64,000 nt of DNA from Armatimonadota bacterium. GTDB taxonomy: Bacteria > Armatimonadota > SYMT01. The stretch spans positions 416,001-480,000 of the forward strand of contig JAWLHY010000002.1 of assembly GCA_041690135.1 (NCBI GenBank). The letters are read 5' to 3'. How positions within the stretch are numbered: the stretch's first letter is position 1; the number at the start of each line of letters is the position of its first letter. Shown piece after piece: positions 1-64,000 of the stretch. The notes below the pieces were generated by a model. It saw nothing but the letters and a program-made list of their open reading frames with translations, was not told where the DNA came from and searched no databases. A program made the translations under genes and the position numbers.

Positions 1-936
1 CTGAACGGCGAAGTTGCTGGTCGCCAGGTCCAGGTGAAGGCAGGCTGCAGTGGAAACAGGGCCCAGCGGGTTGTGCGGGGCCAGGGCGATGTAGTGGGTC
101 TCGCACCAGCCGGCCACCTTGCGCGCCTCCGTGATGCCGCCGCAGATGCAGAGGTCGATCCGGCAGTACTGGATCAGGTCTTCCTCGATCAGCTCCCGGA
201 ACTCCCACTTCGTGGCGAACTGCTCCCCCGCGGCCAGCGGCACCGCGACGTGGCGTGCCAGTTGGTGGAACGAGTGCATGTTCTCGCTCCGGAGCGGGTC
301 CTCGATGAAGTAAGGGCGGTACGGCTCCAGCGCCCGGCAGAGGCGGACGGCATCCGGCGGGTCGAGGCGGGTGTGGACGTCGATCAGGATCTCCACGTCG
401 TCGCCCACGGCTTCCCGGATGGCGGCGAACTGGGCCACACCCTGTCGCACCGCCCGCGACGGCTCCAGGATCTCCCCCTCGCTGGGGAGCCCGAACCGGA
501 TGAAGCGCCAGCCCGCGTCGGCCAGCTCCTTCGCGTGCGCGGCGATCTCCTCCAGAGAGTCGCCGGTGGCGTGAGGGTAGCAGACGACCTTATCGCGGAC
601 GAGGCCCCCCAGCAGCTCGTACACCGGTACCCCGAACTGCTTCCCCCGGATATCCCAGAGCGCGATATCTATCGCCGCGAGGGCGGAAGCCACCACGCGG
701 TCCGCCGGGAAAAAGCCGCCTCGGAACATCACCTGCCAGAGATGCTCGATGCGGCTGGCGTCCTGACCCACGAGCAGCGGCTTGAGGTGGTTGACGGCTT
801 CCGCGCAGGCCAGCTCCTTCCATGTGAGCCCGCCTTCGCCGATACCGTAGATGCCGGCGTCCGTCTCGACTTTGACGAAGAAGAAGTTCCGGTTCCCGCC
901 CCAGAGGGGGTACGGCTTGATGTCGGTGATGATCAT
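1..936 (-). CDS. Mandelate racemase/muconate lactonizing enzyme family protein (galactonate dehydratase-like), 3' end outside window
   Basis: Absent from the ORF track; translated by hand from ATG at 936: MIITDIKPYPLWGGNRNFFFVKVETDAGIYGIGE ... LAPHNPLGPVSTAACLHLDLA, typical enolase-superfamily motifs. Confidence 0.85.
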   Translation of the reverse strand, partial: MIITDIKPYPLWGGNRNFFFVKVETDAGIYGIGEGGLTWKELACAEAVNHLKPLLVGQDASRIEHLWQVMFRGGFFPADRVVASALAAIDIALWDIRGKQFGVPVYELLGGLVRDKVVCYPHATGDSLEEIAAHAKELADAGWRFIRFGLPSEGEILEPSRAVRQGVAQFAAIREAVGDDVEILIDVHTRLDPPDAVRLCRALEPYRPYFIEDPLRSENMHSFHQLARHVAVPLAAGEQFATKWEFRELIEEDLIQYCRIDLCICGGITEARKVAGWCETHYIALAPHNPLGPVSTAACLHLDLATSNFAVQ

Positions 937-1093
937 GAAGGGTCCTTTCGTTCGCGGGTAGGAATCTAACAGTTAAAGGGCGGGGAAACCACTTTGCGCG
1001 TTTGAGGCGCAGTGGGGGCAGGTAGGATCAAACTGTGGGACGCCTTGTCTGTCCCGGCGGTCGGCGGCTCTCTACCTTTTCAACAAGCGAGGG

Positions 1094-1477
1094 ATGACCG
1101 GCCTTCCGAACCAGGGGGAAACGATGTCTATTCCCGAAGAAACTTATGCTGCCTGCTCCTTCGACCGGCCTTATCCCGGCTGCATGCGGGTGCGAATTAC
1201 GGGAGAGTTGGACGCCTGCTCCGCCCCCCAGGTCGAGGAAGAAATCCTCACCGCCCTTACTCCCAGCGCCGTAACGGTGCTGGATCTGGAAGATGTGGAA
1301 TTCATCGACAGCACGGGGATCCGGTTGCTCGTGCGCGTGGTGAGCCGCAAAACGGAAGGGGAACAGGTCTACGTGGTCAGTCCCCGCTCGCGCGGCGTGC
1401 GGCGCGCCCTCGATATTGTGGGTCTCAATCGGGTCGTGCGCACCGTGGAAAGCCTGGACGAGATCCGCCCCGCCTAG
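1094..1477 (+). CDS. STAS-domain anti-sigma factor antagonist
   Basis: GELDACSAP...VLDLEDVEFIDSTGIRLL SpoIIAA/RsbV-type motif with the phosphorylatable Ser; start may be 1124. Confidence 0.9.
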   Translation: MTGLPNQGETMSIPEETYAACSFDRPYPGCMRVRITGELDACSAPQVEEEILTALTPSAVTVLDLEDVEFIDSTGIRLLVRVVSRKTEGEQVYVVSPRSRGVRRALDIVGLNRVVRTVESLDEIRPA

Positions 1478-1498
1478 ATCCCCATCCCCGTCATGGGT

Positions 1499-1504
1499 TA
1501 AACT
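1499..1504 (+). promoter_or_regulatory. Putative -10 element (TAAACT) for a leaderless NUDIX transcript
   Basis: TAnnnT 7 nt before ATG 1512, no Shine-Dalgarno. Confidence 0.4.
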
Positions 1505-1511
1505 CATCCTG

Positions 1512-2255
1512 ATGTACCTGACCCGGAACATGCTGGATGAGGTGGAAACCCGCTATGGCCGCCCGGTGGTAGCCGTGGCGCAGGCGGAGTTCGGCGCCCA
1601 CGCGTTCGGGCTCCTGGAATACTGCGCGCGCAAACACCGCCGCCACGACGTGACGCTGTTCATCCGGCATGCGTCCGACGCGACCCTGGACGCCTCTACC
1701 CGGTTCGCGGTCATCCGGAAGCCCAACTATCCCCGAGGGGTGTTTCGTCCTCCCAGCGGTGGGGTGGAGGCCGGAGAGCCCTTTGAGGTGGGGGCGGCCC
1801 GGGAGGCCCTGGAAGAGACCGGGCTCACGATTCGCCTCGAGCGATACCTGCTGCGGATTGACGCCGAGTTTACCCATGGTGAACGCCGGGCGCCCTGGGT
1901 AACCCATGTATTCCTGGCGACGGCGCTGGACCAGGAGATCTCGCCGCGGGATACGCACGAGATCGCGGAAGCCCGTTGGGCTTCGATCGATACGATGGTC
2001 CGGAAGTACCGGCCCCGAATGCTCGACATGGGAAGTGCGGGGATGCGGTACCGTGTCGAGCTGCAGGATGTGGCGTTACGGCTCCTGGGGTGGCCCGGGA
2101 TAGGAGAGAAGACCGATGAAGCGGACGTCGCTGGCGGCCCTGCACGAGGCACGGGGCGCGGACTGGATGGACTACCAGGGTTGGGAGATCCCGGCTTGCT
2201 ACTCCTCCGTAGCGCAGGAATACCAGGCGCTGCAGGAGGGGGTGGGACTGATTGA
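1512..2255 (+). CDS. NUDIX hydrolase
   Basis: Nudix box GGVEAGEPFEVGAAREALEETGL; start chosen at MYLTRN; 3' tail overlaps the next gene by 140 nt. Confidence 0.85.
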   Translation: MYLTRNMLDEVETRYGRPVVAVAQAEFGAHAFGLLEYCARKHRRHDVTLFIRHASDATLDASTRFAVIRKPNYPRGVFRPPSGGVEAGEPFEVGAAREALEETGLTIRLERYLLRIDAEFTHGERRAPWVTHVFLATALDQEISPRDTHEIAEARWASIDTMVRKYRPRMLDMGSAGMRYRVELQDVALRLLGWPGIGEKTDEADVAGGPARGTGRGLDGLPGLGDPGLLLLRSAGIPGAAGGGGTD

Positions 2256-3219
2256 CCTCTCCTTCCGCACGCGCCTCCGCGTGACGGGCCGGGACCGGCG
2301 CTCCTGGCTGCACGGACAGGTCACCCAGGAGATCAACAAGCTGCCGGACGGCCGCGGAGCATACGCCACGGTCCTCAACCCGCAGGGACATATGGTCTCC
2401 GACCTGTTCGTTTACGCCGTGCCGGACGCCCTGATTCTGGATCTGCCGTCCGGTACCGCCACGCCGATGGCCGAGTACCTCGACCGGTTCCTGATCATGG
2501 AGCGTGCCGAGATCGAGGACCTTACCGATAGCTGGTCCCTGCTTTCTCTCCAGGGGCCGCAGTCACCGTGCGCCCTGGCGGTCGTGCTCGGCGAGGAACT
2601 GTCGCGCCTGGCGCCGTGGGACGTGGTGGAGAGCCAATTCGAGGAGGAACCCCTCTACGTCACCCGGGCCGCGCACTGCGGAGAGGACGGCTACGACCTC
2701 TTCTTGCCCGCGGAGAAGGCGGCGGCGCTCTGGGCGGCGCTTTGCAATCACCGGCCCGATTTTGCCGTCCATTCGGTCGGGTGGGAAGCGTTCAACGTGC
2801 GTCGGCTCGAAGCGGGCATTCCCTGGTGGGGGGAGGAACTGGACGCCTCACTGGTGCCCCTGGAGGCCCGTCTCAATCACGCGATCAGCCTGACCAAGGG
2901 CTGTTATGTCGGCCAGGAGATCATCGCGCGGATCGATGCGCGCGGCCAGGTGAACAACCTGCTAACGGGCTTCCACGTGGTGGGCGACACGCTCCCGTCG
3001 CGGGGGACGGAAATCCGGCACGATGGCAAGAAGGTGGGCCGGGTCTCCACCGTGCTCCACTCGCTGCGGCTCGACCGGCCCGTGGCCCTGGGTTACCTGC
3101 GTCGGGAGTTGCAGGACCCCGGCACCCGGGTCGAGGCCGTAACGGACGAGGGCACAGTCGAGCTGGAGGTCACACCGCTCCCCTTCGTCCCGAATGACTA
3201 TCCCTCCGAGAAAGAGTAA
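2116..3219 (+). CDS. ygfZ: YgfZ/GcvT family folate-binding aminomethyltransferase-like protein
   Basis: KGCYVGQEIIARI signature, GcvT-like N-terminus, SD GGAGAG upstream. Confidence 0.85.
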   Translation: MKRTSLAALHEARGADWMDYQGWEIPACYSSVAQEYQALQEGVGLIDLSFRTRLRVTGRDRRSWLHGQVTQEINKLPDGRGAYATVLNPQGHMVSDLFVYAVPDALILDLPSGTATPMAEYLDRFLIMERAEIEDLTDSWSLLSLQGPQSPCALAVVLGEELSRLAPWDVVESQFEEEPLYVTRAAHCGEDGYDLFLPAEKAAALWAALCNHRPDFAVHSVGWEAFNVRRLEAGIPWWGEELDASLVPLEARLNHAISLTKGCYVGQEIIARIDARGQVNNLLTGFHVVGDTLPSRGTEIRHDGKKVGRVSTVLHSLRLDRPVALGYLRRELQDPGTRVEAVTDEGTVELEVTPLPFVPNDYPSEKE

Positions 3220-3227
3220 GCTTCATC

Positions 3228-3236
3228 TGCTATAAT
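3228..3236 (+). promoter_or_regulatory. Extended -10 promoter (TGcTATAAT) upstream of the MFS gene
   Basis: Exact TGnTATAAT ~48 nt before ATG 3284. Confidence 0.6.
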
Positions 3237-3283
3237 GCGGCGGCCCGGGAATCGTTGCCGGGTCGTCGTTCTGACCGGGTCCG

Positions 3284-4498
3284 ATGAAGCGCTCACCTCT
3301 CGGAATCATCTTCCTCACGATCTTTCTCGACCTCGTGGGGTTCGGGATCGTTCTGCCGCTGCTGCCGCGGTTCGCCGCCCAGCACCAGGCGGCGGAGTGG
3401 CAGATCGGGCTGCTGATGGGAACCTACTCCCTGATGCAGTTCTTCTTCGCGCCGGTGTGGGGGCGCCTCTCGGACCGCATCGGCCGGCGACCGGTCCTGT
3501 TGTTCAGCATCACCGGTTCAGCCCTCTCCTACCTGCTGTTCGCCTTCGCGCCGAACCTGACGATGCTGTTCCTTTCCCGCCTGGTGGCCGGGATCATGGC
3601 GGCGAACCTGGCGGCGGCGCAGGCCTACGTGGCCGACGTGACGACGCCCGAGAACCGGACCCGCGGCATGGGGATGGTGGGCGCGGCGTTCGGGCTCGGC
3701 TTTGTGCTCGGGCCGGCGCTGGCGGGCGGCGTCAGCCACTGGGCGATCGGCGCGGGGCACAGCCCGCAGCTGGCGGTCGGATTGGTCGCGGCGGGCTTTT
3801 CCGCTGTGGACCTCCTGCTGGCCGCGGCCCGGCTTCCGGAGTCGTTGCCCAAGGAGCTCCGTCAGAAGGCCCAGGCCCCCTCCGGCTCTCGCCTGGAACG
3901 AATGGCCGCGACCCTGCGGAACCCGGCGACCGCGCTTCCGGTCGGGGTGTTCTTCCTCAGCACGGTCGCGTGGTCGCAGCTCGAGCCGACTCTCGCCCGC
4001 CTCACCCAGGAAGACTACCGCTTCAACGAGGCGCAGACCGGCTACCTCTTCGCCTTCCTCGGCCTGATCGTGGCCCTGATCCAGGGCGGCTACGCGGGCC
4101 GCGCCGCGCGGAAGTCCGGCGAAGGCCGGCTGGTGCTGACAGGCACCTGCCTCCTGGTGCTGGGCCTGGTGCTGCTGCCAGTCGCGCCGCCGCCCCTGCT
4201 GTACGTGGCGGTCGCGCTGGCCGGGATGGGGCAGGCGATGAGCGTGCCGGGGCTCCAGAGCCTGATCTCCAAGGGGGCTTCCGCGGATTCCCAGGGAAGC
4301 ACCCTGGGGGTGACGCAGGGGTTCGCCAGCCTGGGCCGGGTGCTCGGACCGGCCGTCGGCGGGGCACTCTTTGGCCTCAACCACGCGTGGCCGTTCTGGT
4401 TCGGCGCCGCTCTCATGCTGGTGGGTATCGGCCTCGCCGTGCGGATCGTGGGGAGGGCGCGAACGGCGCAGGAGCATGGAGATTCGGTGACGGCCTGA
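3284..4498 (+). CDS. MFS transporter (TetA/DHA1-like)
   Basis: Motif A GRLSDRIGRRPVL, motif C GFVLGPALAG, ~12 hydrophobic segments. Confidence 0.9.
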   Translation: MKRSPLGIIFLTIFLDLVGFGIVLPLLPRFAAQHQAAEWQIGLLMGTYSLMQFFFAPVWGRLSDRIGRRPVLLFSITGSALSYLLFAFAPNLTMLFLSRLVAGIMAANLAAAQAYVADVTTPENRTRGMGMVGAAFGLGFVLGPALAGGVSHWAIGAGHSPQLAVGLVAAGFSAVDLLLAAARLPESLPKELRQKAQAPSGSRLERMAATLRNPATALPVGVFFLSTVAWSQLEPTLARLTQEDYRFNEAQTGYLFAFLGLIVALIQGGYAGRAARKSGEGRLVLTGTCLLVLGLVLLPVAPPPLLYVAVALAGMGQAMSVPGLQSLISKGASADSQGSTLGVTQGFASLGRVLGPAVGGALFGLNHAWPFWFGAALMLVGIGLAVRIVGRARTAQEHGDSVTA

Positions 4499-4555
4499 AG
4501 AATCCAACTAAGGTCGCGCGTGCATTCCGCGCTCTCCGGGTAGATAACCCCCGAC

Positions 4556-4595
4556 GCTGAGAGCCGCTCTTTCAGTCCCTGAATCGGCTCTCAGC
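4556..4595. other. Strong hairpin just upstream of the DUF5658-like gene
   Basis: gctgagagccg...cggctctcagc 11-bp stem plus inner ttcag/ctgaa. Confidence 0.5.
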
Positions 4596-4600
4596 CCGTC

Positions 4601-4975
4601 GTGATGGGCTCTGCCGTTCCCAGCGGACGGCCGGGCTCCCTGGGAACGGGGAGAGCGTGGGTGATGCTGGCGAGAATGTGGCCGTGCCGGGAAGTGTTGA
4701 TCGTCTTTGTGATCTGCGTCGTCGATATGATCAGTTCGGCGGTGCTTTTCCATCACAACCTGGCGGTAGAAGCCAATCCCCTGCTGCGTCCGGTCGCGGA
4801 AGCGGGCATGGGGCCGTTCATTCTCGCTAAAATGATGACGTTCCTGCCGGCGTTGATCGCCGCCGAGTGGTATGCGCGCAAACGGCCGGAATTCGTGCAG
4901 AACCTTTTGCGTTTCGCCGGCACCGCCTACGTGGCGATCTACAGCTTCTTCGTGACGCGGCAGATCCTGGGTTGA
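4601..4975 (+). CDS. DUF5658-like membrane protein
   Basis: D...EANPLL...F..K motif and 3 TM segments; true start may be downstream. Confidence 0.7.
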   Translation: MMGSAVPSGRPGSLGTGRAWVMLARMWPCREVLIVFVICVVDMISSAVLFHHNLAVEANPLLRPVAEAGMGPFILAKMMTFLPALIAAEWYARKRPEFVQNLLRFAGTAYVAIYSFFVTRQILG

Positions 4976-4999
4976 CGGGGCCGGATCAACCGGTCCCTT

Positions 5000-5662
5000 A
5001 TGCCCGTTTCCCAGCCTTTCACCGATATCCGCGCGGTCCTCTTCGATCTGGACGGCACCCTCATCCACACCCGGATCGACTTCGCGGTGATGAAGCGCCG
5101 TGTGCTGGACCTGGTGGAGCGCTACGGACTTCCCACCGCGGGCCTGGCGACGGAAGACATCCTGACGATCATCGCACGGGCGTCTTCACGCCTGCCCCCT
5201 TCCTTCGCGGAAGAGGCGGAAGACACCCTCACGGCGATTGAGCTGGCCGCCTGCGAGGGCGCCACCCCCGCAGAGGGCGTGTTCGAGACCCTCCACTGGC
5301 TGCGAGACGCCGGAATCCGGGTGGGGATCGTCACCCGCAACTGCCCGCAGGCGGCGGCGCGCGTGTTGGCCGAGATGCCGGTGCCGCACGAGGTCCTCCT
5401 CACCCGCGCCGATACGCCCCGGGTAAAACCCGATCCGATCCACCTGGAGCTGGCCCTGCGGCGCTTGGAGACCCCGGCGTCGCAGGCGTTGATGGTCGGC
5501 GACCATGTGATGGATGTCCTGGGTGGCAAGGCGGCGGGGATGCGGACCCTGGGGCTGCTCACGCCCGAGCGTCCCCCGGATTTCTTCGACCAGGCGGCGC
5601 CCGACGGCGTTATCCGCACCCTCCCCGAGCTGCGCCAGTGGATCTCTCCCTCATCGTCGTAA
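5000..5662 (+). CDS. HAD family hydrolase
   Basis: FDLDGTL motif I, KPDP, GDHVMD motif IV. Confidence 0.92.
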   Translation: MPVSQPFTDIRAVLFDLDGTLIHTRIDFAVMKRRVLDLVERYGLPTAGLATEDILTIIARASSRLPPSFAEEAEDTLTAIELAACEGATPAEGVFETLHWLRDAGIRVGIVTRNCPQAAARVLAEMPVPHEVLLTRADTPRVKPDPIHLELALRRLETPASQALMVGDHVMDVLGGKAAGMRTLGLLTPERPPDFFDQAAPDGVIRTLPELRQWISPSSS

Positions 5663-6501
5663 ACTGGAATACCCGCGACCTGCTGCGCGCCTGCCTGGAG
5701 TCGCTGCGGACCGCGCTTGCCGCTTCCCCCCTGGAAGCGGAGGTGATCGTGGTCGATAACGCCTCCGCGGACGGCAGCGCGGCCATGGTCGCGGAGCGGT
5801 TTCCCGAGTTCACCCTCCTCGCGAACCGGGAAAACCGGAACTATGCCGCCGGGAACAACCAGGGGATCGCGGCTGCGCACGGGGAGTTCGTCCTGCTGTT
5901 GAACCCGGATACGGAGGTCCCCATAAGTGCTCCGGAAACCCTGGTGCAGGTTCTCCGGGAGCATCCCCGGGCCGGCGCCGTGTCGCCCGCCCTGGTCTAC
6001 CCGGACGGACGGGTGCAGCCGTCCGTCCGCGGCTTCCCCACCCCGGCGGCGCTCACCGGGGAGTTGACCGGGCTCGCTGCGCTGTTCCCCGGATCGCGTT
6101 GGGCGGGATACCGGGTGGGAGACCTGCCGAAAGACCGGATTTCGTCGGTCGACCAGCCGATGGCCTCCGCCTTCATGGTACGGCGGGCAGCGCTGGAGCA
6201 GGTGGGACCATTCGATGAGCAGTTCCCGCTCTTCTTCAACGACGTGGACCTTTGCTTCCGGATCAAGCAGGCGGGGTGGGAGATCCTGTACGAGCCGCGG
6301 GTACGTGTAGTCCACGTCGGCGGCGCCAGCACCCGGCAGGTGCGGGCGAAGGCGATCCTGGCCTCGCACGAAGGCCTGTGCCGCTTCTATGCCAAGCACT
6401 ACCGGGGGCGGATTTTCTGGCCTGCGTATGCAGCCATTGTGATAAGCATCCTCCTGACAGGTCGCCTCCGGGCACTACTGGCAACCCTTAGGGGCGGATG
6501 A
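5638..6501 (+). CDS. Glycosyltransferase family 2 (WbbL-like)
   Basis: IVNWNT...VVDNASADGS...LLNPDT...FDEQFPLFFNDVDLC. Confidence 0.92.
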   Translation: MDLSLIVVNWNTRDLLRACLESLRTALAASPLEAEVIVVDNASADGSAAMVAERFPEFTLLANRENRNYAAGNNQGIAAAHGEFVLLLNPDTEVPISAPETLVQVLREHPRAGAVSPALVYPDGRVQPSVRGFPTPAALTGELTGLAALFPGSRWAGYRVGDLPKDRISSVDQPMASAFMVRRAALEQVGPFDEQFPLFFNDVDLCFRIKQAGWEILYEPRVRVVHVGGASTRQVRAKAILASHEGLCRFYAKHYRGRIFWPAYAAIVISILLTGRLRALLATLRGG

Positions 6502-6516
6502 GTATAAGGTGAGATT

Positions 6517-6825
6517 ATGGCGGATGGAATCCGGATCAATGATGCGGCGGTGGAGATCAGTCCGGAGGGGCTGCAGGCGCTGGTGAACCGGCAGGGGGCC
6601 GAGGTTCGGGTGACGAAGCTGGATCTCACCGCCTCGCCGGAGGCGCTGAACGCGCTCCTGTCCGGACTGGCCCCCGAGGGGCAGACCGCTCCTACCGTGG
6701 AGGTTTCGGACGGCCGCCTGCAGCTTTCCGGCACCCGGGAAGGCAAATCCCTGAACCTGGACTTGCAGGTCGGCGGGCTGCACCTCGAGTTCACGGCGGA
6801 AGGTCTCCGCCTGGTGACCGGCTAG
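6517..6825 (+). CDS. Hypothetical protein
   Basis: Fits the operon, SD-like AAGGTGAG, internal repeat EISPEGLQAL / TASPEALNAL. Confidence 0.7.
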   Translation: MADGIRINDAAVEISPEGLQALVNRQGAEVRVTKLDLTASPEALNALLSGLAPEGQTAPTVEVSDGRLQLSGTREGKSLNLDLQVGGLHLEFTAEGLRLVTG

Positions 6826-6829
6826 ACCG

Positions 6830-7321
6830 ATGGCTCTACCGGCGGTCCAGATCACTGGCGTGCGGGCCGAAATCGACCCCGTGGCCCTCGCGCGCAAACA
6901 GGTGCGCGTGGAGGTCAGCGCCGGCGTACTCCGTATCTCTGATAGGGGCCTCGCGGCCGTGCTTAGCCCGGCGGGGGTATTGGTGGACCGCATCTCCAAC
7001 GGCCGGATCTTCCTCCGCAAGCGCCAATCCCTGCCCGTGGTCGGTCTTGTGGACGTCAGCCTGGAGTATCACCCCTCCCTTGGGCAGCGGGGACGGATCA
7101 CCTTCGACCTGGTGGCGTTCCGCGCCGGGGTATTCTCGGTCCCCGGCTTCGTGGTGAGCGGCCTCATCGCGGGTGCAGTCCGAGGAAAACCGGGTATCCA
7201 CATTACCGAAGACAACCGCATCGAACTGGACCTGGGGGAGGTACTGGCGGAGGCCGGGATCCGGCTTCCGGCTCCTAAAGCGCTCGGCGCCGATGGGGGA
7301 GTTTTGGAAGTTGCCTTTTAG
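6830..7321 (+). CDS. Hypothetical protein
   Basis: Starts 4 nt after the previous stop; beta-rich sequence. Confidence 0.7.
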   Translation: MALPAVQITGVRAEIDPVALARKQVRVEVSAGVLRISDRGLAAVLSPAGVLVDRISNGRIFLRKRQSLPVVGLVDVSLEYHPSLGQRGRITFDLVAFRAGVFSVPGFVVSGLIAGAVRGKPGIHITEDNRIELDLGEVLAEAGIRLPAPKALGADGGVLEVAF

Positions 7322-7361
7322 GGCGTGAGGCGCGTGACCGTTAGATAGTTGATCCTACTGA

Positions 7362-8147
7362 ATGTCTGAATCGATTCCCATCTACCGTGCCGAGGTGCTG
7401 GACCATGTGGAGGTCGCGCCGGAGCACTTTGTCATGACCCTGGACGCCCCGGAGATCGCGCGCGAAGCACGGCCGGGGCAATTTGTGATGGTCCGGTCGC
7501 TCGGCACCTGGGACCCGCTGCTGCCGCGTGCCTTCAGCGTGTACCACGCTGATGCGGAGGGCGGCTGCATCGACATCATGTACCGTCAGGTAGGCCGCGG
7601 CACCGGCCGGCTCCGGCTGAATGAGCCCGGGGTGCACGTCCAACTGTGGGGGCCTCTCGGCAAACCATTCCAACTGGCGGACGTAGAGCAGGTAGTGCTG
7701 GTGGGCGGCGGCGTGGGGGTGCCTCCCATCGTCTTTTACGCCGAGTACCTCGACCGCCTGCTGGCGCCGGTGAAAGTGGTTGCCCTGATCGGTGCCTCCA
7801 CCGAAACGTTCCTGGTGGGGATCGACCACCTCCAGCGCGCGAACGCGACGGTCCGCGTGGCGACGGACGACGGGACCGCGGGACACCACGGTTACGTCAC
7901 GCAGCTACTGCCGGAATATCTGGAAGACACGCCCACGGCGGTCTACGCCTGCGGTCCGATGCCGATGCTGGCGGCCGTGGCCCGCATTACCGAAGCGCAG
8001 GGGGTTCCGGCCGAGCTCGCCCTGGAGGCCCCAATGGCCTGTGGGGTGGGTGCGTGCCTGGGATGTACGGTTCCCCGCCGTGAAGGGGGCTACGCGCGTG
8101 TGTGTACGGACGGCCCCGTGTTTCGTCCCGAGGAGATCGCCTGGTGA
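7362..8147 (+). CDS. pyrK: Dihydroorotate dehydrogenase electron transfer subunit
   Basis: RPGQFVM, GGGVGVPP, YACGP and 2Fe-2S motif MACGVGACLGC...VCTDGPVF. Confidence 0.95.
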   Translation: MSESIPIYRAEVLDHVEVAPEHFVMTLDAPEIAREARPGQFVMVRSLGTWDPLLPRAFSVYHADAEGGCIDIMYRQVGRGTGRLRLNEPGVHVQLWGPLGKPFQLADVEQVVLVGGGVGVPPIVFYAEYLDRLLAPVKVVALIGASTETFLVGIDHLQRANATVRVATDDGTAGHHGYVTQLLPEYLEDTPTAVYACGPMPMLAAVARITEAQGVPAELALEAPMACGVGACLGCTVPRREGGYARVCTDGPVFRPEEIAW

Positions 8148-9097
8148 GCACCGTGGAAGTGAAGCGCGAGACCCGGCCGAGTCTCGAGGTGGAGTTGGCG
8201 GGGATGAAGCTGAAGAACCCGGTGATGTCCGCCTCCGGGTGCTTCGGCTGGGGCGAGGAGTATGCCCGGTTCTTCGATCTGAACCGGATGGGAGCGCTGG
8301 TCGGCAAAGCGGTCACCCCGCGCCCGCGGCCGGGGAACCCGGACGTCCGGATCGCCGAGACCCCGGCGGGGATGCTGAATGCCATCGGGCTTCAGAACCC
8401 GGGACCGGAAGGTTTCCTCAACCAGATCCTGCCGCGAGTGCGCCTCCTGGACCTCCCGGTCTGGGTGAACGTCTCCGCCAACTCCCTGCAGGAGTACGTG
8501 GACCTCTGCGACCTCCTCTCCCAGGCAGACGGCGTTTCCGCCATCGAGCTGAACCTCTCTTGCCCGAACGTGGGGCGCGGGGGAGCGGAGTTCTGCGTGG
8601 TACAGGAGGCGGTGCGCGAGACGGTGTCCGCCTGCCGCAAGGTCTGCCGCGTGCCGCTGATCCCCAAGCTCTCCCCCAACACGACCGACGTGGTCGCCCT
8701 GGCGCGCGCGGCGGAAGAGGCGGGAGCCGACGCCGTGTCGCTCATCAATACCCTGGTGGGGATGGCGATCGACATCGACCGGCGGCGACCGGTGCTCGGC
8801 AACCAGACCGGAGGCCTTAGCGGCCCGGCCGTGAAGCCGATCGCCCTGCGGATGGTCTACGAGGTATCCGGCGCCATCTCGATCCCGGTGGTGGGGATCG
8901 GCGGCATCGCGTGCTGGCAGGACGCGGTGGAGTTCCTGATGGCCGGCGCCGCCGCGGTCCAGGTGGGCACCGCGAACTTCTTCAACCCCACGGCCATTCC
9001 GGAAGTGATCGACGGCCTGGAGAACTGGCTGCGCGAGAAGCAGATTGGCGACGTCCGCGAGATCATCGGGGTCGCGCGCCAGCCCAAGCGGCGGTAG
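8144..9097 (+). CDS. pyrD: Dihydroorotate dehydrogenase class 1B catalytic subunit
   Basis: NAIGLQNPG, ELNLSCPN, INTL, GGLSGPAVKP; GTGA overlap with pyrK. Confidence 0.96.
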   Translation: MSTVEVKRETRPSLEVELAGMKLKNPVMSASGCFGWGEEYARFFDLNRMGALVGKAVTPRPRPGNPDVRIAETPAGMLNAIGLQNPGPEGFLNQILPRVRLLDLPVWVNVSANSLQEYVDLCDLLSQADGVSAIELNLSCPNVGRGGAEFCVVQEAVRETVSACRKVCRVPLIPKLSPNTTDVVALARAAEEAGADAVSLINTLVGMAIDIDRRRPVLGNQTGGLSGPAVKPIALRMVYEVSGAISIPVVGIGGIACWQDAVEFLMAGAAAVQVGTANFFNPTAIPEVIDGLENWLREKQIGDVREIIGVARQPKRR

Positions 9098-9131
9098 AGT
9101 CGGAGGGGAAGCATCCCCGCCGGTGGAGTGT

Positions 9132-9173
9132 GGAGTAGGAGTAGGAGTAAGAGTAGGAGTAAGAGTAGGAGTA
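9132..9173. repeat. Hexamer tandem repeat (RGAGTA)x7
   Basis: GGAGTA GGAGTA GGAGTA AGAGTA GGAGTA AGAGTA GGAGTA read directly. Confidence 0.95.
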
Positions 9174-9302
9174 GGAAGTTCGGTCCGGACGAACGGAGCG
9201 ACAGCATTGCCGCGTGCTGATGGCCCCAATACAGGTGGCGGTTTGCAGGCGCAGGGACGTGGGCATCATCGTGGCTCTGTGTTTGCCATGGACGCGAGGG
9301 GT

Positions 9303-9499
9303 GTAGGGCCGGACCTCTGTCCCGGCCTGGCCATGGACATAGTACCAGTCACGCCGGCCGGAGCAACGACACGGACACGCACCCATCCAACGGCTCTGAT
9401 AAACGGCACAGGCCCAACGCACCCGGCCGGAGGATCAGGCTCACACGGCGTGACGGGTACAAATCCAGGACCAGGCAGGCATCGGAAAGCCTGCCCTAC
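9303..9499. repeat. REPIN-like long imperfect palindrome
   Basis: Ends GTAGGGC...GCCCTAC; nested inverted arms gtaccagtcacgccg/cggcgtgacgggtac and ccggccgg copies. Confidence 0.7.
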
Positions 9500-9588
9500 A
9501 TTGCTGCGCCACCAGGACAATGCTGAGGTACCAGGCCCGTGCGCGTGGTCAACGTTATGCCCTATTGTCCGGAGAGGACCGCGTCGCC

Positions 9589-11019
9589 ATGTTGCGCCAC
9601 CTACCGCTGCTTCTGGTCACGGGATTACTCCTTGTCCAACCGGGCTGTCCCGCGGAAGCGGCGCCGCGGCTGACGCTCACGTTGGAAAGCGCCACGCTGC
9701 ACGGCACCCTGCGGGCGCTCCGGGCCTATTATGGTTGGGAATTGACCGGGCCGGACGGGGCGGGGTCAGTAGGCTTCAAGGAGGCTCCCGGCGCCCCGCA
9801 CTCCCGGTTTGCCTGGAAGGAAGCAGACGCAGGCACCGTGCTCCGGTCCGTGGCGGAGGCGTTCCGGCTCCAGGTGGCGATGCCGGCCCCGGACGTGGTC
9901 CGGTTCACCGCCGGTGCCGCACCCGCGCGCGGCGTGAGCTACCGGGGCGAACGGCTCATTACTACGCTCCATGAGGTGATCCAGCGGGAAAAGGTCACCC
10001 AGAAGGGTGCCGCTACAACGCCAGAGGTCACCCGCTCGTTGGAACTGCGGCTCACCCTGCGCACACCCGGTGCCGACCGCCTGTCCCTCTCCGGGCTGGA
10101 AAGCCTCCGCGCCGTCGACGACCGGGGGCGCACGCTGGAACTGCTGGAATTGCCCGACCTCCGCTCCCGCTCGGAAGGAGCCAGCGACCTTCCCGACGAG
10201 CGGACCCTCCCCCTGAAGCTCGCGGGATTCGACCCGGCGGCGACCCGGCTAGTCACCCTGGATGGTAAGCTCACCCTCTTCCGCACGACAGAGACGCACC
10301 GCATCGAGATCCCGAGCGCGGAGGTGCTGAAGGCGGTGACCCGGAAGGCGGGACCCCTGGAGTTGCAGGTCTCCGGCCTTCAAGTCAACGACCGGAGCGT
10401 GTCGGGCGAATACCGCCTTCAGTGGCCGGATGGTTCGGAGATCGTGATGGGGACCGCGGCCGAGCGGGCGACCGGGATCTGCTTCGCGCGCCTCCCGAGC
10501 GGCCGGCGGATGGACCTTCCGGGCCAGGTGGTGGAGCAGTCTTTCACGCCGGGGCAACCGCGAACTGCCCGGGTGCGCCTCGCACCTCTCCAACTTCCGG
10601 AAGAGCCGGTCGCGTTCGTCTGGGAGCTCCCGCTCCGTGCGCGGCCGGATGTGTCCGCAGATTTCCGATTCGCGAACGTACCGCTCCCCTTAGCTGCTGA
10701 ACGGGATGTGCCCAAAGATACCGGTAAGCTGCTCATCCGGTTGGCGCGCAGCATCTCACTGCGGGAAGGCGAACTCTCGGTTGGGTTGGCGCGCCGCGTG
10801 GGGAAGGGCTGGGGTCCGATCCGGTGGACCAGCGTGGAACTGGATCCCTTGGGTGAGGTTCGAATGCGCGGGGTCGCCCCGGCGGAGTACCGGGTTCGGC
10901 TCAGGTTCCGCCGCCGGGACGCGAGTGGGAAGCTCGGAACGCCGACAATGCTCAAGAGTACACCCGCCACCGTCGCGGTGACGGCTGCCCGGGAGAGCCG
11001 GATCCAGGCGGCCCCTTAA
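9589..11019 (+). CDS. Hypothetical exported protein
   Basis: Signal peptide MLRHLPLLLVTGLLL...AEA, SD GGAGAGG; beta-sandwich-like composition. Confidence 0.75.
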   Translation: MLRHLPLLLVTGLLLVQPGCPAEAAPRLTLTLESATLHGTLRALRAYYGWELTGPDGAGSVGFKEAPGAPHSRFAWKEADAGTVLRSVAEAFRLQVAMPAPDVVRFTAGAAPARGVSYRGERLITTLHEVIQREKVTQKGAATTPEVTRSLELRLTLRTPGADRLSLSGLESLRAVDDRGRTLELLELPDLRSRSEGASDLPDERTLPLKLAGFDPAATRLVTLDGKLTLFRTTETHRIEIPSAEVLKAVTRKAGPLELQVSGLQVNDRSVSGEYRLQWPDGSEIVMGTAAERATGICFARLPSGRRMDLPGQVVEQSFTPGQPRTARVRLAPLQLPEEPVAFVWELPLRARPDVSADFRFANVPLPLAAERDVPKDTGKLLIRLARSISLREGELSVGLARRVGKGWGPIRWTSVELDPLGEVRMRGVAPAEYRVRLRFRRRDASGKLGTPTMLKSTPATVAVTAARESRIQAAP

Positions 11020-11036
11020 AGCGATTTTGGATCAGA

Positions 11037-11879
11037 ATGCCCAGGCCACCCTCACCTCTGTTTCTTCTCATCGGGCTCGCGACGCTCGCGATCGCGGGCA
11101 CGTCTTTGTGGCTCTGGCAGCGGGGCAAGCGGCCCATGCCGCTCTACTTCGGCCTGGGGATGGTAGCCTGGGTGATCGGGTTCGCCCTGGAGCGGGGTTT
11201 CTTCGGCATCACTCGTGAGGCGGTCTTCCTGATTGTCGACCTCACCCTCGGCGCTGATCGGGCCACCGCGCTCCTCTGGATTTATCCCGGGATCGTGGCG
11301 GGCCTGCTCCAGTGCGGGGTGCTGCAACTCGTCATCGACCGCACTCGTGCCCGGGAGGCGGATTGGTATGAGGCGGCCGCCTTCGGCATCGGTTTCGGTG
11401 TCCTCAAGGTGGCTCTCTGGGGGCTTTTTTCATTGGCGGGGGTGCTGTACCTCACCCTGTTCTGGGGCACGCTGGAGGCACCGCAGCAGGCATTCGTGGG
11501 TCAGCAGTTCGGCCGTAATTACGGGCTCATACCCCTGGAAGTTCTGGATCACGGGTTCACCCTGGTCATCCATGTGTTCACCGCCCTGCTGGTGCTCTAC
11601 GGGCGACAGCAGCGCCAGGCGCGTTGGTTCTGGCTGGCCGTATTCTACAGCAGCGCGATCCACAGCGCGGCGCCCTGGGTGGCCGACATTCTGGGGACCC
11701 GCCAGGCGGCGCGCCCGGTGGACCTGGCCCAGTACGAGGCACTCATCGGCAGCTTCGCGTTGGTGGCGCTCCTGGGAATCCGGGCGCTCAAGCCGCGCTT
11801 TGCCGCGCCGAAGCCGTACGAGCCGGAGGAACCGCGCGAGGAGCAGCCGGAACTGCTGGAGATGATTGTCTCCTCTTAG
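11037..11879 (+). CDS. YhfC-like intramembrane protease family protein (catalytic motifs degenerate)
   Basis: Multi-TM; YhfC-like spacing GIVAGLLQ..., FGIGFG..., TLVIHV, AIHS. Confidence 0.65.
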   Translation: MPRPPSPLFLLIGLATLAIAGTSLWLWQRGKRPMPLYFGLGMVAWVIGFALERGFFGITREAVFLIVDLTLGADRATALLWIYPGIVAGLLQCGVLQLVIDRTRAREADWYEAAAFGIGFGVLKVALWGLFSLAGVLYLTLFWGTLEAPQQAFVGQQFGRNYGLIPLEVLDHGFTLVIHVFTALLVLYGRQQRQARWFWLAVFYSSAIHSAAPWVADILGTRQAARPVDLAQYEALIGSFALVALLGIRALKPRFAAPKPYEPEEPREEQPELLEMIVSS

Positions 11880-11925
11880 ATCCGTCAAAGAGTAAGCACT
11901 TCATTGCACCTAGCCGGCGGAGGCC

Positions 11926-11961
11926 GGCTTCGCCGTGTGTAGGTGCGAGTTCACTCGCCCA
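11926..11961 (+). repeat. REP family A copy 1
   Basis: ggcttcgccgtgtgtaggtgcgagttcactcgccca; partners at 12061-12096 (inverted) and 58827-58862. Confidence 0.8.
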
Positions 11962-12060
11962 GTTGAAGCTGGAGATGATCGTTTCCTCGTAGCCCCCTGC
12001 ACAAACCGGCGAGGTTCCAGGCAATCGTCTTTAGAGGGGTCACGGAATCGTCGCTTCCGT

Positions 12061-12096
12061 TGGGCGAGTGAACTCACGCCTACAAACGGCAAAGCC
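12061..12096 (-). repeat. REP family A copy 2 (inverted doublet with copy 1)
   Basis: tgggcgagtgaactcacgcctacaaacggcaaagcc, reverse complement of the family consensus. Confidence 0.8.
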
Positions 12097-12160
12097 CGTA
12101 CGGGCTGGCGACGGTCAAGTGGTGTTGCACCGGCGATTCCTCGGCAAGGGGGAAGTTTAA

Positions 12161-13048
12161 TTGCCTCGCGCCACGGTTCAGGGAATCGATCTGTACTATC
12201 TGGTGGATGGGCCTCCCGAACGGCCGGTGGTGGTGCTGATCAACGGGTTCAGCGCCCCGCTGGAGATGTGGGCGCCCACGGTTCCCGCGCTCGTGCCCCA
12301 GTTCCGCGTGCTCACCTACGACCTGCGCGGGCACGGCCGCTCGGACCTGCCGTTCGGCGGCTACGATCTCGCGACCCAGGCGGGCGACCTGCTGGGGCTA
12401 TTGGATCACCTGGGGATCGAGCGGGCGCACCTCGTGGGCGATGCCGCGGGCGGAGGAATCGCCGTGGAAGCGGCGCTCCAGCAACCGGAGCGCGTGCAGT
12501 CGCTGGTCCTGATCGGCACGCGCATCCACGGCTGGAAGGAGCCGCCCGGCTCGGTGCTTCCCCCCACGGAGGAGGAGGTCGAGTACAACCGCGAATTCCA
12601 GCGGTGCTTCCAGGAGGAAGGGCTGCCGGAGATCCTGGATCAGTGGTGGATGGGGGAGTGGTCGCGCCCCCTGCGGGAAGACCCCGTCCGGCGACGGGCA
12701 GCCCAGTTCCGCGACCTGATCATGAGCCATCCCGGAGGTGCCTGGCGGGCGACGCTCCCTCCGCGGCCCGTGCCCGCGCACCATCCCCGCCTGGGGGAGC
12801 TCCGGATGCCTACCCTGGTGGTAACGGGTGGCGCGGATGTGCCGGTCGTCAAGCTGCACGCCCAGGAGTGGCTGAAGGGACTCCCACGCGCTTTCTATGC
12901 CGAGATTCCCGAGGCGGGACACATCCCCAGTTGGGAGTTCCCCGACCGGTTCAACTCCGTGTTGCTCCAATTCCTGGCCAGCCCCGCAAACGAAACGGAA
13001 CCGCCCCCGCCTCTTCCGGTTCATGAAACCGGTCCGGAAAACGACTGA
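12161..13048 (+). CDS. Alpha/beta fold hydrolase (enol-lactonase-like)
   Basis: YDLRGHGRS, elbow VGDAAGG, late AGH; TTG start. Confidence 0.85.
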   Translation: MPRATVQGIDLYYLVDGPPERPVVVLINGFSAPLEMWAPTVPALVPQFRVLTYDLRGHGRSDLPFGGYDLATQAGDLLGLLDHLGIERAHLVGDAAGGGIAVEAALQQPERVQSLVLIGTRIHGWKEPPGSVLPPTEEEVEYNREFQRCFQEEGLPEILDQWWMGEWSRPLREDPVRRRAAQFRDLIMSHPGGAWRATLPPRPVPAHHPRLGELRMPTLVVTGGADVPVVKLHAQEWLKGLPRAFYAEIPEAGHIPSWEFPDRFNSVLLQFLASPANETEPPPPLPVHETGPEND

Positions 13049-13115
13049 AGCTCTCCCAGGCGAGCACCGCGGTCGTCGCCCGGTGTTAAGGAATTTGCCC
13101 GGAAGGAGAGCTGCG

Positions 13116-13886
13116 ATGTTCAGGAAAGCCTATCTACTCGGCCTCACTCTGCTGGTGGGGACGGCTGCCGCGGCCGGCGCGGCCCCGCAGCCGCAGCGGG
13201 TGGCGCTTCAATCCGAGACATGGCGGGACATCCTGAGCGATCTCTTCCGAGAACGGGGAACTCGGGATGGCGGGAGCCTGCTCGGAGACCGAAAGATCGA
13301 AGCAGGCCTCCGGGAAGCGCTGGAAGTGGGGACGAAAAACGCCGTTAAAAAGACGGGGCGGGCCGACGGCTTCTTCCGGAACGCCGACATCCGGATCCCG
13401 CTGCCGAAGCAACTCCGCCCCGTGGAACAGGGCCTGCGTCTCGTCGGGCAGGAGCGGGTGGTGGACCAGTTCGTGCTGAGCATGAACCGGGCCGCGGAGC
13501 GTGCCGCGCCGCAGGCCGCCTCGATCTTCCTGGATGCGATACGGGGCATCCAGTTCTCCGATGTGCGTCGCATCTTCTCCGGCGGCGATACCGCGGCCAC
13601 GGACTTCCTCCGCGACCGGACTTCCCAGCGCCTCGCGACGGCCTTCGATCCGATTGTCGGTAAGGCGATGGACGAAGTCGGCGTGACCCGCCAGTATCGG
13701 CAGCTCACCGGCCGGTTGGAAAACCTGCCGTTGGGGGGCGTCCGCTCCTTCGACCTGAACGACTACGTGGTGGAACAGTCGCTCAATGGCCTCTTCCACG
13801 TGCTGGGCGAAGAAGAAAAGGCGATCCGCCGCAACCCCGTAGCGCGAGTGACCCAACTGCTGAAAGATGTGTTCGGAAACCGGTAA
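13116..13886 (+). CDS. DUF4197 domain protein
   Basis: GLREALEVG...MNRAAERA...AATDFLR...EEEKAIRRNP; signal peptide; SD AAGGAG. Confidence 0.88.
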   Translation: MFRKAYLLGLTLLVGTAAAAGAAPQPQRVALQSETWRDILSDLFRERGTRDGGSLLGDRKIEAGLREALEVGTKNAVKKTGRADGFFRNADIRIPLPKQLRPVEQGLRLVGQERVVDQFVLSMNRAAERAAPQAASIFLDAIRGIQFSDVRRIFSGGDTAATDFLRDRTSQRLATAFDPIVGKAMDEVGVTRQYRQLTGRLENLPLGGVRSFDLNDYVVEQSLNGLFHVLGEEEKAIRRNPVARVTQLLKDVFGNR

Positions 13887-14005
13887 GTGGTGCGTCAGAT
13901 AGGCGCAGGCAGACTCCTGCTACTACGCCCCGAGCCCAACGAGAACTAGCTGCAGTTCTGCACTTTAGGGCAGTGCGGGACTGCAAGCCAGTGCCTTTGG
14001 CACTT

Positions 14006-14153
14006 GTAGGGAACGTCTCGCCGTAGCGTTCCGTGGGCCTGAACATGATCTCGTCCCGCCAACTCGTGATTGTTCGTGCCCAGGGTCGGTCCGGTTTGAC
14101 AGAACGGGTTCAACTTCGTTGACTTCGGAATGGAACGGCGTCACATTCCCTAC
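14006..14153 (-). repeat. REPIN/MITE-like element B copy 1 (~148 bp)
   Basis: Ends GTAGGGAA...TTCCCTAC; homologous along its length to 45588-45733. Confidence 0.8.
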
Positions 14154-14161
14154 GTTCCGGG

Positions 14162-14416
14162 TCACAAAGGCCGAAGTTGACCCCAGAGCCATTCCCCACG
14201 CGCCTCTTCGCAGGCCTCTGCCAGAGATTGGAGCTCCTCCGGGGTCATGGCTGCATGGATCTGCTGAAGCCGCTCCAGAGGGGATACTCCCGGCTCACTT
14301 GACCCGTTACCGGCCAGACGTGCAAACTGCAATCTGAGGTCGGCTATCTCTTCGCGTAGAGCCTGAACCTCATGGGCAGTGGCAATCGGTGTTCCATTGA
14401 GGACCGGAGTACTCAT
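14162..14416 (-). CDS. Small hypothetical (antitoxin-like) protein
   Basis: 84 aa, helical, acidic C-terminus; TAAATT 6 nt upstream of ATG suggests a leaderless start. Confidence 0.55.
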   Translation of the reverse strand: MSTPVLNGTPIATAHEVQALREEIADLRLQFARLAGNGSSEPGVSPLERLQQIHAAMTPEELQSLAEACEEARGEWLWGQLRPL

Positions 14417-14485
14417 ACCTACAATTTACCGCGACTCCGTGAAGCCGGGAGGCACCGCTCGAGCCAGTCCATGGCTACCAGCCCC

Positions 14486-15181
14486 TCATTCATCTTCCCC
14501 TTGTTGCCGATCACGTTCTGACTCAGCTTCTTCCGGGATCGCCGGTTCTGCATCCGCTGCGGAGTCTGTGGCTGTGATGGGAGTTTCGGGGTCGGAATGG
14601 GGCGGCGGTGTGAAGGGTTGCCTCAGAGACACGCTCCAGTCCTCCGGCACGTACTTCAGATCGGCCGAATCCTCCAGGTAGAGGGTCAGCTTCCACCCGG
14701 TGCGGCGCGCAAGGAGTTCTCCGATCGGCTGAAGCTGGTACGAGCCGAAGATGAGGCTGCCGAGCTCAACGCCCTTGCGCACAGCGCGAAGCCGCCAGCG
14801 ATCCTGGCCGCCTCGGAGGAGGATGGCCTCCAGGTTGGCGCCGAGTAGTCTTCGCCGCCGCCACGGGAGGCCGCAGAAGAAACGCTGTTGTTCGAGGAAG
14901 TTGTCCCCGGCCAGGTACGCCACGGTCGTGGCTCCGTGCACCAGCAGCATCGCGGCGAAGCAGGAGAACATCCCGATCAGCAGCCAGTTGGCGTCCGCGT
15001 AGACCCGGTTGCGCACCGTGGCCGCAAGGCCGATGAAGACCACGGCTCCCAGCAGCGAGAGCGGCTGCAGTCCGCCGTAGGGGTGCTGCCGCAGGCGGAG
15101 AGTGCCGTCGGCCAACGGTTCGAATCGCCAGTCGCGGAGGGCCCAGTTCGCCTCGGAACAGAGCTCGGTGGGTGTACGCAT
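14486..15181 (-). CDS. Hypothetical membrane protein
   Basis: Two TM segments followed by a soluble domain and an acidic tail. Confidence 0.65.
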   Translation of the reverse strand: MRTPTELCSEANWALRDWRFEPLADGTLRLRQHPYGGLQPLSLLGAVVFIGLAATVRNRVYADANWLLIGMFSCFAAMLLVHGATTVAYLAGDNFLEQQRFFCGLPWRRRRLLGANLEAILLRGGQDRWRLRAVRKGVELGSLIFGSYQLQPIGELLARRTGWKLTLYLEDSADLKYVPEDWSVSLRQPFTPPPHSDPETPITATDSAADAEPAIPEEAESERDRQQGEDE

Positions 15182-15191
15182 AGAATTGGGA

Positions 15192-16262
15192 TTATGGCTG
15201 GAGCCAGCGTTCGAACCATTCCATGGCCGCGGTGCGTTGGTCTGAAGTGACGGCGTGACCCGTGTTCGGAGCCACGATCAGCTTTAGCCGGTCCAGGGCG
15301 CGGTGCTTGCGGTACTCGGCCTCGGCGGCGGCATAGCACTGCCGGACGCCCTCCATGGGGCAGCGATGGTCCTCACCGCCGTTCAGGATCAGCAACGGAC
15401 GGGGGGCGATCGCTTCCAGCATGCGGGGGCAGTCGAACCGGTCGGTGATGCCGGGCAGGACGCGGGCCCAGGCTTCCCGGGTGACGCGGGCATTGACCTC
15501 TTTCTCTCCCAGCGCTGCGGCCACGGCCTGGTGGAACCGGGGCAGGGTATCCGTGCGCGGGCGGAAGTTGCCGCTCTCGAGTTGGTAACCGAAGCGGGTC
15601 ACCCCGATACAGGGGACCGCCACCCGGACGCGCGGATCGGCCGCGGCGGTGAGCCAGGTGTTCATTCCGCCCATCGAGATCCCGATCATGCCGATCCGCT
15701 CCCCATCCACGTCGTCGCGGGTCTGGAGGTAGTCGAGGGCGCGGATCGTATCCGTCACGGTTTCGTACAGCCAGGGATGGCCCTTGCCGGTGCGGTACGC
15801 CCGGATAATGGCTTCCTCGTAGTCGATCTTCGCCAATTCGCCGTGATAGCGGGCGTCGGTAGCACACGCCACGAAGCCGCGGCTGGCGAGCTCCCGCAGG
15901 TAAGATTCGGTCCCTTCCTTCCGGCCGCGGGTGCCGTGCAGCACCAGCACGACCGGTCGTTTCCGAGGCTTCGCGCCTGCCGGCCGGAGGAGCAGCATGG
16001 CGACCCGCTGGCCCGGCTCGGAGGTGAAGAATACCTTCTCCCGGTGGAACGCGCCCGCCATGTCCCGCGACACGACTTCCGGGGCGAGGTCCGCCCGGCG
16101 CGGCGCTACCAGCTTCAGGAACTCGCGGCGGGTTCGCTCCGGGTCGGCGGCTCGGGCCGGCCTTGCCTGCATCAGCAGCGGAAAGCCGCCGGCGAGCGTG
16201 ACGAGTGCGCGGCGGGAGAGGCGGTGGGGGGCTTCCGGGTCAAGCATGGTGACTTCTGGCAT
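15192..16262 (-). CDS. Tat-exported alpha/beta hydrolase (dienelactone hydrolase/esterase-like)
   Basis: SRRAL Tat motif, LHG, GISMGG nucleophile, D (GEDH), H (TGHAV). Confidence 0.85.
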   Translation of the reverse strand: MPEVTMLDPEAPHRLSRRALVTLAGGFPLLMQARPARAADPERTRREFLKLVAPRRADLAPEVVSRDMAGAFHREKVFFTSEPGQRVAMLLLRPAGAKPRKRPVVLVLHGTRGRKEGTESYLRELASRGFVACATDARYHGELAKIDYEEAIIRAYRTGKGHPWLYETVTDTIRALDYLQTRDDVDGERIGMIGISMGGMNTWLTAAADPRVRVAVPCIGVTRFGYQLESGNFRPRTDTLPRFHQAVAAALGEKEVNARVTREAWARVLPGITDRFDCPRMLEAIAPRPLLILNGGEDHRCPMEGVRQCYAAAEAEYRKHRALDRLKLIVAPNTGHAVTSDQRTAAMEWFERWLQP

Positions 16263-16545
16263 GGCGGACCGGAGGGGACCTGGCGGGCTTTCCCGTGGGT
16301 CATGAGGAGAATTAGGGCGCACACCGCACCCTGCGCACCTGTTCGACGGAACCTGTCCAATGTCCCTACCGGGGGCTCCGCGGAATTGGCATTGAGTGCA
16401 AGGGCGTATACTATAGAGTTTTGGATGAGCCGGTACTCCGGCTCCGACCCTCAAGCACGTCGGCCCGCGCGAGGCATTCCGCCCGCCCGGCCGCTCCGGC
16501 GCTTCCGAAACCGGAAGCGCCGGTGACCCTGCAAACCGATCTGGT

Positions 16546-19284
16546 ATGAAGAACCTATACAAAACGTTTCCCCGAACGCTTGCCGGCCTCCTGACCCTTT
16601 TCCTGATGCTGGGCGGCCTGACGGCGCGCGCGGCCCAGGGGCAGACCCCGGCCACGAATTCCGCCGCCAACATCACGGCCGGCGTCAAGGAGACGATCCT
16701 GCCGAACGGGCTCAAGGTCCTGACCAAGGAAGTCCGCAACGCACCGGTCGTTAGCTTTGCCGTCTGGTACAAGGTCGGCTCCCGGAACGAGCACACCGGG
16801 ATCACGGGCGTTTCGCACCTGCTGGAACACCTGCTGTTCAAGGGCACCAAGAAGTACGGCCTGGGCGAAATCTCCCGGACCCTCTTCGTGAATGGCGCCA
16901 GCTTCAACGCGAGCACCTATTACGACTGGACCAACTACTACGAGACGCTCTCCTCCGACCGCCTCGAGCTCGCGATGCAGATCGAAGCGGACCGGATGGT
17001 CAACAGCCGTATCGATAAGGCCGATCTCGACTCGGAGATGTCGGTGGTCCGCAGCGAGCTGGAAGGACGGGAGAACAGCCCAGGGACGCTGCTCTACCAG
17101 GCCGTGCAGGCCGCCGCGTTCCAGGCGCACCCGTACCAGTGGCCGGTGATCGGCTGGCGGACCGACGTGGAAAACGTCTCCCGCGACGCCATCTACAATT
17201 ATTACAAGACGTACTACGGCCCCAACAACGCGACCGTGGTGATGGTGGGCGACTTCGAAACGGAGAAGGCGCTGGACCTGGTGCGCAAGCACTTCGGGAA
17301 GCTCAAGCGGATCCCGGAGCCGCCGCAGGTCTACACCAGCGAGCCGCCGCAGCGGGGCGAGCGCCGCGTGGAAGTGCGCCGCGCCGGATCGCTCCCGATG
17401 ACCTTGATCGCCTACCGGACGCCGGAAGCGAAGCACCCGGATTTCTATGCTCTCGATGCCCTTTCCATCGTGCTGGGCGAAGGTCGTGTCAGCCGGCTCT
17501 ACCAGGCGCTGGTCGAGAAGCAGATCGCTTCGGATGTGGACGCCGGCGCTGCCAGTCTGCGGGATCCCTATCTCATCACCGTCTCCGCCACGGCGCGTCC
17601 TGGGGTGACCGTGGAGAAGCTGGAAGCCGCGCTTCTGGCCGAGATCGAGCGCCTGAAGAAGGAGCCGATCACCGCCGAGGAGTTGGAGCGGGTCAAGAGC
17701 CAGATCGAGGCGAGCTTCGTCTTCCAGAACGACAGCGTCACCTCGCAGGCGAACCAGATCGGCTACTGGGCGATGATCGACGACTGGCGCTATCTCTCCA
17801 CCTACCTGGACCGCATCCGCGCCCTGAAGCCGGCGGACATCCAGAAGGTGGCGCAGAAGTACTTCGTGACGGACGCCCGCACGGTGGGCCATTTCATTCC
17901 CACCGCCGGCGCCGCCCCCACCGCTCCGCCGCCGCGCGAGGCCTCCGCCCGCGTGGAGAAGGCGAAGAAGGGCGCGCGCCCGGTGCCGCTGCCGAAGCCC
18001 TCGCCGGCCCCCCGCGTGGCCCGGCAGGTCGCCCGGTTCAAGCTCGATAACGGCGTCTCCGTCATTGTCCAGCCGAACCATAACAACCCGACCTTCGCCC
18101 TGCGCGGCAGCCTCGGGGCCGGGAGTATCCTGGAGCCGAAGGACAAAGAAGGTCTGGCCGGTATCACCGCGGCGATGCTCTCCCGCGGCACCGAGAAGCG
18201 CAGCGCGCTGGAGTTCGCGGCGGCCCTCGCCAACCGGGGCGCCAGCCTCTCGGCGAGCGGGGGGACGCTGGCGACCTCTCTGTCCGCCCGAGGCCGCACC
18301 CAGGACTTTGATCTGGTGATGGACCTGCTGGCCGAGATGCTGCGCCAGCCCACCTTCCCGGCCGATCAGCTCGAGCGGCTGAAAGGCCAGATACTGGCGG
18401 GTATCGAGCAGCAGAAGGACGATCCGGACAGCCGGGCCAACCGCGCCTTTGAGCGGCAGGTCTATCCCGTAGGCCACCCGCTGCGGCCGGCGACCCTGGA
18501 AGAAGCCGCGAAAGCCGTTGCCGGCCTGACCCGCGAGGATCTAGTCAACTTCTACCGTCAGCAGTACGGGCCGGAGCGCATGATCCTGGTGATATCGGGT
18601 GACGTAACCGCCGAGAAGGTGAAGCAGGCCCTGCAATCTCGCCTGGGCGACTGGCCGAAGAACCCGAACGCGAAGCCGATCCCGCAGGTGGACCTGGCGC
18701 TGCAGCAGAAAGCGGAACGGCTCAACATCGAGATCCCGGACAAGAGCGAGACTGCGATCCTGTTCGGTCACGCGGGGGGGCTGAAGCGGAGCGATCCGGA
18801 CTTCTACGCCACGCAGGTGATGAACATGATCCTGGGCGGCGGCGGCGCGCTGAACAGCCGCCTCGGCGACGTGATCCGCGACGAGCAGGGGCTGGCGTAC
18901 ACCGTCTTCAGCTTCTTCGACTCGGACCTCTATCCGGGGCCGTTCATGATCTCGCTGGGAACCAATCCCGCCAACGCGGAGAAGGCGATCACCAGCCTCC
19001 AGAGCGAGCTCCGCCGCATCCGCGAGCAGGGGGTGACCCAGCGCGAGGTGGATGAGGCGATCGCCTACGTCACCGGACGCTTCCCACTGCGCCTGGAGAC
19101 CAACTCCGGCCTGGCGGAGATCCTCTGGGTGGCGGAGTTCTATAACCTGGGGCCGGACTACATCGACAAGTACGCCGATTACTACCGGGCCGTGACCGTC
19201 GCGATGGTGAACGAGGCGGCGCGCAAGCACCTCCATCCGGACACTGCTACGCTGGTCACCGCCGGACCGCCGCCGGTGAAGTAG
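16546..19284 (+). CDS. M16 family zinc protease (fused two-module, PqqL-like)
   Basis: HLLEH inverted zincin motif, second module with IRDEQGLAY; signal peptide. Confidence 0.95.
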   Translation: MKNLYKTFPRTLAGLLTLFLMLGGLTARAAQGQTPATNSAANITAGVKETILPNGLKVLTKEVRNAPVVSFAVWYKVGSRNEHTGITGVSHLLEHLLFKGTKKYGLGEISRTLFVNGASFNASTYYDWTNYYETLSSDRLELAMQIEADRMVNSRIDKADLDSEMSVVRSELEGRENSPGTLLYQAVQAAAFQAHPYQWPVIGWRTDVENVSRDAIYNYYKTYYGPNNATVVMVGDFETEKALDLVRKHFGKLKRIPEPPQVYTSEPPQRGERRVEVRRAGSLPMTLIAYRTPEAKHPDFYALDALSIVLGEGRVSRLYQALVEKQIASDVDAGAASLRDPYLITVSATARPGVTVEKLEAALLAEIERLKKEPITAEELERVKSQIEASFVFQNDSVTSQANQIGYWAMIDDWRYLSTYLDRIRALKPADIQKVAQKYFVTDARTVGHFIPTAGAAPTAPPPREASARVEKAKKGARPVPLPKPSPAPRVARQVARFKLDNGVSVIVQPNHNNPTFALRGSLGAGSILEPKDKEGLAGITAAMLSRGTEKRSALEFAAALANRGASLSASGGTLATSLSARGRTQDFDLVMDLLAEMLRQPTFPADQLERLKGQILAGIEQQKDDPDSRANRAFERQVYPVGHPLRPATLEEAAKAVAGLTREDLVNFYRQQYGPERMILVISGDVTAEKVKQALQSRLGDWPKNPNAKPIPQVDLALQQKAERLNIEIPDKSETAILFGHAGGLKRSDPDFYATQVMNMILGGGGALNSRLGDVIRDEQGLAYTVFSFFDSDLYPGPFMISLGTNPANAEKAITSLQSELRRIREQGVTQREVDEAIAYVTGRFPLRLETNSGLAEILWVAEFYNLGPDYIDKYADYYRAVTVAMVNEAARKHLHPDTATLVTAGPPPVK

Positions 19285-19301
19285 GTTCAACGTTCGGCTA
19301 T

Positions 19302-19341
19302 GGAACATCCCCTTCTCCAAACGAGAAGGGGATGTTCCTTT
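19302..19341 (+). terminator. Intrinsic terminator
   Basis: 16-bp stem ggaacatccccttctc/gagaaggggatgttcc followed by ttt. Confidence 0.8.
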
Positions 19342-19908
19342 GTAGACTGAAAATATAAGAGTAATAATATGATGAATGCATAGATCCAAACGAACGTCGC
19401 TGCGAGGAGAGGTAGAAACCAACCGACTTCCCAGACCCTCATCCGCAATACCGCCGAAGCGCAGCCGACTTGCCTCTGCACCCCGGTACCCGACGTGGCA
19501 GGCCCCCTGGTCAGAGCACCCGTCCTTACGCGGCCGTGGCAATCTCGTGGTCAGGGCACCTCTCCTTGCACCGGCAATCAGCCGCCCCACCACCGCCGTG
19601 CATCGGGTACCGTGGTGCAGTCGGGGAGGGGACGCAGGGCCCCGGTCGGGGAGGGCGACCCCGACCCCACTAGTGCACCACCGCACCCTATCCGAACATC
19701 CGAACGCCCGAACATTCCCCCCACAGGCGGGGCCGAACACCTATCCTGGCGGGCGAGACGCCCGCGCTTCTACTATTCGCCCTCATTCGCCGTATTCGCG
19801 GATCACAAGTCACAGATGTAGCAGGAGATCAACACGCGTCTCGGGAATCCGCATTCAAGGAGCGGAAGCCTGCTTCCGTATCGACCGACCGAGTTCCGGA
19901 TCCGCAAA

Positions 19909-21372
19909 GTGAAAGCAACCATCCCAGAACTGCTGCAGAGCGTCGATCTCTTTGCCGGACTGGAGCCGGAAACGCTGTCCGCCATCGTCGCGCGGGCTCG
20001 GTACCGGAGTTATCCTGCCCAGGAGGCGCTCTTTCACGAGGGAGATCCAGGCGAGACGTTGTACATCATCGTGCGCGGTGAGGTAAGCATTCAGCGCGTC
20101 GGCGGCGGCGGAGAGGTCGTCCAGATTGCGCGCAGGGGGCCTGGCGATCCCATTGGCGAGCTGGCTTTGATCGACGGCAAGCCCCGGATGGCGGATGCGG
20201 TGACCGCCGAACCCTGTGATCTGCTGGTCCTCGACCGATCGGGTTTTCTGACGTGGGTGGAGGAGTCGCCGCGGATCGCCCTGGCGGTCATCCACTGCCT
20301 CGCGAGCCGCATCAGGGAAGCGGCGGACGATCTGGAACACCATGTAACCCGGAGTGTCCTGGCGCGAGTGGCCGCCGAACTCCTGGAAATCGCCCCATTA
20401 CAGCCTCGGTCGCGCACCGGCTCGGAAGCCGCGACCCGAATCCGGATCAGCACCCAGGAACTCGCCCAGCGCGTCGGGGCGACGCGTGAGAGCGTCAGCC
20501 GCGCTCTCACGCGGCTGCGGAACATGGGTGCCCTGGAGGCGGGCCGGGTGATCTGCATTCGAGATGAGAAGCTGCTCCGGAGCCAGGTGGAAGTGCCTGC
20601 CTCCGAGAAAGCTCCACTCCTAACAGTGCCTCCCCCTGTGTTCGGGCCCCGGTCGCCCACTACAATCCGGCCGCCCCAACTCCGGTGGGGCGGGGAGCTT
20701 CGCTCTCGCCTATGTGAGATCCCCCTCTTTAGCGCGATGGATCCGGAAGACCTTACCGATTTGATGGCCCGAAGCCGTTGTCGCCAGTTTCCGGCCGACG
20801 AGGTGCTCTACCACACCGGCGACCCCTGCCACACTCTCTACGTGGTGCTGGTAGGTTGGGTCCAGCTCCGCCGGATCGCTCCTACCCGGGAGATCGTCTC
20901 CCTGGCCCGCCGGGGCCCCTGGGAGACCTTTGGAGAACTGGGCCTTCTCGATGGCGAGCCGCGCATGTCGGATGCGGTGACCGCCGCCCCCAGCGAGATC
21001 CTGATGGTTCCCGGCGCCCCGCTGGTGGAGTGCCTGGAACGCTCTCCCCGGGTGGCGCTAGCGATGCTGGCCACCCTGGCGGACCGCTTGCGCGATGCCG
21101 CGAACGCACTCGAGCAGCGGCGCGGCCAGGACGTACTCCGGCGGGTGGCGGCGCTCCTTATGGAGCTATCGCGCGAAACCGCCTCCACACGTTCGGCTGC
21201 TTCGGTACGGATAACCCAGGAGCATCTGGCCGTGGAGGTCGGCGCCCGGCGTGAAAGCGTCAATCGGGCCCTGGGCCGCCTTCGCAATGCCGGTGCGATC
21301 CGTCTCTACGGGGGCCGTTGGCTGGTCTCCGATCCCGCCAAGCTCTCCCGCTTCACTGAAGACCAGCGGTAA
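19909..21372 (+). CDS. Tandem (double) Crp/Fnr family transcriptional regulator
   Basis: Two complete units: cNMP pockets GELALIDGKPRMADA and GELGLLDGEPRMSDA; HTH helices GATRESVSRAL and GARRESVNRAL; Pro-rich linker. Confidence 0.9.
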   Translation: MKATIPELLQSVDLFAGLEPETLSAIVARARYRSYPAQEALFHEGDPGETLYIIVRGEVSIQRVGGGGEVVQIARRGPGDPIGELALIDGKPRMADAVTAEPCDLLVLDRSGFLTWVEESPRIALAVIHCLASRIREAADDLEHHVTRSVLARVAAELLEIAPLQPRSRTGSEAATRIRISTQELAQRVGATRESVSRALTRLRNMGALEAGRVICIRDEKLLRSQVEVPASEKAPLLTVPPPVFGPRSPTTIRPPQLRWGGELRSRLCEIPLFSAMDPEDLTDLMARSRCRQFPADEVLYHTGDPCHTLYVVLVGWVQLRRIAPTREIVSLARRGPWETFGELGLLDGEPRMSDAVTAAPSEILMVPGAPLVECLERSPRVALAMLATLADRLRDAANALEQRRGQDVLRRVAALLMELSRETASTRSAASVRITQEHLAVEVGARRESVNRALGRLRNAGAIRLYGGRWLVSDPAKLSRFTEDQR

Positions 21373-21397
21373 TCCTTTTCGCCGCCCATGTCATACT

Positions 21398-21463
21398 CGT
21401 GACGAGAATCACGTCCGCCTGTGTGCATCATCACGGCCGGCGAGGGTCCACCGTTGGTAGGAT
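21398..21463 (+). promoter_or_regulatory. Two Crp-type boxes plus extended -10 element
   Basis: CGTGA-N6-TCACG (21398-21413), TGTGT-N6-TCACG (21420-21435), TGgTAGGAT (21455-21463). Confidence 0.6.
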
Positions 21464-21470
21464 AATCCCG

Positions 21471-21659
21471 GCCGATCTCCAGGTCGTCGAGTCCCGGAAG
21501 GGGCTCCCCAGATTTCCCTGCGTGCCGCCCACTAACCAATCAACTGGCGCGCAGCACCTTCGGATTGAGTGTCCCTCGCGGTGGGGGTGGAGACGGCGCC
21601 GTTGGTGCCCACCGGAACGCCAACAAAGCCCGAGCCGTTTGGCTCGGGCTTTGTTGTTG
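21471..21659 (+). ncRNA. Candidate structured non-coding RNA
   Basis: Closing stem 21471-81/21588-97, GGAA-capped hairpin 21489-21506, stem 21518-26/21546-54; lies between a promoter-like site and a terminator. Confidence 0.45.
21621..21659. terminator. Hairpin terminator, possibly bidirectional
   Basis: 16-bp stem caacaaagcccgagcc/ggctcgggctttgttg between convergent units. Confidence 0.8.
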
Positions 21660-21709
21660 CTGTCCGGCCGGAACGGTGGACAGTCCATTCAACGGAACCG
21701 GATCCGCAT

Positions 21710-22498
21710 CTACCGCGGCGCACGGTCCGCCGGCCAGCCGGTTGCCGGCAGTGTCGTCCACTTCTTGCCATACGGGATCGTCTTGGCGTGCCCGTCGAAG
21801 TAGATCGCGTTATAGCCGCGCGAATGATTGTGGTTGCTGTTGGGCGGAATGGCGTCCGGCCCTTCCCAACCGAACGCCCCTCTCTCGAGGAACAGCATTC
21901 TTTCGGCAGGCCGGTCGGCAATCTCGGAAGGAGGCTCATCGTGCAGGCTGCGGTAGCCGTCCGGATAGCGGACGCACGGGAACGGCCCCGAGGCCCCCGC
22001 GGTACTGCCCGGACACCAGGTGTTGAACACCCAGTTCGGGAACCACTGGTACGATTGCCGGCCGGCCGCGATGAACGCCTGGGTGGGTGACGCCGTGGAG
22101 TCGGAGGGGCAATACCACACGTTCATGTTTTTGATGTAGGGGTTAAGCTGCACCGACATCAGCGTCCGGTAGAACTCCGGACCGTAGGCGCATCCGGTGT
22201 AGGCCGGCCCACCATCTCCCGGATTGAAGCCGGCCCAGTAGCCCCCGCAATCGGCGTTACCGAACGGGTTTACCTCCCAGTTTCGCGGGCCGGGATAGGT
22301 TCCCATGGGAAATTTTTCGTCGTAATCCCCCGCGTACATCTTCACGGCCAGGCCGATCTGTTTCAGGTTCGACAGGCAGGAGGTGAGCCGGGCCGACTCG
22401 CGCGCCTGTGCGAATACGGGGAACAGGATCGCCGCAAGTATGGCTATGATGGCGATAACGACTAGGAGCTCAATCAGGGTGAAACCTCGTCGTTTCAT
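21710..22498 (-). CDS. Prepilin-type N-terminal cleavage/methylation protein, DUF1559 with H-X9-DG motif
   Basis: [34 protein letters not shown]...CLSNLKQIG...YCPSD...[15 protein letters not shown]. Confidence 0.93.
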
Positions 22499-22529
22499 TG
22501 TGTTTTCCTTTCTTCCACTGGGCAGCATC

Positions 22530-22805
22530 TCACCGGCCCGAGCCCGCCGGCAGGGCCGTTCCGGGCGGTGTGCCCGCTGATGGCGAGGGGGCGCTCGTTC
22601 CGTTGCCCTTGGATGTAGACGCTGGCGGTCCACTAACCCCACCCATGCGTCGCTGCATCTCCGCCTGAACGTCGGCCGGCATCCGGTTTCCTTCCGCTGT
22701 TGGGGTCGTGGGACGCTCGGATTGGCATCCGGTAGCGCACAATGCTCCCAGCAGCGTCAGGACGGCCAGCATCCAGGTGGTGGACCTGGAATCCCGTTGT
22801 TTCAC
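22530..22805 (-). CDS. Small lipoprotein, partner of the DUF1559 gene
   Basis: SD GGAGG then GTG; lipobox-like ATGC; Pro/Ser/Gly-rich tail. Confidence 0.7.
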
Positions 22806-23147
22806 TATTTTTCCCTCCAAACCCACGGCAGTTACTTCTTCGTAAGCCGCGAGGACAAGCAACACTCCACCCTGGACTCTCACCTCCAACGACCTCCGAA
22901 GATTCTGGAGAATGAGACGAGGACAGACCGCCATCCGAGGAACGATCTGTATTGCGGAGATTATACAACCGTAACTCATCTTCCACCACAGTGGTCGAAC
23001 TTCCTGCATGCATTCTTCGCGTTGATTGAGGGTGGTCCAGATTAACTACGGGGAGTTGTCTCGTGACGTAACGGTTATGCGTTGGGTCTGTGCCAGGTAG
23101 ATGTGGCGCCAGGAATGGCGACAGCAGGCGGCGAATCACGCAAGGGA

Positions 23148-26100
23148 CTACCGTGCAGTGGCCAACAACTGGACCTCCACGCGTGTCTTGCGCGGGTCGC
23201 TACTGCGGACCGATAGCGTGCCGGTCGCCCGGCCCTTCTCCGTCGCACTGTACTGCACCGGCACCTGCAGCCGGCCCCGCGGCGGGATCACCTGCGTCCC
23301 GCCTCCCGAAAGGGTGAACCCGGCGCCACTTACCGGTCCCAGCTTTACGGTCAGCGAGGCCCGGCGATCCACGTTACGCAGCAGCAGCTTTTTCTCGCGC
23401 ACCGTGCCCACCCGCACCTTGCCGAAGGAGAGCTTCTTCGCCACCACCAGCTTGCCGCCCGGTGTCGCCCCCGTCTCCGCCACGCTCGGCCCCGCATACG
23501 CGGAGTCCCCGCCCGCGTTGGTGGCGCGGACCCGGTACTCGTAGCGGGTCAGCTCGGAAAGACCCGTATCGTTAAAGGTGGTGGTGTTTGCTCCGGTGAC
23601 CGCCACCAGCAGGAAGCTGCCGTCGTTCGCCCGGCGTTCGATCTCAAAGCTGTCTTTCGTGGTGCTGGTGTCGGTCCAGGCCAGGGAGACCGCGGTGGGG
23701 GAGAGGACGGTGGCCGCGAGACCCGTGGGGGCGGAGGGGGCCTCGGGTGGGGCGGCGGTCACCGATACGGGTACCTGCACGCTGCCGGCTCCGGCCACGG
23801 TCACGGTGACCGCGGTGTTTCCCGCGCTTACCGGGCGGACGGAGACGTCCGAGCTAACCGCGGCAATGCCGGGGTTCTGGCTCACCACCTGGGTAGCCGA
23901 AGAGCGGGTGACCTCGCGCCACTCCCCACCGGGGAGCTGTCCATAAACGGCGAGCGGGGCCGGGTAGCCGCTGTCGAGGGTCAGGCGCTCCGGCACCACC
24001 GTGAGCGCGGTGTACGGGGTGCTGTCCTGGAGGGTCAGTTCCAGCAACGCTTCGCGGACCTCCCCGTCCTCGGCGCGCACGGAGGCGGCCAGGGCAAACC
24101 GGCCGGAGGGGATCGCCTCCACCACCAGGTCCAGCGCGGGAGCCTTGCCGCCGATGCGCGCGGAGGCAGTACCTCCACGGGTGGGCCACAACAGGAGCAT
24201 GCCGTCAATCGTTTTTCCGGGCCAGCTCACGGATACACGCACAGATTGGCCTACTGCTACCAGACCCTCCGCGGCGTCCGTGGAAAGGGTAGGGCCGTCT
24301 TTGCCTGCGCTTCCGAAAGGACGGATGTTCAGGTCGCCCGGCTCGGCAAGCTCGGCAAGTCGCCGTTCGGCGGTGGAGAGTGTCGGGTCGAAGGCCGGGA
24401 AGGGCGCGAAGAAGCTGCTGGTGGTGGCCTGGTTGAGCAGGAACTCCACCCGGTTGGACACCTGCAGATCTCCCGTCTGCTGCAGGTGCGTCAACCGGCC
24501 CGCCAGGACTCCGATCTGGGTCCGCTCCGAGTAAGCTCCCGCGGGGAGACCTCCGATGGCGCTGCGCGAGCCGAGGGTGAGATCGTAGTTGGGAGCCAAC
24601 TCGCCGGGAGCCTGGTCCACGTTGTAGTCCATGTTGAACACGTAGTTCGTCAGGCGGCGGATTCCGGCGAAATTGTCGTTTCCGGAGCGGAAGCTTTCCC
24701 CGGCTCCCCGGTAGGGGCCGTCTTCGTCGTCATACCAGTGCAGGAGCTGGAAGAAAGTGTATTCGGGGCTCTCGGCGTACTCCACGAGGCCGGAGCCCAC
24801 GATGGCGTGCCCTGGAAACGGTGTGGCGGTGCGGAGAAGGCCGGCGGCGCCCGTGGTCACGAACTGGTCGCGCATGGCCCCCCGGTCGAATCGGAGAGCA
24901 CCCCAGCCCGCAAACACGCCGATCTTGCCCGAAGAACGCCGGTTTGCGGCGGCGCAGTGGTTCACGATGGCCGCTCCGCGGTGGGTGGCTCCGATGGTGA
25001 TCAGCTTGTGGATCGGACCATGCCCCCAGTTTTCGAGGGTCCGGAATCCCGTCTCCTCGTTGGCGGAGGCGATCGGTTGGCTTTGCAACTGCGCCGCAAC
25101 CCGCGTGACTACGCCCCCGTAGCTGTGTGTGACCACGTCGGCCTGCGTCGCCGCGACTTCGCGAAGCCGTGCCCACTGCCGGATCGTCCGGGTGAACTGC
25201 GGCAAGAGTTCGCGCGCGGTTTTCACCGCGCCTCCGGCCGCTCCGTCGACCGAAGCGAAGGAGAGGCGCCCCACGTTGAACGGCTTCCCCCCGGCGACCT
25301 GGTAACGGTTCAGGTCGTTGCCGCTCTGGCGGAACAGCGGGAAACTCCACCAGGTGTCGGGGCTGGAGAAGGTCCCATGTACCAGCAGGACCAGCGGTCG
25401 GACGACGGTGATTTCTTTGTAGAGGAGGCTGTCGAAACCTTCCCCCAGACGTCCCGGCACGCAAACGCGGAGCGTGACGTCCCGCGTCTCGTGGTGCTGC
25501 AGGTTGGTGTTCCGCGCGAAATCCCGCGGCGCCCGGTAGAGCGCGAAGGCCCACAGTTTCCCTTCGATCACCCGCACGGGGACGTGCAGCTCTTGCGGGC
25601 CGCGCCCCTGACCATCGCGTTGCCCCCCGCTTTCGGAGAGATCGTAGAGACCCAGGTCCTCCAGGTTCCAGAGACTGCCGGGGTCGTCCGCTCCGGCCGC
25701 GCCCACGGACATGTGGACGTCACCCGCGACTCCTTCGGGCAGCGGCACGCGCACCAGCAGTAGGGTCACCCCGTCGGCGGCAATGCGGGAGACGGAGCGT
25801 CCGAGATGGGGCCAGAGCTCGGAACCCAGGAGCGAGTAGTCCACGCTCGCTGCAGGCAGTCGCACGGGATCGGCTGCGGGGAAAGAGGCATCGTAGAGCT
25901 CCACTTCCGGGCGGGGAAAGGCTGCGTCGTACTTGACGGTCAGGAAATCTTCCGAGTTGGGTAAGCCGGCGCCCCCACCCGCGAAATAGACGCTCCCCGC
26001 GCCGTCTACCGCCAGATCCCGGAGACGCACGCCGGAATACTTGGAGTCGCCGAACTGCCGCTGCCAGCGCTCCTCACCGGCGAGGTCATAGGCCACCACG

Positions 26101-27338
26101 CGGATCTCCTGATGACGGGAGCCGTCCACCGGCATCGCCAGGTACGGTCTCCCCAGGGGGTCGGCCTCGAGGTGCGGAACGAAAAAGGCGGGAGCAGGAT
26201 CGGGGGCGGGATGGGAGCGCGTCCACTGCAGATTGCCGAGTAGGTCGTAGTGGTTGAGCGTGTAAGTGTAGGTGCCGTTGTCGCCGGTGCTTCCGGCAAT
26301 GGTAACGTCTCCGTTCCGATCGACGGTCAGGTCCGAGGGGAAGGTATCGGCATTCGGTGGGGCGGAGTAATCGCGCCGCCAGAGCTGGTTTCCCTCGCGA
26401 TCGTAGCGGAAGGTCACCCAGAAGCTGCGGAAACCTTCGGTCCGGGACGTTCCGGTAACCACGACGCCGCCGGTAGGAGCGGCCACGATCTTCCGCGGGA
26501 CGTCCTGGATGTTCGGTCCCCCGTTGAACGTGCGCTCCCAGGCGAGGCCGCCGTTCACCCCGTACCGCAGCGTCACGAAATCGTAATTGCCGGCGAGGGA
26601 GGTCGACCAGACCGACACATAGGGCCCCTCGTCCTGCGCGTCCAGCACGAGACCCACGGTCCGCTCCACCAGGCGGTCGGGCGCCTGGTAATGCTCTTCC
26701 CAGAGAAAAGCCCCCTCCGGATCGTACTTCAGGAGCGCCACGTCGCTGCCGGCCGTCCCACTAGTCGCCGCGTAGACATAGATATCGCCCGCTGAATCGA
26801 TCTTTAGATCTCCCGCGGTCTGAAAGGGTCGCTGGGCGTCCGTGCGCCGGACCGTCCAGACGGGTTGGCCCTGCCGGTCGTACTTGAGCAGCACCAGGTC
26901 TCTTCGGCCCGCAGCAGCCGAGTGGCCCAGCACGTAAACGTTCCCTTCTCGGTCCAGCTCCAGGGCTACGGGCGAGTCGTCCAGGTTCTCCGGGCCGTTA
27001 TAGCGGTTAACGGAGAACGGAATGCCGGCCTCGTAGTACAGGGTGGCGATGTCCTTTCCGGTCCCCGCACCCTGCGAGGTGCCGGTCACCCACACGCGCC
27101 CACACCGGTCCACCCGGAGAGCGACGGCTTCGTCAATGCCGCGTGCTGCGCCGTCGTACGCGTGCCACCAGGCAAGGACCGGTGGTTCCGCACTGGCCTG
27201 CGTGGCACGCGTCGCAAGAAGCAGCAGGGCTCCCATTCCCAACAGAACGATTAACCTCAGCGTCGATGCGGAGAACACGGTAGCGGCTCCAGTTCCACCC
27301 ATGAACCCCACAGCCACGGCCGGGTGAGGGGAGGTCAT
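23148..27338 (-). CDS. Large secreted protein: SBBP-like beta-propeller + lipase-type alpha/beta hydrolase + Ig-like + FN3 + ASH/choice-of-anchor-D-like domain
   Basis: Repeated D..GNVYV.G...KYD..G...W blades; VHGTFS, THSYGG, TIGATHRG; APTGLAAT...W.D...YEYRVRATN; LSFGKVRVG...SSDP. Start uncertain. Confidence 0.8.
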   Translation of the reverse strand: MTSPHPAVAVGFMGGTGAATVFSASTLRLIVLLGMGALLLLATRATQASAEPPVLAWWHAYDGAARGIDEAVALRVDRCGRVWVTGTSQGAGTGKDIATLYYEAGIPFSVNRYNGPENLDDSPVALELDREGNVYVLGHSAAAGRRDLVLLKYDRQGQPVWTVRRTDAQRPFQTAGDLKIDSAGDIYVYAATSGTAGSDVALLKYDPEGAFLWEEHYQAPDRLVERTVGLVLDAQDEGPYVSVWSTSLAGNYDFVTLRYGVNGGLAWERTFNGGPNIQDVPRKIVAAPTGGVVVTGTSRTEGFRSFWVTFRYDREGNQLWRRDYSAPPNADTFPSDLTVDRNGDVTIAGSTGDNGTYTYTLNHYDLLGNLQWTRSHPAPDPAPAFFVPHLEADPLGRPYLAMPVDGSRHQEIRVVAYDLAGEERWQRQFGDSKYSGVRLRDLAVDGAGSVYFAGGGAGLPNSEDFLTVKYDAAFPRPEVELYDASFPAADPVRLPAASVDYSLLGSELWPHLGRSVSRIAADGVTLLLVRVPLPEGVAGDVHMSVGAAGADDPGSLWNLEDLGLYDLSESGGQRDGQGRGPQELHVPVRVIEGKLWAFALYRAPRDFARNTNLQHHETRDVTLRVCVPGRLGEGFDSLLYKEITVVRPLVLLVHGTFSSPDTWWSFPLFRQSGNDLNRYQVAGGKPFNVGRLSFASVDGAAGGAVKTARELLPQFTRTIRQWARLREVAATQADVVTHSYGGVVTRVAAQLQSQPIASANEETGFRTLENWGHGPIHKLITIGATHRGAAIVNHCAAANRRSSGKIGVFAGWGALRFDRGAMRDQFVTTGAAGLLRTATPFPGHAIVGSGLVEYAESPEYTFFQLLHWYDDEDGPYRGAGESFRSGNDNFAGIRRLTNYVFNMDYNVDQAPGELAPNYDLTLGSRSAIGGLPAGAYSERTQIGVLAGRLTHLQQTGDLQVSNRVEFLLNQATTSSFFAPFPAFDPTLSTAERRLAELAEPGDLNIRPFGSAGKDGPTLSTDAAEGLVAVGQSVRVSVSWPGKTIDGMLLLWPTRGGTASARIGGKAPALDLVVEAIPSGRFALAASVRAEDGEVREALLELTLQDSTPYTALTVVPERLTLDSGYPAPLAVYGQLPGGEWREVTRSSATQVVSQNPGIAAVSSDVSVRPVSAGNTAVTVTVAGAGSVQVPVSVTAAPPEAPSAPTGLAATVLSPTAVSLAWTDTSTTKDSFEIERRANDGSFLLVAVTGANTTTFNDTGLSELTRYEYRVRATNAGGDSAYAGPSVAETGATPGGKLVVAKKLSFGKVRVGTVREKKLLLRNVDRRASLTVKLGPVSGAGFTLSGGGTQVIPPRGRLQVPVQYSATEKGRATGTLSVRSSDPRKTRVEVQLLATAR

Positions 27339-27447
27339 CTTCAGGGCGCGCTATTTTTCAAAGAAAGATGCCGCCCGGAGTGCCGTTTCGGGAGAGGTTC
27401 ACTCCGTGGGCGCAGATTACCTGCCTGGAGTACGTTCTGGAGATCGT

Positions 27448-28911
27448 CTATTCGATGGACCTTCCAGCAGGGTAGTCCGCGCCGGTCAGGCTTCTCCGGC
27501 AGGAAGCCCGCCATGTTTCGAGCCGCTCCCGCATCCGCTCCACCCGCTCCGGCATCTGCGGGGCCAGATCCCGCTCTTCACCGGGGTCGGCGGGGAGGTC
27601 GAACAACTGGAGCCGGTCGAGGGTCTTCTCCCGCCCGCGCCCTGCCAGCGTGGCGACCAGCTTGTACCGGTCTTCCAGCCAGGCGACCGTTGCACCGTTT
27701 TCAAAGCTGATGGGACGGTTCCGCTCTCGTCGGCGGTCTTCCAGCAGGGGGCGCAGGCTCATTCCGTCCTGTGGGCGCACCGCCGGCTCTGGAAGGCCCA
27801 GGTAATCGAGCACGGTGGGGAGGGTGTCCTGCGTCGCGCAGGGCGCGGCTACCGTCTTCGGCTGGGGGAAGCGGTCCGGCCACTCCAGCAGCCCGGGCAC
27901 CCGGATGCCGCCTTCCCACAGGTCCCGCTTGCGACCCTTGAACGGTCCCGATGATCCGGGGTCCACCCCGGCACGCCCTTCGGGACCGTTGTCGCTGCAG
28001 AACCAGAGCATGGTGTTTCCCGCGACGCCCAGGGTGCGGAGTTCCCGGCGCAGGCGACCGACCTGCTCGTCCAGCGCGGTGATGCAGCCGTAGTAGTGCT
28101 GCTCGTATCGGGAGGCGCCGGGGTAGAGCTTCGTGTGCTCGGGCCCTGCCACCACCGGCCAGTGCGGCGCGTGGAACCAGACAACCGCCAGGAACGGCTG
28201 GCCGGCGCGGGCACTCTCCCGAATGAACGGCAGCGCGCGGTCGGTGAGGATCCGAGAGTCGTCACCCGGCAGCGGCTCCGCCACCTTGCCCGCTTCCGTC
28301 CAGTAGGCGGTCCCGTAGACCTCCGCCTGGGCCGGGTCGGCGACCGGGTCCCACCACTTGTTTCCGGCGTTCTTGGGCTTCAGGTAAGGGTCCCAGGTCG
28401 GGACCTTCGACTCGGTGGAGAAGCAGGTGTCGAAGCCGTGCTCCCAGGGCGGCGCATAGTCCGCCGCTCCCCGCGGGCCACCCCGGTTGGCGTCCTTCTC
28501 CGTCCGGGTCAGCGTGCCGACATGCCACTTCCCGAAATGACCGGTCCGGTAGCCGCGCTGCCGCAGGATCTCCGCCAGCGTGACCTCCGGCGCCCGCAGG
28601 TGTCCCGAGTTCGCCCCGAAGATGCCGTAGCGGTACGGGTGCCGCCCCGTGAGCACGCTCCCGCGCGTGGGCGAGCAAACCGTCGGCGCGTAGAACCGGT
28701 CGAACCGCACCCCGGAGCGGGCCATCGCGTCCAGGTGCGGCGTCTTCAAGACCGGGTGGCCGTTGTATCCCACGTCGCCCCAGCCCAGGTCATCCGCCAT
28801 CACCAGGACTACGTTCGGTGCTGCGTGCTTCTTCTTCTGTCCCGCTGCAGAAGCGCAGCTCAGAGCGGCCGCAACCAGGATTACGAGGGTCAGGACTATC
28901 GTGCGCACCAT
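27448..28911 (-). CDS. Sulfatase (arylsulfatase A family)
   Basis: MADDLGWGD, CSPTR formylglycine motif, GKWH, SDNG; signal peptide. Confidence 0.95.
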   Translation of the reverse strand: MVRTIVLTLVILVAAALSCASAAGQKKKHAAPNVVLVMADDLGWGDVGYNGHPVLKTPHLDAMARSGVRFDRFYAPTVCSPTRGSVLTGRHPYRYGIFGANSGHLRAPEVTLAEILRQRGYRTGHFGKWHVGTLTRTEKDANRGGPRGAADYAPPWEHGFDTCFSTESKVPTWDPYLKPKNAGNKWWDPVADPAQAEVYGTAYWTEAGKVAEPLPGDDSRILTDRALPFIRESARAGQPFLAVVWFHAPHWPVVAGPEHTKLYPGASRYEQHYYGCITALDEQVGRLRRELRTLGVAGNTMLWFCSDNGPEGRAGVDPGSSGPFKGRKRDLWEGGIRVPGLLEWPDRFPQPKTVAAPCATQDTLPTVLDYLGLPEPAVRPQDGMSLRPLLEDRRRERNRPISFENGATVAWLEDRYKLVATLAGRGREKTLDRLQLFDLPADPGEERDLAPQMPERVERMRERLETWRASCRRSLTGADYPAGRSIE

Positions 28912-29320
28912 CACATCCCTCCAGGCCGGTTCACGGCACACCCCGCTCTGGTTTCTCTTTCGTAATCGTCCCCCGTTGTGCCTTCTTCGGGTGGGCGAAG
29001 GAGTGCTGCCGACTCGTGAACCCACCTTGGCACATCGTCAATTCCGATCCGTCCAACGCTCCCACCGGATCCAACACGGGTTCCGATCAACACCAGTCGA
29101 GGCGGTGGCCGGAGAGCAGGATCCTGGGCAACTGCGGCTTTGCACTCGCTCATCAAGTCCATCAGAGGGCAAGTACAGCCCTAACTCCGCCGGGTGTACG
29201 GTTGCCCCTACATTTCTCCTTACCGTTACCCCGCCGCCAGTCCGCACACTGCAACCGCTGAGGTTTTCTCCGTGTCCATCCGCCCGATCCGTGCCATCCG
29301 TGTCTCAAGCTGAAACACAG

Positions 29321-29350
29321 CAAAAAGCCCGGGCCAAACGGCCCGGGCTT
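29321..29350 (-). terminator. Intrinsic terminator downstream of the beta-propeller genes
   Basis: aaaagcccgggcc-aaac-ggcccgggctt hairpin with a U-tract on the minus strand. Confidence 0.65.
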
Positions 29351-29366
29351 CGGTCACGCAGCGGAA

Positions 29367-29401
29367 ATTTGCAATTTGCAATTTTCAATTGTCAGTTTGC
29401 A
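29367..29401. repeat. Heptamer array (ATTTGCA-like)x5
   Basis: ATTTGCA ATTTGCA ATTTTCA ATTGTCA GTTTGCA. Confidence 0.85.
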
Positions 29402-29433
29402 ATCTCCGGAATCGCCGCAATCCCCCTGGCAAC

Positions 29434-30978
29434 TTACTTACCGATTGCGTAGAGGTGCGTCGGGGTGGCGACGTACAGGACGCCGTTGGCAACTACCGGT
29501 GACGAGTAGATCGGCGCGCGGAAGTCGATCTTGCCGATCTCTTTCAGCGTCTTGTCGGCGGCCAGCATCACGAAGTCGCCATCCTCGGTGCCGACCATCA
29601 CCTTGCCGTCCGCCACCAGCGTGGAGGACCAGATGTGGCTCTTGGTGTCGTACTTCCAGTGCTGCTTGCCCGTCTCCGCGTCCATGCAGTAGATGAAGCC
29701 GCTGAAGTCCGCCACGTAGAGGAGACCGTTGTGGATGGACGGCGTGGACAGCGAGCGGTTGATGCCGTTGAAGCGCCAGATGGTGCCGTTCTTCGTGATG
29801 TCGCCCGTCTTGCTGGCGTCGATGCAGACGAAGCTGCCGACCCCCTCGCCGTGCTCGGGGTCCTGCCCGATGGGGACATAGACGCGGTTCTTGTAGAACA
29901 CGGGGGTGGCGATCACTTCGCTGGGGCCTTCCGGCGTGGCGTACTTGATCGGCTTGCCGTCCTTCATCCGGTACTCGGCGGGGTTGCAGTCGTAGCGGAA
30001 CAGCTCCTTGAAGATGTTGATCCCGTCCTCGGCAGCCACCGGCTTCGTGTCGTAGCCGTAGCAGATCCCGTCGCCGCCGCCGAAGATGATCATCTCCTGG
30101 TTGCCGACCTTGCCGAAGGCGGCGGAGGACCAGTTGGAGTGGAGGGTCTTCGCGGAGACGCCCGAGGACTCTTCCGCCAGCAGCTCGCCGGTGTTCTTGT
30201 TGAGCATGCAGAGGGCGGGAGCGCGCGGGTTGGGGATGGTGGTGTGGGTCCAGTCCACGCCATTGGAGGTGGTCACCACGAGCTTGTCGCCGAAGATCAG
30301 CGGGCCGCAGTTGGTGATGTTGTGCGGGAAGACGCCCAGCTCTTCGCGCATGTCGAAGCGCCAGATGATGTCGGCCTGCAGCGGGCCGGCGGGCACCGGG
30401 GGCTTGCCGGGCTCGGCGAGATACTTGGCCTCGTCCTTGAACGGGCCGTCGTTGCCGTTCGCCAGGCCTTCCACATCGAGACACATCGCCTCGCAGCGGT
30501 TGGTGACGATGTAGACGCGGTTCCCCTCCACGGCGGGGGAGGAGCAGATGCCCAGGAACTCCCAGTCGGAGACCTTGCCAGTGCCGAGCTTGGGCGCGGT
30601 GAGCTGCCAGAGAAGCTTGCCGGTCTTCTCATCCAGGCACATCAGCACGCCGCGGTCCCCCTGGATGGCGGGGTCGCGGGGCGTCTCGTTGTTGGTGCCG
30701 ACGAACACTTTGCCGCCGGAGACGGCGGGGTTGCCGTAGGTCTGCGAGCCGAGCTTGGCCACCCACTTCACGTTCTTGGTGGTGGCCATGTCGATCTCTT
30801 CGGTGTTGCCCTTGTAGCGGCCCACGTCCCAGGTGGCTGGGAAGCCGGTGCCGTCGCTGACCATGTTGCGGGAGGAAGTACCCCCCCACATCGGCCAGTC
30901 GGCGGCCATCCCGACCATCGGCACGGCCGCCAGCGAGAGCGCCGAGGCCGCGTAGATATGGCGGATCTTGCGTTGCAT
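29434..30978 (-). CDS. PQQ-binding-like beta-propeller repeat protein
   Basis: DWPMWGG, repeated CLD..TGK..W blades, SSPVVANGVLYV. Confidence 0.9.
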   Translation of the reverse strand: MQRKIRHIYAASALSLAAVPMVGMAADWPMWGGTSSRNMVSDGTGFPATWDVGRYKGNTEEIDMATTKNVKWVAKLGSQTYGNPAVSGGKVFVGTNNETPRDPAIQGDRGVLMCLDEKTGKLLWQLTAPKLGTGKVSDWEFLGICSSPAVEGNRVYIVTNRCEAMCLDVEGLANGNDGPFKDEAKYLAEPGKPPVPAGPLQADIIWRFDMREELGVFPHNITNCGPLIFGDKLVVTTSNGVDWTHTTIPNPRAPALCMLNKNTGELLAEESSGVSAKTLHSNWSSAAFGKVGNQEMIIFGGGDGICYGYDTKPVAAEDGINIFKELFRYDCNPAEYRMKDGKPIKYATPEGPSEVIATPVFYKNRVYVPIGQDPEHGEGVGSFVCIDASKTGDITKNGTIWRFNGINRSLSTPSIHNGLLYVADFSGFIYCMDAETGKQHWKYDTKSHIWSSTLVADGKVMVGTEDGDFVMLAADKTLKEIGKIDFRAPIYSSPVVANGVLYVATPTHLYAIGK

Positions 30979-31055
30979 TCTGGGTTACCTCGTACTGGTC
31001 CAGGAGGAGAAGCGGAAATGCCGGGGGAGCGGTGCGTCGCTCCCCCGGCCCGAAA

Positions 31056-33383
31056 TTACGAATTCGGGGTAATCGACAGGTTGTCGATGTAGACCCGGAA
31101 CAGGTTGTTCGGCGTGAACCCGAAGAGGCCCGGCGCCCCCTCGGTGTGGGCCTGCTTGTGCTCGACCTCAACGTTCCAGGCAGCGGGCTCGGCTTCGCCC
31201 TTCTTCCACGCCTTGGCCCGCACGATCCCGGAGCCGTCCGGCTTCGTGTCCACGCGCATCTTCAGGCGATACCAGGTCTTGGGCGTCCAGGCGAACTTGG
31301 CGGACTGCTTGATGCGCTCCTGGTTGGAGCTGATCTCGATCTCCTGCGCGTTGCCGAGGAGTTGGACCATATACCGCTGGTTGATCAGGCCCACGGTAGA
31401 CATCGTGCGCCGGTTGCCGTCCGTGCGCACATCCGCCTCGATCGTGTAGTTCTTCTCCGTGGGGTGGCCGAGAAAGACGGTCGACCGCTGGAAGAACTGG
31501 TTGTCCAGGGTCTTCGCCAGCGCCTTGGTGCCGTCCACGTCGCGGACTTCCCACTTCAGGCGCGCGCCGTTCCAGGGCAGCGGCGGGAAGGCGAACTTCA
31601 CGCCTTCCGTTGCGTGGTCCACCGCCAGGTTGTAGCCCTCGAAGTCTTCCTTCACCGGCGCGGTCTGGAGCACCCGGCCGCGGATGTAACCCTTGAGGCC
31701 GTTCAACGTGGCTTCCCAGGCGCCGGCGGAAGCGGGGGCGCCTGGGGCGGCCATCAGCTCCCCCTTGGCGTTGAAGCTGGCGTTCATCTCCGCGCGCACG
31801 CGGGCCGTCGGCGGGATATACTTCGCCCATTTCGCCTGCGAGGCGTCGAGCCAGCCGGTCGGGATCCCGTTGGCGTCGATTCCGCGGATACGGAACTTCT
31901 GGGGCTGACCCGGCCGCAGCAGGACTTCGGAGGGGATGATCTGCAGCGCCACCGGCTGGCCGGCCTTCGGGTATGCGGGCGTCGGGGCCGGAGCAACCTG
32001 CGCTGAGCTTCCGCCCTTCTTACCGAAGCAGTAGAGCTTGTCCGTGGTGAGGACGTAGACCTTGCCGTTCCAGATCGCCGGCGCACCCAGGCTGCGGCCT
32101 TCGAGCTGGACCTTGCAGAGCTCCTTGGCCCCCTGGTCGGAGGGCTGGATGATGAAGAACGTCCCGTTGTGCATCGGGATGTACAGCTTGCCGTCGGCGT
32201 AGAGCGGAGAGGCGTGGAGCTGGTCCGGCGCCATCTTGTGCTCCCACAGGATCTTGCCGTTATCCGCGTTCACGGCGGCGAGGGAGCCCGTCTTCGTCAC
32301 CTGGTAGATCCGGTTGCCCACGAGCACGGGAGAGCTCGAAATGGTTTCCAGGTGGTTTCGCCACACCTCCGCCGCGCGTTCCAGTACCGGTGCTCCCGCC
32401 TCGCTTGGTTTCCCTTCCGCCATGGAATTGATCGCGATCTGGCGGCCGATCTCGGAGTTGTCCAGGTTCTCGTCGGCGTGGATGGCGATTACGCGGTCCT
32501 TGTAGAGGAGGACTGAGGGGTTCACCCCGCCTGCGGAGAGCGGCAGGCGCCAGATCCCCTCGCCGGTGCGTGCGTTCACGCAGGCGACGTTGCCGCAGCC
32601 GAGGCCGGTGTAGAAGACCCGCTTGCCGTTGCGCCAGGCAAAGACCGGCCGGGAGAAGACGTTGTCTTTCGGGCGGTCGCCGGGGCTGGAGGTCCACACC
32701 AGGTCGCCCGTCTTCTTATCGAAGGCGTAGAAGCGGTCCTTCGCCGGGCCGTCCGCGCCCCAGTTGCTGGTGATGTAGCGGGTGATGACCAGCTCGTTCT
32801 CGATGAACGGGGAGCCGTTGCGGCCGTTGGGGAAGGTGAGGCGGCCGAACTCGTCCATCATCGAGTGCTGCCACACGAGTTTCCCCTGCGGCGTGAAGGC
32901 ACTGAACAGGCCCGCGGCGGTCACCACGTAGACGTTGCCGGTCTCGGGATCGATGCAGGGGCTGCCGATGGCGTACCGGTCATAGATGATGTCGCTGAGG
33001 AAGTCGCTGAAGCGGTGTTCCCACAGCTTCTTGCCCGTCTCCGCGTCGGCACAGAACAGCACTTCTTGGAGATCCGGGCCCTGGCCGGAATAACCGAGGG
33101 CGAACAGCTTCCCGTTGGCGATCACCGGCGACCCGGCGCCGCTGATCTTCATGGTCCAGAGCGCTGCATCCGGCGAGACGGTGGCGGGCAGCCCCTTCTC
33201 GGGGCTGGTCCCATCCTGGTTCGGCCCGCGCCAGTCCAGCCAGCCGCGCACCGGCGCCGACTTCGTGGCAGCCGCCTTGCCCGCTTGAGCCGAAGCGGCG
33301 CCCGTCACTCCCGCCAGCAGCAGGACGGCTCCCGCCGCTACCGGCAGCGGAGAAATCTTCCTCTTCATCCTAAATAGCTCCAT
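31056..33383 (-). CDS. PQQ-like beta-propeller protein with C-terminal Ig-like and lectin/DUF1080-like domains
   Basis: WLDWRGPNQDG, propeller blades, C-terminal WYRLKMRV...GAPGLFG...VYIDNL. Confidence 0.88.
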   Translation of the reverse strand: MELFRMKRKISPLPVAAGAVLLLAGVTGAASAQAGKAAATKSAPVRGWLDWRGPNQDGTSPEKGLPATVSPDAALWTMKISGAGSPVIANGKLFALGYSGQGPDLQEVLFCADAETGKKLWEHRFSDFLSDIIYDRYAIGSPCIDPETGNVYVVTAAGLFSAFTPQGKLVWQHSMMDEFGRLTFPNGRNGSPFIENELVITRYITSNWGADGPAKDRFYAFDKKTGDLVWTSSPGDRPKDNVFSRPVFAWRNGKRVFYTGLGCGNVACVNARTGEGIWRLPLSAGGVNPSVLLYKDRVIAIHADENLDNSEIGRQIAINSMAEGKPSEAGAPVLERAAEVWRNHLETISSSPVLVGNRIYQVTKTGSLAAVNADNGKILWEHKMAPDQLHASPLYADGKLYIPMHNGTFFIIQPSDQGAKELCKVQLEGRSLGAPAIWNGKVYVLTTDKLYCFGKKGGSSAQVAPAPTPAYPKAGQPVALQIIPSEVLLRPGQPQKFRIRGIDANGIPTGWLDASQAKWAKYIPPTARVRAEMNASFNAKGELMAAPGAPASAGAWEATLNGLKGYIRGRVLQTAPVKEDFEGYNLAVDHATEGVKFAFPPLPWNGARLKWEVRDVDGTKALAKTLDNQFFQRSTVFLGHPTEKNYTIEADVRTDGNRRTMSTVGLINQRYMVQLLGNAQEIEISSNQERIKQSAKFAWTPKTWYRLKMRVDTKPDGSGIVRAKAWKKGEAEPAAWNVEVEHKQAHTEGAPGLFGFTPNNLFRVYIDNLSITPNS

Positions 33384-33414
33384 TACGACTACGGTTTTTC
33401 GGGAACGAGATCAC

Positions 33415-33580
33415 GGTTGGCAAGTCGGAAGGTTGAAAGTTGCAGGTTAGACTCCCGCTACCCCCACTTGTGACTACAGAGGCACCCTGAACTGGTACAA
33501 GGCTGGGAAGCCCGAAGACCGCGCTCTCAACCTTTCAATCCATAAACTTGCCAACTTTCAACTTTCAACCTTCAACTTGC
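33415..33580. repeat. Inverted pair of 7/8-mer arrays (RGTTGNA / CAACYTT)
   Basis: Left ggttggca agtcggaa ggttgaa agttgca ggttaga; right caaccttt ... caacttt caacttt caacctt caacttg. Confidence 0.75.
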
Positions 33581-33601
33581 ATCCACATCTGCCAAACTCG
33601 C

Positions 33602-34831
33602 CTACGTACTGCGCACATCAAGGCAAACGAGATCGCCTTCGTGGCTGCGACAGTAGATTCGGCCATTGGCCAGCACCGGATGGGTCCAGCACTGCCCGCG
33701 CAAAACGTTGGCTCGCGCCAGCTCGGAATAACGCTGCGGGGTGGCGGCAGCCAGGACGAGCTCGCCCCGGCCCGTCAGTACAATTAGCTTGCCGTCCGCC
33801 GCGATAAGTCCTCCCTTGTCCATCCCGCGGCTCTGCCAGCGCTCTTGTCCGGTGCGCGCATCGAGGCATTTCAGGCGGCCGTCGTCATTGCCGTACAGGT
33901 GCCCGCCTACCAGCACGCTTCCGTTGAAGTGGTTCCGCATGTTGCGGTTCTCCCACAACACACGCGGCCGGACTCCCTGTAGTTGCAGCATCGCGCAGCC
34001 GTGGTTATAGCCGGAGGAAATGAACACCTGGTCGCCGTTGAAGAGCGGGTCGGCGGCATTCACGTCGTACTCGGTCCGCCACGGGTGGTCCCAGATACGT
34101 CGCCCGTTCGCGGGGTTGATCCCGATCAGGGCCGTCGCGCCGAAGATGGCTACCGCCCACTCCTTGCCCCGGGCGAATGCCACGGGGGAGGCATAGCCGG
34201 CCGCCCCGCCGCCCGACTGCCAGAGGAGCCGGCCCGTCTTCTTATCCAGCGCCGTGCCGTGGGTCCCCACGTTGTAGATGACCCGGTCGCCGAACACCAG
34301 CGGTGACCCCGCGAAGCCCCAGCGTGGAACCGCGGCGCGTACCGCCCGTTGGAGGTCGTTCCGCCACACCACCTTGCCGGTGGCCGCGTTCAGGCAGAGG
34401 GCCAGCCCCTCCCGGCTGAGGGTGTAGACGTTGCCCCCCTCGACATCGGGTGTCGCGCGCGGACCCGAGTAGTCCCCCCCGCCGCACGGGTAGTTGGAGC
34501 GCCACAGCACCTTGCCGGTATCCGCGTTCAGGCAGAGGACGGAATCCTGTCCCCCGGTGTTGCCCAGGGTGTAGACCCGCCCGCCCGCCACGGCCACGGA
34601 AGAGTAGCCCTCTCCCACGCGCGCAGACCAGAGCCGCCGCGGCCCGGAAGCCGGCCAGCGAGCCAGCCAGCCCTTCTCATCGGAATGGCCGGTGCGCCGG
34701 GGGCCTCGCCACTGCGGCCAATCCGCGGCGAGAGCCGGAAGCTCGGAAAGCGCCGCCAGCGCACCTCCGGAGGCCAGGGCGAGCCCGCCCCGCAGGAGAT
34801 TTCGCCGGGAAACCTGTTCGCGTTCGTTCAT
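33602..34831 (-). CDS. Tat-exported PQQ-like beta-propeller protein
   Basis: SRRNLL Tat motif, DWPQWRGP, WTHPVLANGRIYCR. Confidence 0.9.
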   Translation of the reverse strand: MNEREQVSRRNLLRGGLALASGGALAALSELPALAADWPQWRGPRRTGHSDEKGWLARWPASGPRRLWSARVGEGYSSVAVAGGRVYTLGNTGGQDSVLCLNADTGKVLWRSNYPCGGGDYSGPRATPDVEGGNVYTLSREGLALCLNAATGKVVWRNDLQRAVRAAVPRWGFAGSPLVFGDRVIYNVGTHGTALDKKTGRLLWQSGGGAAGYASPVAFARGKEWAVAIFGATALIGINPANGRRIWDHPWRTEYDVNAADPLFNGDQVFISSGYNHGCAMLQLQGVRPRVLWENRNMRNHFNGSVLVGGHLYGNDDGRLKCLDARTGQERWQSRGMDKGGLIAADGKLIVLTGRGELVLAAATPQRYSELARANVLRGQCWTHPVLANGRIYCRSHEGDLVCLDVRST

Positions 34832-34993
34832 CAGCTACCTCTGAGACCCTCGTCCTCTATCTCATACGCGCCTGTAAGGGAGTACGTCAGGACCCGCCTC
34901 CGCGTTCGCGGTTTTTTCACTGAGAAGCCCGAGCCGGTCGTTGTCGCCATTGCCGAATGGGCAATCTCGCCGACAGCTCTGGTGACGGTCGTT

Positions 34994-35065
34994 CCCCTCT
35001 CCCGCAGCGTGGGACGGGCGCCCTTTGGGCAGGGGGTACCCCGTACGGGGTGGCAGGGGTGAGGG
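34994..35065 (+). repeat. CCCCTCTC...GGGGTGAGG palindromic repeat family C copy 1
   Basis: Same termini as 63257-63295, with a longer interior. Confidence 0.55.
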
Positions 35066-35167
35066 CCGCTCCGTAGATTCGTCCGTTGCCGAATGGACCC
35101 GATCCTCCTCTGGTGACGATTGCAAGCTAAACCCAACAATTAATCCGGAGGACTTCAGGCCTAAATC

Positions 35168-35181
35168 TTTTACGTATAAAG
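35168..35181. promoter_or_regulatory. Candidate MarR operator
   Basis: AT-rich imperfect palindrome around TTTTACGTATAAAG just before the marR start. Confidence 0.4.
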
Positions 35182-35191
35182 TAATACTCCG

Positions 35192-35692
35192 ATGAGCGAT
35201 CTTCCTTCCGATACCCAACCTGGTCTTACTGAGCGCTTACTGGCCGAAGACCCGGCCTTCTCCTCCTGGTGGTTCCTGGCACGCGCCTACCACTCGTTCG
35301 CCGCGCGTACCAGCCGCTTCTTCGAGGAGCAGGGGATCACCGGTTCCCAGTATGGGGTACTGCGTTGTCTCCACGAAGCCGGGGAGGAAGGGTTGATGCT
35401 CAGTGAACTTTCCAAGCGGCTGATGGTCTCCTGTGGCAATACGACCGGGGTCGTCGACCGCCTGGAGCAAGCTGGATACTTGCGCCGCGAGCGCTGTATG
35501 GGCGACCGTCGCGTCGTGTGGGCTCGCCTCACCCCGGAGGGCGCGCAAGTCTACCTCCGGGTCATGCCCGCTTACATCCGGCTAATCCGTGAACTTTGCG
35601 CCGGGCTTTCCCGGCCGGAACAGGAAGCAATCACCGTCTGTTGCGAGAAGCTCCACCTCGCACTCGAAGAAAGCAAGCAAGAAGAGGAATGA
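35192..35692 (+). CDS. MarR family transcriptional regulator
   Basis: QYGVL...NTTGVVDRLEQAGYL...DRRVV..LT..G. Confidence 0.93.
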   Translation: MSDLPSDTQPGLTERLLAEDPAFSSWWFLARAYHSFAARTSRFFEEQGITGSQYGVLRCLHEAGEEGLMLSELSKRLMVSCGNTTGVVDRLEQAGYLRRERCMGDRRVVWARLTPEGAQVYLRVMPAYIRLIRELCAGLSRPEQEAITVCCEKLHLALEESKQEEE

Positions 35693-37149
35693 ACAGGTAC
35701 CGTTCCCAGGTGGGAGTTAGAGTGGGAGTCCCCAACCCGATCCGCGCCCTGCCGGTGGCCGCGCTTTCCCTGAGTGCGTGGACGGCTGCCGGGGCCCAAC
35801 CGCCTCAGCCAGTCGTGCCGCCGCCCGCTTCCGGAGCGGGGGAAGTCCGGCCGGCCATGCCGCCAGTTCCAGGCACACCGAACCCACCGGGTCTTCCGGG
35901 GATAGCTGGGGTAGAAGGACCGGCGTTAACGCTGGAAGAGGCGGTGGCGTTGGCAGTTCGGAACAACCCGCGCGTGGGCGAGGCGGCCGCACGGGTCCGC
36001 GAGGCCCGAGCGCGCATCACCCAGGCTCGAGCCCTGCGTTTGCCACAGGCCTCGCTCGACGCCAATGCGTTCCGCCAGGGGCCGGTCATTCCGGCGTTCC
36101 AACCGGGCGCGGACCCGGTGGTGCCCCCTTATCGCTGGACGGTCGGGGTCTTCCTGAACCAGATCCTGTTCGACTGGGGCCAGCGTTCGGCCCTCCAGCG
36201 GGCGGCGGAGCGGCGGACGGAGTCGCAGGAGTTTACCCTGGCGGAAACGCAGAACGACGTGCGCCTGGTAGTGGCGGTCGCTTACTACAACATCCTGCGC
36301 GCGCAGCAGTTACTGGAGGTCGCCCGGGAGCGACGAGAGGCGGCGGCCGAGCAACTCCGGGTGGCGCGCGCCCGCTTCGAGGCTGACATTGTGCCCCGTT
36401 TCGACGTAATTCGCAGCGAGGCGGAGTTGGCGAACGCGGAGCAGGATGTGATTGCGGCGCAGAACGAGATCGCCCTGGCGGAAGCGACCTTCAACACGGC
36501 CTTGGGCCGGGACGTGGTCACGCCGGTAGCCCTGGAGTACAAGCCCGAGCCTGCGGTGACCGTCTCGTTTGAGCAGGCACGGCGAATGGCCCTGGAGAAC
36601 CGGCCCCAGCTCGCCGCCATCCGGGAGGAGATCGAGGCCGGCCAGGCGGATGTGCGCTCCCGCCGGGCAGAGAACAAGCCGCAGATCGGCCTTTCCGCCG
36701 CTTACGACCGCCGCCAGGCGACCGGCTTCCAGGCGGGCTATACGTACAACGCCGGCCTGGTGATGACCTTCCCCTTCCTGGATAGCGGCCTCACGCGGGG
36801 CCGGGTGCGGGAGGCCCAGGCCCAGGTCGCCCAGGACCGGCAGCTCCTGGAGCAGGCCCGCCAGCAGCTGGAGCTCGATATCCGCCAGGCACAGCTCGAC
36901 ATGATCGAGGCCCGGAAGCGGGTGGAGACCGCCCAGCAGGAGCTGCGCGCGGCCCGGGAAGCGCTCCGCGTCGCGGAGGTGCGGTACCGCTCCGGCGTGG
37001 GCACCACCGTCGAGGTGACGGATGCACAACTGGCCCTGGCCCGCGCGGGACAAAACCTCGCGAACGCCGAATTCGATTATCAAACCGCCGTCTCCCGGAT
37101 CGAGTACGCGACCGGGGTCCCCGTCGAGCGCTTCAGCGAGACACGTTAG
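35689..37149 (+). CDS. TolC family outer membrane efflux protein
   Basis: LTLEEAVALA..NNP, two OEP repeats; ATGA overlap with marR. Confidence 0.92.
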   Translation: MNRYRSQVGVRVGVPNPIRALPVAALSLSAWTAAGAQPPQPVVPPPASGAGEVRPAMPPVPGTPNPPGLPGIAGVEGPALTLEEAVALAVRNNPRVGEAAARVREARARITQARALRLPQASLDANAFRQGPVIPAFQPGADPVVPPYRWTVGVFLNQILFDWGQRSALQRAAERRTESQEFTLAETQNDVRLVVAVAYYNILRAQQLLEVARERREAAAEQLRVARARFEADIVPRFDVIRSEAELANAEQDVIAAQNEIALAEATFNTALGRDVVTPVALEYKPEPAVTVSFEQARRMALENRPQLAAIREEIEAGQADVRSRRAENKPQIGLSAAYDRRQATGFQAGYTYNAGLVMTFPFLDSGLTRGRVREAQAQVAQDRQLLEQARQQLELDIRQAQLDMIEARKRVETAQQELRAAREALRVAEVRYRSGVGTTVEVTDAQLALARAGQNLANAEFDYQTAVSRIEYATGVPVERFSETR

Positions 37150-37184
37150 CGAACGTATTGTCTCTGACCCAGCGAAACCAGACC

Positions 37185-38915
37185 ATGAAACGCATTAGTG
37201 CAATCCTCGGAATGATCGTGACCCTGGTCGCCGCGTTCGTGCTGCTCGGCGGCAAGAAGGCGGAGGGCCCGGCCCAGGCCGGTGGCGTGATGAACGCTTC
37301 CGCCAAGGCGCCGGGCGGCGGCGGAGCCCCGAAAGGCCCGCAGGCGCTTCCCGTCCTGGCCTCTGGCGTGCTGCAGCGCGAGATGCGTCAGATTCTGGAG
37401 GTCACCGGCAGTCTTCGCACCGATGAAGATGTGGAGATCGGCAGCCGCATAGAAGGCAAGGTCGTGGCCGTGAATGCGAAGGAGGGCGACCGCGTCGCCG
37501 CCGGTCAGGTGCTGGTCCGCCTGGACGACCGGGAACTCCGCGCCCAGCTCGCACGGGCCCGAGCGATGCTCTCCGCTGCGGAAGCCCGGCTCTCCCTGGC
37601 GCACAACCAGGCCTCCTTCAAGGACACCACGGCCCAGTCCGACCATCAGAAGGCCCAGGCGGGCCTGACGGCGGCGAAGTCGCGGCTCCAGCAGGCGCAG
37701 ACGAACCTGAAGCTGATCGAGACCGAAACGCGCCTCCGGGTCGAAACGGCCCAATCGGGGGTCCGCGTCGCCCGCGAGCGGCTCTCCATCGCCAAGGAGC
37801 TCACCCGCACCCAGGAGTTGAAGCAGGCCCAACTTGCCGTGGACCAGATGAAGGCGCGGCTCGGGCAGGCGAAGGTGGACGTGGACAACGCCCGCCAGAT
37901 GTTCGAGCGCCGCCAGATGCTCTTCAAGCAGGATGCCATCGCCAAGGAAGAGGTCGATGAGGCCGAGCGCCGCTTCAAGTCGATGCAGGCGGAGCAGCGC
38001 GTGGCGGAGGCGGACGTCGCCGCCGCCGAGGCGAAGCTCGACCTGGCGAAGGAAGGCTCTCGCGGGGAGGAGATCCGGATCGCCGAGGGCCAGACCGTGG
38101 CCGCCGAGCGCGCCCTGGAGCAGGCCCTGAGCGACGAGCGGCGCAAGCAGGTCGCCCAGGACGAGGTGAACACCGCGAAAGCCAACCTCCTCCAGGCCGA
38201 GGCGGCCGTGAAGTCCGCGGAAGCCGGGCTGGTGCAGACCAAGATCTCCCAGGACGACATCAACAGCGCCCGCGCCAGCCGGGACCAGGCGAAGGCCGAC
38301 ATCGCCTTCTACATGACCCAACTCGAAGACCTGGTGATCCGGGCGCCTGTTTCCGGCGTGGTTTCCACCCGCACCGTGAACACGGGCGAGATGGTGACGA
38401 AGAGCAGCCGCCTGATGACCCTGGTGGCGCTCGATACGGTCTATTTCGAGGCCATGGTGCCCGAGCTGGACGTGAACCTGCTCCGCCCCGGCGCCACCTG
38501 CGACGTAACGGTGGATGCTCTCCCCGGCAAGCAGTTCAAGGGCACCGTCCGCGAAGTGATCCCGGTCGCCGACCGCACCAGCCGCTCTTTCCGGGTGCGG
38601 GTGGCCGTGCTGGGCAGCAAGAACCAGTTGCCGGCCAACGGTTATGCCCGCGCGCGGGTGTTCGTGGGCACGCGCCCCGGAGCCCTGGCGGTGACCAAGG
38701 ACGCCGTCTTCACCGAGTCCGGCGACAAGCTGGTGTGGCTCATTGCGGAGGGCGAAGACGGCGGCTATGTCGCCAAGCGGCAGCCCGTCTCCGTGGGCCT
38801 GGTGGATGACCGTTACGCCGAGATCACCTCCGGCCTGGAGGTGGGACAGCGCGTCATCGCCGCCGGCTCTCCGGCGATTATCGACGGCACCCCGATTTCG
38901 ATTGCTACCCGCTAA
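37185..38915 (+). CDS. RND efflux periplasmic adaptor (MFP) with very long coiled coil
   Basis: Lipoyl halves GKVVAVNAKEGDRV and IRAPVSGVV; C-terminal EITSGLEVG. Confidence 0.92.
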   Translation: MKRISAILGMIVTLVAAFVLLGGKKAEGPAQAGGVMNASAKAPGGGGAPKGPQALPVLASGVLQREMRQILEVTGSLRTDEDVEIGSRIEGKVVAVNAKEGDRVAAGQVLVRLDDRELRAQLARARAMLSAAEARLSLAHNQASFKDTTAQSDHQKAQAGLTAAKSRLQQAQTNLKLIETETRLRVETAQSGVRVARERLSIAKELTRTQELKQAQLAVDQMKARLGQAKVDVDNARQMFERRQMLFKQDAIAKEEVDEAERRFKSMQAEQRVAEADVAAAEAKLDLAKEGSRGEEIRIAEGQTVAAERALEQALSDERRKQVAQDEVNTAKANLLQAEAAVKSAEAGLVQTKISQDDINSARASRDQAKADIAFYMTQLEDLVIRAPVSGVVSTRTVNTGEMVTKSSRLMTLVALDTVYFEAMVPELDVNLLRPGATCDVTVDALPGKQFKGTVREVIPVADRTSRSFRVRVAVLGSKNQLPANGYARARVFVGTRPGALAVTKDAVFTESGDKLVWLIAEGEDGGYVAKRQPVSVGLVDDRYAEITSGLEVGQRVIAAGSPAIIDGTPISIATR

Positions 38916-38939
38916 GCCCAGAACCAGGGAACTTTTGAA

Positions 38940-41900
38940 ATGTGGCTGACACGCCTTGCCATCCATCGACCGGTCTTCGTGATCGTGTTGATGTCTACTC
39001 TGGTCCTTCTGGGGCTCTTCTCCCGCTCGAAGATGCAGGTCGAGGAGCGCCCCCGCGTCGACATCCCCTACGTGACGGTGACCACCACCTACCCCGGCAC
39101 CGGCCCGGCGGAGATGGAGAGCCTGATCACGAAGCCGCTCGAAGACGCGGTGAGCTCCGTTAATGGGATCCGGAACATCACCTCCAGCTCCCAGTACGGC
39201 ATCTCCTTCGTCCAGCTCGAGTTCTACATCGGGACGAACTCCTACTTCGCGGCCCAGGAAGTGCGGCAGAAGGTGGAAGGCGTCCGGCGGCGGCTCCCGC
39301 GGGACATCGACCCGCCCGTGGTCGACCGGTTGGACATCAACGCCCAGCCGGTGCTTTACCTCGGCATGAAGGGGGACCGGTCGATCAAGCAGCTCCGCTT
39401 CCTGGCGGACACGCAGATCAAGTACCGGCTCGCCCAGGTGCCGGGTGTTGGCCAGGTGGACGTAACCGGCGGCGACGTCCGGGAGATCCGGGTCGCCGTG
39501 AACAAGCGCCGGCTGGAGGCGTGGAACCTCTCCATCAACGACGTGGTGAGCGCCATCTTCCGGGCGAACGCGAATATTCCCAGCGGCCACGTGACCGAAG
39601 GCGCGCGGGACTACGACGCCCGCCTGATCGGCGAGTTCGGGAGCGCCGAGCAGATCCAGGCGCTCGACCTTCCGGTCGGCACCGGCGCCAACGCCACGTC
39701 GCTCAAGCTGCGGGACGTGGCGACCGTGTCGGATACCGTGGCCGAGCGCCAGACGGTCACCCGGATCTGGATGCGCGACCACCCCGGCGAGGAGATGGTC
39801 GGCGCGGACAGCGTGGGGATCACCATCGGCAAGCTCTCCGAGGCGAACACCGTGGAAGTGGTGGACCGCGTCAAGGTCGAGCTCGCCAAGATGGAAAAAG
39901 ACATGCCGGGGAACATCCGGTTCCAGGTCACGCAGGACGAATCGCTGCGGGTCCGGTATGCCCTGGAAGACATCAACGTCAGCCTCATCCTCGGGGCGCT
40001 GCTGGCGTGTATGGTCGTCTTCCTCTTCCTCCACAACATGCGCGGGACCCTCATCTGCGCGATCGCCATCCCCACCTCGCTCATCGCTTCCTTCATCCCG
40101 ATGTACTTCCTCGGGCAGTCGCTCAACAGCATGACGATGCTGGGGCTGTCGCTGGTGGTCGGGATTCTGGTCGACGACTCGATCGTGGTGCTGGAGAACA
40201 TCTACCGGCACCTGTACAAGGGGGAGACACCCACGGAGGCGGCGCTGAACGGGCGCGGTGAAATCGGGAACGCGGCCGTCATCATCACCCTGGTGGACGT
40301 GGTGGTGTTCCTTCCGATGCTCTGGATGGGCGGCATCATCGGCCAGTTCTTCCGGGCGTTCGGTCTCACCGTCGCGGTGGCCACGCTGTTCTCGCTGCTC
40401 GTCTCCTTCACCATCACCCCGTGGCTGGCGTCGCGCTGGTATCGGCTGGGGGAAAACCTGGAGGAGAAGCGCGGCGCCTTCCTGCTGCTGGAGCGGGGCT
40501 TCCGCGCGGTTGAAATCGGCTACCGGCACTTCCTGGCGTGGTGTCTCGATGCGCCCCGCTGGTTTGTTATCACCGTCTGTGCGGGGCTGGCGCTCTGGCT
40601 GCTCCGGGCCGGCATCCCCGCCGACTCGGTGAACCTGACTTACTCGATCGCCCTGCTGGTCTGCCTGGTCGCCACCGTGATCTTCATCGGGGTGGGCTGG
40701 TGGCAAACCGCCTCCCGCATGGCGATCTTTGCCCTCGGCACCCTGTTCTTCGTCTTCACGATGCAGGTCTATGGGCCGCGGATGAAGATCGGTTACATCC
40801 CGGTCTACGACCAGAGTAAGCTGGGCCTCTTCCTCGAGCTGCCGGCCGGCGCCAGCCTGCAGGAAACGGACCGTATCACGAAGCAGATCGAGGAGATCGT
40901 TACCGGCGTGCCGGAAGTGGCCACCGTCTTCACTACCGTCGGCCAGATCCAGGGCGGCTTCCGCGCGGCGCCGGAAACGGGCCGGCAGTACGCCCAGCTC
41001 GCCATCCAGCTCTATGAAAAGCCGGACCTCCTGGAAACGATCAACCCGTGGACCCCGGAGCACAAGCGGATCATGGACTGGCGACAGCGGACCGACGCCG
41101 ACGTCGCCGGGGAGATCCGTAAAAAGATGGCGGCCGTGGCGGGAGCTAAAGCGGTAGTGGTGCCTCTCCGGGGCTTCGGGGGCCTCGCTGCCCCCGTGCA
41201 GGTGGAGTTGCTCGGCTTCAACCTCGATCAGATGAAAACGACGTCGGAAGAGATCCGCGGCAAGTTGGCCAAGATCCCCGGCGTCATCAATCCGGACATT
41301 TCGCTGCGGCCCGGTAAACCGGAAGCCCAGGTGACGGTGGACCGCGAGAAAGCCGCCCGCTACGGACTGGACGTCACCCAGATCGGTACCGCCCTGCGCA
41401 GCGCCTACGAAGGCAATATCGACGCCAAGTTCCGCGAGCAGGGCGAACAGTTCGATATCCGCGTCCAGTTCGCCGAGTTCGACCGGTCGCGCATCGACGA
41501 GGTCGGCAGCGTGGTCGTGGGCCGGGTCAACACGGAGTACGGTCCGCAGGCGATCCGCCTCAACCAGGTGGCCACGATCGCTATGGGCGAGGGCCCGAAC
41601 AAGATCGACCGCAAGAACCGTCTGCGGAAAGCCACGGTGAGCGCCTACGTGCTCCCCGGCGTGGTGGCGCTCAACGTGAACCAGGCGATCGAGGACGAGA
41701 TCTCAAAGATGCCGCTGGGGGAGATGAAGGTGACCGCCGGCGGCGACGCCGACCGGGCTCGCACGGAGTACCCGCACCTGGCGCTCTCCCTGGCAATGTC
41801 GTTCGTGCTGGTCTACCTCCTGATGGCGGTGCTCTTCGATAACCTGCTCCACCCGTTCACCATCCAGCTCTCCCTGCCGATGGCGCTCGTCGGCGCCGTG

Positions 41901-42344
41901 CTCGGGTTGGTCTACATGGACCAGCAGCTCTCGGTGATTTCCATCACCGGCTTCATCATGCTGGCGGGCCTGGTGCAGAAGAATGCGATCCTTCTCGTCG
42001 AGTACTCCAACACGCTGCGGGAACGCGGCTACGAGCGGGACGAGGCGATCAAGGAGGCGGGCGAAACGCGCCTGCGGCCGATCCTCATGACGACCCTCTC
42101 CACGGTGTTCGGCATGATCCCGATCGCCCTCGCGGTCGGACGCGGTAACGAGGCACGGGCGCCATTGGCCACCGCCGTGATCGGCGGCCTGATCATGTCG
42201 ACGATCCTCTCTCTGATCGTCATACCGTGCATCTACAGCGTGTTCGATGACGTGGTGGCCGCCATCGGCCGCGCCATGGGTAAGGGCCGCCGGAGTCGCC
42301 TCGTGGAGCATGCCCTGGCCGACGAGCCGGCGGGAGCAGAGTAG
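38940..42344 (+). CDS. RND efflux permease (AcrB/AcrD/AcrF family)
   Basis: GILVDDSIVVLENI, GLVQKNAILLVE, RLRPILMTT. Confidence 0.96.
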   Translation: MWLTRLAIHRPVFVIVLMSTLVLLGLFSRSKMQVEERPRVDIPYVTVTTTYPGTGPAEMESLITKPLEDAVSSVNGIRNITSSSQYGISFVQLEFYIGTNSYFAAQEVRQKVEGVRRRLPRDIDPPVVDRLDINAQPVLYLGMKGDRSIKQLRFLADTQIKYRLAQVPGVGQVDVTGGDVREIRVAVNKRRLEAWNLSINDVVSAIFRANANIPSGHVTEGARDYDARLIGEFGSAEQIQALDLPVGTGANATSLKLRDVATVSDTVAERQTVTRIWMRDHPGEEMVGADSVGITIGKLSEANTVEVVDRVKVELAKMEKDMPGNIRFQVTQDESLRVRYALEDINVSLILGALLACMVVFLFLHNMRGTLICAIAIPTSLIASFIPMYFLGQSLNSMTMLGLSLVVGILVDDSIVVLENIYRHLYKGETPTEAALNGRGEIGNAAVIITLVDVVVFLPMLWMGGIIGQFFRAFGLTVAVATLFSLLVSFTITPWLASRWYRLGENLEEKRGAFLLLERGFRAVEIGYRHFLAWCLDAPRWFVITVCAGLALWLLRAGIPADSVNLTYSIALLVCLVATVIFIGVGWWQTASRMAIFALGTLFFVFTMQVYGPRMKIGYIPVYDQSKLGLFLELPAGASLQETDRITKQIEEIVTGVPEVATVFTTVGQIQGGFRAAPETGRQYAQLAIQLYEKPDLLETINPWTPEHKRIMDWRQRTDADVAGEIRKKMAAVAGAKAVVVPLRGFGGLAAPVQVELLGFNLDQMKTTSEEIRGKLAKIPGVINPDISLRPGKPEAQVTVDREKAARYGLDVTQIGTALRSAYEGNIDAKFREQGEQFDIRVQFAEFDRSRIDEVGSVVVGRVNTEYGPQAIRLNQVATIAMGEGPNKIDRKNRLRKATVSAYVLPGVVALNVNQAIEDEISKMPLGEMKVTAGGDADRARTEYPHLALSLAMSFVLVYLLMAVLFDNLLHPFTIQLSLPMALVGAVLGLVYMDQQLSVISITGFIMLAGLVQKNAILLVEYSNTLRERGYERDEAIKEAGETRLRPILMTTLSTVFGMIPIALAVGRGNEARAPLATAVIGGLIMSTILSLIVIPCIYSVFDDVVAAIGRAMGKGRRSRLVEHALADEPAGAE

Positions 42345-42445
42345 GCAGTGGGCAGAAGGCAGAAGGCAGAAGGCAGGCGAACCGAACTCCCGCCGACTGC
42401 CGACTGCCTTCTGCCCACTGCCAACTGCCCACTGCCTTCTACCTC
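42342..42445. repeat. Complementary heptamer arrays (NNGGCAG)x5 and (CTGCCNN)x7-8
   Basis: TAGGCAG TGGGCAG AAGGCAG x3, spacer, then CCGCCGA CTGCCGA CTGCCTT CTGCCCA CTGCCAA CTGCCCA CTGCCTT. Confidence 0.95.
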
Positions 42446-42821
42446 ATCGAGATCGGGGGGCGAACTTTTCGGGAGCAGCTATCATCGATCCAAGCATCCT
42501 GCCCACCTCTTCATAGCGCGCGACCAGACTGGCATGGTCAGCTTCGGAAAGGTATTCGCAGTCGAGGGCGAAGTCGAGCCAGACAAGAGTTTCACTGGCT
42601 TCGGCATCCGCATCGGAGAGCTTGTTCACGAACGCATTCGGGTAACGACGCTTGCGATAAGCCTCGGCCAAATTGGCGCAGATACTCCGTGAAGAGCGGC
42701 GCACCTGGTCCGTGAGCGAGAAGCGTTCATCCGCGGGAAAGCGCTTCGACAGGCGAAAGATCTCCATCGCAAGAGCATGTCCGAGCTGGTAAACCTTAAG
42801 ATCGCGATGACCACGCAACAT
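42444..42821 (-). CDS. Four helix bundle protein (23S rRNA IVS-protein-like family)
   Basis: HRDLKVYQ...FPADERFSLTDQVRRSSRSICANLAEA...EASETLVWLDFA; SD GAGGAGG. Confidence 0.93.
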   Translation of the reverse strand: MLRGHRDLKVYQLGHALAMEIFRLSKRFPADERFSLTDQVRRSSRSICANLAEAYRKRRYPNAFVNKLSDADAEASETLVWLDFALDCEYLSEADHASLVARYEEVGRMLGSMIAAPEKFAPRSR

Positions 42822-42897
42822 GGAAGCCTCCTCTTCGGGCGAGTTCAACTGGCGCTGAAATGTTCATTGCCATACGCCAGATCGCCTGCTTCGAGAA

Positions 42898-42980
42898 CTG
42901 CCACCGCCTTCTGCCGACTGCCTTCTGCCGATTGCCTTCTGCCGACTGCCCACTGCCCACTGCCGACCGATTACTGAACC
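42898..42980. repeat. Heptamer array (CTGCCNN)x~10 running up to the P-II start codon
   Basis: CCGCCTT CTGCCGA CTGCCTT CTGCCGA TTGCCTT CTGCCGA CTGCCCA CTGCCCA CTGCCGA CCGATTA CTGAACC ATG. Confidence 0.95.
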
Positions 42981-43271
42981 ATGAAGCTTCTGACTATCAT
43001 CTATGACAGCTCCATCGAGGCCTCCATGGCCGAGCTCCTCGACGCCCTGGAGGTGCCGGGCATCACGAAGATCACCGACATTCTCGGGCGGGGCGGGCGG
43101 GGGCCCAAGATGAACAACCCCGTCTTCCCTGGTACCAACAACATCGCTTACGTGGCGCTGCCGGACGAGGACGTGGAGCGGGTCCGCCGCTCCATCCGGC
43201 GCCTGCAGCACAGCTTCCGCCTCAAGCCCGGGGTCATGATTCTCTGCCAGGACGCCGAAGAACTGCCCTGA
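42981..43271 (+). CDS. P-II-like (PG0541-type) transporter-associated protein
   Basis: MKLLTIIYD...GITKITDILGRGGRGP....VFPGTN GlnB-like pattern; RND context. Confidence 0.8.
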   Translation: MKLLTIIYDSSIEASMAELLDALEVPGITKITDILGRGGRGPKMNNPVFPGTNNIAYVALPDEDVERVRRSIRRLQHSFRLKPGVMILCQDAEELP

Positions 43272-43308
43272 TCACCTTTGAAAGAAACTCGTTCGATGGC
43301 CGGGTTGA

Positions 43309-43345
43309 GACCCGCCGCAGTCCAACTGCGGCGGGTCCTTCCTTT
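43309..43345 (+). terminator. Terminator of the efflux operon
   Basis: gacccgccgcag/ctgcggcgggtc 12-bp stem followed by cttccttt. Confidence 0.75.
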
Positions 43346-43482
43346 GCAAGATGTAGTCGGCCGGCTTGCTTCCCCGCGAAAGGCAACGTCGAGTGGCTGT
43401 TTAGATGCACTGGTCACCGCTTGAAGCCTGAGAGAGAACTATTAGAGCGTCAGGTAGATTGCTTATGCGGAAGGGGGTTCGG

Positions 43483-44142
43483 ATGCGACGATGGCCTTGG
43501 TTGGGAGTGTTCGCCCTTGCCGTAGGACTAGGGGGCGGTGTGCGGCCGGCGGAGGCCCAAACCCTGGGGCCGGTGGTCTTTGGCGACGGAGTGTCCGGGG
43601 CGAATGCTGTTGGCGCAATCATCAGCGACTTTTCTCATCCCCGACAACTAGGGAGTATGTTTACCCTGCCGTCGAATACCACAATCGCGGGCGCCCGCTG
43701 GTGGGGGGTCACCACCGCCCCCGGCGTAGCGAACTTCACCGTGAGGATCTTTTCGACATCCGGGGGTGTCCCGGCGACAACGCCTCTTTACAACTTTGCC
43801 ATCGGTGGCGCGGTGGGCTGGACAGCGGCCGAACCGATCGGTGGCACTCCACAGTACCGGTATGATGCTACCCTGCCGACCACGGACCTTGGCTCCGGCA
43901 CCTACCTCATGTCGATTGTCAACGATACCGGTGCCGCGGCCGACTGGGCTTGGAGTTACGGCAGCGGCAATGCTTTGCGCTTCCGAAACTCGGATGCTGC
44001 AACCTGGAACTCCTTTGGAGGCGCCCCCCTCTTTCAACTCACGGGAGAGGTGGATGCAGCGGCCGTGCCCGAGCCGGGCGCCGCGCTGTTGTTCCTTCCC
44101 GCTCTCGGGGTAGTGGCGCTGGCGAGACGTCGCCGGTCGTAA
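43483..44142 (+). CDS. PEP-CTERM sorting domain protein
   Basis: Signal peptide; C-terminal VPEPGAALLFLPALGVVALARRRRS. Confidence 0.92.
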   Translation: MRRWPWLGVFALAVGLGGGVRPAEAQTLGPVVFGDGVSGANAVGAIISDFSHPRQLGSMFTLPSNTTIAGARWWGVTTAPGVANFTVRIFSTSGGVPATTPLYNFAIGGAVGWTAAEPIGGTPQYRYDATLPTTDLGSGTYLMSIVNDTGAAADWAWSYGSGNALRFRNSDAATWNSFGGAPLFQLTGEVDAAAVPEPGAALLFLPALGVVALARRRRS

Positions 44143-44598
44143 CCCCTCCTTCGCAATCGTCTACACCCTGGCCGGGCTCGCTCTTCGGGGCGGGCCTGCG
44201 CTGCATTTTGGGCGGCGCCCAAGGCCTCCCGAGTCGCGTCGGCCGTCGCCGTCCGCGACATCCGCACTTCAGCCTAGCCCACGGGAGAGGACCCGGGTAT
44301 TGCCGCGCCGAAGACCGCCGACAACGACACTTTCACCGAAAGTTCATCGCCGGGATATGCTCCGTTAATCGCGCGTTAACGCTGGAGAGGTACGCTAACC
44401 CTGCAAGAACCAAGACGTCCCCCCGCCGGGAAGGCATGGGGACGGGGCACTCCACTGGCGGAGAACCTGGGACCCCGGAGCAACCGGTGTCCGTAGGCTC
44501 CGCCATGTTTGTGACCGGACCGACGCCCGCCGGCGTCGCGGGAGGCGCGGAAACGTGCCCGCGGCGATCGGCGGCGGGGTCCAAAGGAGCTTCTGCAG

Positions 44599-45216
44599 AT
44601 GCAGTGGTTAACGACGAACTTACTCGGCGCCCCGCGCCCGGCCGACCTGCGCGCCCGGATCTCGCGGCTGGCGTTGTGCGGAACCGCGGCCATTTCCGCG
44701 GCGGTCTTCTCTCCCGTCCGCCTGGGCATCGTCTCCGGCGAATCGATGTCGCCGACTCTCGAGTCGGGCTGCCCGTTCGTCTACGTGCCACACGCGGAGA
44801 AAGACGGCCCCCTGAAGGTGGGGGATGTGGTGGTCTGTCGTCTCGGAGGCCAGGTCTGCATCAAACGGATTTACCAGATGGGCGGGGATTGGTTCTGGAC
44901 GGCCGCCGTGAGCCGGACCGGCCCGCCGGACATGCGGCCGTTGGCGCCCGGAGTCTCGATCGAGGCGTGGCGGGAGCGCTATCCCCGCTTCCGGTTCTTC
45001 CGGTATACGGTGCCCCCCGATACCCTTTTCGTGCTCGGGGACGGCGCCTGGTCGCATGACAGCCGCCACCTGGGTCCCATCCCCTCGACCGAGGTGCTGG
45101 GCCGGGTCGTGTGGCCGCGGACTCCCCTGCCGGAGATCAACCAGTACTTGAGCTGGACGGCTGCCCCTCGCCCCCGCGTACAACGGAATGTCAGGCGAGC
45201 CTCCACCGATGCGTAA
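44599..45216 (+). CDS. S26 family signal peptidase I-like protein
   Basis: GESMSPTL (Ser), CIKRI (Lys), VLGD...SHDSRHLGPI; SD AAGGAG. Confidence 0.85.
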   Translation: MQWLTTNLLGAPRPADLRARISRLALCGTAAISAAVFSPVRLGIVSGESMSPTLESGCPFVYVPHAEKDGPLKVGDVVVCRLGGQVCIKRIYQMGGDWFWTAAVSRTGPPDMRPLAPGVSIEAWRERYPRFRFFRYTVPPDTLFVLGDGAWSHDSRHLGPIPSTEVLGRVVWPRTPLPEINQYLSWTAAPRPRVQRNVRRASTDA

Positions 45217-45421
45217 CTCCGGGAACGCCTATCTGAATATGGGAGCGGCCCTGGTGACGGCCTTCGCGCTCTTCTGCATGGCCCTCTTCTCCGCGGCCGC
45301 CTGGCACCTGGGGGTGCGGGAGCCGCGGAACCGCCAGGCAGTCTCCGGCGCTGGTCGCCCCCGCCCGACCTCCGGAGAGCCTGCCATGGTCGCGGTTCCC
45401 GGAGGGCAACGTCCGCGGTAG
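45209..45421 (+). CDS. Small membrane protein
   Basis: Overlaps the S26 stop; single hydrophobic helix. Confidence 0.5.
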   Translation: MRNSGNAYLNMGAALVTAFALFCMALFSAAAWHLGVREPRNRQAVSGAGRPRPTSGEPAMVAVPGGQRPR

Positions 45422-45587
45422 AGTTCTTGGCCGATAGGGAAGAGCGGATAGCCGGCCCCCACCAGGAGCTGTTGGTAGGCAGTTGTGTCGATGCGCCGGC
45501 GCAGTATCAGGGTATGGAAAACCCCCGCTGGCGAGCTTCCCTAAAGCACCCAGGATTTACCAATCTGCGCCCTGGGAGGCCCGGACC

Positions 45588-45733
45588 GTAGGGATGTGAC
45601 GCCGTTGCATTCCGCAGTAGGTGAAGCTGATCCTGTCGCGCTAAACCGAACCGGACCGAGCCTAGGCATTCGCGGGTTGGCAGGCCGGGATCAGCCCCAG
45701 GTTGGCGGATCACTGCGGCGAGACGTTCCCTAC
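45588..45733 (+). repeat. REPIN/MITE-like element B copy 2 (~146 bp)
   Basis: gtagggatgtgacgccgttgcattccg...cggcgagacgttccctac, homologous to 14006-14153. Confidence 0.8.
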
Positions 45734-45812
45734 AAGTGCGGCATCCGAAGGTTCGGAAAATCTCCCGTCGCCGTGCAAATCTGGTTACCACCTACTTCAT
45801 ACACTGCTTTGA

Positions 45813-46517
45813 TCAGAGCCGGAAGAACTTTTCCTCGACTCCGGTGTTGAGCTCGATCTCCCGGAACTGGATGTGGTCCACGCGCTCACCGTTCTCCCAC
45901 AACTCGGCCTCCAGCAGCACCCACAGCTTGGGGTCCACGTGGTAGTGCTCGCGGAACTGCTTGCCGTTCTGCGTCCAGCTCACCACCACCTGGTGCGGGG
46001 CATCTGGAGTGGGGCGCGGGGCCACGGTGACGCGGGCGCCGGGCTGGGCGGCGTTCTGGCGCCAGCGCCGGAAGAAGGCATCCCAGGTGATCTCCACGAT
46101 GGAGATGTCACGGATACTCAGGAGCCGTTCGTCGTTCGGCTTGAGCCGGACGACGAACGGCTTCAGCAGTCCCCCCCGCCGGGCGCGGACCTGCCCCCGG
46201 GCGTCCACCGTGATCTCGCAGCCCCTGCTGCGCCCCTTCACGACCTTGATGCGCGCGAGCCGCGGCTGCCGGAACCAGACCTGGTAGGTCCCGCCCTCCG
46301 TCTTCTTCCCGTTCGTGGCGTTTCCTTCCGCCAGGCAATGGTAATCGGTCAGGCTGCGGAACCGCTCTTCGGCGCGGGAGAGGATCGCCGCGGGGGCCAG
46401 GGTTTCGGCGCCGCGGGCCGGTGACAGGGGAACGGCGAAGAGCAGGCCGGCGGAAGCGGTGGCAACTGTCAGAACGGCGAAAAGACGACGGCAAGGAGAG
46501 GGACGACTGCTAACCAT
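45813..46517 (-). CDS. LolA-like / outer-membrane lipoprotein-sorting fold protein
   Basis: Signal peptide; SLTDY...WFRQPRLARI...FREIELNTGVEEKFF C-terminal pattern. Confidence 0.7.
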   Translation of the reverse strand: MVSSRPSPCRRLFAVLTVATASAGLLFAVPLSPARGAETLAPAAILSRAEERFRSLTDYHCLAEGNATNGKKTEGGTYQVWFRQPRLARIKVVKGRSRGCEITVDARGQVRARRGGLLKPFVVRLKPNDERLLSIRDISIVEITWDAFFRRWRQNAAQPGARVTVAPRPTPDAPHQVVVSWTQNGKQFREHYHVDPKLWVLLEAELWENGERVDHIQFREIELNTGVEEKFFRL

Positions 46518-46760
46518 GCACACCTCGGTTCTGTCCCGGAACGGGCTCGGACAGGGGGATAGGCGCGGGACGGGAACGGCGGCGGTCGGCGGATGCGCGC
46601 AAGCCTCCCCCAGGTAAAAGTGCCATCCATGCAACCCGGTGCAGGATCGCCGCCCCTCCTTTATAGACGGTCGGACGAAGAAAACGAGTGCCCGGCTCCG
46701 TGTCCCTTCTTGTGCCCTCTTGTGTCCCTCTGTGTCGAAAACTCTTCCGGTATCCTGAAG

Positions 46761-48113
46761 TCAGATGGAGAGGTAAGGGAGCTGGCCCGTGCTGTCGCCG
46801 ATGGACTCCGGCTTCACCCCTACCCGGTCCAGGAGAGTGAGATAGAGGTTCGTGATGGGGGTTCCGTCGGGATAGACCAGGTGCCGGCCCGGCTTCAAGT
46901 TGCCGCCGCCGCGGCCAGCCAGCAGCACCGGGAGATCCTCGTGCGTGTGGGCGTTGCCGTCGCTTAGGCCGCTGCCGTACACGATGAGGGAGTGATCCAG
47001 CAGGGTGCCGTCGCCGTCCGGCGTGGACTGCAGCTTGCGCAGGAAGTAGGCGAACAGCTCCGTATGGAGCGTGTTGATCCGCACTACCTTCTCGATCCAG
47101 TCCGGGTTGTCCCGGTGATGGGTGAGCGGGTGGTGCGGGTCGGGGATCCCGATCTCTGGGTAGACGCGCAGGCTGCCCTCGCGGCCGACCATCAGCGTGG
47201 AGACGCGGGTCACGTCCGCCTGAAACGCCACCACCTGCAAGTCGTACATCAGCTTCAGGTAGTCCGGGAACACGATGGGGATGCCGGCCGGCTTCTCGAT
47301 CTCCGGCAGCAACTCCCGGTTGTCGCTCTCGGCGCTCTGGATGCGGCGCTCCAGCTCGCGGACGGCGGTGAGATACTCGTCGATCTTGCGGCGGTCGGCC
47401 GGGCCCAGGGTGCCGGCCAGGGCGCGAGTGTCTTCGCGGACCAGGTCCAGGATGCTCTTCCGGTACTCCGCGCGGCGGGCGCGGGTCTCCGGGTCGAGGC
47501 TGGTGTCGATGGTCCCGAACAGCCGCTCGAACACCAGGCGCGGGTTCATCTCCGGCGGCATCGGCGTGGTGGGGCTGCGCCAGGAGATGCTGTTGGTGTA
47601 AGCGCAGCTATAGCCGGAGTCGCAGTTCCCCACGGTGCGGGAGTCTTCGCAGCCCAGTTCCAGGGAGGGCAGGCGGGTCTGCCCGGCGAGGTGCTTCGCC
47701 GCGATCTGGTCCGCCGAGATCCCGGCCCGGATGTCGGCCCCCTGGGTCTTCTTGCAATGGACCCCCGTGAGATAGGAGGCTCCGGCGCGGGCATGGTCGC
47801 CGGGGCCGTCGCCCAGGGCGTTGCCGTTGTGGTCGTTGAGGCCGGAGAGGACGAAAAGCTCTTCCCGCAGCGCTTCCAGGGGCTTAAGGATGCGGGTCGT
47901 CTCCCACTGCGGACCGGTCCCCTTCGGAGTCCATTGCTCCTTGATGATCCCGTTGGGGACGTAGACGAAGGAGAGCCGGACCGGCGGGCGCTGACCGCGG
48001 GCGGGTGCGGCGAGAGCGGGGGTCATCGCGTCCAGCAGCGGCAGCGCGACGGCGGCGCCGAGGCCGCGCAGCACCGTGCGGCGGGGTAGGGCCTTGCGGG
48101 TGATGATCCTCAT
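46761..48113 (-). CDS. DUF1552 domain protein
   Basis: RRTVLRGLGAAVALPLLDAM, YVPNG, GYSCAYTNSISW, HHPLTHH, DSTG; ATGA overlap with the upstream gene. Confidence 0.92.
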   Translation of the reverse strand: MRIITRKALPRRTVLRGLGAAVALPLLDAMTPALAAPARGQRPPVRLSFVYVPNGIIKEQWTPKGTGPQWETTRILKPLEALREELFVLSGLNDHNGNALGDGPGDHARAGASYLTGVHCKKTQGADIRAGISADQIAAKHLAGQTRLPSLELGCEDSRTVGNCDSGYSCAYTNSISWRSPTTPMPPEMNPRLVFERLFGTIDTSLDPETRARRAEYRKSILDLVREDTRALAGTLGPADRRKIDEYLTAVRELERRIQSAESDNRELLPEIEKPAGIPIVFPDYLKLMYDLQVVAFQADVTRVSTLMVGREGSLRVYPEIGIPDPHHPLTHHRDNPDWIEKVVRINTLHTELFAYFLRKLQSTPDGDGTLLDHSLIVYGSGLSDGNAHTHEDLPVLLAGRGGGNLKPGRHLVYPDGTPITNLYLTLLDRVGVKPESIGDSTGQLPYLSI

Positions 48114-50680
48114 TTCGTTCCCTCCACTCTCGTCATGCGGAACGGCATGCTGTTCGCGATCTCCAGCACCAGGGCGGAGAAGCGGTGGTCCTGCGCGGCA
48201 ACTTTCGCGGCGATGGCCTTCACCGTCCGCCGGTCGCTCCGCTCCAGGCCGCGGCCCAGCGCGTAGGTGAGCAGCTTCTCGGTAAGGCACTCGGTGAACG
48301 CGCCGCGGTCCGTCTTCAACATATTCCTCAGTTCACCCGGACCGCTAAACGACCGTCCGTCCGGGAGCTTTCCCGAGGCATCCACGGGAAATTTACCATC
48401 CTTCACGCGCCAGGCGCCAATGGCATCGAAGTTCTCCAGGCCGAACCCCAGCGGGTCGATGCGGGCGTGGCAGGAGGCGCAGGCCGGATTCTTGCGGTGG
48501 GCCTCCAGTTGCTGCCGGAGAGAGGCCGTTTCGCCGACCTGGCTCTCCTCCAGATTGGGCACGCCGGGCGGCGGCGGGGGCGGCGGCGCGTTCAGGAGGT
48601 TCTCCAGGATCCAGCGCCCGCGAAGCACCGGCGAGGTGCGCGTGGAGTAGGAGGATACCGTGAGGACACTCGCCTGCGTGAGGATCCCGCCGCGCGGCGT
48701 CCCGCGGAGATCGACCCGGCGGAACTCCGTCCCCTTCACCCCGGGCACCCCATAGAACCCGGCCAGCTTTTCGTTCAGGAAGGTGTAGTGGCCGTCCAGG
48801 AAGTCGAGGAGGCTGCGGTCCTCCCGCATCACGTGCTGGAAGAACAGCTCCGTTTCACGCCGCATGGAGAGCCGGAGGTACTCGTCCCAATCCGGATAAC
48901 GCTCGGTGTCCGGCTTGTGCGCCTCCAGCTTCCGCAGTTCCAGCCACTGGCCCGCGAAGTTCTCCGCCAGCGTGTTCGCCTTCGGGTCTCGCAGCATCCG
49001 CCGGACCTGCGCGGCCAGCACCTCGGGACGCGAGAGGGTACCGCGGTCGGCCAGCCGCAGCAGTTCCTCGTCCGGCATGGTGCTCCAGAGGAAGTAGGAG
49101 AGGCGCGACGCCAGCGCGTGGGGACCGATCGGCCGCGACTCGCCCGGTTTCGCCGCGGCGGGGTCGCGCTCGATCCGGAAGAGGAAGTGGGGCGAGACCA
49201 ATATCGCCTGCAGGGAGAGGCAGATCCCCTCCTCGAACGGGTCTCCCTGTTTCCGCGCTAGCTCAACGAGCCGGAGGTACGGGTCGAGCTCGCCGGGGCG
49301 GAGCGGGCGCCGGAAAGCGCGGCGGGCGAAGTCTCCCAGGATCTTGCGCTCGCAGCCCGGCTGGTGGCCGCCCCGCGGGTGGCCGCAGGTGTAGACCCGC
49401 CGCAAACTCTCGGGGGAGGGGCCCTTCTCCTGGGTGTAAGGACCGGCGATTTCCAGGACCCGGACCTTCGCCTGGTTCACCGCCTTCTTCTCGCGCCGCT
49501 TCGCCTTCCATGCCGCGATCCGGCGGCGGAACTCCGCGGCCTCCTCGGGCGTGGCGTCGGCGGGCGGCTCCGGGTCGGGCCGCGGCGGAAGCGCGGGGCG
49601 CTGCGACGGTTTCGGCCCGCCGTATTCCGCCGGAAGACCTTCGTACACGTACAGCAGCGAAGCAGCCATCCAGCGGTCGCCCGCCGTCAGCTTCACCCGG
49701 ACCTCGTTGCCCTTCCCCGAGAAATTCTGCTCGGTGTCCGTGAAGGAAGCCCCTTCCTCCGGGTCGACCGACGTCTCCCCGGCCAGGTTGCCGTCGACCC
49801 AGACCCCGACGCGGGCCGGTTCGGAACGCAGCGGACGACTGCCGCCCAGCACGACGCGGACCACATACTCGCCGGTGGCGGGAATGCGGAACGTGCCGTG
49901 GAGCGCTCCGGGCAGGCTGAGGCCGGTGGTGTCGTATTCGGTGGGTGGCGTGGTGATCGGCGCGTGGGAACGATCTGGCGGATGGACCTTCTGCAGGGTG
50001 GGCTTCATCGCCGGGGGACCGAAGAGCGCCGTGCGGGTCACCTTCTCGGCCGCCTGGAGGTAGCGCTCCATCAGCACCGGCGACAGGGTGAGCACGTCGC
50101 CGATGTTGTCGAAGCCGTAGCCGGAGTCGTCCTGCGGGAAGTCGTCCGCCGGTCGGAGGTCGATCCCCAGCAGGTCCCGCATCGTGTTGTTGTACTCGGC
50201 CCGGTTCAGCCGCCGGGCGGTCACCCGGCCCGGGTCCGGCCTGGCTTCCCGGTCCAGGCGCGCGAACTCCCCTTCGATCCACGCGGTGACGGTCTTCACG
50301 GCGGCGGCGGCCGGCTTCGGGGATCCCTCCGGCGGCATCTCCCCGCTGCGCAGCTTCTGGACGACCTTCTCCCACGTGTGGGGGTCCTTCCCGACCGAGG
50401 CCGCGGTGCGGAACACCTGCAGATTCACGTCCGCCGTGTTGCTCTTATCCCCATGACAGGAGACGCAGTACTTCGCCACGAACGGCCGCACGCTCTTCTC
50501 GAAGACGTCGCTGGCGGGGGCCGCCGCCTTCGCCGGCGTCGCGGGTTTCGTCCGCGCCGCGCCCGCCGCGGGCTTCCCCGCCGCCTGGCCCGGCGCCGCC
50601 ACCGCCAGCCGGGCCAGCGGCAGCGCCAGCCCGGCTAGGGGAACCATCACCAGCAGATACCGTACCGCGTCTTTGCGCAC
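48110..50680 (-). CDS. DUF1592/1588/1587/1595/1585 protein with cytochrome c motifs
   Basis: CVSCH, RRLNRAEYNNT, LASRLSYFLWS, TSPVLRG, CASCH...PLGFGLENFDAIG. Confidence 0.93.
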   Translation of the reverse strand: MRKDAVRYLLVMVPLAGLALPLARLAVAAPGQAAGKPAAGAARTKPATPAKAAAPASDVFEKSVRPFVAKYCVSCHGDKSNTADVNLQVFRTAASVGKDPHTWEKVVQKLRSGEMPPEGSPKPAAAAVKTVTAWIEGEFARLDREARPDPGRVTARRLNRAEYNNTMRDLLGIDLRPADDFPQDDSGYGFDNIGDVLTLSPVLMERYLQAAEKVTRTALFGPPAMKPTLQKVHPPDRSHAPITTPPTEYDTTGLSLPGALHGTFRIPATGEYVVRVVLGGSRPLRSEPARVGVWVDGNLAGETSVDPEEGASFTDTEQNFSGKGNEVRVKLTAGDRWMAASLLYVYEGLPAEYGGPKPSQRPALPPRPDPEPPADATPEEAAEFRRRIAAWKAKRREKKAVNQAKVRVLEIAGPYTQEKGPSPESLRRVYTCGHPRGGHQPGCERKILGDFARRAFRRPLRPGELDPYLRLVELARKQGDPFEEGICLSLQAILVSPHFLFRIERDPAAAKPGESRPIGPHALASRLSYFLWSTMPDEELLRLADRGTLSRPEVLAAQVRRMLRDPKANTLAENFAGQWLELRKLEAHKPDTERYPDWDEYLRLSMRRETELFFQHVMREDRSLLDFLDGHYTFLNEKLAGFYGVPGVKGTEFRRVDLRGTPRGGILTQASVLTVSSYSTRTSPVLRGRWILENLLNAPPPPPPPGVPNLEESQVGETASLRQQLEAHRKNPACASCHARIDPLGFGLENFDAIGAWRVKDGKFPVDASGKLPDGRSFSGPGELRNMLKTDRGAFTECLTEKLLTYALGRGLERSDRRTVKAIAAKVAAQDHRFSALVLEIANSMPFRMTRVEGTK

Positions 50681-50830
50681 CTGGGTCCTTCGCCTCCACC
50701 CTATCAGTTAGGGGCGCACCCCGCGATCACCTGCACTATGCCTTGTGTAAACGTTACTCGATGGGCGTTGGGCGACGCCAAAGGGTACAATAGATGAAGA
50801 TCACCAGTCATGTGGAAAGGGTGAACGTAG

Positions 50831-51097
50831 ATGCCAACTCACGAGAGAGTAACCCTGGACCGCCTGCTCGAGCCAGTCAGTCGTTGTCTGACGCCCGAAG
50901 CAGCCAGGGAGTTGGTATCCTTACGGGCTGATCCCGAACTCCAGGCCCGCGTCGATCTCCTCGCAGAGAAGAGTAACGAGGGTGAGCTCACTCCTGAAGA
51001 GCGAGATGAGTACGAGACCTACGTACGAACGAGTCGCTTCATCGCCTTTCTTCAAGCGAAAGCGCGTAAGCTACTACTTCAGCAGACAACGAGCTGA
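50831..51097 (+). CDS. Small hypothetical protein of the type preceding HNH nucleases (antitoxin-like)
   Basis: LTPEAAREL...ELQARVDLLAEKSNEGELTPEERDEYETY...LQAKAR; TACAAT upstream. Confidence 0.75.
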   Translation: MPTHERVTLDRLLEPVSRCLTPEAARELVSLRADPELQARVDLLAEKSNEGELTPEERDEYETYVRTSRFIAFLQAKARKLLLQQTTS

Positions 51098-51228
51098 TGG
51101 ATGAGGGGATCCGCAGGGAAGTTCGCTCTCGAATTCGGACAATCAGCGACAACTCCGTGCAGAGTGGTCCGCGGAGTCTTGATGCTTTCATGTGCGGTTG
51201 GAAGTTCTGGTGGGAGGCCACTGCGTGA
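51097..51228 (+). pseudogene. Possible truncated HNH endonuclease remnant
   Basis: TGATG coupling gives MDEGIRREVRSR..., like HNH N-termini, but no CxxC/HNH motif follows. Confidence 0.4.
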
Positions 51229-52445
51229 CTGAGAACCTATCCGTACCCTGGGGCGCCTGGTTCGGTGACGAGGAGCGGGAACTGACCTTCCCCGCGGACT
51301 GGGAAGCCTGCCTGTTTCCCCCGGCCGATGCCCCCAACCTCGACGAGGCCGCCGTGCGGCGGGCCTTCGCGGCACCCTACGGCACGCCCCCGCTGCGGGA
51401 GCTGGCTCGCGGGCGGCGGGATGCGGTGATCGTGATCGATGACCTCTCCCGGCCCACGCCGGCGGAGCGCCTCCTGCCGATCCTGCTGGAAGAGCTCGCC
51501 GCCGGGGGCCTGGAGCCCGAGCGCATCCGCGTGATCGTGGGCGTGGCGGGCCACCGTCCGTTGATGCGCCAGGACCTGGTCCGCAAGCTCGGCGCGGCGA
51601 TGGTGGACCTCCTGGAAGTCAAGAACCACCACCCGCACGAGAACCTGGTGCAGGTGGGGACCACCTCCTTCGGCACCCCGGTGTGGCTGAACCGCGACTT
51701 CGTGGAGGCGGACCTCAAGCTCTGCCTCGGCAGCATCAACCCGCATGGCGGGCCCGGCTTCGGCGGCGGAGCCAAGCTGGTGCTGCCCGGAGTGGCCGGA
51801 ATCGAGACGCTTTACCACAACCATCGCCAGGACAACGGCCTGAAGCGCGGGCTGAACGACGTGGAGACGAACCAGCAGCGCGCGGACATGGAAGAGGCGG
51901 CGCGGATGGGCGGCCTGGACGCCGTGGTGAACGTAGTGGTCAACTCCCGCCGCGGCATCGCCGGAGTGTTCGTGGGCGACATGGTGGAAGCGCACCGGGC
52001 GGGGGTGGAGCTGGCCCGCCGTGTCTTCGCCACGCAGGTCCCGACCGGTTGGGATGTGGGGGTGTTCAACGCATATCCCAAGGACAACGAGTTCATCCAG
52101 GCAGGCATGGCGTTCAACATCTGGAACTCCGCGCGGGAGCCGATCGTGCACGAAGGGGGGACGGTGGTGCTCTGCTCCGCCGCCAGCGAGGGGCCGGGGT
52201 TCCACTCCCTCCACGGACCCGGAATGCGCCTTCCCAACACCGGCAGCCTGCGCGCCCGCTTCGCCCCGCGCGAGCTGGTGATCTTCTCCCCCGGCATCAA
52301 CGCCCGCGACCTCAACGCCGCCACCCGGGCGGACACCACCTACTGCCGTACCTGGGAAGAGGTGATGGCCGTCCTCCAGCGCCGGCACGGCCCCGGCACC
52401 CGCGCCGCCGTCTTCCCCTGCGCCGCCATCCAATTGGCCTGCTGA
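51225..52445 (+). CDS. Lactate racemase (LarA/DUF2088) domain protein
   Basis: VIDDLSRPTP, GHRP, GTTSFGTPVWLN, PH...GFGGGAKLVLPGVAG; SD GGAGG then GTG. Confidence 0.88.
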   Translation: MTENLSVPWGAWFGDEERELTFPADWEACLFPPADAPNLDEAAVRRAFAAPYGTPPLRELARGRRDAVIVIDDLSRPTPAERLLPILLEELAAGGLEPERIRVIVGVAGHRPLMRQDLVRKLGAAMVDLLEVKNHHPHENLVQVGTTSFGTPVWLNRDFVEADLKLCLGSINPHGGPGFGGGAKLVLPGVAGIETLYHNHRQDNGLKRGLNDVETNQQRADMEEAARMGGLDAVVNVVVNSRRGIAGVFVGDMVEAHRAGVELARRVFATQVPTGWDVGVFNAYPKDNEFIQAGMAFNIWNSAREPIVHEGGTVVLCSAASEGPGFHSLHGPGMRLPNTGSLRARFAPRELVIFSPGINARDLNAATRADTTYCRTWEEVMAVLQRRHGPGTRAAVFPCAAIQLAC

Positions 52446-52446
52446 T

Positions 52447-53781
52447 TCAGAACTGCATCCGCAAAGTCATTTCAAGCTTGGAGGCAAGATCCTGTGGGTC
52501 TTGGAAGAACTGCACGACGTTCTCCTTCAGCACGCGGCCCCGGAACTCCAGCAGCTTGCGGTACCGGTCGGCGTCCGTGTCGATCATAGCGAGCGGGATC
52601 TGCGCGCGGTCGCTCATCACGAAGAGGCAGCGGCGCTTCCCGCTGGCCACGGCCTGCCGGTATTCCAGTTCCGTCATGGAGAAGCCGAGGGCCGGGTCGA
52701 CGAACCCATACCGCATGCCGAGCACGCCCACGTACAGCTCGGCCCGGGTCACCTCGCGGCGGATGAAGTCCACGGGCGCGGTGCCGGATGGGGGAAACTC
52801 CTCCATCCCGATAAAGGTCAATTCCAGACCTTCGATCACCCCGCGCGCGGCCCGGCGGTACTCCTGGAGGTCCTCCCAGGTAGAGCTGAGGAAGACGGAG
52901 CGCGGCGCCTGGGCGGCGAGGTCGTGCTTTAGGGTGAGCTCGGTCTCGTAGATCCCGCGCAGGTGGGTGACCGCGTCCAACTGGCGGGTCAGCAGCTCCA
53001 ACTGCTCGGTCACGCCGGGGCCCTCCGCCCCGAGCGCTTCGAGGACGGCGCCGTCCAGCTCCGCGCGCCGGGCATCCAGCCTCCGCAGCATGCCGTAAAT
53101 GTCGAACTGGCGCTGCCGCTCCCGGTCCGCGCCGGGCGCACCGGGATCGTGAGGAGGGACCAGTTGCCACTCGCCGTCCTTCTCCAGGAGGCCTACCGCC
53201 AGGGTCCGTTCGAGGAAGCGGTCGAACGACTCGTAGAAGGCCTGCGCGGAGCCAAAGTTGAACGGCCGGTCGAACAGCCAGAGCTCCACTTCGAACCGCT
53301 CGTCCGTCTCGAGCAGACAGCGAGCCAGCACGGCGGCCATCTGTTCGGCCGTAACGATCGGGTCGAACCCAGCATACCCGGTGCCGATGGAGGGAAACGC
53401 CACCGACCGGCAGCCCAGCATGGGCAGCAGCGTCATCACCCCGTGGCACGCCCGCCGCACGACGGCATCCGCGGGGAGCGGGTGCCCATCGGGGTCACGG
53501 GTGATCGCATGCAGCACGTAAGTAGCGGATAGCTCCCCGGCGGGAGTAACGAGGACATCTCCCGGCTGCACCCGTCCGCGCTGTTGGCGCATCGCCAGGA
53601 TCTTCCGGCACGCGTCGCGATAGGCGATCCCGGCGGCGTTCTGGAGCGCGCGCGAAACACCCCCGCCCATTAGCAGGCGGGTATCATCCGAGCTGACCAG
53701 CACCTCCGCCCGGGAGCCGCGGATGTCCCCCAGGTGGAGCGAAATGGTCGAGCCGCCGACGTGGTAAGTCCGGGGATGCAT
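52447..53781 (-). CDS. Macro domain + DUF4062 fusion protein
   Basis: GDI...MGGGVSRAL...TPAGEL...VLHA...AFPSIGTG (Macro); VFLSSTWEDL...GMRYG...SMTELEYRQA (DUF4062). Confidence 0.85.
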   Translation of the reverse strand: MHPRTYHVGGSTISLHLGDIRGSRAEVLVSSDDTRLLMGGGVSRALQNAAGIAYRDACRKILAMRQQRGRVQPGDVLVTPAGELSATYVLHAITRDPDGHPLPADAVVRRACHGVMTLLPMLGCRSVAFPSIGTGYAGFDPIVTAEQMAAVLARCLLETDERFEVELWLFDRPFNFGSAQAFYESFDRFLERTLAVGLLEKDGEWQLVPPHDPGAPGADRERQRQFDIYGMLRRLDARRAELDGAVLEALGAEGPGVTEQLELLTRQLDAVTHLRGIYETELTLKHDLAAQAPRSVFLSSTWEDLQEYRRAARGVIEGLELTFIGMEEFPPSGTAPVDFIRREVTRAELYVGVLGMRYGFVDPALGFSMTELEYRQAVASGKRRCLFVMSDRAQIPLAMIDTDADRYRKLLEFRGRVLKENVVQFFQDPQDLASKLEMTLRMQF

Positions 53782-53851
53782 GGTAACACGGAGTATAAAC
53801 GCCGTGCCCCCGAACCCTCAAGGGGATTGAGAGAGGCCTACGTCGTGAACC

Positions 53852-53887
53852 GAAGAAGGGCCGGTGAGCTTGCTTCTCACCGGCCCT
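53852..53887 (-). terminator. Terminator-like hairpin
   Basis: agggccggtgag/ctcaccggccct 12-bp stem, pyrimidine tail on the minus strand. Confidence 0.65.
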
Positions 53888-54180
53888 GAAAGTTCATTCG
53901 AAATGCGGCACAGCACCACGCAGGAATCCGGGCCGGCGTAACTTGAGCATTGAGTGGAAGTCGGAGGTGGGTCACCGCGGTCGCGATCACTGCAACCTAA
54001 CGGGCGCGGTCCGTGACCAACAGCATAGACGAGTTGCACACCAAGCATGTGCCGTGACCAACGGGGACAAGCCCCTCTGCTACCTTCCGTTTCCCATTTC
54101 TTTCCGTGTCTCGATTACCCGCTCGCGGGTAATCTCTATTCTTTCCAATCTGTGAAATCTGTGGCTCCCCGGGCCCGGAG

Positions 54181-55011
54181 TTAATCCTCCACGAACTCGA
54201 TCGGCGGGAGTTGCTCAATCACGCCCGCCTCGTGGCCGCGGGTGAGGAAGAGGCGGATGCTCTCGCGGCCGGCCTCGCCCATGTCGAGCGTCCAATCGTT
54301 GACGTACATCCCCACGAACTGGTCGGCCAACTCGCGCTTCATGCCGCGGGCGAACTCCAGGGCGTAGTCCAGCGCTTCCTTCCGGTTCTCCAGCCCGTGC
54401 GCGATGCTGGCGTGGAGGATGCGCGAGATCTGGCGCATCCGTTCCGCGCCGAGGTCCTTTCGGATCACGTTCACGCCCAGGGGCAGCGGCAGTCCGGTCT
54501 CACCCTTCCACCACTGGCCCAGGTCGACCACGGTCTTCAGGCCCAGCTCGGGGTGCATGAGCTGCCCTTCATGGATCAGGAGCCCTGCGGCGTACTTTCC
54601 TTCGGCCACGCCTTCCATGATCTCGTCGAACGGCACCACCTCGTAGGCAAACTCGCCCAGCCAGAGGCGCAGGGCCAGGAAGGCGCTGGTGAGGGTGCCG
54701 GGGATGGCGATCTTCAGCTCCTTGAGCGCCTGCCGGGAGAGATTCTCGCGCGCCACGATCATCGGGCCGTAGTTATCACCCATGCTCGCGCCGTGGGGCA
54801 GGATGGCGTAGTTGTCGGCGATGTAAGCATAGCCGTGGACGGAGACGGCCGTGATGTGGAGGCGAGACTCCAGCGCCCAGCGGTTCAGCGTCTCGATGTC
54901 GCGCAGGATGTGCTCGAACTCGTAACCTTCTTCCTCGACCTTGTGCCGGGCGAGGCCGTAGAACATGAAGGCGTCGTCGGAGTCCGGGCTGTGTCCTAGT
55001 GTGATCTTCAC
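54181..55011 (-). CDS. mqnD: 1,4-dihydroxy-6-naphthoate synthase (futalosine pathway, MqnA/MqnD family)
   Basis: LGHSPDSDDAFMFY, DIETLN, LLIHEGQ, LPLPLG, MYVN; GTGA overlap with map. Confidence 0.85.
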   Translation of the reverse strand: MKITLGHSPDSDDAFMFYGLARHKVEEEGYEFEHILRDIETLNRWALESRLHITAVSVHGYAYIADNYAILPHGASMGDNYGPMIVARENLSRQALKELKIAIPGTLTSAFLALRLWLGEFAYEVVPFDEIMEGVAEGKYAAGLLIHEGQLMHPELGLKTVVDLGQWWKGETGLPLPLGVNVIRKDLGAERMRQISRILHASIAHGLENRKEALDYALEFARGMKRELADQFVGMYVNDWTLDMGEAGRESIRLFLTRGHEAGVIEQLPPIEFVED

Positions 55012-55835
55012 GTGCGTGGTCCCTTTGCGGCCGCCCGGTCCTTGCTGAGGTCTACGGGGTCGTGCGGCCCGAGTGTGAGAATCTCGTAACCGTGCCGGGT
55101 GATGGCCACGGTGTGTTCGAAATGGGCGCTGGGGCGGTTGTCGGCGGAGACGATGGTCCACCCGTCTTCCAGGCATTCCACGTCCGGCGTGCCGGCGTTC
55201 ACCATCGGCTCGATGGCGATGGTCAGCCCTTCCAGCATCAGGGGGTTGGGGCGGTCGGAGGCGACGTAGTTGTAGATCTCCGGCTCCTCCCACAGGTTCT
55301 TGCCGATCCCATGGCCGGTAAGCGCCTCCACCACGGTAAAGCCGTTGCTCTCCACCACCTCCTGCACGGCCCGGCCGATATCCTGGATCCGGCCGCGCGG
55401 GCGGATCGCGCGGATGCCGGCCCACAGCGATTCGCGGGTGACGTCGATCAGCTTCTGCTTCTCTTCCGAGATCTGGCCGATCGGCACGGTGATCGCGCTG
55501 TCGCCGTGGTACCCCCGCAGCTTCACGCCCACGTCGATGGAGAGGATCTGCCCCTCTACCAGCTTCCGTTCCGCGCGCGGGATGCCGTGGACCACCTCCT
55601 CGTCCACGGAGGCGCAGATGCTCCAGTGGTAAACCTCGTCCCCGGCGCGGTGGTTGAGGAACGAGGGCGTGCCGCCGTGCTTCGCGATGAGGTCGTAGGC
55701 GAGCTTATCCAGCTCCAGCGTGGAGACCCCCGGCTGCGCCGCCTCGCGCAGCGCCGCCAGCACCACGGAGACGACGTATCCCGCCTCCCGCATCCGCTCG
55801 ATCTCTTTCGCCGACTTGTAACTGATCCGTCCCAA
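55008..55835 (-). CDS. map: Methionine aminopeptidase type I
   Basis: VVHGIP, IDVGV...HGDSA, GHGIG, AIEPMV, SAHFEHT. Confidence 0.96.
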   Translation of the reverse strand: MGRISYKSAKEIERMREAGYVVSVVLAALREAAQPGVSTLELDKLAYDLIAKHGGTPSFLNHRAGDEVYHWSICASVDEEVVHGIPRAERKLVEGQILSIDVGVKLRGYHGDSAITVPIGQISEEKQKLIDVTRESLWAGIRAIRPRGRIQDIGRAVQEVVESNGFTVVEALTGHGIGKNLWEEPEIYNYVASDRPNPLMLEGLTIAIEPMVNAGTPDVECLEDGWTIVSADNRPSAHFEHTVAITRHGYEILTLGPHDPVDLSKDRAAAKGPRT

Positions 55836-55846
55836 AGTTAAATCCT

Positions 55847-56482
55847 CTACCGGAGCCCCTCATCCAGCACACGTACTAACCAGTCGCTTTCGGCCGCGAT
55901 GGTCGTGTCCGGCCCGTGGCCGGGGTAGACGCGCGTCTCCGGGGGCAGTTGCAGCGCCCGGGAGAGGCTCGCCGCCATGTGGGCCGCGTTGCAGCCGGGT
56001 AGGTCGATGCGCCCGTAGCCGCCCTGAAAGAGCAGGTCTCCCCCCAGCACCTCCGCCCGCTCCCGGCAGTAGAGCAGGATGTGCCCCGGAGAGTGGCCGG
56101 GGACATGCCACACTTCCCACTCGGTGTCGCCCAGCGGCAGGGTCATCCCCTCCGACAGCGCCTCGTCAATCTGCACCCGCGGCATCTCGTAGGGGAGGCC
56201 GAACAGGGCGGTCTGCGGAGCGTGAAGCAGCGGCGTCTCCACCGGGTTCACCGCCACTGGAATGCCCGCCTGCTGGTAGGCCGCCACATCCAGAATGTGG
56301 TCGAAGTGCCCGTGCGTCAAGATGGCGCGCGTGAGGCGGAGGCCGCGGTCGGCCACGTGCCGCAGCACCCGGTCGGCCGTCTCCAGCGGGGCGTCGATCA
56401 CCCAGGCTTCACCGCTTTTCGGGTCCGCCACCAGGTACGTGTGTGTCTCTACCGGCGGACCGGTCCATCGCTCAATGACCAC
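55847..56482 (-). CDS. MBL-fold metallo-hydrolase (glyoxalase II-like)
   Basis: THGHFDH, PGHSPG, GDLLF, PGHG. Confidence 0.93.
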   Translation of the reverse strand: MVIERWTGPPVETHTYLVADPKSGEAWVIDAPLETADRVLRHVADRGLRLTRAILTHGHFDHILDVAAYQQAGIPVAVNPVETPLLHAPQTALFGLPYEMPRVQIDEALSEGMTLPLGDTEWEVWHVPGHSPGHILLYCRERAEVLGGDLLFQGGYGRIDLPGCNAAHMAASLSRALQLPPETRVYPGHGPDTTIAAESDWLVRVLDEGLR

Positions 56483-56672
56483 GCTGGAGTGTTTCCCTTC
56501 CCCTTCAGCCCAGAAACCCTCCTCATTCTATCACGCGGCCTGCGAACTCCTCGCCGTCCCGGAGACGCTGTTTGGGACCTCCTCGCTGCGCGGTAAATGC
56601 TCTGGGCGTCGCGCCTGAGGTGCCGGCAACCGGACCGGAAGATCGCACGAGCCATGGAGACGGTTCCCGAAG

Positions 56673-58760
56673 ATGAGTGCAAACACCCCCGCAGAAACTC
56701 CGTACCCGCCCCGGGAAGCGCTCCGGGTCCCGGAGCTTCCCACTCCGAGCTGGGGGCTGGGGGGCTGGCTGTACCGCGGGGGCTCGCCGGAGCATGCCGC
56801 CCACGTGGATGATCAGGCGCGGCCGTGGTACCTCGTCCTGTGGCTCACCGGAGTCGACTACTTCTCCACCCTGGGTTACCAGCCGGGGATCGCGCTGCTC
56901 GCGGCGGGCGCGCTCTCTCCCGTGGCCACCCTCATCCTGATCCTGGTGACGCTCTTCGGCGCGCTGCCGGTCTACGCCCAGGTGGCCCGCCATTCCTACA
57001 GCGGCCAGGGGTCCATCGCCATGCTGGAGCGACTCCTCTCCGGCTGGCGGAGCAAGCTCTTCGTGCTGGTGCTCCTCGGTTTTGCCGCGACCGATTTCGT
57101 TATCACCATGACCCTCTCCGCGGCCGACGCCGCCGTGCACCTGGTGGAGAACCCGCTGGTGGCGGAGTACCTGCACGGTGGTCAGTTGTGGATCACGCTG
57201 GCGCTCCTCGCCCTACTCGCGGGAGTTTTCTTGAAGGGGTTCCGGGAGGCGATCGGCCTGGCCGCCCTGATCGGCATCCCTTACATCCTGTTGAACCTGC
57301 TGGTGGTCATCCGTGGCGGCATCGAGATTGCCCGGCACCCGGAGTACCTCCAGGCCTGGACCTCCGCCCTCGCGGTGCAGGGGGATTGGAGCGCCGTGGT
57401 GCTGGTGGCGGCCCTGGTGTTTCCCAAGCTGGCACTGGGGCTCAGCGGGTTCGAGACCGGCGTGGCCGTTATGCCGCTGGTAAAGGGGGACCCAGACGAC
57501 CGCCGCTGGCCCTTGCCGGTGGGGCGGATCCAGAGCAGCCGGAAGTTGCTGGCCGCCGCCGCGCTGATCATGAGCGTGATGCTGCTGACGACCAGCCTCG
57601 TCACCACGCTGCTGGTGCCGGAAACGGCCTATCGAGAAGGGGGGCCCGCGGCGGGTCGAGTGATGGCGTACGTCGCCCACCGGCTGATGGGTGACTTCGT
57701 TGGTACCATCTACGACATCTCCACGATCCTGATTCTCTGGTTCGCGGGCGCTTCGGCGATGGCGGGGCTGTTGAACCTCGTTCCCCGGTACCTGCCGCGC
57801 CTGGGAATGGCTCCCCGCTGGGTAGCCTACGTGCGGCCGCTGGTGTTGATTCTCTTTGCCATCAACGTGATCGTGACGCTCGTCTTCCGGGCGGAGGTGG
57901 AAGCGCAGGCGGGGGCCTACGCGACCGGGGTGTTGTTCCTGATCTTTTCGGCGTCCGTCGCCGTGACACTGGCGCTCTGGCGCGAGGCCCGTGAGGGCCC
58001 TTCCGCCGCCGTGACGCCGGCTCTGGCGGTGAAGGGGCTGGCGGAGCCGGAAGACCCAACCGGCATCCGCCCACGACGGTTCCCATGGGGAGCCATCTAC
58101 TTCGGCGGCATCAGCCTGGTGTTCTTTTACACCCTGGCCCAGAACATTCACGAGCGTCCGGACGGCATCATCATTGCCTCGGTCTTCATTGCCGGCATCA
58201 TTCTCCTCAGCCTGATCTCCCGGTACCGCCGGTCCACGGAACTGCGGGTCGAGCGGATCGACCTCGCCGATGCGGAGTCGTGCCGGCTGTGGGAGTCCAT
58301 GCTGGGCAAGAAGGTCAACCTGGTTCCGATCAAGCACTGTACGGCCGAGGGAATCCGGAGCAAGACCGAGGAGATCCGCAATTACTACCGGGTCGAGGGA
58401 CCGCTTGCCCTCCTCCACGTGCGGCTCCGTGACGACCGGAGCGACTTCTCCGGCGAGTTGTCCGTTGCGGTCACGCGTGTGGGCGACGACTATCTCATCC
58501 TGGTGGATGGCGCCGTCGCCATCGCCAACACCATCGCCTACCTCAGTGAACTGCTCGACCCCATCAGTGTCTTCCTGGGGTTGACGCGCCAGAATACGGT
58601 GGCGCAGGCGATCCGCTTTCTCCTCTGGGGCGAGGGAGAGACCGGCATCCGGGTCTATGAGGTCCTCCTGCGACACTGGGAGGAGACCCCCGAGGACGAC
58701 GTACGCCCGCGCATCTTCCTGATCAGTGACGGCTCCGAACCGGCAACGACCGGCGCTTAG
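56673..58760 (+). CDS. APC-superfamily transporter ('amino acid transporter')
   Basis: WLTGVDYFSTLGYQPGIA, LSGFETGV, ~12 TM segments and a cytoplasmic C-terminal domain. Confidence 0.8.
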   Translation: MSANTPAETPYPPREALRVPELPTPSWGLGGWLYRGGSPEHAAHVDDQARPWYLVLWLTGVDYFSTLGYQPGIALLAAGALSPVATLILILVTLFGALPVYAQVARHSYSGQGSIAMLERLLSGWRSKLFVLVLLGFAATDFVITMTLSAADAAVHLVENPLVAEYLHGGQLWITLALLALLAGVFLKGFREAIGLAALIGIPYILLNLLVVIRGGIEIARHPEYLQAWTSALAVQGDWSAVVLVAALVFPKLALGLSGFETGVAVMPLVKGDPDDRRWPLPVGRIQSSRKLLAAAALIMSVMLLTTSLVTTLLVPETAYREGGPAAGRVMAYVAHRLMGDFVGTIYDISTILILWFAGASAMAGLLNLVPRYLPRLGMAPRWVAYVRPLVLILFAINVIVTLVFRAEVEAQAGAYATGVLFLIFSASVAVTLALWREAREGPSAAVTPALAVKGLAEPEDPTGIRPRRFPWGAIYFGGISLVFFYTLAQNIHERPDGIIIASVFIAGIILLSLISRYRRSTELRVERIDLADAESCRLWESMLGKKVNLVPIKHCTAEGIRSKTEEIRNYYRVEGPLALLHVRLRDDRSDFSGELSVAVTRVGDDYLILVDGAVAIANTIAYLSELLDPISVFLGLTRQNTVAQAIRFLLWGEGETGIRVYEVLLRHWEETPEDDVRPRIFLISDGSEPATTGA

Positions 58761-58826
58761 GGTCTGTCAAGAAATTACCGTTTCGTTACGCCCAGCCGAC
58801 GAAGGTTTACGCCCCGAGGGGGTGTC

Positions 58827-58862
58827 GGCTTCGCCATTTGTAGGCGTGAGTTTACTCGCCCA
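58827..58862 (+). repeat. REP family A copy 3
   Basis: ggcttcgccatttgtaggcgtgagtttactcgccca. Confidence 0.8.
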
Positions 58863-59023
58863 ACTGTAGCGCCTGTTTTATGGCAGCCCCGTAGCGGGCG
58901 ATTTCTTCCCGAATCGCCCGTAACCCTTTCCCCGGTTCGCCGGTCACAGGAGATAGCTAACGCAATCGGTGCAATGGATGCGGCATCCGGCATGCCGGCG
59001 CGACATGGGTTGGAGGGGGACTG

Positions 59024-61894
59024 GTGAAGTATCGAAGCGCGTCAGTTCTTACGGGAGCGATCGCAGCCTCCGGGCTGCTCTCGGCGGCTCTGCCCGCGTC
59101 GGCAGCCCCGCGGCGCGTCTCCTCCAGCGCACGCAAGGCGCCGGCAAGCCCCCGCAACTCCAAAGCGACAGCGCGGAAACCGGTGTCCCGGAAGCCCGCG
59201 CCTCGCAAGCGCACTCCACTGGCCATGCCGGCGGGGCCGGTACTGGAGGCGCTCCAGATCCAACCAGCAACCGTGACCCTGGAGGGCCGCCGTGCCCAGC
59301 AACTGCTGGTGGTCACCGGCCGGTACTCCGACGGCTCCCTTCGGGACCTTTCCACGCAGGTGAAGTACGCCACGGACCAGGCGCGGGTGGCCGCCATCTC
59401 AGCCACGGGTCTCGTCAAACCCGTGGCGGACGGGGAGACGGTGGTCAAGGCCTACTTGGGGAAGATCGGCGCCAAGGTTCCGGTAACGGTGGCCGCGGCG
59501 GCCGACTCGGCGCCTCCCAGCTTCATGCGGGACGTGGTGCCGGTGTTGACCCAGGCCGGCTGCAACTCGCTCTCCTGCCACGGCTCGCCGGTGGGGAAGG
59601 CCGGGTTCAAGCTCTCGATGTACGGCTTCGAGCCGAACCTCGACTTCGAGGCGATCGTGAAGCAGGAGCGGTCCGTGCCGGAGAAGGGGAAGCGGATCGA
59701 CCTCGCCGCGGCGAACCGCAGCTTGTTCCTGATCAAGCCGACCATGCAGACGCCCCACCAGGGCGGCATGCGGTTCAAGATCGGCTCCCCGGAGTACCGC
59801 ACCCTGGAAGCCTGGCTGAAGTCCGGCGCGCCGATGGACCCGCTCGACCCGCTGCCGGTCGTCACTCGCGTGGAAGTGCTGCCGGCGGAGCGGGTGCTGC
59901 CGAAGGCCGGCGCGAAGCAGCGCCTGGTGGTGATGGCGCATTACTCGGACGGCACGGCTGAGGACGTGACCCACAAGGCGATCTACGCCAGTAACGACGA
60001 CTCGGTGGCGACTCCCGACCCGGAAGGCGTCACCGCGGCCGGAGTGGGGGAGACGATCGTCCTCGCCCGCTACCTGGGGCGGGTCGGCACGGCGCAGTTC
60101 CTCATCCCCCAGCCGGATCCGGTGACGGACCGCGACTACACGGGTTTCCAGCCGGTCAACTTCATCGACCAGTTGACGCTGGCGAAGTGGAAGAAGATGC
60201 GGTTCGTCCCCTCCGAGCCCGCCACGGACGCCGAGTTCCTCCGCCGCGTCTCCCTGGACCTCACCGGCACCCTGCCCACCGCCGACGAGACGCGCGCGTT
60301 CCTGGCAGCGTGTGATGCGGAACGCCGGGTTGGTGCCTCGAGCAAAGCGCACGGGAGCAGTGGGGCCGGGGGGCCTGGTGAACAGAACAGGTACGGGTTG
60401 ACAGAACGCAGGGGGGTAGGGGGGCAGAGAGCGGGGGAGAGACAGGCTCTGCGCACCGCAGCAGCCCGTGATCCCCAGGGTTCCCCTTACGCAATACGCA
60501 ATACGCAATACGCAGCGGGTTCCCAATACGCAATACGTAACACGCAGTACGCAGACCCCGGAACCACCGCGCCCGCCCTGAAGACGCGTGCCAAGCTGGT
60601 CGAAGAACTCCTGAACCGCCCCGAATACGCCGACTGGTGGACCCTCTTCTGGGGCGACAACCTGCGGAACAACAGCCGCCTGATCCAGGCCAACGGCGCG
60701 AAAGCCTACCGGGACTGGATCCACAAGAACGTGGCGGAGAACCGGCCCTACAACGAGTTCGTCCGCGAACTGGTGACCGCCCGCGGCAAGAACTTCAGCA
60801 ACGGCGCCGTGAACTTCTTCCGCGTGGCGCGCAACGCCCAGGAGCAGGCCGAGCAGACGGCGCAGGTCTTCCTGGGGGTCCGTCTCCAGTGCGCCAACTG
60901 CCACAACCACCCTTCGGAGAAGTGGACCCGCACGAGCTACCACCGGTTCGCGGCCCTGTTCTCGAAGACGACTTCGAAGAACGTCGGCAAGGGGGAGGTC
61001 GAGATCCTGGCCAACCCCAAGGGGTCCTACCGCAGCCCCATCACCAACCGTCCCCTGGAGCCGGCCGTGCTGGAGGACAGCCCGCCCGACATGCCGGAAG
61101 ACCGGGACTACCGCGAGGTCCTGGGCGAATGGCTGGTAAGCCCCGAGAACCCGCTCTTCGCCCGCAACCTGGTGAACCGCGTCTGGGCGCAGCTCTTCGG
61201 GAAGGGGATCATCGACCCCGTCGACGACGTCCGCGTCACCAACCCGCCGGTAAACGAGGCGCTCCTCGACGCGCTGGCCCGCGATTTCGTGGCGCACAAC
61301 TACGACGTGAAGCACCTGCTGCGGACCATCGTCAGCTCGCGCACCTACCAGCTATCCGTCCGGGCCAACCGGTGGAATGGGAAGGACCGCCAGAATTTCT
61401 CACGGGCCTACCACCGCCGGCTCAAGGCGGAAGCCCTGCTGGATGCGTACTGCCAGGTAACGGACCAGCCGGAGAGCTACCGCGGCCACCCGGCCGGAAC
61501 CCGCGCCATCCAGTTGGTCGACAACCGGGTCGCCAGTTACTTCATGGACATCTTCGGCCGGCCCCGGCGCGAGGTGGTCTGCGCCTGCGAGCGAGAGGAG
61601 ACGGCCACCCTGACCCAGGCCCTCCACCTGATCAACGGCGACACGCTCAACCGGAAGATCGCCGCCTCGAAAGGGAGAGTCGCGAGCCTGCTGGACCCCG
61701 CCGCCAACCCGCCGTGGTCCGATGCAGCCGTGGTCGAGGAGCTGTACCTTGGGTCGCTCAACCGGTTCCCTACGCCGGAGGAGAGTGCGGAGGCGGTCCG
61801 GCAGATCGAGGCCGCCGGCAAGGAGCGCCGCGCCGCTGTTGAGGACCTGCTCTGGGTCCTGCTCAATTCCACGGAATTCCAGTTCAATCACTGA
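59024..61894 (+). CDS. DUF1549/DUF1553 protein with Ig-like (Big_2) domains
   Basis: GCNSLSCHG, FLRRVSLDLTG, FLGVRLQCANCHNHP, NRVWAQLFG, EDLLWVLLNSTEFQFNH. Confidence 0.93.
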   Translation: MKYRSASVLTGAIAASGLLSAALPASAAPRRVSSSARKAPASPRNSKATARKPVSRKPAPRKRTPLAMPAGPVLEALQIQPATVTLEGRRAQQLLVVTGRYSDGSLRDLSTQVKYATDQARVAAISATGLVKPVADGETVVKAYLGKIGAKVPVTVAAAADSAPPSFMRDVVPVLTQAGCNSLSCHGSPVGKAGFKLSMYGFEPNLDFEAIVKQERSVPEKGKRIDLAAANRSLFLIKPTMQTPHQGGMRFKIGSPEYRTLEAWLKSGAPMDPLDPLPVVTRVEVLPAERVLPKAGAKQRLVVMAHYSDGTAEDVTHKAIYASNDDSVATPDPEGVTAAGVGETIVLARYLGRVGTAQFLIPQPDPVTDRDYTGFQPVNFIDQLTLAKWKKMRFVPSEPATDAEFLRRVSLDLTGTLPTADETRAFLAACDAERRVGASSKAHGSSGAGGPGEQNRYGLTERRGVGGQRAGERQALRTAAARDPQGSPYAIRNTQYAAGSQYAIRNTQYADPGTTAPALKTRAKLVEELLNRPEYADWWTLFWGDNLRNNSRLIQANGAKAYRDWIHKNVAENRPYNEFVRELVTARGKNFSNGAVNFFRVARNAQEQAEQTAQVFLGVRLQCANCHNHPSEKWTRTSYHRFAALFSKTTSKNVGKGEVEILANPKGSYRSPITNRPLEPAVLEDSPPDMPEDRDYREVLGEWLVSPENPLFARNLVNRVWAQLFGKGIIDPVDDVRVTNPPVNEALLDALARDFVAHNYDVKHLLRTIVSSRTYQLSVRANRWNGKDRQNFSRAYHRRLKAEALLDAYCQVTDQPESYRGHPAGTRAIQLVDNRVASYFMDIFGRPRREVVCACEREETATLTQALHLINGDTLNRKIAASKGRVASLLDPAANPPWSDAAVVEELYLGSLNRFPTPEESAEAVRQIEAAGKERRAAVEDLLWVLLNSTEFQFNH
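60488..60554 (+). repeat. Heptamer array (TACGCAA-like)x8 inside the DUF1549 CDS
   Basis: TACGCAA x3 TACGCAG, spacer, TACGCAA TACGTAA CACGCAG TACGCAG; encodes YAIRNTQYA twice. Confidence 0.92.
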
Positions 61895-61906
61895 AGGACT
61901 TACCAC

Positions 61907-63226
61907 ATGAGAAACCTGGTTCTTAATCGCCGGGCTTCGGCGAACTGCGAGGGAGTGAGTCGCCGGGACCTGCTGCGGGTCGGCACGCTGGGGGCATTCG
62001 GGCTGTCGCTGCCGGAATTCCTCCGGATGCGCCAGGCGGCCGCGGACAGCAAGAAGGCGGTCCGCGACCGCAATTGCATCCTGCTGTTCATGAACGGCGG
62101 CCCCTCGCACATCGATACCTGGGACCCCAAGCCCGACGCGCCCGCCGAGTACCGGGGCGAGTTCAATCCGATCTCCCCCAGCGGCGCGGAGTTCCAGATC
62201 AGCGAGCACCTGCCCCGGATGGCGGAGGTCGGCAACCGGTTCTCCGTGGTGCGGTCGCTCACCAGCCCGGAGGGAAGCCACGAGCGGGCCTGCCACTACA
62301 TGCTCACCGGCTACCGGATCCTGCCGACCCTGGAGTATCCCGCCTACGGCTCCGTGATCCTGAAGGAGAAGGGCTTCAAGTCGAGCCTGCCGCCGTACAT
62401 CGCCATCCCCTCCACCCTGCGCGGCGGCACTCCCGGCTACCTCGGCACGGTTTACCAGCCGTTCTCCGTCGGCAGCCCGAGCAGCAAGGATGGCTCGATC
62501 AGCGTCCGGGACGTGAATTCACCCGTGGGAGATGCCCGGATGCGTGCCCGCGCCGAGCTTCTCCGCCGCCGCGACGCCGCCTTCCGGAACGAGGACCCGG
62601 ACGGCACCCTGGCCACGCTGGACGAGTACTACCAGCGCGCCTACGACCTGGTGAACTCTTCGGCCGCGAAGAAGGCGTTCGACCTCTCAACCGAGCCGGA
62701 CGCGCTGAAGGACCGCTACGGCCGGCACAGCTTCGGGATGGGATGCCTGCTGGCCCGCCGCCTGATCGAGGCGGGGACCCGCTTCGTCACGATCTCGCTC
62801 GGCGGCTGGGACACTCACAGCAAGAACTTCCCGAACCTGCGCGATAAGCAGTTGCCGCCGCTCGACGCCGGCTTCGCCTCCCTGATCGAGGACCTTTCCG
62901 ACCGCGGCCTGCTGGACGACACGCTGGTCGTCTGGATGGGCGAGTTCGGCCGGACCCCCAAGATCAACAAGAACGCCGGCCGCGACCACTACCCCAAGTG
63001 CCAGAGCGTGGTCTTCGCCGGCGGCGGCACCCCGGGCGGCCAGGCCATCGGCCGGAGCGACAAAACGGCGAGTCTCCCCGAGGAGCGCCCCGTCACCCCG
63101 GAAGACATGGCCGCCACGATCTACAGCATCCTCGGCATCGACGGCCACAAGACCTACACCACCTCCACCGGCCGTCCCATCCGTATTGCGGAGAAAGGTG
63201 AAGTTATCAACGAGTTGACAGGCTAA
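61907..63226 (+). CDS. DUF1501 domain protein
   Basis: SRRDLL, GGPSHIDTWDPKP, GWDTH, GEFGRTP...GRDHYP. Confidence 0.94.
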   Translation: MRNLVLNRRASANCEGVSRRDLLRVGTLGAFGLSLPEFLRMRQAAADSKKAVRDRNCILLFMNGGPSHIDTWDPKPDAPAEYRGEFNPISPSGAEFQISEHLPRMAEVGNRFSVVRSLTSPEGSHERACHYMLTGYRILPTLEYPAYGSVILKEKGFKSSLPPYIAIPSTLRGGTPGYLGTVYQPFSVGSPSSKDGSISVRDVNSPVGDARMRARAELLRRRDAAFRNEDPDGTLATLDEYYQRAYDLVNSSAAKKAFDLSTEPDALKDRYGRHSFGMGCLLARRLIEAGTRFVTISLGGWDTHSKNFPNLRDKQLPPLDAGFASLIEDLSDRGLLDDTLVVWMGEFGRTPKINKNAGRDHYPKCQSVVFAGGGTPGGQAIGRSDKTASLPEERPVTPEDMAATIYSILGIDGHKTYTTSTGRPIRIAEKGEVINELTG

Positions 63227-63256
63227 CCGTACTCCTAACTGCGTTTCGCCCGTGGG

Positions 63257-63295
63257 CTCCCCCTCTCTGCGTCGGAGAGGGGGCGGGGGGTGAGG
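63257..63295 (+). repeat. CCCCTCTC...GGGGTGAGG palindromic repeat family C copy 2
   Basis: ctccccctctc...gagagggggcggggggtgagg. Confidence 0.65.
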
Positions 63296-63404
63296 TTACT
63301 TTGGTCACCGCAGCCGTTAAAGGTAAACCCCATTCCATCACTCGCCCATTCGCCCAGCCTCGGTCCCCATCAATTCGCGTCCATTCGTCCCATTCGCGGA
63401 TCGC

Positions 63405-64000
63405 TCAGGCCCGGAAACCCAGCAGCCGCGCGAGGTTGAGTCCCTTGACCTTGGCCCGGTCCGCTTCGGAGTACTCCGGCATGTGCGCGTCCACGATGCT
63501 CGGGCTACCGCTCCCCCACACCAGGCGGTCCGGCCCGAACTCCCGGATCACCCGCCGGGTGAAGGGCCGGGCGCTTGCGTAATGGGGGGCGTCGGTCGCG
63601 AAGTGGTTGAGGCCGGAGAGCTTCATATAAACGTTGGGGAGAGACGCCAGCTCGAGCACGTCCGCGTACTCCACCGCGTCCCCCATGTGCGGTTCGGCCA
63701 GGTGGTCGATCAGGACGGTGCACCCTGGAAACGCCCGGATCGCCTCCCCGGCTTGCCGGGCATAGTTCGGCCCGATGTGCAGCTCCACGATGAGGCCCAG
63801 GTCCACCGCCGTCCCCCAGAGCGCCCGCACGCCGGTGTCCGCGAAGCTGTGCAGGTACATCTCCTTGCCGCGGTGAGCGTGGAACCGCATGGCGACCATC
63901 CGCGGCTCCCGCGCCGCGAGATCCCGCAGCTTACGCGGGGCGTCCGGGTCGTCGGGGTAGTAGAGGAAGGTGCCGCGCAGGCGCTCCGGCTCACGTTCCA
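63405..64000 (-). CDS. Amidohydrolase_2 family protein, 5' end outside window
   Basis: IDHLAEP, NVYMKLSG, FGPDRLVWGS; frame stays open to the window edge. Confidence 0.85.
   Translation of the reverse strand, partial: EREPERLRGTFLYYPDDPDAPRKLRDLAAREPRMVAMRFHAHRGKEMYLHSFADTGVRALWGTAVDLGLIVELHIGPNYARQAGEAIRAFPGCTVLIDHLAEPHMGDAVEYADVLELASLPNVYMKLSGLNHFATDAPHYASARPFTRRVIREFGPDRLVWGSGSPSIVDAHMPEYSEADRAKVKGLNLARLLGFRA

Follow-up and report, generated by a model that had tools for sequence, protein, structure and literature searches.

The 64,000-nt stretch of Armatimonadota DNA analysed here, which we call the window, encodes a Crp/Fnr-family regulator with two complete units in one chain, and directly behind its gene lie two Crp boxes whose layout recurs near the genes of its single-unit relatives. 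We believe these boxes are very probably the cognate site of the tandem protein. The fuller reading that we prefer, in which chains folded as pseudo-dimers would sit on both boxes and activate a promoter for a non-coding RNA of ~190 nt, goes a good deal further, and we hold it to be about evenly balanced between right and wrong.

A tandem regulator in a subfamily of single units

The gene (positions 19909-21372, plus strand) encodes 487 aa, divided into unit 1 (aa 1-228; 19909-20592), a proline-rich linker of ~37 aa (aa 227-263; 20587-20697) with predicted disorder at aa 231-253, and unit 2 (aa 263-487; 20695-21372), whose winged-helix core spans aa 433-482. The succession by which the Crp/Fnr superfamily is recognised, a cNMP-binding domain followed by a Crp-type winged helix-turn-helix, occurs twice: the frame carries two cNMP_binding and two HTH_Crp_2 stretches, in agreement with the double-Crp protein of a preliminary description of this DNA. 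The units are 45% identical to each other. Their recognition helices, TRESVSR and RRESVNR, both bear the R-E-x-x-x-R motif noted in that description, and R193, E194 and R198, which make up a helix of the CRP R180/E181/R185 type, are present in both units and in all 23 aligned single-unit proteins. Members of the superfamily have one unit per chain and act as homodimers; two units are found in the tandem protein (P0001) and in its orthologue P0002, also of 487 aa and 75% identical. Because P0002 comes from a different source, the fusion is not an assembly artefact; its DNA was looked for in metagenome and genome scans and in 40 relatives, and was not found there. Between the two proteins, 92 and 95 of 113 residues are identical in the respective cNMP domains, 36 of 49 in the winged-helix core of unit 1 and all 50 in that of unit 2, and the linkers share 10 of 37 residues at lengths of 37 and 38 aa. 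Once fused, the two halves would be able to take on different tasks, and the differing degrees to which their DNA-binding heads are conserved agree with this. Upstream of the gene, positions 19284-19810 of the window consist of dispersed repeats with many copies in the genome.

Judged by the sequences searched, tandem Crp-like chains are rare, not unique. A profile search of longer proteins (8000 candidates scored) gave 39 matches with both domains only in P0001 and P0002, and HMMER against 1.84 billion representatives placed P0002 alone at the top. None of the 11 matches of 383-589 aa with several matching stretches, among the best 150 listed, contains the Pfam Crp helix-turn-helix. One of these 11, P0307 (456 aa), examined by eye, has two cNMP domains, each with a degenerate helix domain behind it that lacks the last Arg, and appears to be a distant, independent tandem chain. 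In a tblastn search of plasmids, the best 10 of 1170 records were single-unit stretches. A literature search, with subscription journals and supplements mostly outside its range, yielded no natural tandem Crp protein and no study of an Armatimonadota Crp.

The closest relatives are 115 proteins of at most 266 aa, mostly single units of ~230 aa, with identities up to 63%; several are labelled Chthonomonadales or Armatimonadota. Locus L058, from a record so labelled, coincides with the locus of G388, which is listed under the same phylum, and this puts the window in Armatimonadota. In the tree both units fall within this single-unit group, separate from the housekeeping Crp of the same genome (support 100/97, the bootstrap being not fully settled). 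By sequence, then, the tandem protein is a member of an Armatimonadota Crp subfamily that otherwise consists of single units. Unit 1 groups with P0032, its closest single-unit relative (63% identity), and unit 2 forms a long branch without a fixed place; the units as one clade are not rejected (AU p = 0.39), so that duplication and fusion of paralogues are both compatible with the tree. The best sequence and fold matches of each unit are M. tuberculosis CRP and GlxR, at ~30% identity. As a separate observation, at locus L032, whose Crp is more distant, the end of crp at 1134 (minus strand) is followed by a short ORF in which YVGPT-like motifs are repeated, and L031 has a similar one.

The ligand pocket is retained in one part and altered in another. 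The phosphate-ribose residues G83, E84 and R93 and the C-helix R134 are present in both units and in 22-23 of the 23 singles. Directly behind R93, both units and 20 of 23 singles carry Met in place of the Thr of M. tuberculosis CRP. Instead of that protein's C-helix Thr-Asn, both units carry Ala-Ala, with A138 shared by 22 and A139 by 20 of the 23 singles. In the accessible parts of two studies, CAP and Clr read the nucleobase with the positions occupied here by Ala-Ala and Met (PMC10187061, PMC10127613), and the former gives RS/RT and TS/TN as the signatures of CRP. Neither signature occurs in the tandem protein, both units having R-M and A-A, and the score against the NCBIfam CRP equivalog is 144.7 bits with a cut-off of 266, the protein falling below every NCBIfam equivalog cut-off. 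The base of the cyclic nucleotide is not predictable from the pocket because the T/S base readers are replaced by A/A and the phosphate-ribose part is kept. A cyclic nucleotide is a plausible ligand, with cAMP not established, and control of the tandem protein by such a molecule seems to us somewhat more likely than not.

Seven class III cyclase matches were found in the genome, the closest ~53 kb from the tandem gene. A cyclase lies within 1.5 kb at 3 of 33 subfamily loci and at 0 of 23 other Crp loci, a weak linkage. At L057, L058, L060 and L106 a single-unit crp gene adjoins class III cyclase genes, the neighbour at L058 (936 aa) being of a cyclase-NTPase-TPR type by eye; these cyclases are candidate sources of the ligand.

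Twin boxes behind the gene and across the subfamily

The distal box, CGTGA-N6-TCACG, occupies positions 21398-21413 and the proximal box, TGTGT-N6-TCACG, positions 21420-21435, neither with an assigned strand; the pair begins 25-26 nt after the tandem stop with centres 22 bp apart, as had been described. An extended -10-like element, TG-g-TAGGAT, is likewise present at 21455-21463 on the plus strand, 22 nt after the proximal box, and from the start predicted with it the boxes would lie at about -64.5 and -42.5. Class II activation by CRP uses a box near -41.5. When the 338-nt intergenic region was dinucleotide-shuffled 3000 times, a pair 21-23 bp apart never arose, and a single box arose in 300 cases. 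The site is not a strong one: each box has two mismatches to the consensus, the -10 is weak, and the whole lies outside our strict pattern. A simple scanner found no sigma-70 promoter in the region behind the tandem gene, and also missed the hairpin at 21621-21656.

The genome-wide scan for 22-bp pairs that had been proposed, run with a pattern free of the -10, returned three matches, and the only one with 22-bp spacing was the 21398-21435 site. A matrix built from 11 promoters of relatives ranked the site third of six genome matches above 17 bits, at 25.4 bits, where the training promoters score 24.0-47.9. A second 22-bp match to the matrix, at C13:83687, is the sole other 22-bp twin promoter found in the genome and stands before a gene whose 344-aa product is a DUF900 hydrolase, signal-like at its N-terminus. 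Perfect consensus Crp boxes number 12 in the genome.

This promoter layout is a hallmark of the subfamily. Close to its single-unit genes we find a TGTGA-N6-TCACA pair 22 bp (sometimes 23) apart and, 21-22 nt on, a -10 hexamer, for example TATAAT, TATACT or TACAAT; the gap from proximal box to predicted -10 is 21 or 22 nt in relatives and 22 nt here. Under a mismatch rule, 9 of 32 subfamily loci have a pair spaced 22-23 bp no more than 1.5 kb from crp, eight of them with a -10. Of the other Crp loci, 3 of 23 have a pair, and in no case does it combine 22 bp with a -10. A further subfamily pair, at L088, was recognised by eye. Among the relatives there are five in which the pair begins 18-75 nt past the crp stop and points away from crp, like that of the tandem locus. 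Across genomes, we took as subfamily genomes the 26 of 401 with a match to P0033 at E <= 3.4e-48, a cut taken from the tree. The strict pattern with -10 occurs in 19 of these 26 (16 when training sites are removed) versus 6 of the 375 others, counts that are not independent, the genomes being kin, and the reversed pattern, as a control, in none of the 401. The tandem genome is among the seven misses because its gap to the -10 is 22 nt. The pattern covers four family codes, and one genome, G087, has seven such promoters.

With a pattern free in spacing and without a -10 (177 rows less 27), 24 of 77 sites in the kin subfamily genomes have the 22-bp spacing among the matches listed; these 24, five of which are training sites, lie in 15 of 24 subfamily genomes, again among the matches listed. 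In the 19 genomes with only other Crps, the 22-bp spacing accounts for 1 of 43 sites and 23 bp is dominant, at 13 of 43, among the matches listed. Twin boxes 23 bp apart are found in G350, G320, G325, G333, G340, G295 and G102, all without the subfamily, which suggests that the phylum has another Crp system that works on paired sites. At L074 (G378), two back-to-back twin-box promoters with divergent genes lie +731 to +825 from the crp stop.

A class-II-type promoter cognate to the regulator, as the preliminary description had envisaged, is thus borne out to the extent that the layout of twin boxes and -10 recurs near single-unit members and tracks the subfamily across genomes. The comparison of homologues that it had suggested had a divided outcome: twin boxes do recur behind the crp genes of five single-unit relatives, and for the RNA no homologue turned up among 60 relatives. 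Since the layout is standard for the single-unit proteins, the boxes must predate the fusion, and the pair alone does not imply a four-headed protein; the reason given earlier for it, four helix-turn-helix domains per dimer, is not supported. We also considered that the fusion had moved the promoter by 1 bp, and dropped the idea, 22-nt gaps being present at the single-unit loci L146 and L147.

A candidate RNA, a proposed mechanism and its rivals

Behind the promoter we predict a transcript of ~190 nt (21470-21659, plus strand), a candidate sRNA without an ORF and without a homologue found. It would end at a 16-bp hairpin (21621-21656; -32.7 kcal/mol on either strand), a likely bidirectional terminator that a convergent prepilin-type DUF1559 gene (21710-22498, minus strand) likely uses as well. 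The RNA had been proposed to be structured and to have a terminator of its own. As to structure, 21465-21618 has a folding z of -0.32, a value that 73 of 200 shuffles reach, and the z of -3.28 for the longer stretch arises from inclusion of the terminator, only segments with the hairpin falling below z = -3. As to the terminator, the 16-bp hairpin is real, but it sits between convergent genes and can serve both; because it folds equally on both strands before the DUF1559 stop, it adds no separate evidence that an RNA is made. At 29317-29350 of the window there is another hairpin, 84% like this terminator.

Searches for an identity gave little. Rfam 15, 6S included, has no match in the window at gathering score, only sub-threshold ones driven by the terminator, and 6S RNA, which sits elsewhere, on C7, can be ruled out. 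The candidate shows no likeness to the twin-box RNAs of relatives, and no mRNA target rose above chance (longest match 13 nt, with 12-15 in shuffles). The stretch has no ORF with a ribosome site, only small ORFs lacking one; an overlapping 134-aa frame (21399-21803) was set aside, as it runs across the hairpin and is without a match in the protein atlas. A CsrA sponge, considered for the GGA loops, was rejected, PF02599 being found neither in the tandem genome (G000, 97% complete) nor in G080, and the 9-mer AACCAATCA, common to the site and L058, was taken as chance (E 9.2, 17 genomic copies). The genome encodes two Hfq homologues; the second, divergent one (G000:C8:143407-143751, minus strand, in a 226-aa frame) lies ~1 kb from the housekeeping crp and has a Crp box upstream.

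Relatives offer a context for such an output. At 30 relative loci, twin-box promoters run into an ORF of at least 60 aa in 18 cases, many with signal-like N-termini by eye, and 7 of these 18 ORFs match Pfam families: prepilin, CsgG, peptidases S8, C39 and C1, metallo-beta-lactamase fold and TPR. Another seven loci, representing four independent cases, have an ORF-less unit of 55-190 nt with a terminator. Judged by sequence, most of what these promoters drive is protein for export, and a part consists of ORF-less units with a terminator. For example, in G080 (L114/L080) an ORF-less unit of ~190 nt, similar in length to that of the tandem locus, stands directly behind the crp gene. One ORF-less family of ~130 nt with a strong terminator and differing neighbours occurs in five genomes of one genus (L110:1570-1706, plus strand, and L111, L112, L113 and L153; G233, G335, G192, G375 and G031); the RNA itself is without an Rfam match and is a candidate new family of Crp-activated sRNAs. 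In this context an sRNA of ~190 nt behind the tandem gene is plausible, and we would rate a real transcript at this locus as somewhat the better bet.

How the protein would act depends on how the chain folds. An AlphaFold monomer model, based on 95 sequences of which all singles aligned to unit 1 only, has pLDDT 85.2 and pTM 0.75 with a disordered linker; a run with 2 sequences was uninformative (pLDDT 52.9). The pTM of 0.75 leads us to infer that the two units hold fixed positions, in the simplest case those of a CRP dimer, though AlphaFold models of such chains tend to reproduce the homodimer geometry. This model and the close similarity of the C-helices make pairing of the two units within one chain, as a single-chain pseudo-dimer, probable. 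One chain would then occupy each box, and two chains would stand side by side on boxes 22 bp apart, probably cooperatively, like two dimers in the single-unit relatives. The alternative is a four-headed dimer in which unit 1 pairs with unit 1 and unit 2 with unit 2 (or in domain-swapped form), spanning both boxes, so that fusion hard-wires a cooperative pair. A subfamily that uses twin boxes would profit from two dimers joined in this way, the units have diverged to 45% identity, and the linker, whose reach we estimate at ~75 Å, has kept its length at low identity. At the same time, the fixed placement implied by the pTM speaks against it, and the C-helix positions, nearly identical between units 1 and 2, do not favour like-with-like pairing over the tethered partner; we regard the four-headed dimer as unlikely.

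With pseudo-dimer chains on both boxes, the chain at about -42.5 would touch RNA polymerase in class II fashion, the protein would be switched on by a cyclic nucleotide, the promoter would fire a non-coding RNA of ~190 nt ending at the hairpin, and the RNA may act by Hfq-type base pairing. Activation that yields an RNA seems to us moderately probable. The same features could instead be a decaying relic, a promoter whose adjacent target gene has been lost, the 250 nt being no more than an extended 3' tail of the crp message that reaches the common terminator. The low matrix score, ordinary folding and lack of an RNA homologue would suit a relic, as would a convergent gene that accounts for the terminator and the 18 of 30 relative loci that drive proteins; yet boxes, spacing and distance to the -10 are all in register, no remnant of an ORF with a ribosome site is seen, and ORF-less outputs recur in relatives, at L114/L080 directly behind crp and with similar length. 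A relic therefore has, in our estimate, a minor share of the probability, comparable to that of the four-headed dimer. Quite improbable, to our mind, is a role of the housekeeping Crp (C8:144674) as the reader of the boxes, with the tandem protein a bystander or antagonist. This Crp has an R-E-x-x-x-K helix (RESVNK) and the canonical RS/TT ligand signatures, and the genome has 12 perfect consensus boxes, but the genomes with only other Crps have 23-bp pairs (13 of 43, with 22 bp in 1 of 43, among the matches listed), and the 22-bp site adjoins a subfamily gene here as in relatives. Least probable is that occupation of both boxes represses: the proximal box at about -41.5/-42.5 is at the activating class II position, and constantly so across many promoters. 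The precedent is whiB1 of M. tuberculosis, where, in the available part of the report, tandem CRP sites 21 bp apart (-58.5 and -37.5) are occupied cooperatively and the second, proximal one represses (PMC2844151).

Beyond activation by pseudo-dimer chains, a more ambitious proposal can be made, tentatively and with low confidence: the subfamily may be active only as two abutting dimers on 22-bp boxes and may read a nucleotide other than cAMP, and in the tandem protein it may have become a natural single-chain heterodimer whose halves are specialised for contact with the neighbour and with polymerase, its output a small regulatory RNA.

Relation to known Crp systems

The tandem protein shares with E. 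coli CRP/CAP, M. tuberculosis CRP (Rv3676) and C. glutamicum GlxR the cNMP and winged-helix domains, the R-E-x-x-x-R helix and boxes of the TGTGA-N6-TCACA type, and is unlike them in having two units per chain, R-M and A-A in place of R-S/T and T-S/T-N, and abutting twin boxes as the standard promoter of its subfamily. Judged by its features it works like a CRP activator, yet it lacks the ligand signatures of CRP and scores under the equivalog cut-off; with the altered base-reading pocket, a new specificity for a cyclic nucleotide can be tested directly. For the output, a near parallel is E. coli CyaR, a CRP-activated sRNA: here too we have a probable Crp-dependent promoter, a predicted ORF-less RNA and a likely intrinsic terminator in an Hfq-containing cell, the difference being that our candidate is without an Rfam match.

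The promoter design, with abutting boxes at about -63.5/-41.5 at dozens of promoters, contrasts with the repressing sites of whiB1. Both have two adjacent boxes on the same face, occupied cooperatively at whiB1 and, by our proposal, here; whiB1, as far as the available part of its report goes, is one promoter with 21-bp spacing, whereas the spacing here is 22 bp, the proximal box lies ~4-5 bp further upstream and many promoters are involved. The tandem CRP sites of E. coli treated in the part of PMC3445967 available to us are at least 32 bp apart. Clr of S. meliloti acts with class III cyclases on the target smc02178 and contacts the base through T140 and T141, according to the accessible part of PMC10127613. 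Like Clr, the proteins described here would be dedicated Crp-family activators with a small regulon of their own, some adjoining class III cyclases; Clr is a normal homodimer, and a fixed twin-box layout is not described for it in that part of the source. The subfamily also marks out a regulon defined by sequence, with candidate sRNAs and proteins for export as its members, in a phylum on which little work has been done.

The closest counterpart of the tandem chain itself is an engineered one. As described in PMC6157895, Lanfranco et al. tethered two E. coli CRP subunits by an unstructured linker, and the natural single-chain Crp likely represents a design otherwise met, in the literature searched, only in such an engineered protein. 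Engineered single-chain CRP has served to study how the halves divide ligand, DNA and polymerase contact; the present chain likewise joins two subunits, but its halves occur naturally, share 45% identity and evolve under unequal constraint, and a chain with diverged halves of this kind would show what course evolution takes once the symmetry has been lifted.
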